Assembly: GCF_017348835.2 (NCBI RefSeq)
Contig: NZ_CP071375.1
Strand: one strand, 5' to 3'
Source: Escherichia coli
GTDB taxonomy: Bacteria; Pseudomonadota; Gammaproteobacteria; Enterobacterales; Enterobacteriaceae
DNA: 64,000 bases
Within the stretch, counting starts at the first letter, position 1; each line of letters starts with the position of its first letter. The position numbers and the translations under genes are program-made. The notes beneath the pieces were generated by a model. It made no database searches. It saw nothing but the letters and a program-made list of their open reading frames with translations, and had not been told where the DNA came from. Positions 1 through 64,000 of this stretch are shown one piece after another.

Positions 1-32
1 GAGTAGTTAATGCCGTAGACCAGAATTTTCAT
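1..32 (-). CDS. wcaI: Colanic acid glycosyltransferase WcaI, 5' end only (runs off window start)
   Basis: Minus-strand ATG at 30-32 overlapping the gmm stop (ATGA); encoded [10 protein letters not shown] matches the remembered WcaI N-terminus; only about 11 codons are in the window. Confidence 0.5.
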
Positions 33-508
33 AATCCGGGTACTCCGGCACGCTTCTCAGCGAGAAAATAGGCGCGGCTGTTAGCGTGAACATTGTCACT
101 GGCGAGCAGTGCATCCGGCGTCAGCCAGCGGTAATCGTCATGCTGCTCATCCGGCAGTAACAGTTCTTCTTCCGCTACTCTGAAGCGAAAACCGAGCACC
201 ACATAGTGAGTGGTGAAATCCGTGCCAGAGAAGTTATCGTCATAAAAGTGCTGCCAGACACCGTAAAACTGGCCTGCTGTTATCGGCAGACGCAGCCCCA
301 GTTCCGCCATCGTCAGCCGCTCAAATGCGGCTTCCAGCGTTTCGTCTTTCTGCACGCGCCCTCCCGGCACAAACCAGTAACCCTGCGCCGGGCGGTTGGT
401 TCTTTTGCCAAGCAGAAACTCGCCGCGACTGTTCTCGACAATAAAGTCGAGAGAGACAAGCGGAGTGGAGCGCACTACCGTGGCAAAGTCTTCCTGACGT
501 AAAAACAT
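29..508 (-). CDS. gmm: GDP-mannose mannosyl hydrolase (NUDIX)
   Basis: ORF 29..511 translation (M)[26 protein letters not shown]... matches Gmm/WcaH; position between wcaI and fcl; start taken at the second ATG (159 aa) from memory of K-12. Confidence 0.85.
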
Positions 509-510
509 CA

Positions 511-1476
511 TTACCCCCGAAAGCGGTCTTGATTCTCAAGGAACCACTGGTAAGTGCTGGCAAGCCCCGCTTCCAGTGAGATTTCGTGATACCAGCCAAG
601 CTGATGCAGGCGCGTCACATCCAGCAGTTTGCGCGGCGTACCATCCGGTTTGCTGGCATCAAAAACCACCCGACCTTTGTAACCCACCACTTTGGCGATG
701 GTTTGCGCTAGCTCGCGGATAGTGCAGTCAACGCCCGTGCCGACGTTAATGTGTGACAGCATCGGCTGGGTGTTTTCCAGCCAGACTTCGTGCGCCAGCT
801 CCATCACATGAATGCTCGCCGCCGCCATATCATCGACGTGCAGAAATTCACGCATCGGTGTACCACTGCCCCACACCACCACGTCCGGCGCATTCTGTGC
901 CGTCGCCTCGTGGAAGCGACGCAGCAATGCTGGGATCACATGCGAATTACTCGGGTGGAAGTTGTCATGCGGCCCGTACAGGTTGGTCGGCATGACAGAG
1001 CGGTAATCGCGTCCATACTGGCGGTTGTAAGATTCGCACAGTTTGATCCCGGCGATTTTGGCAATGGCGTAAGGCTCGTTGGTCGGCTCCAGCGTGCCCT
1101 GCAATAACTCGCTTTCTGCCATCGGCTGTTTTGCCAGTTTCGGGTAGATGCAGGACGATCCAAGAAACAGCAGTTTGTTCACGTCGTTCTGATGCGCGGC
1201 GTGAATGATGTTGCTCTCAATCATCATGTTCTGGTAGATGAAATCCGCCGGATAGGTGTTGTTGGCAACAATGCCGCCCACTTTCGCCGCCGCCAGATAG
1301 ACCTGGTCAATACGTTCGCTGGCAAAGAAATCATGCACGGCGCGGCTGTCCAGCAGGTTCAGCTCGTCGCGGGTGCGTAATACCAGTTCCACATCACCGC
1401 GCTGTTCGAGCTGCCGCCTGATGGCAGAACCGACCATCCCGCGATGGCCAGCGATAAAAATGCGTTGTCTACTCAT
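511..1476 (-). CDS. fcl: GDP-L-fucose synthase
   Basis: 321-aa [24 protein letters not shown]..., NAD(P)-binding Rossmann motif, epimerase/reductase; conserved position downstream of gmd. Confidence 0.92.
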
Positions 1477-1478
1477 GC

Positions 1479-2600
1479 TTATGACTCCAGCGCGATCGCC
1501 ACGTCGTAGCCGTGAGATTTCAGCAGAGAGTGTTTTTTCGCCGCTTCGAGGTCATTAGCCACCATTTCAGACACCATCTCTCTGAGGGTGATTTCCGGTT
1601 TCCAGCCCAGTTTTTCGTGCGCTTTGGTCGGGTCGCCGAGCAGCGTTTCAACTTCTGCCGGACGGAAGTAACGCGGGTCAACGGCGATAATCACATCACC
1701 CGGTTTAACGCCCGGCGCGTCATGCCCGGTGACGGAAACCACAATGCCCTTCTCTTCAACACCCGTGCCTTCAAAGCGCAGTTTGATGCCCAGCTGTGCT
1801 GCCGCCATTTCCACGAACTGACGTACGGAGTACTGAACGCCGGTAGCAATAACGAAATCTTCCGGCTGTTCCTGTTGCAGCATCATCCACTGCATTTTGA
1901 CGTAGTCTTTGGCATGGCCCCAGTCACGCAGGGAATCCATATTGCCGAGGTACAGGCACGACTCCAGCCCCTGGGCGATGTTGGCGATTGCGCGGGTGAT
2001 TTTGCGGGTAACGAAGGTTTCGCCGCGGCGCGGGGATTCATGGTTGAAGAGAATACCGTTACAAGCGTACATGCCATAGGATTCGCGGTAGTTAACGGTG
2101 ATCCAGTAGGCGTACAGTTTGGCGACCGCATACGGAGATCGCGGGTAGAACGGCGTGGTTTCTTTCTGCGGAATTTCCTGCACCAGACCGTACAGTTCAG
2201 AGGTGGAAGCCTGATAGAAACGGGTTTTCTTTTCCAGACCGAGGAAGCGGATCGCCTCCAGCAGGCGCAGCGTACCCATCGCGTCGACGTCAGCGGTATA
2301 TTCCGGTGACTCAAAAGAAACCGCAACGTGGCTCATTGCGCCCAGGTTGTACACTTCATCCGGCTGCACTTCACGCAAAATGCGCGTCAGGTTGGAGGTA
2401 TCACTCAGGTCGCCATAATGCAGATGGAATTTCGGGTTGCAGGTGTGCGGATCCTGATAAATGTGATCCACGCGCTCGGTGTTGAATGACGATGCACGAC
2501 GCTTAATACCATGCACCTCGTAACCTTTTTCCAGCAGAAACTCTGCCAGGTAAGAACCGTCTTGTCCGGTTACACCGGTGATGAGAGCGACTTTTGACAT
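1479..2600 (-). CDS. gmd: GDP-mannose 4,6-dehydratase
   Basis: 373-aa [34 protein letters not shown]...; classic Gmd N-terminus and SDR fold. Confidence 0.93.
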
Positions 2601-2626
2601 GTCTTATTCCTCTGTATTTTTTGAAT

Positions 2627-3175
2627 TTATTCAGTTTCAACGCGTTCGCGTATCACCACTGCGGGATTCCCCCGGCAAACCACATTTGCCGGAAGCGATT
2701 TAAAAACACTGCTTCGTGCACCCACGACGGTGCCGTCGCCAATCGTGACGCCAGGGGCAACAAAAACATCTGTCGCCAGCCAGCATTTCTCGCCAATCAC
2801 AATAGGCGTGGCGTTAATGGTGAAATGTTGACTTGCATGGTCGTGGCTCCCGGTGCATAAATAACTTTTTTGCGATATCACCGAATGTGCGCCAATGGTT
2901 ATTTCACCGAGGGTATATAAATTGACGTCATCGCCGACCCACGCGTAATCACCTAAGGTTAATTTCCACGGATAGGTAATTTTTACTGACGGCCGAATAA
3001 CTACGTTTTTTCCTATTTTTGCGCCGAATAAACGTAATAAAAATGCCCGCCAGCGATACAATACTTGTGGCGACCAGGCAAATAATGTTGCCTGTACTGC
3101 CCACCACAATTGCACTTTAATAGCGTTGCCACCCCGGAACCCTTTCGGCACCGAGAAACCGCTTAAATCCTGCAT
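2627..3175 (-). CDS. wcaF: Colanic acid biosynthesis acetyltransferase (hexapeptide-repeat)
   Basis: 182-aa ORF with left-handed beta-helix hexapeptide repeats; synteny in the wca cluster. Confidence 0.85.
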   Translation of the reverse strand: MQDLSGFSVPKGFRGGNAIKVQLWWAVQATLFAWSPQVLYRWRAFLLRLFGAKIGKNVVIRPSVKITYPWKLTLGDYAWVGDDVNLYTLGEITIGAHSVISQKSYLCTGSHDHASQHFTINATPIVIGEKCWLATDVFVAPGVTIGDGTVVGARSSVFKSLPANVVCRGNPAVVIRERVETE

Positions 3176-3190
3176 CGTTTTCCCTTATAT

Positions 3191-3937
3191 TCAGCTTTTG
3201 TTATATAAGGCTTTCGTCTTTGAGGTAGTACGCTGGCGTAAATGCCAGGATAATTCTGCCCAGAAGCCAGGCACATGTAATATTTGCCGTTGGACTTTTT
3301 TGGCGTCAGCACACAATTCCATATTATTGGTGGTTGATACCCCACCCATGGAAAACTCAGACACCAGGCCATTGAGTTTTTTAAATGCATAACCGGCTTT
3401 ATACATTTTAGCCGCCAGCGCGTAATCGGAAGAAACTTTATATTCCAGGTCATAACGCCATTTTTTCAAACCGGATACCGGGAAAAATATCGCCTGATGA
3501 CTGGCGGGCAGGCTGTGATAAATATACCAACCCGGTTTGGCGCTACGTTTAATTTTATGCCCGTCGCCAAAATCCAGCAGCGCATCGCCGGTGATCATCA
3601 CGTTATCTTTTTGCATTTTTAACTTACGGACAAAATTTGCGGCATCCTGATGAAAAATATCGCCCGAGTTGAGAAACAACGCGAACTTGCCTTGTGCCAT
3701 CGCAATGCCTTTGTTCATGGCGTCGTAGATACCGTTATCTGGCTCGCTGACAAAGCGTAGGTTATAGATACCATTGAGATTTTCCAGATACTCACGGGTA
3801 CCGTCGTTGGAACCGCCATCGACAACAATCCATTCGAAGCTGATATCGTCCGCCTGCGCCAGATGCGCCAGCGAGGCATGTGTTTTGACTATTCCTTCGA
3901 GGTTACGAAACGCGACAGTGATTATGCTAAGCAACAT
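3191..3937 (-). CDS. wcaE: Colanic acid biosynthesis glycosyltransferase (GT2)
   Basis: 248-aa ORF, GT2-like (DxD-type) motifs; synteny. Confidence 0.85.
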
Positions 3938-3947
3938 GTTCTTATTC

Positions 3948-5165
3948 TTACCTCGTAATATTTAACGCTTTTCGCAAAATAAACGGACAGACGATTAAAA
4001 ATGCATATTCCGGGCTAAATATCGAACCGGTAAAAAACAGCGATACCGGAGTAAAAAGATATAATTGCACGCGAAAATTGCGGTTATCACCAAAAGCGTT
4101 GATCATCATTTTTATCACTTTCCCCATGTACCACAGCGATAAAAACACCGCGAACCAGGAAAAATAAATAATCAGCAGATACAAACCATTGTCTATGGTT
4201 TTTCCGACATCCGCACCGTTAAATATTCCGAATGATGCGACATATTCATAAAGTGAGCCAAATCTGACTACACCGTCAATATGGGTCAAAGAATAACCGA
4301 CCATCACCAGCGGACCGACAATACGATAATACGATGACGATCCTTCCGTACCTAAATCGCCCAGGCGGGTGGAAATATAAGGAAATGCAATTACCACACC
4401 AACCAGGAATACAGCCAGAGAAATCAATGCTAACGGTAACTTTTTCTTAATCGCCTCTTTATTCAGATATTGAAATGCCCACTCCAGCAAATAAAACAGG
4501 ATAAAGGTCATAACCCCTGAAAACGATCCGGATAATATTATCCCTACGAGAATCATAGCATCTGTTTTAGGCGTTTTGATACCAAACTGTTTGATGCTGA
4601 GCCAAATTGAGATTAATGCCAGAGCGAAAAATGCCGGTTCGAAATAAAGTGCTGTCGTGCGCTTGCCGCCGAATTTGATGAAATTCAGCACATAGCTGTT
4701 GCTGTAAATCAGATATTTCGAAATCGACTCCATAATACTGCTGCCGCCGGTGAGGATAATTTGCGCCATCTCCATCGCCGCCAGCGCCACCACCAGCCCG
4801 ACCACCAGATAAAAGAAACGTAAAATCTTGCGATGGTTGTGTGGCGAAATTGTTTTAAAACGAATACTCCACACCATGCCAATAATGATCACAATATAGA
4901 CAAACAGCATGGTTGAAGTGACGTATTTACTGGCATCCAGCGACTGACCAAACAGATAGTTAAACGCCGTGAGTCCCGCACCAATCCCTAAGGCAATCAT
5001 CAATTTTTTAACGCTGATGCGTTCTAAAAACAGCAGTAACAAGACAGGTAAAAAAGTGACGATGGTGATGGGGAAACTTTCGCCAAGCTGGGCGATTTTG
5101 ACGTTAACCAGCAGGTAGATCAGCGGCAGCAGCAGGTAGCTACAGATTCTGATAGAAGTTGACAT
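3948..5165 (-). CDS. wcaD: Colanic acid polymerase, multi-pass membrane protein
   Basis: ORF track gives 429 aa; internal ATG at 5163-5165 gives the 405-aa product starting [13 protein letters not shown]...; highly hydrophobic polytopic sequence; synteny. Confidence 0.85.
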
Positions 5166-6357
5166 ACTCCTCCAGCATCTGTTGTCCACTGTAGGCCGCG
5201 CGGCTGCGTTGGCTGAACTCAGCCAGCGTGGTACCAAATATCGCCTGCGCGATTTCCGGTTTGCTTAACTGCACCAGTTGAAGCACGTCTTCTTCGCTGA
5301 CGGTTTTACCGCCGGATTTTTGCAACACTTCCCGCGCCGCATCGCTATGGGTGGCAATCACCGGCACGCCAATTGATAACGCCTCACACAAAATCAGCGG
5401 GTAGTTATCGACGCGAGAACTGAATACCAGCGCATCCATCTGATTGAGCGCGCTCATCAACTTGCGCTTGTCAGTTTCAAAGCCGTGATTAACCACGTTG
5501 CCAGCGGTGAACGGCGAGAACTTACCAAAGGTATGCAGTTCGATTTTGTCGCCCAGCGCCATCATCTCACGCACCAGTTGCTGGTTAGTTTTGCCGTCGT
5601 AACGCAGGTCATGCGCCACCACCGCGATTTTCGGCTTGCCCTGGGTTTCGCGCACCGGAGGCAAGTCCGCCAGAATCGCCTCGGTTGCCATATCAATACC
5701 GTTATTGATAATCCGGCAACGCCCTGGACCGTACAGGCTATTGAAAGCGTCAGCCACATGCTGGCTGGGGGAAATAAACTGACAGCCCAGCGCCAGCATC
5801 TCACGGAATAACTGGCGTTTGCCCGCCACCAGTTGGTGTGCGCGATCAATCTTCACCGGCGGATAATTATTTAAGGTCGGGCATTTCTGGCAGCCCGTTT
5901 TCCAGCCTTCGCAACCGTCGGTAAAGGCGCAGCGTCCGGTTACACTCCAGTGGTCGTGCAGCGTCCAGACCAGAGTGACGTCCGGTTTGTGGTTTTTCAC
6001 CTTTTCGCAAAAGCGCACCACGCTCTTAAGATTTAGCCAGTAGCTGTGCAGCACATGAAAATGCAGGACCACCGGACCCGGTGTGCGAGTAATGGTGCGA
6101 TATAACTCATTGAAATTGCCAAACAGATCGCGATTAAACAGACGAAACAGGGCAATATTCGCCATTGCGGTCATCCGCGGCGTATGTTTGATTACCTGCG
6201 GATAGTTCTGATGGCTGACGCTCTCTTTGCCGCCTTTGCCGTAGCCGTAGACAAAATGTGACGCCAGCCCCTGTTGCAGCGCGCGCTGGTGGAGATCTAA
6301 CGCCACACCTGCTGCCCCGCCTTCCGCCAGTCGCACATTAAATTGCAGAATATTCAT
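5140..6357 (-). CDS. wcaC: Colanic acid biosynthesis glycosyltransferase (GT4-like)
   Basis: 405-aa ORF MNILQFNVRLAEGGAAGVALDLHQ...; overlaps wcaD start by 26 nt; synteny. Confidence 0.88.
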   Translation of the reverse strand: MNILQFNVRLAEGGAAGVALDLHQRALQQGLASHFVYGYGKGGKESVSHQNYPQVIKHTPRMTAMANIALFRLFNRDLFGNFNELYRTITRTPGPVVLHFHVLHSYWLNLKSVVRFCEKVKNHKPDVTLVWTLHDHWSVTGRCAFTDGCEGWKTGCQKCPTLNNYPPVKIDRAHQLVAGKRQLFREMLALGCQFISPSQHVADAFNSLYGPGRCRIINNGIDMATEAILADLPPVRETQGKPKIAVVAHDLRYDGKTNQQLVREMMALGDKIELHTFGKFSPFTAGNVVNHGFETDKRKLMSALNQMDALVFSSRVDNYPLILCEALSIGVPVIATHSDAAREVLQKSGGKTVSEEDVLQLVQLSKPEIAQAIFGTTLAEFSQRSRAAYSGQQMLEEYVNFYQNL

Positions 6358-6842
6358 TTAATTACCTTCACTCGCGCTTTTTCTCCCACCACCAGCGCGT
6401 TGTCCGGGACAGAGTCGAGCACCACGCTGCCCGCGCCCACGGTGACGTTGTTACCAAGCGTGATATCACCAAGAATAATGACGTTGGCACCGAGTTCGAC
6501 GCCGTTGCCAATGTGTGGACATGCCATGTTATCGGCACCCCGATTGCCGATAGTGACTCCGTGGCGAATGGTGAAATCATCCCCCGCCACCACGTTTTTA
6601 TTGATCACTACGGCGTAACCGTGATGGATAGTAAAGCGGCGGCCAATGGTCGCGGCGGCCTGGATTTCATAACCGAAAAAGCATTCGGTGATAATGCGAT
6701 ACAGCACCAGCAGCGGGGCCGCCCACAGATTGTTGAGGACGTTCTTTTTGCGCCACACTGAACAAAAATGAGCAACACGATAGGCAAGTACCATGCAGCA
6801 CGGGCGTAAACTCCAGCTGTTGGCGCGCAGATCTTCCAGCAT
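6354..6842 (-). CDS. wcaB: Colanic acid biosynthesis acetyltransferase (serine acetyltransferase-like hexapeptide)
   Basis: 162-aa ORF with hexapeptide-repeat region; 4-nt overlap with wcaC. Confidence 0.88.
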   Translation of the reverse strand: MLEDLRANSWSLRPCCMVLAYRVAHFCSVWRKKNVLNNLWAAPLLVLYRIITECFFGYEIQAAATIGRRFTIHHGYAVVINKNVVAGDDFTIRHGVTIGNRGADNMACPHIGNGVELGANVIILGDITLGNNVTVGAGSVVLDSVPDNALVVGEKARVKVIK

Positions 6843-6844
6843 CT

Positions 6845-7684
6845 TTAGCGCCCCCGAATACCATCAGCCAGACGTTTGCCGTTACGCACCGACAGCAGCG
6901 TCAGCAAAGTGCGCCAGGTCATATGTTTATTGCGGATCTGGTAGAGGGTAAACAGCTGATATTTTTTGCTGGCGCGGTCAAATTTGTCTTTGTGCTTGCG
7001 GTAAAAGTGGAAGTATCCGGAGAATTTTTTCGGTGACGAGGTGATCTGCATTTCACCGTGATTGATATGCAGGATCTGCGTCGCCTCTTCCACTTTCCAC
7101 GGTTCGCCGTACTCCACCACCATCCGCAGGAAGATGTCGTAATCCTGTGCCGCTTTCAGTTCGGTATCGAACAAACACTCTTTGAAACGCCATGCCCAGG
7201 TAAAGACCTGATTGCCAATGATATTGCGTTTATAGAACAGGCGGCGTGAGTACGGCGATTTGGGATACAGTGGTAAGCTTGCCGGTTGGGAATAAACTTC
7301 TCCCTGGCATACGTAGTCGTTAGCGTACAAAAAGGCGTGAGTGACCAGTTGCTGTTTATGGGCGAGGAAGACGCTCAGGCGGTTGGGGGTCCATTCGTCA
7401 TCGTCATCGATCCCGGTAATGTATTCCCCTTGCGCCAGCATAATCGCCTGGTTACGTACCGCGCACGCCCCGCTGTTAATGTCGTTGTGAATGTAGGTAA
7501 TACGCGGATCGTTGAGGGCGGTGACGTACTGTTGCAGTTGTTCCCAGGAGGTGGAGCAATCATCCACGATGATCATCTCCCAGTTGCTGTAGTCCTGGCG
7601 CAAGACCGATTTTATCGCCCGAATCGCCAGTTGTTGGCGGTTCCAGGTCGGCATATAGATTGAGATCAGCGGATTGTCTTTCAT
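6845..7684 (-). CDS. wcaA: Colanic acid biosynthesis glycosyltransferase (GT2)
   Basis: 279-aa ORF MKDNPLISIYMPTWNRQQLAIRAIKSVLRQ... with GT2 N-terminal signature and DDDD motif. Confidence 0.9.
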   Translation of the reverse strand: MKDNPLISIYMPTWNRQQLAIRAIKSVLRQDYSNWEMIIVDDCSTSWEQLQQYVTALNDPRITYIHNDINSGACAVRNQAIMLAQGEYITGIDDDDEWTPNRLSVFLAHKQQLVTHAFLYANDYVCQGEVYSQPASLPLYPKSPYSRRLFYKRNIIGNQVFTWAWRFKECLFDTELKAAQDYDIFLRMVVEYGEPWKVEEATQILHINHGEMQITSSPKKFSGYFHFYRKHKDKFDRASKKYQLFTLYQIRNKHMTWRTLLTLLSVRNGKRLADGIRGR

Positions 7685-7714
7685 AGGTTGTTCTCCCGGC
7701 TTATGAGCTGGTTT

Positions 7715-7775
7715 GCTTGCCGGATGCGGCGTGAGCGCCTTATCCGGCCTACGGGGCGGTGCGAATGCAGGCGTC
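7715..7775. repeat. REP (repetitive extragenic palindrome) element between wcaA and wzc
   Basis: gccggatgcggcgtgagcgccttatccggcctacg, the typical E. coli REP consensus. Confidence 0.7.
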
Positions 7776-7776
7776 G

Positions 7777-9939
7777 TTATTTCGCGTCCGACTTATATTC
7801 GTATTCGTAATAGCCATAATCCTGATACGCGCTGGCGCGGCGGAAGATGGAGTTCAGAATCACCCCTTTCACCGGAATACCGTTTTGCTCAAAGCGGCTC
7901 AGACTGGTTTCCACTTCTTTCAATGTGTTGACCGCATAACGCGCCACCATTAACGTGGTTCCGACATGACGACCAACAATTGCCGCATCGGTCACTGCCA
8001 GAATCGGCGGCGTATCAATCAACACCAGGTCATAGTTTTTACTCGCCCAGTTCACCAGTTCGGCAAAGCGTTCGCTCATTAACAGTTCAGAAGGATTTGG
8101 CGGCACCTGACCGCGCGGGATCAGGTCAAATTTGGCAATAGAGGTCGGTTTAGCTACGGTAGTAATATCGCCCTGACCAATCAGAATTTCCGACAGGCCA
8201 TTAACGTTATTAGTGCCCAACAGCTCATGGGTGTAGCCTTTGCGCATATCGCAGTCGATCAACAACACCCGTTTATTGGTCTGGCTGATCACTGCCGCCA
8301 GGTTGGCGCAGACAAAGGTTTTACCGATTGACGGGCTAACCCCGGTCATCATCAACACATTGTTCTGCGCCTGCATCATCGCGAAGTGCAGACTGGTACG
8401 CAGACTACGGATGGCTTCAATCGCCAGATCGGTTGGATTCCCCACCGCCAGTAGCTGGCTCTGTTTATAGCGTTTAATCCCTTTGATGGTTTTGACGCTA
8501 TCGCGCGCTTTCTGCCACTCCGACAGCGGGATGCTGGCATAGACGCTGATACCGTGTTCTTCCAGCACCTGCGGGCTTTCGATGCCGCGATTAAACAACG
8601 AGCGCAGCAGCACACCCACGATAGAGAGCATCAGGCCAAGGATAATCGCGCCGAGGATAATCAGCCCTTTCTTCGGTTTTAGCACGCCAGGCTGGGTGAT
8701 TGCCGGGTCAACAATGCGCACATCGCCGACGGTGCTGGCTTCGGTGATTTTCAGCTCCTGCTCTTTATTCAGCAGTTGCATATAGACCTGCTGACCAGAC
8801 TCGACATCGCGGGTCAGGCGCACAATCTCCTGCTGGGTTTTCGGCATCGCCGTTACGCGACCGTTAAGTTTGGCTTTCTCTTCTTCCAGCGCCTGACGTT
8901 TCTCCAGCAGCGTGCGGTACGCCGGGTGAACTTTGGTGTACAGCTTGGAGATTTCCGCCTCTTTAAAGGTCAGTTCGTTCAACTGCGCGTCGATGTTCAC
9001 CATCGAATCGAGCACCGCTTTCGCTTCCAGCGGCAGATCAACAGAATCTTTATCCTGACGGAAGGCATTCAGTTTGTTTTCGGCAACATCAAGGCGGCTA
9101 CGTACTTCCGGTAACTGTTGCGCGAGGAAAGCGAGGCTTTTCGACGCTTCCGCCGATTTGCGCTCAATATTTTGTTCCTGATAGTTACGGGCGATGCTGT
9201 TAAGAATGTCGCGGATCTGTTCGCGATCTTCACCGGTATAAGTCAGGCTCAGTACGCCTGCGTCTTTGCCGTTCTCCGTTACCGTCAGGCTGTTTTGCAG
9301 TTGGTTGATCATCCCCAGCTTGGAGTATTTGGTGATGGTAAACTCACTGCCCGGGCTGGCGTGAATAGCTTCAACCATCAGCGTGACGCCTTCTTTTGTC
9401 AGCATCTGGCCCGCTTGCCCACGGGCGCTAAAGCCGCCATCGCTGCTCAGAGTGTAGTTTTTATCGTCCAGCACATTAAGCGTAAACACCTGATCCGCCA
9501 TCTCTTTCGGACGGTTAAAGGTAGTCACTTTCACCGTCTCGTTCTGGCGTCCCATCAGACGATCCCAGCCCGCACCGAAAATCGGGAACGTGTTTTTGCT
9601 CACCGCAATATCGAGGTCGAGATCGTCCACCGTTTTACCAAGCACCAGGCGCGAACGAATCAACTGGATCTCGGCGTCCGATGCAGGCGGTTTGTTGGCT
9701 AACGCCGATCCGATATCCTGCACTAACGAATTGCCGCTGCTTTGCTCGATTTGTACCAGTGCGTCGGCACTATAAATCGGCGTGGCGAAGAAGGTGTAAA
9801 CCACGGCACAGAGGGCAAATACGGCGGTGATGCCAATCACCCACCAGCGCGCTTCAATGACGGTGCCGACCAGGCGACCAATATCGATTTCATCACTGCC
9901 CGTTACCGGAGCGGCATGTTGTTTTACTTTTTCTGTCAT
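7777..9939 (-). CDS. wzc: Tyrosine autokinase / polysaccharide co-polymerase Wzc
   Basis: ORF track 732 aa; ATG at 9937-9939 gives the 720-aa product MTEKVKQHAAPVTGSDEIDIGRLVG...; Walker A (GVSPSIGKT) and C-terminal Tyr-rich tail (YQDYGYYEYEYKSD). Confidence 0.93.
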   Translation of the reverse strand: MTEKVKQHAAPVTGSDEIDIGRLVGTVIEARWWVIGITAVFALCAVVYTFFATPIYSADALVQIEQSSGNSLVQDIGSALANKPPASDAEIQLIRSRLVLGKTVDDLDLDIAVSKNTFPIFGAGWDRLMGRQNETVKVTTFNRPKEMADQVFTLNVLDDKNYTLSSDGGFSARGQAGQMLTKEGVTLMVEAIHASPGSEFTITKYSKLGMINQLQNSLTVTENGKDAGVLSLTYTGEDREQIRDILNSIARNYQEQNIERKSAEASKSLAFLAQQLPEVRSRLDVAENKLNAFRQDKDSVDLPLEAKAVLDSMVNIDAQLNELTFKEAEISKLYTKVHPAYRTLLEKRQALEEEKAKLNGRVTAMPKTQQEIVRLTRDVESGQQVYMQLLNKEQELKITEASTVGDVRIVDPAITQPGVLKPKKGLIILGAIILGLMLSIVGVLLRSLFNRGIESPQVLEEHGISVYASIPLSEWQKARDSVKTIKGIKRYKQSQLLAVGNPTDLAIEAIRSLRTSLHFAMMQAQNNVLMMTGVSPSIGKTFVCANLAAVISQTNKRVLLIDCDMRKGYTHELLGTNNVNGLSEILIGQGDITTVAKPTSIAKFDLIPRGQVPPNPSELLMSERFAELVNWASKNYDLVLIDTPPILAVTDAAIVGRHVGTTLMVARYAVNTLKEVETSLSRFEQNGIPVKGVILNSIFRRASAYQDYGYYEYEYKSDAK

Positions 9940-9941
9940 TC

Positions 9942-10385
9942 TTATACCTGCTCTGCGTTCAATGCCTGCGCCCACTGGCGGGCAGACCGTTCAAGTAATG
10001 TGTACACCGCTGCAAACGTTTCCCGGCTTTTGCGATACGGATCGGGGATTTCACATTCGTTATCCCAGTGACCAAACAGCATCACTTTGCCGCGCATCTC
10101 CGGTGCCATCTCGCATAAGCGTTCGATATGGCGCTTTTCCATGGTCAAAATCAGGTCGTAGTTGCGACACAGACGGCGGCTGATTTGACGGGCACAGTGA
10201 CCTTCCAGAGACAGTTGATGTTCTGCGGCGACGCTGATAGCGGTAGGATCAGCGCCCTTACCGACCAGCGCGCCGAGTCCAGCGGACTCCACTTTCAGCT
10301 CCGGGTGATAACGTTGCAGTAAGCGTTCCGCCGTCGGGGAACGGCAAATATTGCCGACACAGACAACTAATATGTTGTTAAACAT
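9942..10385 (-). CDS. wzb: Low-molecular-weight protein-tyrosine phosphatase Wzb
   Basis: 147-aa ORF MFNNILVVCVGNICRSPTAERLL..., the CX5R LMW-PTP P-loop. Confidence 0.93.
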   Translation of the reverse strand: MFNNILVVCVGNICRSPTAERLLQRYHPELKVESAGLGALVGKGADPTAISVAAEHQLSLEGHCARQISRRLCRNYDLILTMEKRHIERLCEMAPEMRGKVMLFGHWDNECEIPDPYRKSRETFAAVYTLLERSARQWAQALNAEQV

Positions 10386-10390
10386 GACGA

Positions 10391-11530
10391 TTACCAGTTA
10401 TGAATGTCGCTGGCTGTATCCGTCATGTAACGGACACCGCTAATAGTTGGCAGCAACTGATTGATCAGACGGTTCCAGCGGGAAACCGGGGCGGTGGTGA
10501 CATACACCACGTCATAAGGTTGCAGGCGGAATTCTGTCGCCATCACCAGCGACGTGGCATCGGACATATCCAGCTGGTAGATATTGGCAATCTTGCCGTT
10601 ACGCCCGCCCTCGCCTTTCAGCGGACGAATGACAAAGATGCCGCTGGCGTTGGAGGTGGTCATGTCGATGCCTTCAGCATTGCCCAGGGCTTCGGTCAGG
10701 GTCATGCCGCTAAAGTCCATTTTCAGGGTGCTCTGTTTCTTCACTTCACCCATCACAAATACTTTCAGATCATCATTACGCGGCACGTAGAGAATATCGC
10801 CGGGGTAAAGCAGTCGATTCTGGTTGAGGTCGCCGTTTTGCATCAGCGCCTGCAAAGAAATGCGCTCTTCACGACCATTGTGTGTTAGCACCACGTTGCG
10901 CCAGTCAGCGGTGTCGGTCAGGCCACCTGCGGCGTTGATGGCATCGAGAATGGTCAGTGGTACGTTGGTAATCGCCTGTTGACCGGATTTATTCACCTGG
11001 CCGGAGATATAGGCTTTTTGCGAGCGGAAGGCGGCGATATTAACGTCCACCTGCGGGTCAGCGATGTACGTCGCTAAGCGCCCGGTAATATCACTGCGGA
11101 TTTCAGCGAGCGTTTTCCCGACTACGTGAACCTTGCCGATATACGGGTAAAACATAGTGCCGTCAGGCTGTACCCAGTTGCCGGTGTCGCTGGAGCTGCG
11201 GTACTGACCGGCTGGCGTGGTGAGTTCCGGGTGATCCCAGACGGTGACATTCAGAACGTCCCCCGGCCCGACGCGATACTGGTAATTCGCGATCTCACTT
11301 TCCAGCGTCATATTGGGGCGCGCTACATTCGGGCGTGGGCGTAATTGGTCAATCAGGCGCGGGGTCAGCGGATAAACATTCACCATTTTGTCGAGATCGA
11401 AATCAGCGTCCTGCTGTTTGATGACGTCTTTGCCCATCGTCGACATATTGCTGCCCGGAAGTACTGTGCAACCGCTTATCAAGGTTACTGACACCAATAA
11501 TGGCATCAATTTCATTTTGGATTTCATCAT
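10391..11530 (-). CDS. wza: Outer-membrane polysaccharide export lipoprotein Wza
   Basis: 379-aa ORF with lipoprotein signal peptide (…[11 protein letters not shown]…); first gene of the wza-wzb-wzc-wca operon. Confidence 0.93.
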
Positions 11531-11708
11531 TGTTTATTTATCACTTTGGCAGAGTTATTATCCTGTGCACTATTAATAGCAATGTCGCCATGCACATTTA
11601 CCTTGCAGTTAATTGAATAAAAATTTAACTGGCATCAGTCCTAAAAAAATTGATTTCATCCGCAGGCTATTGACAGAATAATTCAGACTGGTCTTTCAGG
11701 CATCCAGA

Positions 11709-11720
11709 CACGCTACCGCC
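11709..11720 (-). promoter_or_regulatory. ops element (RfaH recruitment site) within the JUMPstart sequence of the wza leader
   Basis: Plus strand reads cacgctaccgcc, whose reverse complement is GGCGGTAGCGTG, the ops consensus; lies in the long untranslated leader upstream of wza. Confidence 0.7.
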
Positions 11721-11933
11721 CCTGGCTTTTTAGCTACCAATACACTGATTTAGCTTAATTTTTCAAACCCTCTCAACATACAGTCGTTGATGAGAAAGGG
11801 TTATTGTGGAAATTAACTTCCGAATATAAGGTGACATTATGGTAATTGAATATTGGCTCTCCAATAATGCAGGAGGAAGTGTTACAGCTAACGGAATAGC
11901 AGGCAAGGTAACAATTCGGCAATTGGCTATTTT

Positions 11934-11947
11934 TAAGAATTATATTA
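11934..11947. promoter_or_regulatory. Candidate RcsAB box upstream of the colanic acid operon promoter
   Basis: TAAGAATTATATTA resembles the remembered RcsAB-box consensus (TaAGaatatTCctA); placement upstream of wza is appropriate; exact site not verified. Confidence 0.3.
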
Positions 11948-12188
11948 AGTGTCATTCAATATAGTTTTTAGGAATTTCTTTAGATTGACAATAATTAATA
12001 TAGCGTCTCCACATGCGATATTTCTTAAATAATATTTTATTATTACCACTTTTAATTCAGGGATAATGCGATGTTCTAGCCCTCAAATAATGTGAGATAA
12101 ATAGTGCTGTGACATTGCATTTTTGCCCTGATTTATCCATGATCGAATTGTGACATTTGTCATACAACGAATAGGTTTTGTACTTACT

Positions 12189-13772
12189 ATGGAATGGATT
12201 GCCGATCCGTCTATCTGGGCCGGGTTAATCACGCTGATTGTGATCGAACTGGTCCTCGGCATTGATAACCTGGTCTTTATTGCCATCCTCGCCGAAAAAC
12301 TACCGCCGAAGCAGCGCGACCGCGCACGGGTTACCGGGCTGCTGCTGGCGATGTTAATGCGCCTGTTACTGCTGGCGTCAATCTCCTGGCTGGTCACCCT
12401 GACTCAACCGCTGTTCAGCTTCCGCTCGTTTACCTTTAGCGCCCGCGACTTAATCATGCTGATTGGTGGTTTCTTCCTGTTGTTCAAAGCCACGATGGAG
12501 CTGAACGAACGGCTGGAAGGGAAAGACAGCAATAATCCCACACAACGCAAAGGTGCGAAGTTCTGGGGCGTGGTGACACAAATTGTGGTACTGGACGCCA
12601 TCTTCTCACTCGACTCAGTGATTACCGCCGTCGGGATGGTCGACCATTTACTGGTCATGATGGCCGCCGTGGTTATCGCTATCAGCCTGATGTTGATGGC
12701 CAGCAAGCCGTTAACGCAATTTGTTAACAGTCACCCGACGATCGTTATTCTCTGCTTAAGCTTCCTGTTGATGATTGGCTTTAGTCTGGTGGCAGAAGGT
12801 TTCGGTTTCGTCATTCCGAAAGGCTACCTGTACGCTGCCATTGGTTTCTCGGTGATGATCGAGGCGCTCAATCAGTTGGCTATCTTTAACCGGCGACGTT
12901 TTCTTTCCGCTAACCAGACGCTGCGCCAGCGGACTACCGAAGCGGTAATGCGCCTGCTTAGCGGGCAAAAAGAGGATGCGGAACTGGACGCCGAAACCGC
13001 GTCCATGCTGGTGGATCATGGTAACCAGCAGATCTTTAATCCGCAGGAACGGCGGATGATTGAGCGGGTACTTAATCTTAACCAGCGTACCGTCAGCAGC
13101 ATTATGACGTCGCGCCACGATATTGAGCATATCGATCTCAACGCGCCGGAAGACGAGATCCGCCAGTTGCTGGAGCGAAATCAGCATACGCGGCTGGTGG
13201 TTACCGACGGTGATGACGCAGAAGATTTGCTCGGTGTTGTTCACGTTATCGACCTGCTACAACAGTCACTGCGCGGCGAACCGCTCAACCTGCGGGTGTT
13301 GATTCGCCAGCCGCTGGTGTTCCCGGAAACCTTGCCATTGTTACCTGCCCTGGAGCAGTTCCGTAATGCCCGCACACACTTTGCTTTTGTGGTGGATGAG
13401 TTTGGTTCAGTGGAAGGGATTGTGACATTAAGTGACGTCACTGAAACCATTGCCGGTAACTTACCGAACGAAGTGGAAGAGATCGACGCCCGCCATGATA
13501 TTCAGAAGAATGCGGACGGATCCTGGACGGCGAATGGTCATATGCCGCTGGAAGATCTGGTGCAATATGTGCCGCTGCCGCTGGATGAAAAACGTGAATA
13601 TCACACCATTGCCGGGCTGTTGATGGAGTATTTGCAGCGTATTCCAAAACCTGGCGAAGAAGTTCAGGTGGGGGATTATTTGCTTAAAACGTTGCAGGTA
13701 GAAAGCCATCGCGTGCAGAAGGTGCAAATTATTCCGCTTCGTAAGGATGGCGAGATGGAGTACGAGGTGTGA
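12189..13772 (+). CDS. yegH: Inner-membrane protein YegH (TerC-family membrane domain plus CBS pair and CorC/HlyC C-terminal domain)
   Basis: ORF track 540 aa; ATG at 12189 gives the 527-aa product [30 protein letters not shown]... Confidence 0.9.
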
Positions 13773-13781
13773 TAAAACATC

Positions 13782-13818
13782 AAATGCGCAGGTTCAAACT
13801 GCGCATTTGATTTATACA
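13782..13818 (+). terminator. Intrinsic terminator after yegH
   Basis: Hairpin caaatgcgcag-(gttcaaa)-ctgcgcatttg followed by a T-rich tract. Confidence 0.55.
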
Positions 13819-13846
13819 AAATTTAGTATAATCTAAGGATGGAGTA

Positions 13847-14185
13847 ATGAGAAAAAAGCTGGCTTTTCTTGATACCAGTCTTGACGATTTACGCGCATTT
13901 CCAGAATCGTCTCGACAGGAAATTGGCTATCAACTCGACAGGATCCAACAAGGGTTAAACCCATACGACTGGAAACCTTTTTCAACTATCGGCCCTGGTG
14001 TGCGAGAGATTCGTACTCGCGATGCTGATGGGATCTATCGCGTCATGTATGTCGCAAAATTTGAAGAAGCGGTTTACGTATTGCATTGTTTTCAAAAGAA
14101 AACACAGACTACCAGTCAATCGGATATTGATTTAGCCAAACGACGCTATAAAGAACTTGTTCAGGAGCGGAAAAATGAAAATTGA
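13847..14185 (+). CDS. Type II toxin, RelE/ParE superfamily, HigB-like (phage Gp49-like)
   Basis: 112-aa ORF MRKKLAFLDTSLDDLRAFPESSRQEIGYQLDRIQQGL...VYVLHCFQKKTQ; small basic protein, toxin-first gene order, overlaps the following HTH gene; RBS aaggatgga upstream. Confidence 0.65.
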   Translation: MRKKLAFLDTSLDDLRAFPESSRQEIGYQLDRIQQGLNPYDWKPFSTIGPGVREIRTRDADGIYRVMYVAKFEEAVYVLHCFQKKTQTTSQSDIDLAKRRYKELVQERKNEN

Positions 14186-14465
14186 AACCTTTGATAGTGT
14201 GTGGGATGCGGTGAGTGACACCCCTGAACAAGCGGAAAATATGCGGATCCGTGCCGAGCTTGTAACGATCATTAATAACTGGATTGAACAACAAGGGATT
14301 AGCCAGGCTCAGGCAGCTTCTGCTTTAGGGGTCACTCAACCTCGCATCTCTGAACTTGCCAGAGGTAAAATCCAGATCTTTAGTATCGATAAATTGATCA
14401 CCATGATGGCTCATGCAGGACTACATATTCAACGTATTGAAGTTCAATATCCACATGCTGCTTAG
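14175..14465 (+). CDS. Type II antitoxin, XRE-family helix-turn-helix, HigA-like
   Basis: ORF 14157..14465; likely start at ATG 14175 (MKIETFDSVW..., RBS ggagcgg); HTH motif ISQAQAASALGVTQPRISELARGK; overlaps the toxin stop by 11 nt. Confidence 0.65.
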   Translation: MKIETFDSVWDAVSDTPEQAENMRIRAELVTIINNWIEQQGISQAQAASALGVTQPRISELARGKIQIFSIDKLITMMAHAGLHIQRIEVQYPHAA

Positions 14466-14477
14466 TGCTATAAATAC

Positions 14478-14505
14478 AGATGGCGACAAATTGATGCCGC
14501 CATCT
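14478..14505. terminator. Hairpin between convergent higA-like gene and asmA (likely bidirectional terminator)
   Basis: agatggcg-(12 nt loop)-cgccatct palindrome flanked by A/T-rich sequence on both sides. Confidence 0.4.
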
Positions 14506-14517
14506 ATATAACTTGTC

Positions 14518-16371
14518 TTACATCTTCTCCAGCAACTTCTTCACATCTTTGCCATTGCGGGAATCTTTATTCCGCTCGGCCCAGTCATTCAGGCGACGTT
14601 TCGCTTCGTCCTGTAGATGTTTGCGCAGTAACTGATCCACTTGCAGACTGTAATTGAGTTGCTGCCAGTTGCCATAAACCCGCAGCGGTACTGGCGTTTC
14701 TTTGAGGAAATCAATCAGTTTGCTTTCCCCGTTCCAGCCACCCACGACCCGAATATCAAACTGGGTGTCGCAGGTTTGATCTGCCAGATTCAACATACCT
14801 TCCCCTGTCAACGCCAGCACAGGCGATTGACCTTGCATGTCGTTTAACGTCACGACGCCATCCTTCAACGTCAAATCGGTGGTAAAGCGGTCAAGACGCG
14901 TCACGTTATCGAAGTTTTCAGCGGCCTTCACATCACCACCATTACGTTCTACCGCTTGCTGAATCATCTGCTGGAAGTTCATCCCTTCCATGCGCGTATC
15001 GGCCATTTCGACATGCGCCGTCCCCTGCCAGTTGTGGCGGAATGCGTCGGCATCTATGTCAGCACCGGAGAAATCACCAGCCAGTGACATCTTTCCGGTC
15101 AACGAAATCGGATAGTTAAACGCCTTCAGAATGGTGCCAATCTCAACGTTTTCCAGCCGTGGCTGGAAGTTTATCCGCGGATTTATTGATGTCGCGTCCA
15201 GCGTGCCCGGCAGTGAAACCTGTCCACCGTTAAGTTTGCCCTGCAGTTGAGTAATTTCCAGCAAACCCGACTTGTTGGTCATTTGCGTGGCAACATCTGT
15301 AAAATTCATTCCGCGCCAGCGCACGTTACTGGCCTGCAACAAAATATCAGCCGTAAAGCCTTGCAGTCCCTGATAGGCCGGTTCATCAATACGCGAAGAA
15401 ATGACCGGGCGCGGCAACGTTGATTGGCTCTGCCCCTGCTGCGCGGCACCGTTTTCACCATTCGCGGTTTCATTAAGCGGGATGAGGTTGTCAAGATTCA
15501 GTTGCGGGAATTGCAGCCTCAGCTGCCATTCCGGTTTCTCTGTCAGCGTGACCTGTGCTTGCCCGCTCAGCGTACTATCATTGGCGGTCAAACTAATTTG
15601 GTTAAATGAAAGGCGTTTATGTGACTCCTGCCACTGGGCCTGGAAACTCCCCTGCCCCTGAATACCTTGTTTTGGTAAATCTGCACCCTGCAACTGCCAG
15701 TTAATTTGTTCAATAGCCGCCGTTAAATCATGCGGATAATCAGAAGCATCTACCGTACCGTTAAGGGATATCGTGAGATCGCGCTGATCGCGATTAACCC
15801 GCCCGGAGAACTCAAATGAGCCACGATGTTGGGGATCTTGTTCCATTTGCAGGCGGATATTGCGGATTGTCACCTGCTCGTCATCTTCATGCTGGAACAC
15901 CAGAACGCTGTCCGCCACCTTAAGACTGGATATATCAAACGACCATCCGCGATCGTCTGACAGATCCGGCAAGGTATTGTCGCGCGGTGCAACCGGAGCG
16001 TCTTCACTGCGCACCGCTTCCGTCTGCGGCGTCAGTTGGATCACTGCCCCTTTTAGCATCACCTGCTTAACGCTCAGTTGATGACTCAGTAGTGGTAAAA
16101 GCGCCACGTCCAGGCGCATGTTGTCGGCGCGAACCAGTGGCTGGCTCGCGCCCTGGGCGGTGAGAGACATTCGCCCGGAGAGGATACTAAGCTGCGGCCA
16201 GACGTGCCAACGCAGTGGCCCGTCGAGCTGCAATTGATAACCGCTACGTGCAGCAACTTGCTTGACCATATAGTCGCGGAAATCATTCGGATTCACCAGC
16301 AACACTAACGCAGATAACCCGGCCACCAGCACGACCAGGAGTATCATCAGCGTCGTCAGAAATCGTCTCAT
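14518..16371 (-). CDS. asmA: Outer-membrane protein assembly factor AsmA
   Basis: 617-aa ORF MRRFLTTLMILLVVLVAGLSALVLLVNPNDFRDYMVKQV...; N-terminal anchor plus long periplasmic domain. Confidence 0.92.
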   Translation of the reverse strand: MRRFLTTLMILLVVLVAGLSALVLLVNPNDFRDYMVKQVAARSGYQLQLDGPLRWHVWPQLSILSGRMSLTAQGASQPLVRADNMRLDVALLPLLSHQLSVKQVMLKGAVIQLTPQTEAVRSEDAPVAPRDNTLPDLSDDRGWSFDISSLKVADSVLVFQHEDDEQVTIRNIRLQMEQDPQHRGSFEFSGRVNRDQRDLTISLNGTVDASDYPHDLTAAIEQINWQLQGADLPKQGIQGQGSFQAQWQESHKRLSFNQISLTANDSTLSGQAQVTLTEKPEWQLRLQFPQLNLDNLIPLNETANGENGAAQQGQSQSTLPRPVISSRIDEPAYQGLQGFTADILLQASNVRWRGMNFTDVATQMTNKSGLLEITQLQGKLNGGQVSLPGTLDATSINPRINFQPRLENVEIGTILKAFNYPISLTGKMSLAGDFSGADIDADAFRHNWQGTAHVEMADTRMEGMNFQQMIQQAVERNGGDVKAAENFDNVTRLDRFTTDLTLKDGVVTLNDMQGQSPVLALTGEGMLNLADQTCDTQFDIRVVGGWNGESKLIDFLKETPVPLRVYGNWQQLNYSLQVDQLLRKHLQDEAKRRLNDWAERNKDSRNGKDVKKLLEKM

Positions 16372-16392
16372 GGTATCCTCAATGGGCCTGAA

Positions 16393-16974
16393 TTAGTCTT
16401 TATCGATTCGGCTGGCTACCGCGCCCTGCTGGTTGCGATATTTCGCATCTTCACGGCGGTTGTAAGGTCGCGCCGCCGGGCCGGAAAGCGGCTCAAAGCT
16501 CAGCGCACCAATTAACATGCCCGGACGTAGCGCCAGCGGCAGCTTACCGGAGTTGTAGAACTCCAGCACAATGCAGCCAGACCAGCCCGGATCGATGCGG
16601 TGCGCGGTGACGTGCACCATCAGCCCCAGACGCGCCAAGGAGGAACGCCCGTCCAGCCAGCCCACCAGATCGGCTGGCAGCGTCACCGACTCCAGCGTCA
16701 CCGCCAGCGCCAGCTCTCCTGGGTGAAGATAGAACGCCTCGCTTTCATCGAGAACGATCTCATCGCTCATCACGCGATCAAGCGCGGCGCTCACTTCATC
16801 TTTGGGACCGCTCAGATCGATAAACGCTGCCGTGTGACCACGGAAGGTACGAAATTTATTGCCCAGGCGTACATCCACCGTCGCGCCGTTAATACGCTCC
16901 ACTGGCGGACGTGGGTTGATCGACAAACGGCCTTCATCAAGCCAGGCTTCAATATCTCGGTCACACAGACGCAT
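16393..16974 (-). CDS. dcd: dCTP deaminase
   Basis: 193-aa [26 protein letters not shown]... Confidence 0.95.
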
Positions 16975-17065
16975 GGCATTTTCTCCTTTCGCGCATCACT
17001 CCCTTAACGCCAATTACGTCAAGGGCATACCAGGTTATCACTGAACGGTACACAATTTATCAAGC

Positions 17066-17707
17066 TTATTCAAAGAACTGACTTATTTTCGCTTTCAATA
17101 TATCGATCGCGATGCGGTTTTTCCCGCCGCGCGGCACGATAATGTCCGCATATTGTTTAGAAGGCTCAATGAATTGCAGGAACATTGGGCGCACGGTTTT
17201 TTGATATTGCGCCATCACGGAATCCATTGAACGCCCACGCTCGTTAACGTCACGCTTGATGCGGCGCATCAGGCAGATATCCAGCGGGGTATCAACGAAA
17301 ATGGAGAAGTTAAGTTCGTCACGCAAACGCGCATCCGTCAGCAACAAAATGCCTTCGAGAATGATGACTTTCTTCGGCTCAACCGTCACCGTTTCTTTCA
17401 TACGCGTATGTTCAACATAGCTGTAAACCGGCAGGTCAATTGCCGAGCCGCGTTTCAACGCTTGTAAATGCTCAAGCAACAGGCTGTGATCCATCGCGCT
17501 GGGATGGTCGTAGTTGGTCTTAACGCGTTCTTCCATCGACAGATGGCTTTGATCTTTGTAATAGCAGTCTTCGGGAATTACGCCGATGTGTTCATCACCG
17601 ACTTGCTCACGTAATTCACGATAAAGGGTACTGGCAATAAGACTCTTGCCGGAAGCCGATGCGCCAGCGATACCGATAATGACGCACTGATGAGACTGAT
17701 CAGTCAT
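17066..17707 (-). CDS. udk: Uridine/cytidine kinase
   Basis: ORF track 234 aa; ATG at 17705-17707 gives the 213-aa product [27 protein letters not shown]... (P-loop). Confidence 0.93.
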
Positions 17708-18024
17708 ATATTTAGCGACCTGATTAACCTGGATGTTAGGAAGGGGGCGACGAAGCGCCAAACGCGGCAATTATAGGGATTTCATCCGCCTGATACCAGT
17801 CGAATAGCGTTGCCGCGCGCTCAGAGTTAATTGTTGACGAAGAATTCCCGGTGGCAAATTACGTTGATCAGTTTTATACAAGGTAAAAATTGTTATACGC
17901 AGTTGCGCAAATTATCCGCCTTTACGTCACTTTATGAGCAATTCGCATATAAAATGTAAAACTTTTGTACTAGCATAAACACAGAAACGAATACTGGCGA
18001 CCTGGCCTTGCGGATAAAGCGGTA

Positions 18025-21000
18025 ATGAGCAAACAATCACAGCATGTATTAATTGCCCTGCCCCACCCGCTGCTTCACCTGGTCAGTTTAGGTTTAGTCT
18101 CGTTTATCTTCACCCTTTTCTCGCTTGAGCTTTCGCAGTTTGGCACCCAACTCGCCCCACTGTGGTTCCCGACGTCCATCATGATGGTGGCGTTTTATCG
18201 CCATGCCGGGCGCATGTGGCCGGGAATTGCGCTGAGCTGTTCGCTGGGAAATATCGCCGCATCCATCCTGCTTTTTTCCACCAGCTCGCTGAACATCACC
18301 TGGACGACCATCAATATTGTTGAAGCCGTGGTCGGGGCAGTGCTGCTACGTAAATTGCTGCCGTGGTATAACCCCTTGCAAAATCTGGCTGACTGGCTGC
18401 GTCTGGCACTCGGCAGCGCCATTGTTCCGCCTCTGTTGGGGGGTGTTCTTGTTGTCCTGCTGACGCCCGGAGACGATCCTCTCAGGGCATTTTTGATATG
18501 GGTACTGTCAGAATCCATCGGCGCTCTGGCACTGGTGCCGCTGGGATTGTTATTTAAACCACACTATCTGCTGCGCCATCGCAACCCACGGTTGCTTTTT
18601 GAGTCGCTGCTCACGTTAGCCATCACACTGACGTTAAGCTGGCTTTCGATGCTGTATCTGCCGTGGCCTTTTACTTTCATTATTGTGCTGTTGATGTGGA
18701 GCGCCGTGCGCCTGCCACGAATGGAAGCTTTTTTGATCTTCCTTACCACGGTGATGATGGTGTCACTGATGATGGCCGCGGATCCCTCCCTGCTTGCTAC
18801 GCCGCGTACGTACCTGATGAGCCATATGCCGTGGCTACCGTTTTTGCTGATCCTGCTGCCCGCCAACATCATGACCATGGTGATGTATGCCTTTCGTGCG
18901 GAACGCAAACACATTTCCGAAAGCGAAACCCGCTTTCGGAACGCGATGGAATATTCCGCTATCGGTATGGCGTTAGTGGGCACCGAGGGACAATGGCTGC
19001 AATCCAACAAAGCGCTCTGCCAGTTTCTCGGTTACAGTCAGGAAGAGCTGCGCGGACTCACCTTTCAGCAACTGACCTGGCCGGAGGATCTCAATAAAGA
19101 TCTCCAACAGGTTGAAAAGCTGATAAGCGGTGAAATAAACACCTATTCAATGGAAAAACGCTACTACAACCGTAATGGCGATGTTGTCTGGGCGTTGCTT
19201 GCCGTCTCACTGGTGCGCCACACGGATGGCACGCCGCTCTATTTTATCGCTCAGATTGAAGACATTAACGAGCTAAAACGCACCGAACAGGTGAATCAGC
19301 AACTGATGGAACGCATCACGCTGGCTAACGAAGCGGGCGGGATTGGCATCTGGGAGTGGGAGTTGAAGCCGAATATTTTTAGCTGGGATAAGCGGATGTT
19401 CGAGCTGTATGAAATTCCTCCACATATCAAACCGAACTGGCAGGTGTGGTACGAGTGCGTGCTGCCGGAAGATCGCCAGCATGCCGAAAAAGTGATTCGT
19501 GATTCGTTGCAATCACGCTCGCCCTTTAAACTGGAATTTCGCATTACCGTAAAAGACGGTATTCGCCATATCCGCGCCCTCGCCAACCGGGTACTGAATA
19601 AAGAAGGCGAAGTCGAACGCCTGCTCGGCATTAATATGGATATGACCGAGGTTAAACAGCTTAACGAGGCATTGTTTCAGGAAAAAGAGCGCCTGCACAT
19701 TACGCTTGATTCCATCGGTGAAGCCGTGGTCTGTATTGATATGGCGATGAAAATTACCTTTATGAATCCGGTGGCGGAGAAGATGAGCGGCTGGGCGCAG
19801 GAAGAAGTATTAGGTGTTCCGCTCCTGACGGTGTTGCATATTACTTTTGGCGACAACGGACCATTAATGGAGAACATTTACAGTGCCGACACCTCACGTT
19901 CCGCGATCGAACAAGATGTGGTGTTGCACTGTCGGAGCGGCGGCAGTTACGACGTGCATTACAGTATTACGCCGTTAAGTACTCTGGACGGCAGCAATAT
20001 TGGTTCGGTTCTGGTGATTCAGGACGTTACCGAATCACGCAAAATGCTGCGCCAGCTGAGCTACAGCGCCTCCCATGATGCACTGACGCATCTCGCCAAC
20101 CGCGCCAGTTTTGAGAAACAACTGCGTATCCTGCTGCAAACGGTAAACAGTACGCATCAGCGACATGCACTGGTGTTTATCGATCTTGATCGCTTTAAAG
20201 CGGTGAATGACAGCGCCGGGCATGCGGCGGGCGACGCTTTGCTGCGCGAACTGGCGTCGTTGATGCTGAGTATGCTGCGCTCCAGTGACGTGCTGGCGCG
20301 GCTCGGCGGTGATGAATTTGGTCTGCTGCTGCCAGACTGCAATGTTGAAAGCGCTCGTTTTATCGCTACACGTATTATCAGTGCTGTGAATGACTATCAC
20401 TTTATATGGGAAGGCCGGGTACATCGGGTAGGTGCCAGCGCCGGGATTACCTTGATCGATGACAACAATCATCAGGCGGCAGAAGTGATGTCGCAGGCTG
20501 ATATCGCCTGTTATGCCTCCAAAAATGGTGGACGGGGCCGGGTGACGGTTTACGAACCACAGCAAGCTGCCGCACATAGCGAACGGGCGGCGATGTCGCT
20601 TGATGAACAGTGGCGGATGATTAAAGAGAATCAGTTGATGATGATCGCCCACGGTGTCGCTTCGCCGCGGATCCCGGAAGCGCGTAATTTGTGGCTGATT
20701 TCACTTAAGCTCTGGAGTTGCGAAGGCGAGATTATTGATGAACAAACATTTCGTCGTAGCTTCAGCGATCCGGCGCTTAGCCATGCTCTTGACCGCCGGG
20801 TATTCCACGAATTTTTCCAGCAGGCCGCAAAAGCGGTTGCCAGTAAAGGCATAAGCATCGCCCTCCCCCTTTCCGTTGCCGGTTTGAGTAGCGCCATGCT
20901 GGTGAATGACCTGGTTGAGCAGCTGGAAAATAGCCCTCTACCACCACGGTTATTACATCTGATTATTCCGGCTGAAGCGATTTTAGATCACGCAGAAAGC

Positions 21001-21342
21001 GTGCAAAAACTGCGGCTGGCGGGATGTCGGATAGTGCTCAGCCAGGTGGGCCGCGATCTGCAAATCTTCAACTCGCTGAAAGCGAATATGGCAGATTACC
21101 TGCTACTTGATGGTGAGTTATGCGCCAACGTGCAGGGTAATTTGATGGATGAGATGCTGATTACGATTATTCAGGGGCACGCTCAGCGACTCGGGATGAA
21201 AACCATCGCCGGGCCAGTCGTTTTACCCTTAGTGATGGATACGCTTTCTGGCATCGACGTCGATCTGATTTATGGTGATGTGATTGCCGATGCCCAACCG
21301 CTGGATTTGCTGGTGAATAGTAGTTATTTCGCGATTAACTGA
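18025..21342 (+). CDS. dgcE: Diguanylate cyclase DgcE (MASE1 membrane domain, PAS domains, GGDEF, degenerate EAL)
   Basis: 1105-aa ORF; N-terminal multi-pass membrane region, PAS-like blocks, GGDEF signature (RLGGDEFGLLL) and a C-terminal EAL-like domain. Confidence 0.9.
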   Translation: MSKQSQHVLIALPHPLLHLVSLGLVSFIFTLFSLELSQFGTQLAPLWFPTSIMMVAFYRHAGRMWPGIALSCSLGNIAASILLFSTSSLNITWTTINIVEAVVGAVLLRKLLPWYNPLQNLADWLRLALGSAIVPPLLGGVLVVLLTPGDDPLRAFLIWVLSESIGALALVPLGLLFKPHYLLRHRNPRLLFESLLTLAITLTLSWLSMLYLPWPFTFIIVLLMWSAVRLPRMEAFLIFLTTVMMVSLMMAADPSLLATPRTYLMSHMPWLPFLLILLPANIMTMVMYAFRAERKHISESETRFRNAMEYSAIGMALVGTEGQWLQSNKALCQFLGYSQEELRGLTFQQLTWPEDLNKDLQQVEKLISGEINTYSMEKRYYNRNGDVVWALLAVSLVRHTDGTPLYFIAQIEDINELKRTEQVNQQLMERITLANEAGGIGIWEWELKPNIFSWDKRMFELYEIPPHIKPNWQVWYECVLPEDRQHAEKVIRDSLQSRSPFKLEFRITVKDGIRHIRALANRVLNKEGEVERLLGINMDMTEVKQLNEALFQEKERLHITLDSIGEAVVCIDMAMKITFMNPVAEKMSGWAQEEVLGVPLLTVLHITFGDNGPLMENIYSADTSRSAIEQDVVLHCRSGGSYDVHYSITPLSTLDGSNIGSVLVIQDVTESRKMLRQLSYSASHDALTHLANRASFEKQLRILLQTVNSTHQRHALVFIDLDRFKAVNDSAGHAAGDALLRELASLMLSMLRSSDVLARLGGDEFGLLLPDCNVESARFIATRIISAVNDYHFIWEGRVHRVGASAGITLIDDNNHQAAEVMSQADIACYASKNGGRGRVTVYEPQQAAAHSERAAMSLDEQWRMIKENQLMMIAHGVASPRIPEARNLWLISLKLWSCEGEIIDEQTFRRSFSDPALSHALDRRVFHEFFQQAAKAVASKGISIALPLSVAGLSSAMLVNDLVEQLENSPLPPRLLHLIIPAEAILDHAESVQKLRLAGCRIVLSQVGRDLQIFNSLKANMADYLLLDGELCANVQGNLMDEMLITIIQGHAQRLGMKTIAGPVVLPLVMDTLSGIDVDLIYGDVIADAQPLDLLVNSSYFAIN

Positions 21343-21351
21343 GGCGTGCTT

Positions 21352-21448
21352 CCCCATCGCCTGATGCGACGCTAACGCGTCTTATCATGCCTACAAATCG
21401 CTCATTCTCCAGGCCGGATAAGGCGCTCGCACCGCATCCGGCGACCAA
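21352..21448. repeat. REP/BIME element between dgcE and alkA
   Basis: cctgatgcgacgctaacgcgtcttatcatgcctac...ccggataaggcgctcgcaccgcatccggcg, inverted REP units. Confidence 0.65.
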
Positions 21449-21450
21449 CG

Positions 21451-22299
21451 TCATGCTTCGTCTGGTTGCCAGCCTTCCGTATACCAGATATGCAACAGCG
21501 CATAAGAACGCCAGGGCTTCCAGCGTTCGGCATAACGGCGGATTTGTGCTGGTGTCATTCCCGGAAATCGCTGTTTAATCAGATAATCATCCGGCAGGAA
21601 AACATCTTTCGCCTGCCAGCCACGCAAAGCGAAATAATTCGCCGTCCAGCGCCCGATACCCGGAAAAGTTTGCAGCGTTTTCATCGCTTGTTCTACGTCG
21701 CCCGGTATTGTCATTGGTAAGGTGCCCTCCAGCGCCGCATTTGCCAGATGAATCAGCGCCTCTGCCCGTTTCAACGGCATGCCTAACGCTTTTAATGCCT
21801 GCGGGTCGGCTGCTGCCAGCCGCTGAGGCGTGGGGAAGCAGATATACTCCGGAAAATCATCCAGCCGTTCGCCATAAAGCTGTGCCACTCTGGCGGTCAA
21901 TTTTGCCGCCATCGCCACGCTCACCAGTTGGCCTAAAATCGCCCGCACGCCCTGCTCAAAAGCATCAACACTGCCGGGTAAACGCAATCCAGGCCGCGCC
22001 GCGCCTAACTTGCCCAACGCACCGTTAACAATCTGCGGGTTACATTGCAGATCAAGCAGGCGGCTCATTTTCGCCAGACACTCTGCGGCAACGGGTTCTA
22101 AATCTGCACTTAAATTTATGTGCAGAGTATGGCGGGCTATATCCGGAATAGCAGTCACCACGCCGCGATATTCGCCCACCGCCAGACTACGGGCATAATA
22201 ATCGTCAGCGACCGTTTCCACACCACTCACCGCACGGGCGGCGAGAAATCCCAACATCCACGACCAGTCATACGGCGGCTGCCAGTTCAGGGTATACAT
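21451..22299 (-). CDS. alkA: 3-methyladenine DNA glycosylase II
   Basis: 282-aa ORF MYTLNWQPPYDWSWMLGFLAARAVSGVETV... Confidence 0.95.
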   Translation of the reverse strand: MYTLNWQPPYDWSWMLGFLAARAVSGVETVADDYYARSLAVGEYRGVVTAIPDIARHTLHINLSADLEPVAAECLAKMSRLLDLQCNPQIVNGALGKLGAARPGLRLPGSVDAFEQGVRAILGQLVSVAMAAKLTARVAQLYGERLDDFPEYICFPTPQRLAAADPQALKALGMPLKRAEALIHLANAALEGTLPMTIPGDVEQAMKTLQTFPGIGRWTANYFALRGWQAKDVFLPDDYLIKQRFPGMTPAQIRRYAERWKPWRSYALLHIWYTEGWQPDEA

Positions 22300-22432
22300 C
22301 GCATCTCCTTATTCATCCGCTTTCAGCATAAACGTTATTCAGACGCTGCGCTTTGCTTTCATATTCCGGTTGTCGCGACGGCAACATTTCGCTAAAGTCA
22401 CGCCCCTTCTTCACCGGCATGGGGATTATTTC

Positions 22433-23785
22433 GTGTTTATTGGTTTTGATTACGGTACAGCAAACTGTTCAGTGGCGGTCATGCGTGACGGTAAACCGCA
22501 TTTGCTAAAAATGGAAAACGACAGCACGCTGCTGCCTTCAATGCTTTGCGCGCCAACGCGTGAAGCGGTAAGCGAATGGCTGTACCGCCATCATGATGTT
22601 CCGGCAGACGACGATGAAACGCAGGCGCTGTTGCGTCGGGCGATTCGTTATAACCGCGAAGAAGATATCGATGTTACAGCGAAAAGCGTGCAGTTCGGTC
22701 TTTCCTCACTGGCACAGTACATTGATGATCCAGAAGAAGTGTGGTTTGTGAAATCACCAAAATCGTTCCTCGGTGCCAGCGGCTTAAAACCGCAGCAGGT
22801 AGCGCTGTTTGAGGATCTGGTCTGCGCAATGATGTTGCACATTCGCCAGCAGGCGCAGGCGCAGCTGCCAGAAGCGATTACTCAGGCGGTGATTGGTCGC
22901 CCGATCAACTTCCAGGGGCTGGGCGGCGATGAAGCAAACGCCCAGGCGCAAGGGATTCTGGAACGCGCGGCGAAGCGTGCCGGGTTTAAGGATGTGGTAT
23001 TCCAGTACGAGCCGGTAGCGGCAGGGCTGGATTACGAAGCGACTTTGCAGGAAGAAAAACGGGTGCTGGTGGTGGATATCGGCGGTGGTACGACTGACTG
23101 TTCATTGCTGCTGATGGGGCCGCAGTGGCGTTCGCGTCTCGATCGTGAAGCCAGCCTGCTGGGTCACAGTGGTTGCCGTATTGGCGGTAACGATCTGGAT
23201 ATCGCGCTGGCGTTTAAAAACCTGATGCCGTTACTGGGCATGGGTGGCGAAACCGAAAAAGGCATCGCCCTGCCGATTCTGCCGTGGTGGAATGCGGTTG
23301 CCATCAACGACGTACCTGCGCAGAGTGATTTCTACAGTAGTGCCAACGGTCGTCTGCTTAACGATCTGGTACGCGATGCCCGCGAACCGGAAAAAGTGGC
23401 CCTGCTACAGAAAGTCTGGCGTCAGCGTTTAAGCTATCGCCTGGTGCGTAGCGCAGAAGAGTGCAAAATTGCTCTTTCAAGCGTAGCGGAAACCCGCGCC
23501 TCACTGCCTTTTATCAGCGATGAACTGGCTACGCTGATTAGCCAGCAAGGGCTGGAAAGCGCCCTCAGCCAGCCACTGGCGCGGATTCTGGAACAGGTGC
23601 AACTGGCCCTCGATAACGCCCAGGAAAAACCGGACGTTATCTACCTGACCGGCGGAAGCGCCCGTTCGCCGCTGATTAAAAAAGCGCTGGCAGAACAGTT
23701 GCCGGGCATTCCGATTGCAGGCGGCGATGACTTTGGCTCCGTCACCGCCGGGCTGGCACGCTGGGCGGAAGTGGTGTTTCGTTAA
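22433..23785 (+). CDS. yegD: Hsp70-family (DnaK-like) protein YegD
   Basis: ORF track 471 aa; GTG at 22433 gives the 450-aa product (M)FIGFDYGTANCSVAVMRDGK..., the Hsp70 N-terminal phosphate-1 motif. Confidence 0.85.
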   Translation: MFIGFDYGTANCSVAVMRDGKPHLLKMENDSTLLPSMLCAPTREAVSEWLYRHHDVPADDDETQALLRRAIRYNREEDIDVTAKSVQFGLSSLAQYIDDPEEVWFVKSPKSFLGASGLKPQQVALFEDLVCAMMLHIRQQAQAQLPEAITQAVIGRPINFQGLGGDEANAQAQGILERAAKRAGFKDVVFQYEPVAAGLDYEATLQEEKRVLVVDIGGGTTDCSLLLMGPQWRSRLDREASLLGHSGCRIGGNDLDIALAFKNLMPLLGMGGETEKGIALPILPWWNAVAINDVPAQSDFYSSANGRLLNDLVRDAREPEKVALLQKVWRQRLSYRLVRSAEECKIALSSVAETRASLPFISDELATLISQQGLESALSQPLARILEQVQLALDNAQEKPDVIYLTGGSARSPLIKKALAEQLPGIPIAGGDDFGSVTAGLARWAEVVFR

Positions 23786-23797
23786 TTGAAAAATGGC

Positions 23798-25747
23798 TCA
23801 GCAGCGGCTTAAATCTGCCTGCGCCTGAGCCAGTTTTTCTGCCGCCTGACGTAACGGTTCCATCAACGGCATGGTCCGTGCTGGAGCATGAAGGCGGAAT
23901 CGCTGCAACTCTGTCGCGCCGACAGTCAACGCCGATTCCAGCCGATGTCGTTTGGCGGCCATTTTCGCCATTACCGCTTGTCTGTCTGCAGGCGTTACCG
24001 CTTCGTTCGGCCTGAACACAAAACGGCGTTCACAGCTCGCTTTCCAGTCGATAACCGCCTGGGTCAGATGATCACCAAACCCTTTAACTTGCTTAACCCC
24101 ACGACGGGTAACATCCGCGGCTGTTTCAATACCAAAAGACCGTAACGCCGCTTTACGCGCAGGGCCAACGCCGGGAATAGAGGCAGCATCAATAAAAAAT
24201 CCCTCCAGAAACTTCTGCTTCTGCCGTTCCCTTGCGGTGTCGTGAAGTGCTGCCAGAGCACGTTTTTCTTCTTCCGGTAACCCGAGAATTTCTTCCTTCA
24301 TTTTTTCGAGCATCGTCCGTTTGGCGATAAAACCTTCCAGCCCGCCCAACTGTTGGATCTGGCTGACTAAATGGTCATAGTCCATTTTCGCGCGATTAAA
24401 TGCCTCACGGCGTTGCTGGATTTCTGCTTTATAAGCTTTGCTTGTCAGACTGCCAATAATCCAGATAGCCGCCAGCACAGGAACCAAAATAATATAACGC
24501 GGTTCTGCCTGAAGGCCGCAAAGCAGCAGCGATACCGCTGACAGTGCGATCTCAATCAGGATGATGTATTCGCGCCGTAACAGGCCTGAAGGAAGCGGCC
24601 TGCCAGTCGGTTGGAAATGATCGGGTAATGGCAGTTGCAATGCTGGCGGCGCTACTGACGCCATCACCATCGCCCAGACTTTCGCCAGCACAAAATCACC
24701 GCTGGTGGTAATGACCTCTTCGCCGAGATCAATAAAATAGATAACGCCTTGATTATCCAGCGCACACCACGGGCAGTCAGTCAAATGAGCTGGGTAAACA
24801 TGCATTGCTGAAACGGTACATTTCTTTAACTGTTGGCGTAGAGAGTCCAGTGCCGCTACCCACGCTTTAGCCGTCGGACGCCCCGTTGCCACGCCACTTT
24901 CCGTGAATGCCTGCTGAAACATGGCTTCAACATCACTCGGTAACATCGATAGCGGAATAGATCGTGGCGGCGGTTTTAAACCACGTCGCTGATTATCTGA
25001 CGCGTAGGCATAACGGAAATGGGTAATATCCGTCTCCAGCGCATTACCCGCATCAGAGATAAGCGGCACACCAGAATAAGGATGCCGCCCACCAAACAAG
25101 ACGTGAAAAATCAGCAACGCAAGGCCAAAATTATCGTGATTCGCGGTACGTTCAAAACCGACAAATGATGGCAAGGTTTGTAGCTCTGGCGGCGTAAAAT
25201 GCGACACGCCGACTTCGCATAAATGCAGTGTGCCATTGGCGTTAATCTGAAAGGAGTCACTATCGATCAACACCACTTTGCTGTCGCGACCTACCATAAA
25301 GCTGTTCTGGTTTACGTCCCCCACGACGTGCCCGTGCTCGTGAACCGTAGCAAAAGATGAAGCAATATTGCGCGCAACATAGAGTAGAAAATCCCACGCA
25401 CAATGAGGGTAACGTTGACGACGATGTGCCGGGCTATAGATCATATGAATCGGTTCTTTACCAGAAACTTTTGGCATCATAAAACCGATAACTTTTCCGC
25501 CTCGTCCACCGTGAAGCGTTGCCTGCGGCCAGGCGACATAATTCAACAACTGCGCGTCAGCTGTCGCAGCCATAAAGGCAAGTTTGTCCTGTTTTAAGGC
25601 GGGTGGCGGCGTGTGATAAATCTTGGCGACGCTATCGACAAACTCATTGATATCATAAACCGCGCCTTCGCCACCTTTGCCCAGTTCACGGCCTGGCGTA
25701 ACGCACTCACCAGTAGCAGTATATAAAGTGGGTTTCATGGTAACCAC
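23798..25747 (-). CDS. yegI: Hanks-type Ser/Thr protein kinase-like membrane protein YegI
   Basis: 649-aa ORF; kinase-like N-terminal region, central transmembrane segment(s), C-terminal helix-hairpin-helix-like region (GVGPARKAALRSFGIE). Confidence 0.85.
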   Translation of the reverse strand: MVTMKPTLYTATGECVTPGRELGKGGEGAVYDINEFVDSVAKIYHTPPPALKQDKLAFMAATADAQLLNYVAWPQATLHGGRGGKVIGFMMPKVSGKEPIHMIYSPAHRRQRYPHCAWDFLLYVARNIASSFATVHEHGHVVGDVNQNSFMVGRDSKVVLIDSDSFQINANGTLHLCEVGVSHFTPPELQTLPSFVGFERTANHDNFGLALLIFHVLFGGRHPYSGVPLISDAGNALETDITHFRYAYASDNQRRGLKPPPRSIPLSMLPSDVEAMFQQAFTESGVATGRPTAKAWVAALDSLRQQLKKCTVSAMHVYPAHLTDCPWCALDNQGVIYFIDLGEEVITTSGDFVLAKVWAMVMASVAPPALQLPLPDHFQPTGRPLPSGLLRREYIILIEIALSAVSLLLCGLQAEPRYIILVPVLAAIWIIGSLTSKAYKAEIQQRREAFNRAKMDYDHLVSQIQQLGGLEGFIAKRTMLEKMKEEILGLPEEEKRALAALHDTARERQKQKFLEGFFIDAASIPGVGPARKAALRSFGIETAADVTRRGVKQVKGFGDHLTQAVIDWKASCERRFVFRPNEAVTPADRQAVMAKMAAKRHRLESALTVGATELQRFRLHAPARTMPLMEPLRQAAEKLAQAQADLSRC

Positions 25748-26496
25748 AGCGCCAGTGCCAACGTTTTATCATCATCGGTACGCTCGTTTACCGCTGGGCT
25801 CGACAAAAACTGCTTTAACAATTCAGGTAATAAATCGAGTTGTTCCTGCGTTGCTGCCGCCAGTCCATTGAAAAAAGAGGTAAAGAAAGGCACATGGGGA
25901 GAATTATCCAGCATATTTAACGCCAGTCGCTGGATACCATCCGTAAATGCTGCAACTTTATGCACACGCTCAGTGCTGGTGAAAGTTTCCAGTCTGGAAA
26001 CGGCATCTTCATCGGTAATGAAGTGCGTCATATTGGCATATTCACCCACCATCGGCGTGAGCGGCAGTTCCAGACCACGACCAAAATCCACCACTACACC
26101 GCCGTCGCCAATTTGCATAATCAATGTGCCGTTAGCCGATGAAATCAATCCCAGAAACGTGCAGGCAAAATCGCGAACCGCTAATGCTTTGGCTTCCGCC
26201 TCGGCAAAAAGTCGCTGACGAATGGTCAGCACAATATCCGTGGCGAGGACATCATTAACCCCCAATTCACCGCCCTGTACTTTTTGCATCATAAACGCCA
26301 TCGCTTCATTGACGGCGAGCGTCGCGCCTTCTCCTCCCTGCGAAACGCTACCTGCGCCATCAGCAAGGAACATCACCAGTAATGGTTGCTGGTCGTTTAG
26401 CCAGGCAACCTGCATCTGGCAGGCATCCTGACAAGGTAAATCAGCGCTAATGTGCGACGTTCCAACAGCGGATGCATAAACCAGACGCCAGCTCAC
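25735..26496 (-). CDS. yegK: PP2C-family Ser/Thr protein phosphatase YegK
   Basis: 253-aa [30 protein letters not shown]...FLADGAGS..., PP2C metal-binding motifs; overlaps yegI start by 13 nt. Confidence 0.85.
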
Positions 26497-27152
26497 ACTG
26501 ACGTCCAGCCTTTTGGCGCTTCCAGCACAACTTCCGTTCCCGGCGTGGAGCGGGAAACCGAACGCAGCGAACTGGATAACCAGCTAAACAGTTCACGGAA
26601 TTGTAATCCCTGCAGTGGCAAAGGCTGACGAACGCTGATTTGTGCCAGCGTCTTCATATCCGCCCCCTGAACACCGATGGAAAAGAAGGCAAACTTCTTA
26701 TCTTCTTCCCCCTGAAACACTTTGTTGGCGGCAGCCTGCCACTCATCGGTTGGAGCGCCATCGGTGATCAGGAAAATCCACGGGCGATAATACGAAATAC
26801 CATTTGCGCGGTACTCACGTTTCCTCTCTTCAACCATATCCAGGGCTTTGGTAATGGCGGCCCCCATAGGCGTATCCCCCTGGGCAAACAGGATGGGCGG
26901 GAAAAAGTTAGCGGCGCTGGTAAAGGGTTGTTCCACATGCACCGGGCCGAACGTCACAATGCCGAGTTCCACTCTTTTTAAAGCCAGCGGATCAGCAAGC
27001 AGTTCATCACGAAAGGTAACCAATCCGGCGTTAAGTTCATTAATAGGTCTGCCGCTCATCGAGCCAGAAACATCCAGCAGCAGAATGCAGGGGCAACGTG
27101 GTTCCGGGTTACTGGCAAAATCGCTGGTGGCAAACGTGATTTGTTCGCTCAT
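26493..27152 (-). CDS. yegL: von Willebrand factor A (vWA) domain protein YegL
   Basis: 219-aa ORF with vWA MIDAS motif ([10 protein letters not shown]); 4-nt overlap with yegK. Confidence 0.85.
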
Positions 27153-27333
27153 AAGAAATCCTTTCTTAGAGAATTATTGAGGTCCGGTATCATACCGACT
27201 GCAATAATGAAATAAGAGCAGGCAAAGCAACTTTCAGAATTCGGCCCGGCGGCGCAGAAAATTTTGCTATTCGCCTCGCAAGAACGGAGAGCCGTCGATT
27301 GACACTAAGGGCGGAGTGACATAATTTCAGGAG

Positions 27334-27482
27334 TGAGGGTTAGGGAGAGGTTTCCCCCTCCCCCTGGTGTTCTTAGTAAGCCTGGAAGCTAATCACTAAG
27401 AGTATCAGCAGTATGATGACGTGCTTCATCATAACCCTTTCCTTATTAAAAGCCCTCTTCTCCGGGAGAGGGTTTCCCGTTT
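27334..27482 (+). ncRNA. sibA: Sib antisense sRNA, copy 1 (approximate ends)
   Basis: Plus-strand transcript fully overlapping the ibs ORF; candidate -35 ttgaca at 27299-27304 and terminator hairpin gccctcttctccgggagaggg + T-tract near 27450-27482. Ends inferred, not mapped. Confidence 0.6.
27373..27432 (-). CDS. ibsA: Ibs type I toxin, copy 1 (19 aa, MMKHVIILLILLVISFQAY)
   Basis: Hand translation of the reverse complement of 27373-27432; hydrophobic membrane peptide typical of Ibs toxins. Confidence 0.7.
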   Translation of the reverse strand: MMKHVIILLILLVISFQAY

Positions 27483-27667
27483 CAGCGTCCCGCTGAAATC
27501 GTCGGCTTACCTCCTTTCGCCCTGAATGCAGTCTATCGCTAACGCGTGAACAAAATAGTTCCCTCTGTGATTATTGCGTAACGACTCGCAAAGAATATTT
27601 GCTGGCAGGATCGCAGACTGCAAAGCCTGCAGATTGACAATCTTATCGTGAAGGCATACTTTCAGGA

Positions 27668-27811
27668 GTGAGGGTAGAGTGGGGTTTCCCCCGCCCTGGT
27701 AGTCTTAGTAAGCCGGGAAGCTTATGACTAAGAGCACCACGATGATGATCCACTTCATCATGACCCTTTCCTTATTTAAGGCCCCTTCCTCGGGAGGGGC
27801 TTTCCCGTTTC
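27668..27811 (+). ncRNA. sibB: Sib antisense sRNA, copy 2 (approximate ends)
   Basis: Candidate -35 ttgaca at 27634-27639, -10-like tacttt; terminator ggccccttcctcgggaggggc + T-tract ending about 27811. Confidence 0.6.
27705..27761 (-). CDS. ibsB: Ibs type I toxin, copy 2 (18 aa, MMKWIIIVVLLVISFPAY)
   Basis: Hand translation of the reverse complement of 27705-27761. Confidence 0.65.
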   Translation of the reverse strand: MMKWIIIVVLLVISFPAY

Positions 27812-27994
27812 AGCGTCCCGCTGAAATCGTCGGCTTACCTCCTTTCGCCCTGAATTCAGTCTATCGCTAACGCGTGAACAAAATAGTTTCCTCTGTGATT
27901 ATTGCGTAACGTCTCGCAAAGAATATTTGCTGGCAGGATCGCAGACTGCAAAGCCTGCGGATTGACATTCTGAACGTGAAGGCATACTTTCAGG

Positions 27995-28138
27995 AGTGAG
28001 GGTAGAGCGGGGTTTCCCCCGCCCTGGTAGTCTTAGTATGCTGGGTAGCTAATCACTAAGAGCACCACGATGATGAGTATCTTCATCATGACCCTTTCCT
28101 TATTTATGGCCCCTTCCTCGGGAGGGGCTTTCCCGTTT
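27995..28138 (+). ncRNA. Sib antisense sRNA, copy 3 (extra copy relative to the two I remember at this K-12 locus; approximate ends)
   Basis: Third repeat unit with the same promoter-like ttgaca…tacttt and terminator hairpin ggccccttcctcgggaggggc + T-tract. Confidence 0.55.
28033..28089 (-). CDS. Ibs type I toxin, copy 3 (18 aa, MMKILIIVVLLVISYPAY)
   Basis: Hand translation of the reverse complement of 28033-28089. Confidence 0.6.
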   Translation of the reverse strand: MMKILIIVVLLVISYPAY

Positions 28139-28296
28139 CAGCGTCCCGCTGAAATCGTCGGCTTACCTCCTTTCGCCATGCAAGCAGTCTATCGCTAACG
28201 CGTAGATAAAATAGTTTCCTGTGTTATTACTGGATGCGTGCTCGCAAATGTGCCCGCCATTCAGACGATTCCCGATAGTGTTTCATAATTCCTCCA

Positions 28297-28314
28297 TTTT
28301 TCTCCCTTATTGGC
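28297..28314 (+). promoter_or_regulatory. BaeR box upstream of mdtA
   Basis: TTTTTCTCCCTTATTGGC closely matches the remembered BaeR consensus TTTTTCTCCATDATTGGC; about 55 bp upstream of the mdtA start. Confidence 0.55.
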
Positions 28315-28367
28315 TGGCTACACTAGTATCATTCCGCGAAACGTTTCAGGAAGAGAAACTCTTAACG

Positions 28368-29615
28368 ATGAAAGGCAGTTATAAATCCCGTTGGGTAATC
28401 GTAATCGTGGTGGTTATCGCCGCCATCGCCGCATTCTGGTTCTGGCAAGGCCGCAATGACTCCCAGAGTGCAGCCCCAGGGGCGACGAAACAAGCGCAGC
28501 AATCGCCAGCGGGTGGTCGCCGTGGTATGCGTTCCGGCCCATTAGCCCCGGTTCAGGCGGCGACCGCCGTAGAACAGGCAGTTCCGCGTTACCTCACCGG
28601 GCTTGGCACTATTACCGCTGCTAATACTGTTACGGTGCGTAGCCGCGTGGACGGTCAACTGATGGCGTTACATTTCCAGGAAGGCCAGCAGGTCAAAGCA
28701 GGCGATTTACTGGCAGAAATTGACCCCAGCCAGTTCAAAGTTGCATTAGCACAAGCCCAGGGCCAACTGGCAAAAGATAAAGCCACGCTTGCCAACGCCC
28801 GCCGTGACCTGGCGCGTTATCAACAACTGGTAAAAACCAATCTCGTATCTCGTCAGGAACTGGATGCCCAACAGGCGCTGGTCAGTGAAACCGAAGGCAC
28901 CATTAAGGCTGATGAAGCAAGCGTCGCCAGCGCACAGCTGCAACTCGACTGGAGCCGCATCACCGCACCAGTCGATGGTCGCGTTGGTCTCAAGCAGGTT
29001 GATGTTGGTAACCAAATCTCCAGTGGTGATACCACCGGAATTGTGGTGATCACCCAGACGCATCCTATCGATTTGCTCTTTACCCTGCCGGAAAGCGATA
29101 TCGCTACCGTCGTGCAGGCGCAAAAAGCCGGGAAACCGCTTGTGGTAGAAGCCTGGGATCGCACCAACTCGAAGAAATTAAGTGAAGGCACGCTGTTAAG
29201 TCTCGATAACCAAATCGATGCCACTACCGGTACGATTAAAGTGAAAGCACGCTTTAATAATCAGGATGATGCGCTGTTTCCCAATCAGTTTGTTAACGCG
29301 CGCATGTTAGTCGACACCGAACAAAACGCCGTAGTGATCCCAACAGCCGCCCTGCAAATGGGCAATGAAGGCCATTTTGTCTGGGTGCTGAATAGCGAAA
29401 ACAAGGTCAGCAAACATCTGGTGACGCCAGGCATTCAGGACAGTCAGAAAGTGGTGATCCGTGCAGGTATTTCTGCGGGCGATCGCGTGGTGACAGACGG
29501 CATTGATCGCCTGACCGAAGGGGCGAAAGTGGAAGTGGTGGAAGCCCAGAGCGCCACCACTCCGGAAGAGAAAGCCACCAGCCGCGAATACGCGAAAAAA
29601 GGAGCACGCTCCTGA
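28368..29615 (+). CDS. mdtA: Multidrug efflux membrane-fusion (periplasmic adaptor) protein MdtA
   Basis: ORF track 464 aa; ATG at 28368 gives the 415-aa product [27 protein letters not shown]... Confidence 0.93.
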
Positions 29616-32600
29616 TGCAGGTGTTACCTCCGAGCAGCACAGGCGGCCCGTCGCGCCTGTTTATTATGCGTCCTGTCGCCACCACGCTGCTGATGGTGGC
29701 GATCTTACTCGCCGGGATTATCGGTTATCGCGCCCTGCCCGTTTCGGCGCTGCCGGAAGTGGACTATCCGACCATTCAGGTGGTCACGCTCTACCCAGGT
29801 GCGAGCCCGGATGTCATGACCTCTGCCGTTACCGCGCCGCTCGAACGCCAGTTCGGGCAGATGTCTGGTCTGAAACAGATGTCGTCGCAAAGTTCCGGCG
29901 GTGCGTCAGTTATCACTTTGCAGTTCCAGCTAACATTACCGCTGGATGTCGCCGAGCAGGAAGTACAGGCCGCGATTAACGCTGCGACCAACTTGTTGCC
30001 GAGCGATCTGCCTAACCCGCCGGTTTACAGCAAAGTGAACCCGGCAGATCCGCCGATCATGACGCTCGCCGTCACCTCAACAGCCATGCCGATGACGCAA
30101 GTGGAAGATATGGTGGAAACCCGCGTCGCGCAGAAAATCTCGCAGATTTCCGGCGTCGGCCTGGTGACGCTTTCCGGCGGCCAGCGTCCGGCTGTTCGCG
30201 TCAAACTTAACGCTCAGGCGATTGCCGCCCTCGGCCTGACCAGCGAAACCGTGCGAACCGCCATTACCGGCGCTAACGTTAACTCGGCAAAAGGTAGCCT
30301 CGACGGCCCTTCCCGTGCGGTCACGCTTTCCGCGAATGACCAAATGCAATCTGCGGAAGAATATCGCCAGTTGATTATCGCCTACCAGAACGGCGCGCCG
30401 ATTCGTCTGGGCGATGTCGCAACCGTAGAGCAAGGTGCAGAAAACAGCTGGCTCGGCGCGTGGGCGAATAAAGAACAGGCCATCGTGATGAATGTTCAGC
30501 GCCAGCCCGGTGCTAACATTATCTCCACCGCCGACAGCATCCGGCAGATGCTGCCACAGCTCACCGAGAGTCTGCCGAAATCGGTGAAGGTGACGGTACT
30601 TTCTGACCGTACCACCAATATCCGCGCATCCGTCGATGATACTCAGTTTGAATTGATGATGGCTATCGCGCTGGTAGTAATGATTATCTACCTGTTTTTG
30701 CGCAATATTCCGGCGACCATCATTCCCGGCGTCGCAGTGCCGCTGTCGTTAATCGGCACCTTCGCGGTCATGGTGTTTCTCGATTTTTCAATCAATAACC
30801 TGACGCTGATGGCGTTAACTATCGCCACCGGATTCGTGGTCGATGACGCCATCGTGGTGATCGAAAATATTTCCCGCTATATCGAAAAAGGCGAAAAACC
30901 GTTGGCGGCGGCGCTCAAAGGCGCAGGTGAAATCGGCTTTACCATTATCTCGCTGACCTTCTCGCTGATTGCGGTGTTGATCCCACTGCTGTTTATGGGC
31001 GATATCGTCGGGCGACTGTTCCGCGAATTTGCTATTACCCTGGCGGTAGCGATTTTAATCTCAGCCGTGGTGTCGCTAACCCTGACACCGATGATGTGCG
31101 CACGGATGCTCAGCCAGGAGTCGTTGCGTAAACAGAACCGCTTCTCCCGTGCCTCGGAAAAAATGTTCGACAGGATAATCGCCGCCTATGGTCGTGGACT
31201 GGCGAAAGTGCTGAATCATCCGTGGCTGACCTTAAGCGTGGCGCTCAGCACGCTGCTGCTTAGCGTTCTATTGTGGGTGTTCATTCCGAAAGGTTTCTTC
31301 CCGGTACAGGATAACGGCATTATTCAGGGCACTTTGCAGGCACCGCAATCCAGCTCCTTTGCCAATATGGCCCAGCGGCAACGCCAGGTCGCGGACGTGA
31401 TTTTGCAGGATCCGGCAGTGCAAAGTCTGACCTCATTTGTTGGCGTTGATGGCACTAACCCGTCGCTGAACAGTGCGCGTTTGCAGATCAACCTCAAACC
31501 GCTGGATGAACGTGATGATCGGGTGCAAAAAGTCATCGCCCGTCTGCAAACGGCGGTGGATAAAGTGCCGGGCGTCGATCTCTTCCTGCAACCAACGCAG
31601 GACCTGACCATCGATACTCAGGTCAGCCGCACCCAGTACCAGTTTACCTTGCAGGCCACGTCACTGGATGCGCTCAGTACCTGGGTGCCACAGTTGATGG
31701 AAAAACTCCAGCAGCTGCCACAGCTATCTGATGTCTCCAGCGACTGGCAGGACAAAGGGCTGGTGGCGTATGTCAATGTTGATCGCGACAGCGCCAGCCG
31801 TCTGGGGATCAGCATGGCGGACGTCGATAACGCCCTGTACAACGCGTTTGGTCAGCGGCTGATTTCCACTATTTATACTCAGGCTAACCAGTATCGCGTG
31901 GTGCTGGAGCACAACACCGAAAATACCCCAGGGCTTGCGGCGCTGGATACCATTCGCCTGACCAGTAGCGAAGGCGGCGTGGTGCCGTTAAGCTCAATTG
32001 CCAAAGTTGAACAGCGTTTTGCGCCGCTTTCCATCAACCATCTGGATCAGTTCCCGGTAACGACCATCTCTTTTAACGTGCCAGATAACTATTCGCTGGG
32101 CGATGCGGTGCAGGCGATTATGGACACCGAAAAGACGCTGAATCTGCCGGTGGATATCACCACGCAGTTCCAGGGCAGCACCCTCGCCTTCCAGTCGGCG
32201 CTGGGCAGCACTGTCTGGCTGATTGTCGCGGCGGTGGTGGCGATGTATATCGTGCTCGGCATTCTATACGAGAGCTTTATTCACCCGATCACCATTCTCT
32301 CGACGCTACCCACCGCAGGGGTCGGCGCACTGCTGGCGTTAATGATTGCCGGTAGCGAACTGGATGTGATTGCGATTATCGGCATTATTTTGCTGATCGG
32401 TATCGTGAAGAAGAACGCCATCATGATGATCGACTTCGCGCTGGCTGCTGAGCGCGAGCAAGGCATGTCGCCGCGCGATGCAATCTACCAGGCTTGTCTG
32501 TTGCGTTTTCGTCCGATCCTGATGACCACTCTGGCGGCTCTGCTTGGCGCGCTGCCGCTGATGTTGAGTACCGGGGTCGGCGCGGAACTGCGTCGTCCGT

Positions 32601-32737
32601 TAGGTATCGGCATGGTCGGCGGCCTGATTGTCAGCCAGGTGCTGACGCTGTTCACCACGCCGGTGATTTATCTGCTGTTCGACCGCCTGGCATTGTGGAC
32701 CAAAAGCCGCTTTGCCCGTCATGAAGAGGAGGCGTAA
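29615..32737 (+). CDS. mdtB: RND multidrug efflux transporter MdtB
   Basis: 1040-aa [42 protein letters not shown]..., 12-TM RND architecture. Confidence 0.95.
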
Positions 32738-35700
32738 GTGAAGTTTTTTGCCCTCTTCATTTACCGCCCGGTGGCGACGATTTTACTGTCGGTCGCCATT
32801 ACCCTGTGCGGCATACTGGGTTTCCGTATGCTGCCGGTCGCCCCGCTGCCGCAGGTCGATTTTCCGGTGATTATGGTCAGCGCCTCGCTGCCCGGTGCGT
32901 CGCCGGAGACAATGGCGTCTTCCGTTGCCACGCCGCTGGAGCGCTCACTTGGGCGCATTGCCGGGGTCAGTGAAATGACCTCCAGCAGTTCGCTCGGCAG
33001 CACGCGTATTATTTTGCAGTTTGATTTTGACCGGGATATCAACGGTGCGGCGCGTGATGTGCAGGCGGCGATCAACGCCGCACAAAGTCTGCTGCCCAGT
33101 GGGATGCCCAGCCGCCCGACTTATCGCAAAGCGAACCCGTCGGATGCGCCAATTATGATCCTGACGCTAACCTCCGATACTTATTCGCAGGGTGAATTGT
33201 ACGATTTCGCCTCGACGCAGCTGGCTCCGACGATTTCGCAAATCGACGGCGTCGGTGATGTCGATGTCGGCGGCAGCTCGCTGCCCGCCGTGCGCGTCAG
33301 GCTGAACCCGCAGGCGCTGTTTAATCAGGGCGTGTCGCTGGACGACGTACGCGCTGCCATCAGCAATGCCAACGTGCGTAAACCGCAGGGGGCGCTGGAA
33401 GATGGCACTCACCGCTGGCAGATCCAGACCAACGATGAACTGAAAACCGCCGCTGAATATCAGCCGTTGATTATTCATTACAACAACGGCGGCGCGGTTC
33501 GTCTGGGCGATGTGGCGACGGTGACCGACTCAGTGCAGGATGTGCGCAACGCCGGGATGACCAACGCCAAACCGGCTATTTTGCTGATGATCCGCAAGCT
33601 GCCGGAAGCCAATATTATCCAGACGGTTGACAGCATCCGGGCAAAATTACCGGAGTTGCAGGAAACCATTCCGGCGGCGATTGATCTGCAAATTGCTCAG
33701 GATCGCTCCCCCACCATTCGCGCCTCGCTGGAAGAAGTCGAGCAAACGCTGATTATCTCGGTGGCGCTGGTGATTCTGGTGGTGTTTTTATTCCTGCGCT
33801 CGGGTCGCGCCACTATTATTCCCGCCGTTGCGGTGCCGGTTTCGCTGATTGGTACGTTTGCGGCGATGTACCTGTGCGGATTCAGTCTCAATAACCTGTC
33901 GTTAATGGCGCTCACCATCGCCACAGGCTTTGTGGTGGATGACGCCATCGTGGTGCTGGAAAACATTGCCCGTCATCTGGAAGCGGGGATGAAACCACTA
34001 CAGGCCGCGCTACAAGGTACTCGCGAAGTCGGTTTTACGGTGCTGTCGATGAGTCTGTCACTGGTGGCGGTGTTCCTGCCGCTGCTGTTGATGGGCGGAT
34101 TGCCGGGACGACTGTTACGCGAGTTTGCCGTAACGCTTTCTGTCGCCATTGGTATTTCGTTGCTGGTTTCCCTGACGCTAACGCCGATGATGTGTGGCTG
34201 GATGCTGAAAGCCAGCAAGCCGCGCGAGCAAAAGCGACTACGTGGTTTTGGTCGCATGTTGGTAGCCCTGCAACAAGGCTACGGCAAGTCACTGAAATGG
34301 GTGCTCAATCATACCCGTCTGGTGGGCGTGGTGCTGCTTGGCACCATTGCGCTGAATATCTGGCTATATATCTCGATCCCGAAAACCTTCTTCCCGGAGC
34401 AGGACACTGGCGTGTTGATGGGCGGGATTCAGGCGGATCAGAGTATTTCGTTTCAGGCGATGCGCGGTAAGTTGCAGGATTTCATGAAAATTATCCGTGA
34501 CGATCCGGCAGTGGATAATGTCACCGGATTTACCGGCGGTTCGCGAGTGAACAGCGGGATGATGTTTATCACCCTCAAGCCACGCGACGAACGCAGCGAA
34601 ACGGCGCAGCAAATTATCGACCGTCTGCGCGTGAAGCTGGCGAAAGAACCGGGGGCGAATCTGTTCCTGATGGCGGTACAGGATATTCGCGTTGGTGGGC
34701 GTCAGTCGAACGCCAGCTACCAGTACACGTTGTTATCCGACGACCTGGCGGCACTGCGCGAATGGGAGCCGAAAATCCGCAAAAAACTGGCGACGTTGCC
34801 GGAACTGGCGGACGTGAACTCCGATCAGCAGGATAACGGCGCGGAGATGAATCTGGTTTACGACCGCGACACCATGGCACGGCTGGGAATCGACGTACAG
34901 GCCGCCAACAGTCTGTTAAATAACGCCTTCGGTCAGCGGCAAATCTCGACCATTTACCAGCCGATGAACCAGTATAAAGTGGTGATGGAAGTGGATCCGC
35001 GCTATACCCAGGACATCAGCGCGCTGGAAAAAATGTTCGTTATCAATAACGAAGGCAAAGCGATCCCGCTGTCGTATTTCGCTAAATGGCAACCGGCGAA
35101 TGCCCCGCTGTCGGTGAATCATCAGGGATTATCGGCGGCCTCGACCATCTCGTTCAACCTACCGACCGGAAAATCGCTCTCGGACGCCAGTGCGGCGATC
35201 GATCGCGCAATGACCCAGCTTGGTGTGCCTTCGACGGTGCGCGGTAGTTTTGCCGGCACGGCGCAGGTGTTCCAGGAGACGATGAACTCGCAGGTGATCC
35301 TGATTATCGCCGCCATCGCTACGGTGTATATCGTGCTGGGTATCCTTTACGAGAGTTACGTACATCCGCTGACGATTCTCTCCACCCTGCCCTCGGCGGG
35401 CGTTGGAGCGCTGCTGGCGCTGGAGCTGTTCAATGCCCCGTTCAGCCTAATCGCCCTGATAGGGATCATGCTATTAATCGGCATCGTGAAGAAAAACGCC
35501 ATTATGATGGTCGATTTTGCGCTCGAAGCCCAACGGCACGGTAACCTGACGCCGCAGGAAGCTATTTTCCAGGCCTGTCTGCTGCGTTTTCGCCCGATTA
35601 TGATGACTACCCTGGCGGCGCTGTTTGGCACGCTGCCGCTGGTGTTGTCGGGCGGTGACGGCTCGGAGTTGCGCCAACCATTGGGGATCACCATTGTCGG

Positions 35701-35815
35701 CGGTCTGGTAATGAGCCAGCTCCTGACGCTGTATACCACGCCGGTGGTGTATCTCTTTTTCGACCGTCTGCGGCTGCGTTTTTCGCGTAAACCTAAACAA
35801 ACGGTAACCGAGTAA
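32738..35815 (+). CDS. mdtC: RND multidrug efflux transporter MdtC
   Basis: 1025-aa ORF (GTG start) [29 protein letters not shown]... Confidence 0.95.
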
Positions 35816-37231
35816 ATGACAGATCTTCCCGACAGCACCCGCTGGCAATTGTGGATTGTGGCTTTCGGCTTCTTTATGCAGTCGCTGGACACCACCATCG
35901 TAAACACCGCCCTTCCCTCAATGGCGCAAAGCCTCGGGGAAAGTCCGTTGCATATGCACATGGTCATTGTCTCTTATGTACTGACCGTGGCGGTGATGCT
36001 GCCCGCCAGCGGCTGGCTGGCGGACAAAGTCGGCGTGCGCAATATTTTCTTTACCGCCATCATGCTGTTTACTCTCGGTTCACTGTTTTGCGCGCTTTCC
36101 GGCACGCTGAACGAACTGTTGCTGGCACGCGCGTTACAGGGCGTGGGCGGTGCGATGATGGTGCCGGTCGGCAGGTTGACGGTGATGAAAATCGTACCGC
36201 GCGAGCAATATATGGCGGCGATGACCTTTGTCACGTTACCCGGTCAGGTCGGTCCGCTGCTCGGTCCGGCGCTTGGCGGTCTGCTGGTGGAGTACGCGTC
36301 GTGGCACTGGATCTTTTTGATCAACATTCCGGTGGGAATTATTGGTGCGATCGCCACATTGATGTTAATGCCGAACTATACCATGCAGACGCGGCGCTTT
36401 GATCTCTCCGGCTTTCTGTTGCTGGCGGTTGGCATGGCGGTATTAACCCTGGCGCTGGACGGCAGTAAAGGTACAGGTTTATCGCCGCTGGCGATTGCTG
36501 GCCTGGTCGCAGTTGGCGTGGTGGCACTGGTGCTTTATCTGCTGCACGCCAGAAATAACAACCGTGCCCTGTTCAGTCTGAAACTGTTCCGTACTCGTAC
36601 CTTTTCGCTGGGCCTGGCGGGGAGCTTTGCCGGACGTATTGGCAGTGGCATGTTGCCCTTTATGACACCGGTTTTCTTACAGATTGGCCTCGGTTTCTCA
36701 CCGTTTCATGCCGGACTGATGATGATCCCGATGGTGCTTGGCAGCATGGGAATGAAGCGAATTGTAGTTCAGGTGGTGAATCGCTTTGGTTATCGTCGGG
36801 TACTGGTAGCGACCACGCTGGGTCTGTCGCTGGTCACCCTACTGTTTATGACTACCGCTCTGCTGGGCTGGTACTATGTTTTGCCGTTCGTCCTGTTTTT
36901 ACAAGGAATGGTCAACTCGACGCGTTTCTCCTCTATGAACACCCTGACGCTGAAAGATCTCCCGGACAATCTGGCGAGCAGCGGCAACAGTCTGCTGTCG
37001 ATGATTATGCAATTGTCGATGAGTATCGGCGTCACCATCGCCGGGCTGTTGCTGGGACTTTTTGGTTCGCAGCATGTCAGCGTCGACAGCGGCACCACAC
37101 AAACCGTCTTTATGTACACCTGGCTTAGCATGGCGTTTATCATCGCCCTTCCGGCGTTCATCTTTGCCAGAGTGCCGAACGATACGCATCAAAATGTAGC
37201 TATTTCGCGGCGAAAAAGGAGCGCGCAATGA
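35816..37231 (+). CDS. mdtD: MFS transporter MdtD
   Basis: 471-aa [43 protein letters not shown]... Confidence 0.93.
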
Positions 37232-38631
37232 AGTTCTGGCGACCCGGTATTACCGGCAAACTGTTTCTGGCGATTTTCGCCACCTGCATTGTCTTGCTGA
37301 TCAGTATGCACTGGGCGGTGCGTATCAGTTTTGAGCGTGGCTTTATTGATTACATCAAGCATGGTAATGAACAGCGATTACAACTGTTAAGTGATGCGCT
37401 TGGCGAGCAGTATGCGCAGCATGGCAACTGGCGCTTCCTGCGCAACAATGATCGCTTTGTCTTTCAGATCCTGCGTTCATTTGAACACGATAATTCGGAA
37501 GATAAACCCGGCCCGGGTATGCCACCACACGGCTGGCGTACTCAGTTCTGGGTGGTTGATCAAAACAACAAGGTGCTGGTTGGTCCGCGAGCGCCGATTC
37601 CACCTGACGGTACACGGCGACCCATTCTGGTCAACGGTGCGGAAGTGGGCGCGGTGATTGCCTCCCCCGTTGAGCGGCTGACCCGCAATACTGATATCAA
37701 TTTCGATAAACAACAGCGGCAAACCAGCTGGCTGATTGTCGCCCTGGCAACGTTACTCGCGGCGCTCGCCACCTTTCTGCTGGCGCGTGGTCTTTTGGCC
37801 CCGGTCAAACGGCTGGTGGACGGCACGCACAAACTGGCGGCGGGCGATTTCACAACCCGCGTGACGCCCACCAGTGAAGATGAACTGGGCAAACTGGCGC
37901 AAGACTTCAACCAGCTTGCCAGCACGCTGGAGAAAAACCAGCAAATGCGGCGCGATTTTATGGCCGATATTTCTCACGAACTGCGTACGCCATTAGCGGT
38001 GCTGCGCGGTGAACTAGAAGCTATTCAGGATGGCGTGCGCAAATTCACGCCGGAGACGGTGGCGTCTTTACAGGCGGAGGTCGGTACACTGACCAAACTG
38101 GTTGACGATCTTCATCAGTTGTCGATGTCTGATGAAGGCGCTCTCGCCTATCAAAAAGCACCGGTAGATTTGATCCCACTGCTGGAAGTGGCGGGCGGCG
38201 CATTTCGCGAACGATTCGCCAGCCGTGGCCTGAAACTGCAATTTTCCCTGCCAGACAGTATTACCGTATTTGGCGATCGCGACCGTTTAATGCAGTTGTT
38301 CAATAATTTACTGGAAAACAGCCTGCGCTACACTGACAGCGGCGGCAGCCTGAAAATCTCTGCCGAGCAGCACGACAAAACGGTGCGCCTGACCTTTGCC
38401 GACAGTGCGCCAGGTGTCAGTGACGATCAGCTACAAAAATTGTTTGAACGTTTTTATCGCACCGAAGGTTCCCGCAACCGTGCCAGCGGCGGTTCCGGGC
38501 TGGGGTTGGCGATTTGCCTGAACATTGTTGAAGCACATAATGGCCGCATTATTGCTGCCCATTCGCCTTTTGGCGGGGTAAGCATTACAGTAGAGTTACC
38601 GCTGGAACGGGATTTACAGAGAGAAGTATGA
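37228..38631 (+). CDS. baeS: Envelope-stress sensor histidine kinase BaeS
   Basis: 467-aa ORF; HAMP domain, H-box ([10 protein letters not shown]) and HATPase_c motifs. Confidence 0.93.
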
Positions 38632-39350
38632 CCGAGTTACCAATCGACGAAAACACACCGCGTATTTTGATCGTGGAAGATGAACCGAAGCTGGGGCAGT
38701 TGCTCATTGATTATCTGCGTGCTGCGAGCTATGCGCCGACGCTTATCAGCCACGGCGATCAGGTACTGCCGTATGTGCGCCAGACACCACCGGATCTGAT
38801 CCTGTTGGATCTGATGCTCCCTGGCACCGATGGCTTGACGCTGTGCCGGGAAATTCGTCGTTTTTCTGACATTCCTATCGTGATGGTCACGGCAAAAATC
38901 GAAGAGATCGACCGCCTGCTCGGACTGGAGATTGGCGCAGATGATTATATCTGTAAGCCGTACAGCCCACGGGAAGTGGTAGCGCGCGTCAAAACCATTT
39001 TGCGCCGTTGCAAACCGCAGCGTGAGTTGCAGCAACAGGATGCTGAAAGCCCGTTGATTATCGACGAAGGTCGTTTTCAGGCTTCATGGCGCGGTAAAAT
39101 GCTTGACCTGACGCCTGCGGAATTTCGTCTGCTGAAAACGCTCTCTCACGAACCAGGAAAAGTGTTCTCCCGCGAGCAATTGCTCAATCATCTTTATGAC
39201 GACTACCGCGTAGTAACCGACCGCACCATCGACAGCCACATTAAAAACCTGCGCCGCAAGCTGGAATCTCTCGACGCCGAACAGTCATTTATCCGCGCCG
39301 TTTACGGCGTTGGTTACCGCTGGGAAGCCGACGCCTGCCGCATCGTTTAG
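38628..39350 (+). CDS. baeR: OmpR-family response regulator BaeR
   Basis: 240-aa ORF; receiver domain plus winged-helix domain; 4-nt overlap with baeS. Confidence 0.93.
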
Positions 39351-39540
39351 TTTTAGCGACATTACTTTGTTAGCCGGAGATGGCGTTCAGACCAGATCCG
39401 GCAACATTATCCCACGCATGGTCAGCAAACTGACATTATCTCTCCGCCCTGGCAGGCATCAGAAAATCGCTCATACTTTAATCGGTCAACAGCACCTTTA
39501 GATGCTGTTTTCGATAAGCAATTTCAATCAAGGAGTCATT

Positions 39541-39873
39541 ATGGCTGGTTGGTTTGAACTCAGTAAGAGCAGTGATAATCAGTTCCGGTTTGTGCTAAAA
39601 GCGGGCAATGGTGAGACTATCCTCACCAGCGAGCTGTATACCTCAAAAGCCTCTGCGGAAAAGGGCATCGCGTCGGTGCGTAGCAACAGCCCGCAAGAAG
39701 AACGCTATGAGAAAAAAACGGCAAGCAACGGCAAATTCTATTTCAATCTGAAAGCCGCCAATCATCAAATTATCGGCTCCAGCCAGATGTATGCTACCGC
39801 GCAATCTCGTGAAACCGGAATTGCCTCCGTTAAAGCCAATGGCACAAGCCAGACGGTGAAAGACAATACGTAA
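39541..39873 (+). CDS. yegP: UPF0339/DUF1508 tandem-domain protein YegP
   Basis: ORF track 123 aa; ATG at 39541 (RBS aaggag) gives the 110-aa product MAGWFELSKSSDNQFRFVLKAGNGE... with two internal repeats. Confidence 0.85.
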   Translation: MAGWFELSKSSDNQFRFVLKAGNGETILTSELYTSKASAEKGIASVRSNSPQEERYEKKTASNGKFYFNLKAANHQIIGSSQMYATAQSRETGIASVKANGTSQTVKDNT

Positions 39874-40116
39874 TTACGATGCCGGGCGTGGGTTGTTGGC
39901 GTCCGGCTTTATTTCCAAATAACGCTTATTTATTTACCTGCGCCATTAAAATAGTGGACACTGATGAATACTCATTGTGCTTTCTTTGTTTAACATCTCC
40001 ATGCTTATCCTCCTGAACATGTTCATCTGCCAAAATATCTTCTAATACTTTTCGTGACGCTATCCGGTTTATGACATACACTGATGTAAGATTTTTACTT
40101 ACAGGAGAGCATAAAC

Positions 40117-40368
40117 ATGGCCAGAACGATGACGGTTGATCTCGGCGATGAGTTGCGTGAATTTATCGAGTCCTTAATTGAATCCGGCGACTATCGCACC
40201 CAAAGCGAAGTGATCCGTGAGTCACTGCGCTTACTTCGAGAAAAGCAAGCAGAGTCTCGCCTGCAAGCGTTACGTGACATGCTTGCAGAAGGGTTGAGTA
40301 GTGGTGAAGCTCAGCCGTGGGAAAAGGACGCGTTTTTACGGAAGGTGAAAGCAGGGATAAGGAAATAA
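40117..40368 (+). CDS. parD: Type II antitoxin ParD (ribbon-helix-helix, CopG/ParD family)
   Basis: 83-aa ORF MARTMTVDLGDELREFIESLIESGDYRTQSEVIRESLRLLREKQ...; RBS acaggagag upstream. Confidence 0.75.
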   Translation: MARTMTVDLGDELREFIESLIESGDYRTQSEVIRESLRLLREKQAESRLQALRDMLAEGLSSGEAQPWEKDAFLRKVKAGIRK

Positions 40369-40369
40369 T

Positions 40370-40666
40370 GTGCGTATTATTAAACTCATGCCAAAAGCCA
40401 ATGAGGATTTAGAAGGCATCTGGTATTACAGTTATCACCATTTCGGCGAACCACAAGCCGACAGATATGTGGAACATCTTTCAGACGTTCTCCAGATTCT
40501 GAGTAACAATAATATAGGTACGCCCAGACCTGAATTAGGCGAAGGTATTTTTGTTCTTCCTTTTGAACGCCACGTAATTTATTTCCTGCAATCACCAGGG
40601 GAAATTATCGTCATTCGTACCCTTAACCAAAACCAGGACGCCACCAGACATTTACACTGGAGCTAA
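40370..40666 (+). CDS. parE: Type II toxin ParE (RelE/ParE superfamily)
   Basis: 98-aa ORF (GTG start one nt after the parD stop) …GTPRPELGEGIFVLPFERHVIYFLQSPGEIIVIRTLNQNQD…, typical ParE C-terminal block. Confidence 0.75.
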   Translation: MRIIKLMPKANEDLEGIWYYSYHHFGEPQADRYVEHLSDVLQILSNNNIGTPRPELGEGIFVLPFERHVIYFLQSPGEIIVIRTLNQNQDATRHLHWS

Positions 40667-40768
40667 ACCCGCCGATTGCGCTACAATGCCCGCCCTTAAA
40701 GTGGGGGCACTCCCCTAACCGCTTCATCAGGTGAAGCGGATCTGACCTGTCATCAGAACGAGAGAATT

Positions 40769-42130
40769 ATGTTTAAACCGGAACTCCTTTCCCCGGCGGG
40801 AACGCTGAAAAATATGCGTTACGCTTTCGCTTATGGCGCAGATGCTGTTTATGCGGGCCAGCCGCGTTACTCCCTGCGTGTGCGCAACAACGAATTCAAC
40901 CACGAAAACCTTCAGCTCGGCATCAATGAAGCCCACGCGCTGGGGAAAAAGTTTTATGTCGTGGTCAACATTGCACCGCACAACGCCAAGCTGAAAACCT
41001 TTATCCGTGACCTGAAACCGGTGGTGGAAATGGGGCCGGATGCGCTGATTATGTCCGATCCAGGGCTGATTATGCTGGTGCGTGAGCACTTCCCTGAAAT
41101 GCCGATCCACCTCTCGGTGCAGGCTAACGCCGTAAACTGGGCGACGGTGAAATTCTGGCAGCAAATGGGCCTGACCCGCGTGATCCTCTCTCGCGAGCTG
41201 TCGCTGGAAGAGATTGAAGAGATCCGTAATCAGGTGCCGGATATGGAGATCGAGATCTTCGTTCACGGCGCACTGTGCATGGCCTACTCCGGTCGCTGCC
41301 TGCTCTCTGGCTATATCAACAAGCGCGACCCGAACCAGGGTACCTGCACCAACGCCTGCCGCTGGGAGTACAACGTCCAGGAAGGGAAAGAAGATGAAGT
41401 TGGCAACATCGTACACAAGTACGAGCCGATTCCGGTGCAAAATGTTGAGCCGACGCTGGGTATCGGCGCGCCAACCGACAAAGTGTTTATGATCGAAGAG
41501 GCCCAGCGTCCGGGCGAGTATATGACCGCGTTTGAAGATGAGCACGGCACTTACATCATGAACTCGAAAGATCTGCGCGCCATCGCCCATGTAGAACGCC
41601 TTACCAAAATGGGCGTGCATTCGCTGAAAATCGAAGGTCGTACCAAATCTTTCTACTATTGCGCACGCACCGCACAGGTTTACCGCAAAGCTATCGATGA
41701 TGCCGCTGCGGGCAAACCGTTTGACACCAGCCTGCTGGAAACCCTGGAAGGTCTGGCGCATCGTGGCTATACCGAAGGTTTCCTGCGTCGTCATACTCAC
41801 GACGATTATCAGAACTACGAATACGGTTATTCAGTTTCTGACCGCCAGCAGTTTGTAGGTGAGTTTACCGGTGAGCGCAAGGGGGACCTCGCGGCGGTAG
41901 CGGTGAAAAATAAATTCTCCGTTGGCGACAGCCTTGAGCTGATGACGCCGCAAGGCAACATTAACTTTACCCTTGAGCACATGGAAAACGCCAAAGGTGA
42001 AGCGATGCCGGTCGCACCAGGCGATGGTTATACTGTGTGGCTCCCGGTCCCGCAGGATCTTGAGCTCAATTACGCTCTGCTGATGCGTAATTTCTCCGGG
42101 GAAACCACGCGTAACCCACACGGTAAGTGA
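40769..42130 (+). CDS. yegQ: Peptidase U32-family protein YegQ (TrhP, implicated in tRNA 5-hydroxyuridine synthesis)
   Basis: 453-aa ORF MFKPELLSPAGTLKNMRYAFAYGADAVYAGQPRYSLR... Confidence 0.9.
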   Translation: MFKPELLSPAGTLKNMRYAFAYGADAVYAGQPRYSLRVRNNEFNHENLQLGINEAHALGKKFYVVVNIAPHNAKLKTFIRDLKPVVEMGPDALIMSDPGLIMLVREHFPEMPIHLSVQANAVNWATVKFWQQMGLTRVILSRELSLEEIEEIRNQVPDMEIEIFVHGALCMAYSGRCLLSGYINKRDPNQGTCTNACRWEYNVQEGKEDEVGNIVHKYEPIPVQNVEPTLGIGAPTDKVFMIEEAQRPGEYMTAFEDEHGTYIMNSKDLRAIAHVERLTKMGVHSLKIEGRTKSFYYCARTAQVYRKAIDDAAAGKPFDTSLLETLEGLAHRGYTEGFLRRHTHDDYQNYEYGYSVSDRQQFVGEFTGERKGDLAAVAVKNKFSVGDSLELMTPQGNINFTLEHMENAKGEAMPVAPGDGYTVWLPVPQDLELNYALLMRNFSGETTRNPHGK

Positions 42131-42214
42131 TTAATTTCGATTATTTTTCCCGGATGGAAAATTCTTAGAAACCGATCACATACAGCTGCATTTATTAAGG
42201 TTATCATCCGTTTC

Positions 42215-42301
42215 GCTGAAAAACATAACCCATAAAATGCTAGCTGTACCAGGAACCACCTCCTTAGCCTGTGTAATCTCCCTTACACGGGCTTATTTTT
42301 T
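42215..42301 (+). ncRNA. cyaR: CyaR (RyeE) Hfq-dependent sRNA
   Basis: gctgaaaaacataacccataaaatgctagctgtaccaggaaccacctccttagcctgtgtaatctcccttacacgggcttatttttt matches my memory of CyaR, including the terminal hairpin and U-tract. Confidence 0.85.
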
Positions 42302-42459
42302 ATGCATAAGCCCTATCCCTGGTCACCGTCTTCCATTGACCACATCGATAGAATCTCCCTTCATAGCACGATGCCTTTCACGTAACGGCATCGTGCTCGC
42401 ACAGGTTCCGGCTAAGCACAACCAGAACGCGCATGTTTGACGCTTACCAAAAAATATTC

Positions 42460-42777
42460 TCACTCTCCACATTTGAATGTCAGACGAGCGACGCCATGTA
42501 ATCCTGCACCTTCTGTCTTCAGGTCAACTATCTGCATTTTTTTGCCCTGAGTAACACAGAAATGGGCTGCATCATTTTTTACTATATTTTCTGCACCAGA
42601 TATTCTACCCCTGGCTAAAGAAGCTTCGGCTTCGGTGTAGTATTGGTTATCGAGTTTACGCTGAATATTACTTTTATATGCAAGACCAAATTTACCGATA
42701 CTTGTCTCATCATTATGCACAGCACAACCAGACATAAGAAAAATACTAAATAATGATATAGCAACTATCTTTTTCAT
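42460..42777 (-). CDS. yegR: Small lipoprotein YegR
   Basis: 105-aa ORF MKKIVAISLFSIFLMSGCAVHNDE… with lipobox LMSGC. Confidence 0.8.
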   Translation of the reverse strand: MKKIVAISLFSIFLMSGCAVHNDETSIGKFGLAYKSNIQRKLDNQYYTEAEASLARGRISGAENIVKNDAAHFCVTQGKKMQIVDLKTEGAGLHGVARLTFKCGE

Positions 42778-43183
42778 CTCACCTTCCCCCCATTAAATAC
42801 CAACGACACGCCCTGGTGTTTAAATATAATAATGGCATGATTATTATAATTGAATAGGATTATAATAAATGTTCTGTACAACATTTCCTACATAAGTAGG
42901 AATTACGGACATGGAGGCCCTTCCGGGTAACTCTATGGGGGCTTTAATATATTATATTGAAGATGCCACTGTTTAGTTGAATATTAGGTATATGCTCTTT
43001 TTTGAAATTTATCGGTGGCTGCCGTTAGTATTCGCTGTCCCCATTGCAAGCTCCTGGTGGTAACCACTGAATCCTCCATACTTGAACTGACTATTTATCC
43101 TCCGACTTTCATCCTGTTCTGACTCCACCTTTTCTTTTCTGCTCTACACTATCTACAGACCAATCATAAAGGCACATACGATC

Positions 43184-44083
43184 ATGGCAGAATTTCCCGC
43201 CAGCTTACTGATTCTTAATGGCAAAAGTACTGACAATCTACCCTTGCGCGAAGCAATTATGCTGTTGCGTGAGGAAGGAATGACGATCCATGTGCGGGTC
43301 ACCTGGGAGAAAGGCGATGCCGCACGATATGTAGAGGAGGCCCGGAAGTTGGGCGTCGCAACGGTGATTGCCGGTGGTGGCGATGGCACCATTAATGAAG
43401 TTTCTACGGCGTTGATTCAGTGTGAGGGGGATGACATACCCGCGCTGGGAATTTTGCCATTAGGAACCGCCAATGATTTTGCCACCAGTGTAGGGATTCC
43501 TGAGGCACTGGATAAGGCGCTGAAACTGGCAATTGCCGGTAACGCCATTGCGATAGATATGGCGCAGGTCAACAAACAAACCTGTTTTATTAATATGGCG
43601 ACAGGCGGATTTGGGACGCGTATTACCACAGAAACGCCGGAAAAATTAAAAGCCGCGCTGGGTGGCGTCTCTTATATCATTCATGGCTTAATGCGCATGG
43701 ATACTCTGCAACCGGACCGTTGTGAAATCCACGGTGAAAACTTTCACTGGCAAGGTGACGCCCTGGTCATTGGTATTGGTAACGGGCGTCAGGCCGGTGG
43801 CGGTCAACAATTGTGCCCGAACGCGTTAATTAACGATGGCTTGCTGCAACTGCGCATTTTTACCGGCGATGAAATTCTTCCGGCTCTCGTATCAACCTTA
43901 AAATCTGACGAAGATAACCCGAATATTATCGAAGGCGCTTCGTCGTGGTTTGATATACAAGCCCCACACGAAATCACTTTTAATCTTGATGGCGAACCGT
44001 TGAGTGGGCAAAACTTCCATATTGAAATACTTCCGGCGGCGTTGCGTTGTCGATTACCACCAGATTGTCCATTATTGCGTTAA
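43184..44083 (+). CDS. yegS: Lipid kinase YegS (DAGK_cat family)
   Basis: 299-aa [49 protein letters not shown]...GGDGT…. Confidence 0.9.
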
Positions 44084-44120
44084 TCAAACTATTCTCTCTT
44101 GAACCAGGGAGAATCCGTAA

Positions 44121-44152
44121 TGCCGGATGCGGTGTAAACACCTTATCCGGCA
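44121..44152. repeat. REP element between yegS and gatR
   Basis: tgccggatgcggtgtaaacaccttatccggcatac. Confidence 0.65.
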
Positions 44153-44164
44153 TACAGAACAATA

Positions 44165-44944
44165 CTACACCGTAATTAATTTTACCCGTGTCTTCTGCAA
44201 TGCCAGTTTATCCACCTCTGACACGGCATCATCGGTAATAATAATGTCAATTTTTTCGATTGGCAGTACCTGATTAAAACCGCGACGATTAAATTTCGAT
44301 GAATCGAGAACGGCAATCACTTTATTTGCGGCGGTGACCATCGCCCCGCTAATCGAATAACCTTCATTAAAGGTCGTAATACCATTAACCGCATCAATAC
44401 CATCAGCACCGACAAACATTAAATCGGCATTAATATCCTGCAATGAACGCTCGGCAATGGAACCATGCATCGAGCGCGTTTTATGGCGGACCGTGCCACC
44501 ACAGACGACCAGAGTAATGTCTTTATTTTCGGAAAGGGCAAACGCTGCCGGGAGACTGTTGGTAATCACCGTGATATTTTTGGCGGTCATTAATCCTTCG
44601 GCGATAAGCATTGTCGTACTTCCGCTGTCGAGAATAACGGTCATCCCTTCGTGGATCATTTTGACTGCCGCCTGCGCTATTCTGTTTTTTGGCGCGCTGG
44701 CGAGCTGAAATCGCTCTTTAAACCCGACTTCCTGGGTCTCGGTTTCACTATTACCGGACATTATTTTCGCCGCACCGCCATGAAAGCGCGTAACCACGCC
44801 TTTTTGTTCGAGAAAGCGCAAATCGGCACGGATTGTCGCTTCCGAGGCAGCAAATACTCCCGCCAGATCCTGAACAAGCACGGTTCCCTGTTCATTCACT
44901 AATTGGATGATCTTATTCCTTCGCTCGAATGAATTCATCGTCAT
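44165..44944 (-). CDS. gatR: DeoR-family galactitol operon repressor GatR (apparently intact)
   Basis: 259-aa uninterrupted ORF MTMNSFERRNKIIQLVNEQGTVLVQDLAGVFAASEATIRADLRFLEQKG…; no IS element interrupts it. Confidence 0.88.
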   Translation of the reverse strand: MTMNSFERRNKIIQLVNEQGTVLVQDLAGVFAASEATIRADLRFLEQKGVVTRFHGGAAKIMSGNSETETQEVGFKERFQLASAPKNRIAQAAVKMIHEGMTVILDSGSTTMLIAEGLMTAKNITVITNSLPAAFALSENKDITLVVCGGTVRHKTRSMHGSIAERSLQDINADLMFVGADGIDAVNGITTFNEGYSISGAMVTAANKVIAVLDSSKFNRRGFNQVLPIEKIDIIITDDAVSEVDKLALQKTRVKLITV

Positions 44945-45043
44945 TTACCCATATTCAATTGTGGCTAGTGTAAACGAAGGGGGACCATTGGTGAATGATC
45001 TGTTTTGCACAATACCGGGCCAGCATCACGCTGGCCCGCGGTT

Positions 45044-46084
45044 TCAGGGAATGAGCAACACTTTGCCCGGCATAGCATTACGAGCGATGTCACGCACCGC
45101 CTGGGCGAAGCATTCAAAGCTTCCACGGTGAGCGATTAATGGCTCCAGGCTTAACTTACGTTCTGTCAGCAACCGGCTCGCCGTTTCCCACTCCTGCCCC
45201 GGCCAAGGGCTGGAGTAGTTCATCCAACTGCCGATAACCGTCAGCTCTTTACGCAATATTTTGCCAAACGTTGCCGATGTTAAATGCAGATCCTGATGCA
45301 ACGTCCCCACCAGCGCCAGTTGGGCATGAGGACCGGCAATCTCTACCGCCAGTTCCACAGTTTGCGGTACGCCAGCCGTCTCGAGGATAAGCTGATTAAA
45401 GCGCAGCTCGCGTAAAACGCCCTGCATTTGCGGCGCGCTCATTTCGCTACTGTTAAATGTTTGCATCGCACCGAAAGATTTTGCCAGTGCCAGTTTTTCT
45501 GAGCTAATGTCGATCGCCGTCACACTCTTTGCTCCCAGCGCGACAGCGCACTGAATAGCCAGCAGACCAATGGTTCCGGCACCAATAATAATAACGTTTT
45601 TATTCTCACAACCTTGCGCTAAATGAAAAGCATGCAGGCCAACGGTAATCGGTTCAATAAAAGCCCCATCCTCAATAGGCATATCCGTGGGTAGAGCAAA
45701 GACATTTTTCCGCTTAACGACAATATATTCGGCAAATCCACCATCACGCCGTGAGCCAATAAAATCATATTTTGCGCACTGGGAATAAAACCCTTTCAGA
45801 CACTCTGGACAAGTAAAACAAGGTAATAACGGCACACAGGCAACCGCATCGCCAGGGTGTAAATCATCAACACCGGATCCCACCACATCAATATAGCCGC
45901 TAAATTCATGGCCTAACGTTATTGGATAATAATGTGCACCATTTTTAAATATCCTGGGTAAATCGGAACCACATAAGCCCGAGCTGGCAATTTTTACCCG
46001 CACCTCATCCTGATGTTTAATTTCAGGAATGACGCTTTCTGCAACGCGCACGATACCATCAGTATCATTCACCACTGATTTCAT
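45044..46084 (-). CDS. gatD: Galactitol-1-phosphate 5-dehydrogenase
   Basis: 346-aa ORF, Zn-dependent MDR alcohol dehydrogenase motifs. Confidence 0.93.
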   Translation of the reverse strand: MKSVVNDTDGIVRVAESVIPEIKHQDEVRVKIASSGLCGSDLPRIFKNGAHYYPITLGHEFSGYIDVVGSGVDDLHPGDAVACVPLLPCFTCPECLKGFYSQCAKYDFIGSRRDGGFAEYIVVKRKNVFALPTDMPIEDGAFIEPITVGLHAFHLAQGCENKNVIIIGAGTIGLLAIQCAVALGAKSVTAIDISSEKLALAKSFGAMQTFNSSEMSAPQMQGVLRELRFNQLILETAGVPQTVELAVEIAGPHAQLALVGTLHQDLHLTSATFGKILRKELTVIGSWMNYSSPWPGQEWETASRLLTERKLSLEPLIAHRGSFECFAQAVRDIARNAMPGKVLLIP

Positions 46085-46131
46085 AAAAACTCCTGATTGT
46101 TAAGGGGGATAACCTCCCCCTCAGGTAAAAA

Positions 46132-47487
46132 TTATTCTGCGAGAACGGTTTTCTCTTGTTTAATAAAACCACGCGCTCTACGCCAGGTCATGAAAATACC
46201 GGTCAGATAAATTGCGCCGATAATAATGAAACCGGGAATATTTTGCGGGGAGAAAACCTGAATCAGTAACCAGGTAATGGGAGAACCGCCCTGATCCATT
46301 GAAGCCACCATACCCCCGGCTTTTAACGCCCCAGCATTAGCCGCCAGTTGGGTGTGCAAACCAATAGTTTGCGTCGCGATCCACAGGGTGATGCTCATAA
46401 TGATGACACCCGAGATTAAGGTGCGGAACAGATTTCCACGATGCACCGCGACCGCCATCGCCACGAAGAAGCCGATAGTGGCAAGATCGCCAAACGGCAG
46501 CACCTGATTACCCGGCACACAAACAGCAATTAAAATGGTGAGCGGGATAAAAATCAGGCTTGCCGATACCACCGCCGTATGCCCCAGCAGTAATGCGGGA
46601 TCCAGGCCAATCAGGAACTCCTGACCGCCGAACTTCGCCTGTAAACGACTACGGGCCTGCTTAGCGATGGGCGTTAAACCATCCATGATGGGTTTAATCA
46701 CCCGTGGCATTAGCAGCATCACCGCCGCCGTTTTTACCGCCAGCTGCAATACACCTTTGACATCGTAACCCGCGAGGATGCCGATAATCAGCCCCATCAC
46801 AAAACCCACGGTGACAGGCTCGCCAAAAGGGCCAAATTTGCGCTGAATATCATCGGCGCTAAATTTAATTCGGTTAACGCCTGGGATTTTCTCGATAATG
46901 GCATCGACCAGCACCGCAATCGGCCCCATATACGCCGACGTACCGTGCGGAATAGCAATGCCTTCCAGCTCAAAGAAATTTCGGGTATCGCGGGCAAACC
47001 AGTCGCCGAGCTTATAAACAAACGCCGCGTGAATTACCACACCCGCCATCCCTATCATCCATGAACCGGTTGCCAGGTGCAGCAACGCGCCGGTGAAGGT
47101 CATATGCCAGATATTCCAGATATCAACATTTACCACCCGCGTCATACGGGTCAGTAACATCGCCACGTTAACCAGAATCGCAATCGGAATCGCCACCAGC
47201 GCAATTTGCGACGCCCAGGTCATTGGTGAAGAGCCCGGCCAGCCAACATCGACCACATGCAGATTCAGGTCGAAATTTTCCGCCATCGCTTTCGCCGCCG
47301 GACCAATGGAATCCAGCATTAAGCCAATCACAAGGCCAATGCCAACAAAGCCAATCCCGATATGCAGACCCGCTTTAAAGCAATCGCCTGCCTTCATGCC
47401 TAATATTTTAGAAAAAATAATGATGACAATCGGCAGCATCACCGTAGGGCCGAGATCGAGAATATAACGCATGACTTCTGAAAACAT
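46132..47487 (-). CDS. gatC: PTS galactitol-specific EIIC
   Basis: 451-aa polytopic membrane ORF MFSEVMRYILDLGPTVMLPIVIII…. Confidence 0.93.
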   Translation of the reverse strand: MFSEVMRYILDLGPTVMLPIVIIIFSKILGMKAGDCFKAGLHIGIGFVGIGLVIGLMLDSIGPAAKAMAENFDLNLHVVDVGWPGSSPMTWASQIALVAIPIAILVNVAMLLTRMTRVVNVDIWNIWHMTFTGALLHLATGSWMIGMAGVVIHAAFVYKLGDWFARDTRNFFELEGIAIPHGTSAYMGPIAVLVDAIIEKIPGVNRIKFSADDIQRKFGPFGEPVTVGFVMGLIIGILAGYDVKGVLQLAVKTAAVMLLMPRVIKPIMDGLTPIAKQARSRLQAKFGGQEFLIGLDPALLLGHTAVVSASLIFIPLTILIAVCVPGNQVLPFGDLATIGFFVAMAVAVHRGNLFRTLISGVIIMSITLWIATQTIGLHTQLAANAGALKAGGMVASMDQGGSPITWLLIQVFSPQNIPGFIIIGAIYLTGIFMTWRRARGFIKQEKTVLAE

Positions 47488-47490
47488 AGG

Positions 47491-47775
47491 TCACCCCTGT
47501 AAGATAGTCAGAATTTTATTTTGTAATGCTTCGATACCGACACCAGAAACAAAAGGCATGCCGTGAACTAACGGAATATCGCCAAAACTACGATCCACCC
47601 TGGCAGTGGTACATATCAAATGCACACCATCCATATAGGTTTCTATTTCATTAACCCGACACTGGATTAATTCAACAGGAATATTATGACTCTGACACAA
47701 CTCTTTAATTTCTTCCGCCGCCATCGTAGAGGTCGCAACCGCGCCTCCGCAAGCGACAATAATCTTGCGTTTCAT
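47491..47775 (-). CDS. gatB: PTS galactitol-specific EIIB
   Basis: 94-aa [30 protein letters not shown]…. Confidence 0.93.
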
Positions 47776-47805
47776 AAATAGTCCTTTTTATTGTTACAGA
47801 GGGAT

Positions 47806-48258
47806 TTATTCGTCTGAATCTAAAACATACTTTGTGAAGTATTCCTTTAACTGGGTTTCAGGAAGAGTGATTAGTGTCTCGACGATATCGGGCTGTTGTA
47901 ACTTGCCAAATAAACAGCGTAAAAGTTTCAATTGCTGCTGCGGATTTTCCACAATCAACGCAATAACCAACGATACCGCCACGTCGTTATCATCATCCGC
48001 TTGCTGAAAATGAACTTTATTTGTTGGCCTTAACAGATAAATGGCTGACGACTTAGCATGAATCGCCTCACAATGCGGTATTGCAATGGCGTGCTGCTCA
48101 AGCATTATCCCGGTAGGGAATTCTGCTTCTCTGGCAATTAATGCCTGTGGCCAGGTATCATGAACCACACCTTTCGCGAGCATCTCATTACCGATATGGG
48201 TTAAAACTTCGCTACGATCGACAAAAGAAATTCCGCTACGAACAAACAGGTTAGTCAT
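47806..48258 (-). CDS. gatA: PTS galactitol-specific EIIA
   Basis: 150-aa ORF MTNLFVRSGISFVDRSEVLTHIGNEMLAKG…. Confidence 0.93.
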   Translation of the reverse strand: MTNLFVRSGISFVDRSEVLTHIGNEMLAKGVVHDTWPQALIAREAEFPTGIMLEQHAIAIPHCEAIHAKSSAIYLLRPTNKVHFQQADDDNDVAVSLVIALIVENPQQQLKLLRCLFGKLQQPDIVETLITLPETQLKEYFTKYVLDSDE

Positions 48259-48267
48259 ATACCGTCC

Positions 48268-49530
<1,263 letters not shown>

Positions 49531-49531
49531 A

Positions 49532-50467
<936 letters not shown>

Positions 50468-50572
50468 TTAAATGTCGAGATAACGATCACAAAAACGACA
50501 ATATGAAAAATTGTTCGAGGAGTGAAAGGCAAAAAAAACGGCCTCCCGATAGGGAAGCCGTAGCAAAGTGCG

Positions 50573-50712
50573 CGTTATTTTATGCCGGATGCAGTGTAAA
50601 CATACGTGGCAGCGCTGTGTAGGCATGATAAGACGCTTCAGCGTCGCATCAGGCATAGGTTGCCGGATGCAGCGTAAACGCCTTATCCGTCCTACGGGGT
50701 GGTGTTGTTCGT
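50573..50712. repeat. REP/BIME cluster between gatY and fbaB
   Basis: gccggatgcagtgtaaacatacg…gataagacgcttcagcgtcgcatcaggc…gccggatgcagcgtaaacgccttatccgtcctacg, multiple inverted REP units. Confidence 0.7.
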
Positions 50713-50722
50713 ATAAGGCGTA

Positions 50723-51775
50723 TCAGGCGATAGTAATTTTGCTATCGAGATAAACGTCCTGCACGGCGTTAATCAGTTTCACGCCGTCAGCCATCGATTT
50801 CTTGAACGCCTTACGTCCAAGAATCAGCCCCATTCCGCCAGCGCGTTTGTTGATAACCGCAGTACGCACTGCATCGCTGAGGTCAGTTTCACCGCCTGCA
50901 GCACCGCCGGAGTTTATCAACCCGGCCCGGCCCATATAGCAGTTAGCTAACTGATAACGCACCAGATCAATCGGGTTTTCGCTGGTCAACTTGCTGTACA
51001 CGCGATCGTCTGTATAACCGTAATTAACCGCTTTATAGCCGCCGTTATTTTCCGCCATTTTTTGTTTGACGATATCTGCACCTATGGTTGCCGCCAGATG
51101 GTTCGCCTGACCAGTCAGGTCGGCGGAGACATGGTAATCAACGCCATCTTTCTTAAAGGCGGAGTTACGCAAATAGGCCCACAGCACTGTCACCATGCCC
51201 AGCTCGTGCGCACGTTCAAAAGCCGCAGAAATTTCTTCAATCTGGCGACGTGACTCTTCCGAGCCAAAATAGATAGTCGCACCAACCGCCACCGCGCCCA
51301 TGTTGAACGCCTGCTCCACGCTGGCATACAGCGTTTGATCGTAGGTATTCGGGTAACTTAGCGTCTCGTTGTGATTAAGTTTGACGAGAAATGGAATGCG
51401 ATGCGCATAGCGCCGCGATACCGACGCCAACACGCCGTAAGTTGATGCCACACAGTTACAGCCCGCTTCGATCGCCAGTTCAACAATGTTTTTCGGGTCA
51501 AAGTAGAGCGGGTTAGCAGCAAATGAAGCTCCGGCAGAGTGCTCAACGCCCTGGTCAACCGGCAGAATAGAAAGATATCCTGTGCCAGCCAGACGCCCGG
51601 TGTTGTACAACGTCTGCATATTACGTAACACCGCTGGCGGGCGATTATTGTCAATCATCACGCGGTCTACGTAGTCATGTCCGGGGAGATAAAGCTGGTC
51701 AGAAGGAATAGTCATACAACGGTGCTGTAAAAGGTTGTCGGCGTCTTTGCCAAGCAACTGCGCAATATCTGTCAT
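50723..51775 (-). CDS. fbaB: Fructose-bisphosphate aldolase class I
   Basis: ORF track 374 aa; ATG at 51773-51775 gives the 350-aa product [32 protein letters not shown]…. Confidence 0.92.
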
Positions 51776-52031
51776 TACTATGCTCCCGTAAATTCCGATT
51801 GGATATCGGCTATGGATTGTCCTGGCCCGCCTTTTGCGGGCAATCATAATCCTGGTCGTTACGGGCGAGTTTTTCCATCTTTTGGATGTTTTTTCAGCGT
51901 TTTCTGTTGGCTCGATTCATCAGAAAAAATGTTAGCGCGGTCAAGTTTTCACCGCAAAGGTATTTAAAAGGTATTATTAAGTGGTATTGTCATCGCGTAC
52001 CTTACATTACCTGTCATGAAGGAATTAAAAG

Positions 52032-53309
52032 ATGAAAACAACAGCAAAGCTGTCGTTCATGATGTTTGTTGAATGGTTTATCTGGGGCGCGTGGTTTGTG
52101 CCATTGTGGTTGTGGTTAAGTAAAAGCGGTTTTAGTGCCGGAGAAATTGGCTGGTCCTATGCCTGTACCGCCATTGCGGCGATCCTGTCGCCAATTCTGG
52201 TTGGCTCCATCACTGACCGCTTTTTCTCGGCGCAAAAAGTGCTGGCGGTATTGATGTTCGCAGGCGCGCTGCTGATGTATTTCGCTGCGCAACAGACCAC
52301 TTTTGCCGGGTTCTTCCCGTTACTGCTGGCCTACTCGCTAACCTATATGCCGACCATTGCGCTGACTAACAGTATCGCTTTTGCCAACGTGCCGGATGTG
52401 GAGCGTGATTTCCCGCGCATTCGTGTGATGGGCACTATCGGTTGGATTGCCTCCGGTCTGGCATGTGGATTCTTGCCGCAAATGCTGGGGTATGCCGATA
52501 TCTCACCAACCAATATTCCATTACTGATTACCGCCGGAAGTTCTGCTCTACTCGGTGTGTTTGCGTTTTTCCTGCCCGACACGCCGCCAAAAAGCACCGG
52601 CAAAATGGATATTAAAGTCATGCTCGGCCTGGATGCGCTGATCCTGCTGCGCGATAAAAACTTCCTCGTTTTTTTCTTCTGTTCATTCCTGTTTGCGATG
52701 CCGTTGGCGTTCTATTACATCTTTGCCAATGGTTATCTGACCGAAGTCGGGATGAAAAACGCCACCGGCTGGATGACGCTCGGCCAGTTCTCTGAAATCT
52801 TCTTTATGCTCGCATTACCGTTTTTCACCAAACGCTTTGGTATCAAAAAGGTATTATTGCTTGGTCTGGTCACCGCTGCGATCCGCTATGGCTTCTTTAT
52901 TTACGGTAGTGCGGATGAATATTTCACCTACGCGTTACTGTTCCTCGGTATTTTGCTTCACGGCGTAAGTTACGATTTTTACTACGTTACCGCTTACATC
53001 TATGTCGATAAAAAAGCCCCCGTGCATATGCGTACCGCTGCGCAGGGGCTGATCACGCTCTGCTGCCAGGGCTTCGGCAGTTTGCTCGGCTATCGTCTTG
53101 GCGGTGTGATGATGGAAAAGATGTTCGCTTATCAGGAACCGGTAAACGGACTGACTTTCAACTGGTCCGGGATGTGGACTTTTGGCGCGGTGATGATTGC
53201 CATTATCGCCGTGCTGTTCATGATCTTTTTCCGCGAATCCGACAACGAAATTACGGCTATCAAGGTCGATGATCGCGATATTGCGTTGACACAAGGGGAA
53301 GTTAAATGA
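52032..53309 (+). CDS. yegT: Nucleoside permease-like MFS transporter YegT (NupG/XapB family)
   Basis: 425-aa polytopic ORF MKTTAKLSFMMFVEWFIWGAWFVPLWLWL…. Confidence 0.88.
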   Translation: MKTTAKLSFMMFVEWFIWGAWFVPLWLWLSKSGFSAGEIGWSYACTAIAAILSPILVGSITDRFFSAQKVLAVLMFAGALLMYFAAQQTTFAGFFPLLLAYSLTYMPTIALTNSIAFANVPDVERDFPRIRVMGTIGWIASGLACGFLPQMLGYADISPTNIPLLITAGSSALLGVFAFFLPDTPPKSTGKMDIKVMLGLDALILLRDKNFLVFFFCSFLFAMPLAFYYIFANGYLTEVGMKNATGWMTLGQFSEIFFMLALPFFTKRFGIKKVLLLGLVTAAIRYGFFIYGSADEYFTYALLFLGILLHGVSYDFYYVTAYIYVDKKAPVHMRTAAQGLITLCCQGFGSLLGYRLGGVMMEKMFAYQEPVNGLTFNWSGMWTFGAVMIAIIAVLFMIFFRESDNEITAIKVDDRDIALTQGEVK

Positions 53310-54310
53310 AAACAGAACGTATTCTCGGTGCTCTTTATGGGCAGGCGTTAGGGGATGCGATGGGGATGCCCTCCGAGCTTTGGCCACGCAGCCGCGTTAA
53401 AGCATACTTTGGCTGGATTGACCGTTTTCTGCCTGGACCAAAGGAGAATAACGCGGCCTGTTATTTTAACCGCGCCGAATTCACCGACGATACCTCGATG
53501 GCGCTGTGTCTGGCGGATGCGTTGCTGGAACGTGAAGGCAAGATCGATCCGGATCTGATTGGGCGTAATATCCTCGACTGGGCGCTGCGTTTCGACGCCT
53601 TCAACAAAAACGTGCTAGGTCCGACCTCGAAGATTGCGCTTAACGCCATTCGCGACGGTAAACCCGTTGCTGAACTGGATAACAACGGCGTGACCAACGG
53701 CGCAGCGATGCGCGTCTCGCCATTAGGTTGTTTGCTTCCGGCGCGTGATGTTGATTCCTTTATTGATGATGTGGCGCTGGCGTCCAGCCCGACCCATAAA
53801 TCCGATCTGGCGGTTGCAGGTGCGGTAGTCATCGCATGGGCGATTTCTCGTGCCATTGACGGAGAAAGCTGGTCAGCAATTGTTGATTCACTGCCTTCAA
53901 TTGCGCGACATGCACAGCAAAAACGCATCACTACCTTCAGCGCCTCACTGGCGGCGCGGCTGGAGATTGCGCTGAAAATTGTGCGCAATGCAGACGGCAC
54001 TGAATCCGCCAGCGAACAGCTTTACCAGGTCGTTGGCGCAGGTACCAGCACTATTGAGTCCGTTCCGTGCGCCATTGCGCTGGTTGAACTGGCACAAACC
54101 GACCCGAACCGTTGCGCCGTCCTCTGCGCTAACCTTGGCGGCGATACAGACACCATCGGTGCTATGGCGACGGCAATCTGCGGCGCGTTGCATGGCATTA
54201 ACGCTATCGATCCTGCGTTAAAGGCGGAACTGGATGCGGTAAATCAGCTTGATTTCAACCGCTATGCCACAGCGCTGGCGAAGTATCGTCAACAACGGGA
54301 GGCGGCATGA
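53306..54310 (+). CDS. yegU: ADP-ribosylglycohydrolase-family protein YegU
   Basis: 334-aa ORF MKTERILGALYGQALGDAMGMPSELW…, ARH family N-terminal signature; 4-nt overlap with yegT. Confidence 0.85.
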   Translation: MKTERILGALYGQALGDAMGMPSELWPRSRVKAYFGWIDRFLPGPKENNAACYFNRAEFTDDTSMALCLADALLEREGKIDPDLIGRNILDWALRFDAFNKNVLGPTSKIALNAIRDGKPVAELDNNGVTNGAAMRVSPLGCLLPARDVDSFIDDVALASSPTHKSDLAVAGAVVIAWAISRAIDGESWSAIVDSLPSIARHAQQKRITTFSASLAARLEIALKIVRNADGTESASEQLYQVVGAGTSTIESVPCAIALVELAQTDPNRCAVLCANLGGDTDTIGAMATAICGALHGINAIDPALKAELDAVNQLDFNRYATALAKYRQQREAA

Positions 54311-55272
54311 GCGGCGCTCGATTACACACGCTGCTGCCTGAATTAACCACGCGTCAGCCGGTTATGGTGATTGGCGCGGCAGTCATTGATGTGATCGCCG
54401 ACGCTTATGCCCTCCCCTGGCGTGGGTGCGATATCGAACTGAAACAGCAGAGCGTTAACGTTGGCGGCTGCGCACTGAATATTGCCGTGGCGTTAAAGCG
54501 CCTCGGCATCGAAGCGGGTAAAGCCTTGCCGCTCGGTCAGGGCGTGTGGGCGGAGATTATTCGCAACCGGATGGCAAAAGAGGGCTTAATCAGCCTGATC
54601 GATAACGCCGAAGGTGATAACGGCTGGTGTCTGGCGCTGGTTGAGCCGGATGGCGAACGCACTTTTATGTCATTCAGCGGTGTGGAAAATCAGTGGAATC
54701 GCCAGTGGCTGGCGCGATTAACCGTTGCGCCTGGCAGCCTGCTCTATTTTTCCGGTTATCAACTGGCCTCGCCCTGCGGCGAATTGTTAGTGGAATGGCT
54801 GGAAAAGCTGCAAGACGTGACGCCGTTTATCGATTTTGGCCCACGTATTGGCGATATCCCGGACGCATTACTGGCGCGGATCATGGCCTGTCGACCTTTA
54901 GTGTCACTCAATCGTCAAGAGGCTGAGATTGCCGCCGAACGTTTTGCTTTATCCGCAGAGATAACAACACTTGGCAAGCAATGGCAGGAGAAATTTGCCG
55001 CGCCGTTGATCGTTCGTCTCGATAAAGAAGGCGCATGGTATTTCAGCAACGACGCTTCTGGCTGCATTCCGGCATATCCAAGGCAAGTTGTAGATACCAT
55101 TGGGGCGGGCGACAGTCATGCAGGTGGCGTACTTGCCGGGCTGGCTTCTGGTCTGCCACTGGCGGATGCCGTATTACTGGGCAATGCAGTGGCGTCGTGG
55201 GTTGTCGGGCATCGGGGCGGTGATTGTGCGCCAACGCGCGAGGAACTACTCCTCGCACACAAAAACGTATAG
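54307..55272 (+). CDS. yegV: PfkB-family sugar/nucleoside kinase YegV
   Basis: 321-aa ORF with PfkB C-terminal signature (DTIGAGDSHAGG); 4-nt overlap with yegU. Confidence 0.85.
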   Translation: MSGARLHTLLPELTTRQPVMVIGAAVIDVIADAYALPWRGCDIELKQQSVNVGGCALNIAVALKRLGIEAGKALPLGQGVWAEIIRNRMAKEGLISLIDNAEGDNGWCLALVEPDGERTFMSFSGVENQWNRQWLARLTVAPGSLLYFSGYQLASPCGELLVEWLEKLQDVTPFIDFGPRIGDIPDALLARIMACRPLVSLNRQEAEIAAERFALSAEITTLGKQWQEKFAAPLIVRLDKEGAWYFSNDASGCIPAYPRQVVDTIGAGDSHAGGVLAGLASGLPLADAVLLGNAVASWVVGHRGGDCAPTREELLLAHKNV

Positions 55273-55992
55273 ATCGCTGCGACAGTGGCTAATGCTGTAC
55301 TCAATAGGCCGTTGCTGTTGGTCAAGCGCCACTTGCTTGATCACCAGCACCGGTATTTTGCTATCTAACTGAATATGTGACTGAAACTCGGCATCCGGCA
55401 TCCGGGCGCTAACGCGGGAACGCGTACGTTGTGGGTAAATGTGCTGGCTGCGGAAATAGTCATAAAGAGAAATTCCGATGGCATCAACATCATGAATTAA
55501 ATGCGCCGGAACCCACGATTCCTCAATCGATACCGCTTCTTCATCGACATAGCGAATACGCTTAAGCAAAAAGACATCACTTCCCGCTTCGACCGCCAGC
55601 TGCTGCGCGACTTCTTCGGGACATTTCACGACACGCTTGTTAACCCATAGCGTATCGGGCTTTTTCCCGCGCAATACCACCTGCTGAGAAAAACCTCGCG
55701 CTTCTTTCAACGAGTATTCGAAGATGTTGTTGATCTGCGTGCCGTAACCACGCGAACGCGTCACCACGCCCTCTTCTTCCAGCGCCTGCATCGCCTTGCG
55801 CACCGTAATGCGCGAAACGCCGGTTAACTGACTTAAATCACGCTCACCGGGCAAAATATTGCCATGCTCCAGCACCCCGCTGCGCACGGCATTTTTTACC
55901 GTTTCGGCAAACTTAATATAAAGCGGCGTGTTATCCGCCGCTAAAATACGCTCGTTCAGTTGGGCAATCAGCTGGGTATGCGCTTGTTCCAT
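55246..55992 (-). CDS. yegW: GntR-family (HutC subfamily) transcriptional regulator YegW
   Basis: 248-aa ORF; N-terminal winged HTH (LPGERDLSQLTGVSRITVRKAMQALEEEG) plus UTRA-like C-terminal domain. Confidence 0.85.
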   Translation of the reverse strand: MEQAHTQLIAQLNERILAADNTPLYIKFAETVKNAVRSGVLEHGNILPGERDLSQLTGVSRITVRKAMQALEEEGVVTRSRGYGTQINNIFEYSLKEARGFSQQVVLRGKKPDTLWVNKRVVKCPEEVAQQLAVEAGSDVFLLKRIRYVDEEAVSIEESWVPAHLIHDVDAIGISLYDYFRSQHIYPQRTRSRVSARMPDAEFQSHIQLDSKIPVLVIKQVALDQQQRPIEYSISHCRSDLYVFVCEE

Positions 55993-56039
55993 TTGTCTTT
56001 TTCCTGCCAGGGAGTCTGGTGGGAGTATATCACTGCTTC

Positions 56040-56870
56040 TTATTTAAGGCGTTTCTTTATCCCCTCAACGAATGCCTGCAACTCCTCCACCGTGCCATTA
56101 AATACATTAAAATCCACCGGACCATTGATGCCATCTACCTGTCCACGGTCGGAATGCTGCCAGAAGCGCCAGGCCATGCCGTCATTGTCCGGACGACGTT
56201 GATAGTAGTGCGCCACCCACCACGGATATTCATTGAAATAGCCCGCCAGATTGGTGTGATAAAAAACGGCTCCTGAGTAAATAATCGGCTTTTTTCCCGT
56301 ACTTTTTTCGACCATTTTTAGCCACTGACTTACCCGCTTGCGTAATTCTTTTGCCGATAATTTTCCCCGCTCTTCTACGTCCAGTACCGCAGGGAAATCG
56401 CCTTGTGAGAAATCCACCGTTTGCAGAAATAATCGCGCCTGAACCGGCGCTGCTACCGACGGGGAGAAATAATGATACGCCCCGCGCAGCAGGCCATTTT
56501 CGCGGCTTAGTTGCCAGTTACGCGAAAAATACGGGTCCACCAGCTTTTCGCCTTCCGTCGCCTTAATAAAAGCAAACTGTAAGCGGATACCGTTGTCGCG
56601 CATTTTTGCCACCCGCTGCCAGTCGATCCGCTCCTGCCAGCGCGAAACATCTATTCCGTGAATGGTGTAACTGGCAGGAATGCGAATAGCGAAAGATTTA
56701 ACCGGGCGATAACCGTAGAAGTGGATGTAGTCTTTAATCTGAATTGCTGTCGAATAGAAAAAATTCACCGTCTGACGCGGATAAATTGCAACGATGGAAA
56801 TTAGCCCAAGAGCGCATAATAGAGCGGTGAGTTTTTTTCGACTGGTAATGCTTAGCTGCATTGGTTTCAT
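56040..56870 (-). CDS. yegX: Glycoside hydrolase family 25 (lysozyme-like) protein YegX
   Basis: 276-aa ORF with signal/anchor sequence and GH25-like motif (GIDVSRWQERIDW); true start may be a few codons downstream. Confidence 0.8.
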   Translation of the reverse strand: MKPMQLSITSRKKLTALLCALGLISIVAIYPRQTVNFFYSTAIQIKDYIHFYGYRPVKSFAIRIPASYTIHGIDVSRWQERIDWQRVAKMRDNGIRLQFAFIKATEGEKLVDPYFSRNWQLSRENGLLRGAYHYFSPSVAAPVQARLFLQTVDFSQGDFPAVLDVEERGKLSAKELRKRVSQWLKMVEKSTGKKPIIYSGAVFYHTNLAGYFNEYPWWVAHYYQRRPDNDGMAWRFWQHSDRGQVDGINGPVDFNVFNGTVEELQAFVEGIKKRLK

Positions 56871-56925
56871 CCCTGAATGTCAGTGCCAAAGGCTGACAAT
56901 AACCAAAGCAGCTATAGTACGGTGC

Positions 56926-57726
56926 TCACCACCAGGCGTGGAAGTGGTGAACCGGACCAATACCGTGACCAACTTCCAGCGTGTCGGCCTGTGCTAACGC
57001 CGATGAAAGCCAGCTTTTTGCCTCCTGTACGGTGTCAGCCCAGTTTGTATGGCGCGGGCGTAGTGCAGCCAACGCCGCAGAGAGCGTACAACCAGTGCCG
57101 TGGGTGTTTTTGGTCATAATGCGCGGTGCAGTAAATCGTTGTTCTCCCTCACGAGTAAACAGCCAGTCCGGGCTTTGTTCAGCATCCAGATGACCACCTT
57201 TCATTAGCACTGCGCCACAGCCCATCGCCAACAGCGATCGCCCTTGTTCCAGCATTTCCTGTTCGGTGCGCGCGTGTGGCGCGTCGAGCAAGGCGGCTGC
57301 TTCGGGCAAGTTTGGCGTTATTAATGAAACCTGTGGCAATAATCGACTGCGTAGCGTGGCAACTGCCGAGGGTGAAAGCAGTGGGTCGCCGCTTTTTGCC
57401 AGCATAACGGTGTCGAGTACCACGTTTTGGATCTGATAACGTTGCAACCGTTCTGCCACCGCTTCAACAATATCGGTTTCCGCCAACATACCGATTTTAG
57501 TGGTGTCGATTCGCACATCGCTGAACACCGAATCGAGCTGGGCAGCGACAAAATCAGGCTCAATGCGATACACCGACTGTACGCCACGGGTGTTTTGCGC
57601 CACCAGAGCAGTAATAACTGAGCAACCATAAGCGCCAAGTGCCGAGAAGGTTTTAAGATCGGCCTGAATCCCCGCACCACCACTCGGATCAGTACCGGCA
57701 ATCGTCAGAGCGTTAATTCGTTTCAT
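56926..57726 (-). CDS. thiD: Hydroxymethylpyrimidine / phosphomethylpyrimidine kinase
   Basis: 266-aa [37 protein letters not shown]…. Confidence 0.95.
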
Positions 57727-58511
57727 GCCTGCACCTCCTGCGTCAATTGCCAGAGCGCATCAAGGAAATGTGGAACAAAACTGCCTGGCCCCTCGCTTCT
57801 GGCGACTGCGCGTTCTCCGGCTTGTTTCATCCAGTGACAGGCAGATGCGACATTTTCCAGCGTATCGCCTGGTAACGCACAGCAGGCAGCGACAACCGCC
57901 GATAATGCACAGCCAGTTCCTACCACTTTGGTCATTAACGGATCGCCACCGTGAATACCAATGATACGATGTCCATCGGTAACATAATCCATCTCTCCAG
58001 TGACCACGACGATTGCGCCGGTTTCCCGTGCCAGTGTTTGTGCAGCGGGTATCGCGTTAGCTGCGGCGTCAGTGGTATCCACTCCCCGTCCGCCATTAGC
58101 AATGCCAGCTAATGCCATGATTTCCGAAGCATTACCACGTATCGCTGCCGGTTTAAAAGATAAAAGTTCATGACAAAAATGGCGGCGATAATCGAGCGCA
58201 CCAACCGCTACTGGATCAAGCGTCCAGGGTGTTTGAGAGCTTTTTGCTTGCTCAACGGCAGCACGCATCGCCTGTGCGCGTGGCTGCGTCAGTGTGCCAA
58301 CGTTAATCAACAAGGCACTGGCGATAGCCGCAAACTGACTGGCCTCTTCGGTTTCGATAACCATCGCTGGCGATGCACCGAGCGCCAGCAAGGTATTGGC
58401 AGTAAAGGTTTGCACCACATCGTTGGTCATGCAGTGCACAAGAGGGGAATGTTGGTGAAAAAGGTGTAACGTGTGCGCAGATTGCGCGGAACTCAGCAGG
58501 TCGACTTGCAT
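57723..58511 (-). CDS. thiM: Hydroxyethylthiazole kinase
   Basis: 262-aa [37 protein letters not shown]…; 4-nt overlap with thiD. Confidence 0.95.
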
Positions 58512-58644
58512 AGTTTGCTCCTGCCATAACGTGAAGAAGCAATGACCTGGTGGTCCGTGACTTCCCTACGCTGGCATTATCCAGATCAGGTGATACGGGT
58601 ATTTCTCAGCCTTCACGCAGAAGGGCACCCCGAGTCGTTTGGTT
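58512..58644 (-). promoter_or_regulatory. TPP (THI-box) riboswitch in the thiM leader
   Basis: Minus strand reads aaccaaacgactcggggtgcccttctgcgtgaaggctgagaaatacccgtatcacctgatctggataatgccagcgtagggaag…ggcaggagcaaactATG, which matches the well-studied E. coli thiM aptamer and expression platform as I remember it. Confidence 0.9.
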
Positions 58645-58733
58645 GCGATGATAAATCGCAGAGGAGGATGGTAATGTCCAGCGCACCCGTTGTAAACGAG
58701 GAAAAACGGCAGTTTTACAATCGCGTTAATAAA

Positions 58734-59006
58734 TTATTTGATATATGAATCCAGCACCTTCAGAACGACATCCAGATCTTCTTCACGTTTTAGCTCATCC
58801 CCCTGGTGAACGATGTGTTCAGTTAGATGACCTTTAATCACTTCCCGCATCAGACCGTTTACCGCGCCACGGATAGCAGCAATCTGTTGTAAAACTGCAG
58901 CGCATTCGTGCGGCTCGTCGAGCATTTTCTTGAGCGCCACGACCTGGCCCTGAATCTTACTGGCACGTGCTTTCAGTTTCTGTTTATCACGGATTGTATG
59001 AGACAT
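58734..59006 (-). CDS. rcnR: Ni(II)/Co(II)-responsive repressor RcnR (CsoR/RcnR family)
   Basis: 90-aa [51 protein letters not shown]…. Confidence 0.93.
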
Positions 59007-59054
59007 GGCAACACCTGGTTAACAAGAACATGAAAAATCATAGCACTATTAATC

Positions 59055-59089
59055 TACTGGGGGGTAGTATCAGGTACTGGGGGGGAGTA
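59055..59089. promoter_or_regulatory. Two RcnR operator sites (TACT-G6/7-AGTA) in the rcnR-rcnA divergent promoter region
   Basis: tactggggggtagta (59055-59069) and tactgggggggagta (59075-59089), inverted TACT/AGTA half-sites around G-tracts. Confidence 0.8.
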
Positions 59090-59126
59090 GAATCAGATTG
59101 CCGAATTAATACTAAGAATTATTATC

Positions 59127-59951
59127 ATGACCGAATTTACAACTCTTCTTCAGCAAGGAAACGCCTGGTTCTTCATCCCCAGCGCCATCTTACTTGGTGC
59201 GCTTCATGGCCTGGAACCAGGGCACTCAAAAACGATGATGGCGGCGTTTATCATCGCCATCAAAGGCACCATTAAACAGGCGGTGATGCTCGGACTGGCA
59301 GCAACCATTTCGCATACCGCAGTGGTCTGGTTGATTGCCTTTGGCGGGATGGTGATCAGCAAGCGCTTTACTGCTCAATCAGCAGAACCGTGGCTCCAGT
59401 TGATTTCCGCAGTGATCATTATTGGCACCGCGTTCTGGATGTTCTGGCGTACCTGGCGCGGCGAACGCAACTGGCTGGAGAATATGCACGAGCATGATCA
59501 TGAGCATCATCACCACGATCACGAAGATCACCACGACCAAGGACATCATCACCATCACGAACATGGCGAGTATCAGGATGCCCATGCACGAGCCCATGCC
59601 AATGACATTAAACGACGCTTTGATGGTAGAGAGGTCACCAACTGGCAAATTTTGCTATTTGGCTTAACCGGTGGCCTTATCCCCTGCCCGGCAGCAATTA
59701 CCGTGCTGTTGATTTGCATTCAGTTGAAAGCCCTGACACTGGGCGCAACACTGGTCGTCAGTTTCAGCATTGGCCTGGCGTTAACGCTTGTCACCGTAGG
59801 CGTTGGCGCAGCAATCAGCGTTCAGCAGGTCGCAAAACGCTGGAGCGGATTTAACACTCTCGCTAAACGCGCCCCCTATTTTTCCAGTCTGTTGATTGGC
59901 TTAGTTGGTGTGTATATGGGCGTACATGGCTTCATGGGCATAATGCGATAA
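59127..59951 (+). CDS. rcnA: Nickel/cobalt efflux permease RcnA
   Basis: 274-aa ORF with His-rich cytoplasmic loop (HEHDHEHHHHDHEDHHDQGHHHHHEHGEYQDAHARAH) between transmembrane blocks. Confidence 0.93.
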   Translation: MTEFTTLLQQGNAWFFIPSAILLGALHGLEPGHSKTMMAAFIIAIKGTIKQAVMLGLAATISHTAVVWLIAFGGMVISKRFTAQSAEPWLQLISAVIIIGTAFWMFWRTWRGERNWLENMHEHDHEHHHHDHEDHHDQGHHHHHEHGEYQDAHARAHANDIKRRFDGREVTNWQILLFGLTGGLIPCPAAITVLLICIQLKALTLGATLVVSFSIGLALTLVTVGVGAAISVQQVAKRWSGFNTLAKRAPYFSSLLIGLVGVYMGVHGFMGIMR

Positions 59952-60169
59952 CTCAATCCTTTAGGCTTGCATGTTATCTTCAGCCCAGGATGATTCTTAA
60001 ATCAGCTATTTCCGCAGACTCTCTGCTCGCTAAGGATGCTTTTAGGGCATCCTTTCATTTACACTTTTTACGAAATCATGGGATCACTAACAAAATATCG
60101 CTTGTCAGTTATATTGTATGGCAGGAAAGATATGCGACTGATATTACAGATCCCCAAAGTGGAGAGTTT

Positions 60170-60508
60170 ATGACCATTCAAAATAAGATGTTGCTGGGTG
60201 TGCTTTTGCTAGTTACCAGTGCCGCCTGGGCCGCACCAGCCACCGCGGGTTCGACCAATACCTCGGGAATTTCTAAGTATGAGTTAAGCAGTTTCATTGC
60301 TGACTTTAAGCATTTCAAACCAGGCGATACCGTCCCAGAGATGTACCGCACCGATGAGTACAACATTAAGCAGTGGCAGTTACGTAACCTGCCCGCACCT
60401 GATGCCGGGACGCACTGGACCTATATGGGTGGCGCGTACGTGTTGATCAGCGACACCGACGGTAAAATCATTAAAGCCTACGACGGTGAGATTTTTTATC
60501 ATCGCTAA
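60170..60508 (+). CDS. rcnB: Periplasmic Ni/Co homeostasis protein RcnB (YohN)
   Basis: ORF track 172 aa; ATG at 60170 gives the 112-aa product MTIQNKMLLGVLLLVTSAAWAAP… with signal peptide. Confidence 0.85.
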   Translation: MTIQNKMLLGVLLLVTSAAWAAPATAGSTNTSGISKYELSSFIADFKHFKPGDTVPEMYRTDEYNIKQWQLRNLPAPDAGTHWTYMGGAYVLISDTDGKIIKAYDGEIFYHR

Positions 60509-60510
60509 AA

Positions 60511-60535
60511 AAAGCCCCCTCATCATGAGGGGGAA
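60511..60535 (-). terminator. Intrinsic terminator downstream of yehA (read on the minus strand)
   Basis: Minus strand reads ccccctcatgatgaggggg followed by ctttttttag; GC-rich hairpin plus U-tract. Confidence 0.6.
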
Positions 60536-60589
60536 ATGCAGACATCTTGTTATTTTTTATTATTAGCCACTTGCTCGTCTTGCTTGTTA

Positions 60590-61624
60590 TTAGTCGTATT
60601 TCACGTTGATTAGTGCGGTTGCCTGTAGTGCGCCAGATTTAACTTTGTTTGTATCGTAGACGTAGTAACTGGCTGTTATCGGAATTGAAACCGTTGTATC
60701 TGTAAGTTTTGACTTTGCCGCAATTTCTTTTAAATTTGTGTATCCTTTACTGCTGTTAGTGATATTTAAAAGTGTGACTGGCGAACCATTACTTTCAAGA
60801 ATAAATCCTACGCCATTATCTTCCGCACCTTTCAGTATTGTGTTGCTGTTGGTTAACAAGTCAGAACTTGATAAATACACCTGCATTTTCCGTGATGTTT
60901 GATTTTGTTGACCTAATAAATTTTTACAACGCAGAATAATATCCTCTTTTTTACTATTTATTGTTGCTTTGTTACCTGTCGCTGGTAATTGTGAAACGGG
61001 AATACTGTCTAAAGTAATTAATAAATCGTCCGGTTTGCAGGTTGTGGTTATCGGGTTGTATGACAATGTCAGATTAAAGGAATAGACACCTGCATTTTGT
61101 GCCAATGCATTTCTGTAGCTATTTACACATGCATCCCATGACTTACCACCTAATAAACACAGTAGAAATTGTACTGCGGCACTCCCGCGTGTCGATGATG
61201 AAGCACTGGATAATGTCGCAACTCCATTAATCATCACTGAACCGCCGCCCCCCGCAGAAACATTCACTTTTGCATTACTAGCCGCAGGTGTCACCGTTAC
61301 CGAATAACCACTGGTGAAACTGGTCTGATTATTTGACAACGTGATGTTGTTTTTATTGGTCCATTCAAAATGTAAATTTAATTTAATGGTATCGTTATAA
61401 AGTCCAACAATAATATCCGACGGGCTCATAGGGGTGATAGTATTTGTACTCACGCATGACGAATCATTAAAATTATGCTCATAGGTCGCCATTTGTGTTT
61501 GAGTAAGTGCAAAATCCCCCTGAACAACCAAGTTGTGCTGAACAGATAACTCACTATAACATGCTGCATAGCTCACTGGCATAACCATCATCATTAATAT
61601 AAATAGCATTATGCGAATTTTCAT
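60590..61624 (-). CDS. yehA: Fimbrial adhesin-like subunit YehA
   Basis: 344-aa ORF with signal peptide (MKIRIMLFILMMMVMPVSYA), Ser/Thr/Asn-rich, low GC; last gene of the yehDCBA chaperone-usher operon. Confidence 0.85.
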   Translation of the reverse strand: MKIRIMLFILMMMVMPVSYAACYSELSVQHNLVVQGDFALTQTQMATYEHNFNDSSCVSTNTITPMSPSDIIVGLYNDTIKLNLHFEWTNKNNITLSNNQTSFTSGYSVTVTPAASNAKVNVSAGGGGSVMINGVATLSSASSSTRGSAAVQFLLCLLGGKSWDACVNSYRNALAQNAGVYSFNLTLSYNPITTTCKPDDLLITLDSIPVSQLPATGNKATINSKKEDIILRCKNLLGQQNQTSRKMQVYLSSSDLLTNSNTILKGAEDNGVGFILESNGSPVTLLNITNSSKGYTNLKEIAAKSKLTDTTVSIPITASYYVYDTNKVKSGALQATALINVKYD

Positions 61625-61639
61625 AGAACCACCTGACTA

Positions 61640-64000
61640 TTACTGGCAAATATAATTTCTACTTTCATCAATCTCTTTACCGAAGATGATTGTGCATGAA
61701 AGTCCTTGTTGCTTATTAATTGCCACATTAACCGATGGCGGTACTTCATTGGTGCGAATAAATAACTGACTTCCCTGGCCGACAACGCCAATATTATGAC
61801 CGTGGATATCATTGACTTCATAACCAAACGTTAATGGTTGCCCATCCGCTCTTAACGCTTTTATAAACCAAGGCTTGCGCTGATCGGTATCAAAATTGAC
61901 CAGTACAACCGCGCCGCGATAAGGTGCGGCAATTTTCCGGTTACCGCGCAATTCTGCTTCGCTATCGCTTTGCGACACATCCAGCATCAGGTGATTTTCC
62001 CGATAAGGTGTCATTCCGTCGTATACCACCACTCCATTACGGTTTGTTGTGCGATATTTTTGCCCATTGACATAAGCATCTTTAATTCCTGGTGCATTCA
62101 TCACAGCAAACGTTTCGGAAAGACGGTTCGCCAGATTAACGCCACCCGACCAGGCGACAATGCCCCCTGAAACACTGGCTCCAGCCTGTCGATAAGTACT
62201 CGACTGACTATAACTGCCATTCACTGTTGCCACCGGCGCGTTCCAGGTTAAATTCGCTCCAGCTGTCGTTTCATTTCCCTGATGTTGATGACTCAGGTTG
62301 ACGCCATAATTGAACTGATCCCGACTCCCTACTGTTCCTGATAATCCCGTATTATTTGAGGCAAAACCCTGATCATCAAACGTCGTTGAGTTAGACATAT
62401 ATATTTGCCGACGAGGCGTCGTAACGTCATCACCCCAATCAAAGGGAATCGATATAAAAATATTAAAACGTTTCTCTTCATGATGATTCTCGTCATACGC
62501 CTGGCTTGCCGCGAGGGTATAGCTTATCCGTCGCAGGTTGTTGGAATAACTCAACTGATAATCCTTACTGCTGCCACTACGCCCCCAGTAATCTCGCCAT
62601 AACGTACTTAATGACACAGACCCCCAGCCTTCTGGCAATGACTGGCTCATATTGGCAGAAAAGCTATTTTTACGGCCAAAATCGTTCTGGTAATAATCGG
62701 CAATGTCATAGATATCGTTTTCATCACGGCGATAATTATCTTTATTGTTTGCCCAAACGTGATCGTTAAATGTCCGGTAATCACGCGACGAATAACGCCA
62801 GGCCGCCAGACCAAAACGCGTCGACCTTTGGCTCACAAATTTGTTGTAGGCAATTTGATAACTTTGCCCGTCAAACACATCGCCGTTGTCTTGTTTACTA
62901 TGCGACTTCGTGGCATCGACGGAAATTGCGCCAATGCGCGTGTTCCAACCTGTTCCGAGGGTAAACGCATAGTAATTATTAGCAACCATCGTGCCGCCAT
63001 ACAGCGTCAATAAGTTATTAAAACCATACTGATAACCTGCCTGGACAAAATCACTTTGCTTGCTCGCACCTTCAATATGACTACGGCCCGCTGCAAAATC
63101 ATATTTTGATACGCCAGGTTGCAACATATTAGGTACTGCCGCATAAGGCACCAGATAGGTGGTTACCGAACCGTCCGCCTCTTTCACGCTGACATCAAGA
63201 TCTGCTCCACCACCGGCCAACTGCAAATCTGTAATCGCAAACGGGCCAGGAGGAACCTCTTTCTGATAAACCACAAAACCGTTCTGTTCAATAGTTACCA
63301 GCGCGTTACTCTGAGCAATCCCCTGCACCCGTGGCGTAAAATTTTGTTTCGAGTTAGGCAACATCTGCATATCACGAAACAACCGCACACCGCTGAAGCG
63401 AACAGAATCAAAAATATCGCTTGATGTGTACATATCACCCACGCGAAGCGTGCCGAGAAGTTGGGCAAATCCACGTTCCAGATACAGGGTATTGCTTTTC
63501 CACGCCCCTGGATTGTTATTTGTTTTACTGAAACTGGCATCAGAATGCAGTTGCCACCCCAGTAAATTTAACCCGCTGTTAAAACGTACATATGTACTCT
63601 TACTATTACCCGACGCTTTATAGTCGCTGTAATACTGACTTACGTAATAAGACGTATAAAACGCATTGATTCCCCGCTCCCAGTTTTCTGGCGGAACGTA
63701 ACCATTTTCCAGCTCTTCAACCCAGGCTTGCGGAACAGCGAGATCCAAACGAAAAATCCCAATATCCCAGGAGTAGCTTCCGCCCTGAACAAGTTGCTCA
63801 AATGTTAAACACTGATTTTCGCATGCAAAATTATCGCTATTTATACCTAACCGCTTTACAATTTCACGCGTCAGGCAAGTTTCATGTGGGTTATCTTTGA
63901 CGATAATCTCATATTTTCCACGCCATTGTTTATTGACATAAATATCAATGTCGTACTGCCCAGGTAAAGGCTGATTATCATCAAGACGCAAATTTGTTAC
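61640..64000 (-). CDS. yehB: Fimbrial outer-membrane usher YehB (3' portion; N-terminus lies beyond the window end)
   Basis: Open frame from the window edge to the stop at 61640; translation …CTIIFGKEIDESRNYICQ, usher C-terminal Cys pair and beta-barrel-like composition. Confidence 0.85.
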   Translation of the reverse strand, partial: VTNLRLDDNQPLPGQYDIDIYVNKQWRGKYEIIVKDNPHETCLTREIVKRLGINSDNFACENQCLTFEQLVQGGSYSWDIGIFRLDLAVPQAWVEELENGYVPPENWERGINAFYTSYYVSQYYSDYKASGNSKSTYVRFNSGLNLLGWQLHSDASFSKTNNNPGAWKSNTLYLERGFAQLLGTLRVGDMYTSSDIFDSVRFSGVRLFRDMQMLPNSKQNFTPRVQGIAQSNALVTIEQNGFVVYQKEVPPGPFAITDLQLAGGGADLDVSVKEADGSVTTYLVPYAAVPNMLQPGVSKYDFAAGRSHIEGASKQSDFVQAGYQYGFNNLLTLYGGTMVANNYYAFTLGTGWNTRIGAISVDATKSHSKQDNGDVFDGQSYQIAYNKFVSQRSTRFGLAAWRYSSRDYRTFNDHVWANNKDNYRRDENDIYDIADYYQNDFGRKNSFSANMSQSLPEGWGSVSLSTLWRDYWGRSGSSKDYQLSYSNNLRRISYTLAASQAYDENHHEEKRFNIFISIPFDWGDDVTTPRRQIYMSNSTTFDDQGFASNNTGLSGTVGSRDQFNYGVNLSHQHQGNETTAGANLTWNAPVATVNGSYSQSSTYRQAGASVSGGIVAWSGGVNLANRLSETFAVMNAPGIKDAYVNGQKYRTTNRNGVVVYDGMTPYRENHLMLDVSQSDSEAELRGNRKIAAPYRGAVVLVNFDTDQRKPWFIKALRADGQPLTFGYEVNDIHGHNIGVVGQGSQLFIRTNEVPPSVNVAINKQQGLSCTIIFGKEIDESRNYICQ

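Follow-up and report, generated by a model that had tools for sequence, protein, structure and literature searches.

A length-variable histidine-rich codon tract in Escherichia coli rcnA lies at the site of the MLVA locus TR7

The window analysed here, a stretch of 64,000 nucleotides of Escherichia coli DNA, carries the gene rcnA together with rcnR and rcnB (Table 1). The rcnA reading frame matched the Pfam family PF03824 NicO at 6.1e-70 (236 bits, cut-off 27.7, residues 13-273) and, over residues 1-274, the NCBIfam model NF007454 (PRK10019, 'nickel/cobalt efflux transporter') at 3e-168 (558 bits, cut-off 195). The window gene shares 100% identity with its counterpart in E. coli strain PE164, and rcnA is the annotation in every matching RefSeq genome. 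Its product is 98% identical to RcnA of K-12, from which we predict that it exports Ni(II) and Co(II). The sequence-only reading of the window had called the gene RcnA, and the full-length NicO/PRK10019 match, the position between rcnR and rcnB and the RefSeq annotation all bear this out; the characters of the family found in the window gene are the NicO profile, the context of rcnR with its operators and of rcnB, and a central His-rich loop. The two intergenic sites conform to TACT-G6-N-AGTA, the operator motif of RcnR (PMC7055735); they contain G6 and G7 runs and are identical in 12 of the 13 fetched loci. In the O157 strain SS17 the second operator is one G shorter, through either a sequencing error in the homopolymer or genuine variation of the operator.

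Table 1. Positions of genes, operator sites, repeats, nested reading frames and typing-primer sites at the rcnA locus of the window
Feature	Position	Strand	Description
rcnR, Ni/Co-responsive repressor	58734..59006	-	NCBIfam NF011613 RcnR equivalog, 4e-59; upstream of rcnA, divergent
Two RcnR operator sites, TACT-G6-N-AGTA	59055-59069 and 59075-59089	n/a	rcnR-rcnA intergenic; read from sequence
rcnA CDS	59127..59951	+	274 aa + stop; predicted Ni(II)/Co(II) efflux protein, NicO family
Nested antisense ORF	59379..59648	-	89 aa, TTG start; M/V/I-rich product
TR7 forward primer site	59408..59426	+	1 mismatch, at the Ser/Gly100 codon
Nested +1-frame ORF	59422..59667	+	81 aa, TTG start; I/T/M-rich product
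His/Asp/Glu-rich loop codons	59487..59570	+	residues H121-E148; 16 His, 4 Asp, 5 Glu of 28
11-nt perfect direct repeat CATCATCACCA, copy 1	59505..59515	+	
Imperfect tandem array	59508..59564	+	Tandem Repeats Finder: period 18, consensus CATCACCACGATCACGAA, 3.2 copies, 74% matches
11-nt direct repeat CATCATCACCA, copy 2	59544..59554	+	39 nt downstream of copy 1
TR7 reverse primer site	59750..59769	-	0 mismatches
rcnB, periplasmic accessory protein	60170..60508	+	Pfam PF11776 RcnB, 7.7e-19; RefSeq annotation in fetched loci; downstream of rcnA

Translation of positions 59487-59573 in the rcnA frame gives HEHDHEHHHHDHEDHHDQGHHHHHEHGEY, the peptide that had already been read from the sequence alone, and codons 121-148 (59487-59570) give HEHDHEHHHHDHEDHHDQGHHHHHEHGE, followed by Y149. 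By class, these 28 codons comprise 16 CAY, four GAY, five GAR, one CAA and two GGN (CAC 8, CAT 8, GAG 3, GAT 3, GAA 2, GAC 1, CAA 1, GGA 1, GGC 1). Over all six frames of the 64-kb window the next best stretch of 28 residues contains 9 His against the 16 of the tract, so its composition is not due to chance. The span first proposed for it, 59490-59600, does contain the tract, but the limits had to be redrawn to 59487-59570 for the part truly rich in H, D and E, since the proposed start was one codon late and the proposed end lay 30 nt beyond the tract, in QDAHARAHAN. The wording 'low-complexity' or 'cryptically repetitive' is accurate, as Tandem Repeats Finder detected only an imperfect array; the label 'perfect simple-sequence repeat' was rejected as wrong for this allele, with its 74% matches. 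Flanking the loop, a 10-nt perfect direct repeat, ATGCACGAGC, occurs at 59484-59493 and 59584-59593, exactly 100 nt apart; a deletion between these copies would be out of frame, and no such allele was seen.

Two spurious reading frames over the tract had also been pointed out in the sequence-only reading, and both are present (Table 1). The Pfam search returned nothing above noise for the antisense ORF (best E 0.07, below the cut-off) and no family for the +1-frame ORF, and neither is annotated in the 13 fetched RefSeq loci. The antisense frame stays open because the antisense of CAY and GAY codons is stop-free (ATG/GTG/ATC), and the +1 product is rich in I, T and M because the shifted frame reads ATC/ACC/ATG. 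Both nested ORFs are a side effect of the tract's codons.

We searched rcnA by megablast against 5,426 complete E. coli genomes and obtained matches in 5,365. In an evenly spaced sample of 60 of these matches the gene spans 825 bp in 51; the other spans are 789, 822, 834, 846, 852, 858 and 882 bp, and in two matches the gene is truncated or deleted. A second systematic sample, in which loop lengths were taken from the record spans, had an 84-nt loop in 35 of 40 rows. About 86% of the complete genomes, including K-12, ST131, NU14 and ATCC 8739, share the 28-residue loop length of the window, about 6% are of the O157 type (325 genomes of O157:H7 and relatives), and the remainder is assorted. In strain ZF31 (NZ_CP047455.1) rcnA is deleted save for its first 111 nt, next to yehA, and 61 of the 5,426 complete genomes have no rcnA match at all.

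The loop had been expected to differ in length between strains, and it is clearly not invariant in E. coli: the 159 proteins at the E. coli/Shigella level that have both anchors contain 59 distinct loop sequences of 15-54 residues with 8-32 His, and in complete genomes the gene measures 789-882 bp. Between ENM and YQDAH there are 16, 27, 28, 31, 36, 37, 39 or 47 residues, with 8-25 His, in nine aligned DNA alleles whose proteins differ outside the loop by at most two residues; the loops of the DNA alleles are 45-141 nt long, and the flanks are at most 4% divergent, with nearly all differences synonymous. Among members of three 90% clusters, full-length RcnA has 261, 262, 263, 267, 268, 273, 274, 277 or 281 aa; the best 120 homologous proteins listed were all E. 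coli variants and were used for polymorphism only. Contig counts were 722 for the 261-aa allele, 401 for the 262-aa allele, at least 1000 for the 281-aa allele and 155 for the exact protein of the window. However, the 261-aa allele was absent from the 40-row sample of complete genomes, so it is rare among these, though common on contigs of the wider collection.

Sequence variation is likewise concentrated in the loop, where 45 of 50 columns vary in an alignment of 37 alleles against 31 of 246 columns outside. The loops of the window and of K-12 have the same 28 aa, with E122, H125, D134 and Q138 in the window versus G, Y, H and H in K-12; the five nucleotide differences in this loop include one synonymous and four non-synonymous changes, against a synonymous to non-synonymous ratio outside the loop of 7:1 in the same comparison and of 27:1 between the window and O157. 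One length is nevertheless common across divergent lineages and length is therefore not free to drift everywhere; the shared 84-nt length may be under stabilising selection, or imperfect repeats may simply slip at a low rate.

How the lengths arose can be followed in the repeats themselves. Lengths differ by multiples of three in every case, and the reading frame is intact in all 14 DNA alleles. Removal of 59505-59543 from the window allele (39 nt, one copy of CATCATCACCA plus a 28-nt spacer) yields a loop identical to that of the natural 261-aa allele (L014 / P0018). The 36-nt deletion that leads from the K-12 loop to the 262-aa allele of NCCP12480 has 12 equivalent placements, which indicates that 11-nt repeats (ATCACGAACAT) bound it. 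In strain 7CC, 9 nt have been inserted as a tandem duplication of CATCATCAY, and visible internal duplications of HDHEHH-type blocks occur in the longer alleles JNQH498, P0074, P0107 and P0120; three larger alleles (JNQH498, P0074, P0120) look like duplications of a unit of about 18 nt, with multiples of 6 aa. In-frame indels bounded by short direct repeats are the footprints expected of slipped-strand misalignment, which would explain these alleles. Slippage had been proposed for the tract from the outset, and the in-frame indels at direct repeats, together with a true hexanucleotide VNTR in the O157 class, support that proposal. Because the repeats of the window are imperfect and about 86% of genomes share its length, slippage in its allele class is occasional, not rapid; rapid slippage is a property of the perfect arrays of the O157 and Salmonella types at the rcnA loop.

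In the O157 class the loop DNA is a perfect (GACCAC)n array, encoding Asp-His, for which Tandem Repeats Finder reported a period of 6 and 15.2 copies. Copy numbers read directly from the sequence were n = 2 in 2018-05-2CC, 4 in Sakai, 5 in JNEC-KY204 and Res13-Lact, 6 in strain 108, 7 in SS17 and SS52 and 11 in 08-3918. Sixty of the 325 O157-type genomes were sampled systematically; in these, n ranged from 2 to 11 with a mode of 6 (genomes per n: 2:1, 4:7, 5:6, 6:25, 7:12, 8:5, 9:2, 10:1, 11:1), values that were partly inferred from alignment end-points calibrated on just six fetched loci. Three O157-type proteins had no exact match in the protein collection, and the frequency of the type was taken from the DNA searches. 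In one series of cattle isolates, with genomes within about 100 bp of each other in size, strains 118 and 132 have n = 7 and strain 130 has n = 4, suggesting, if the isolates are assumed to be related, that the copy number of GACCAC changes on very short time-scales.

Three O157-type loci stood out in other respects. The rcnA of strain Res13-Lact-ER02-39 is a mosaic of window-like flanks (9 differences in 741 positions) and an O157-type loop, (GACCAC)5 with a DNEE tail, and its Met120 is replaced by Ile. It suggests that intragenic recombination moves loop types between backgrounds, and some of the length differences between classes could stem from recombination rather than from slippage. In strain 2018-05-2CC an IS1A transposase gene starts 36 nt past rcnA, at the usual place of rcnB; the RcnA of this strain also carries T2I and the shortest GACCAC array. 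Strain NJS001 (NZ_CP114132.1) has an O157-type rcnA (n = 8) on a record of 438,722 bp classed as a plasmid; this record may be a contig of the chromosome under a wrong label, or else a secondary replicon of very large size.

The GACCAC array is a known typing locus. Among the seven O157 MLVA loci of the Noller et al. 2003 scheme, Table 2 of PMC2246123 describes TR7, with the repeat GACCAC, the primers CGCAGTGATCATTATTAGC / TGCTGAAACTGACGACCAGT and a Simpson diversity of 71.3%; the locus is treated there, as in the typing literature, as an anonymous marker, and the gene is not named in that paper. Both primers are exact in O157 Sakai, and in the window they bracket the tract (Table 1), so the tract is the TR7 site. 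TR7 probably corresponds to O157-19 or VNTR-19 of the Keys and PulseNet schemes. The tract in the window and TR7 of the O157 type share the genomic site, GACCAC encodes Asp-His of the RcnA loop, and the copy number varies, whereas the window allele has neither the perfect GACCAC array nor the DNEE tail and its forward primer site differs by one position. The characters of a VNTR that the window site does show are the position of the published locus and length variation between conserved flanks. It contains no tandem GACCAC and thus no perfect head-to-tail array of the kind that defines a VNTR locus; the window allele is a degenerate, low-copy state of the locus and not an active microsatellite.

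A second typing locus occurs in the orthologous gene of Salmonella. STTR5, with the unit CACGAC, lies within yohM (PMC1781188), has been placed 'between two domains of YohM' and commonly has alleles of 8-14 units; its authors speculated that extreme lengths harm Ni/Co resistance (PMC5183578), and mid-range alleles predominate in Salmonella according to the abstract of the same paper. The gene yohM is rcnA; STTR5 and the E. coli tract occupy the same position, CACGAC is GACCAC rotated, and both are used for MLVA. However, STTR5 consists of long perfect arrays, whereas most E. coli, the window included, have a short imperfect version. A further candidate, the generic E. coli MLVA locus CVN014, which ranges from 2 to 11 units within ST131 (PMC3407997), was dropped as a name for rcnA, the sampled ST131 genomes all having the standard 825-bp gene.

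The place of the loop in the protein was examined with an AlphaFold2 model of RcnA built from 47 sequences (mean pLDDT 79, pTM 0.70). The membrane core is helical (pLDDT 85-93), and the helices 83-120 and 152-165 flank a coil at 121-151, with pLDDT below 50 at 135-150 and 152-154; a low-confidence coil between long helices means that the loop is predicted to be disordered. Clusters of K and R on either side of it (WRTWRGER..., ...DIKRRFDGRE) point, by the positive-inside rule, to a cytoplasmic position; only this clustering was used, as the hydropathy scan was too coarse for topology. A DeepTMHMM prediction for a RcnA homologue agrees with a cytoplasmic loop (PMC11247825). A PDB sequence search revealed no solved structure of the NicO family, its sequence matches being noise from the His tract only, and Foldseek with the RcnA model gave no significant PDB match, with ZIP and YiiP at noise level (E ~1-6).

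Beyond E. coli the loop keeps its composition but not its sequence. We compared 45 homologues, each representing a separate 50%-identity cluster and each with an anchor identifiable on either side of the loop; the corresponding segment measures 13-249 aa with a median His fraction of 0.28, and 42 of the 45 have at least 5 His there; the motifs are unrelated and include poly-His, (HD)n, (HG)n and (HP)n. As composition is conserved without sequence or length, the loop would act as a putative cloud of metal ligands, and its most plausible role is to capture Ni(II)/Co(II) from the cytoplasm for the transport pathway, or to regulate that pathway. Some authors have suggested storage or chelation as the role of the loop (PMC11445613, PMC11247825). 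The sequence-only reading had also proposed that loop length may influence metal specificity or capacity; no experimental test of the RcnA loop or of its length was found in the literature searched.

Comparable loops have been described. The His-rich region of the K-12 gene, reported by Rodrigue et al. 2005 as quoted in PMC11445613 and PMC11247825, belongs to the same protein and has the same loop and length as in the window, with four residues different. RcnA loops of cable bacteria reach 100-123 aa with 33-53 His (PMC11247825), and HD-rich insertions in RcnA of Klebsiella pneumoniae were reported as putative resistance mutations (PMC11445613). As in E. coli, these loops vary in length and keep their His/Asp/Glu composition; however, they represent between-species expansions or putative resistance mutations, whereas the variation in E. 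coli is an ordinary polymorphism within a species. Disordered, His-rich, cytoplasmic loops between helices are also known from transporters of unrelated folds and families, namely the IL2 loops of CDF/ZnT proteins and the loops of ZIP proteins, which are thought to bind metal and to modulate transport or selectivity.

Eight homologues (P0164, P0166, P0168, P0172, P0174, P0181, P0187 and P0195), of 354-387 aa and up to 73% identical to the window protein, have an insert of about 100 residues in the loop. Its motif, IDTGHG...E(L/I)S(I/V)FE.G.PP.(W/F)RL...PEPH.F, is conserved, and the insert looks like a folded domain inside the His-rich loop.

Taken together, we consider it very likely that the tract is best explained as a cytoplasmic loop of RcnA, constrained in composition, whose length is changed by slippage and which putatively binds Ni/Co. 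The tract would encode a disordered loop that joins membrane helices three and four of the RcnR-regulated RcnA and faces the cytoplasm, and the property required of it would be composition, i.e., many His with Asp and Glu as ligands (soft-metal ligands), not an exact sequence or length. If composition is the requirement, the DNA will consist of nearly nothing but CAY, GAY and GAR codons and will be rich in short direct repeats. Replication slippage, or misalignment between such repeats, may then sometimes add or remove whole codons, and, because frameshifted products would be lost, in-frame length variants would build up in the population. In the O157:H7 class, GACCAC (Asp-His) would have expanded to a perfect hexanucleotide microsatellite, whose copy number changes fast enough for outbreak typing (TR7), while the window has an allele of the common 28-residue class with imperfect repeats, a comparatively stable one. 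The loop itself would most likely bind cytoplasmic Ni/Co and hand the metal to the transport pathway or regulate that pathway.

The first alternative, which we regard as unlikely, is that loop length, and with it the number of His ligands, has been selected in each lineage to adjust the capacity of Ni/Co efflux, the preference for metals or their buffering; the O157 microsatellite would then be an evolved 'tuning knob'. Indels never break the frame, and loops of every length retain their His/Asp/Glu composition, as such selection might predict, yet purifying selection against frameshifts equally predicts that only in-frame variation is seen. The His-rich character is conserved throughout the family, an importance of length has been the subject of published speculation (PMC5183578, PMC11445613, PMC11247825), and the dominance of mid-range STTR5 alleles in Salmonella could be read in the same way; against this, cattle O157 genomes of nearly identical size have n = 4, 6 or 7, which resembles neutral VNTR drift, and a single length predominates across ecologically diverse strains.

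It is also rather improbable that the loop is a dispensable spacer, its richness in His being a historical or mutational accident of the repeat. A three-fold range of lengths is tolerated within one species, non-synonymous changes in the loop are frequent, the loop is predicted to be disordered, and 3 of the 45 homologues have few His at its position; however, His enrichment in the other 42, which are distant and have unrelated motifs, argues for selection on composition, and even the shortest E. coli loops, of 15-16 residues, retain 8-9 His. A phase-variable (contingency) switch, in which slippage would toggle rcnA by frameshift, is extremely unlikely, for although the repeat tract lies in a CDS and its copy number is demonstrably unstable, its units of 6, 9 and 18 nt are all multiples of three, at odds with what defines a contingency locus, the 14 DNA alleles are intact without exception, and gene lengths in complete genomes differ from 825 bp by multiples of three. 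We give hardly any credence to assembly or sequencing errors in a low-complexity region as the source of the length differences: repeats are error-prone in some technologies, and the operator homopolymer of SS17 may be such an error, but individual alleles were found again and again on independent contigs (722, 401 and at least 1000), the variation is present in closed genomes, and MLVA studies sized the fragments independently by PCR (PMC2246123).

The composition-constrained, slippage-prone loop is thus a feature that is real, was correctly read, is ordinary and, apart from the functional consequence of its length, is already known; MLVA has drawn on its length polymorphism for two decades, as TR7 in O157:H7 and STTR5 in Salmonella. 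As it stands the finding matters little, the loop being a textbook-style low-complexity, putatively metal-binding one. Annotation pipelines should allow for E. coli RcnA proteins of 261 to about 300 aa and leave the nested ORFs out. There is a small chance that selection can act on loop length as a 'rheostat' of Ni/Co efflux or buffering and that the Asp-His microsatellite of O157:H7 and Salmonella evolved for rapid and reversible adjustment of ligand number in changing metal regimes of the gut or the environment; if so, a routine typing marker would be a functional evolvability device. Because the MLVA marker lies inside a metal-efflux protein it need not be neutral, which users of MLVA may not realise, and, if loop length alters the handling of Ni/Co, the extensive MLVA data already available could be reinterpreted as a record of a functional trait.
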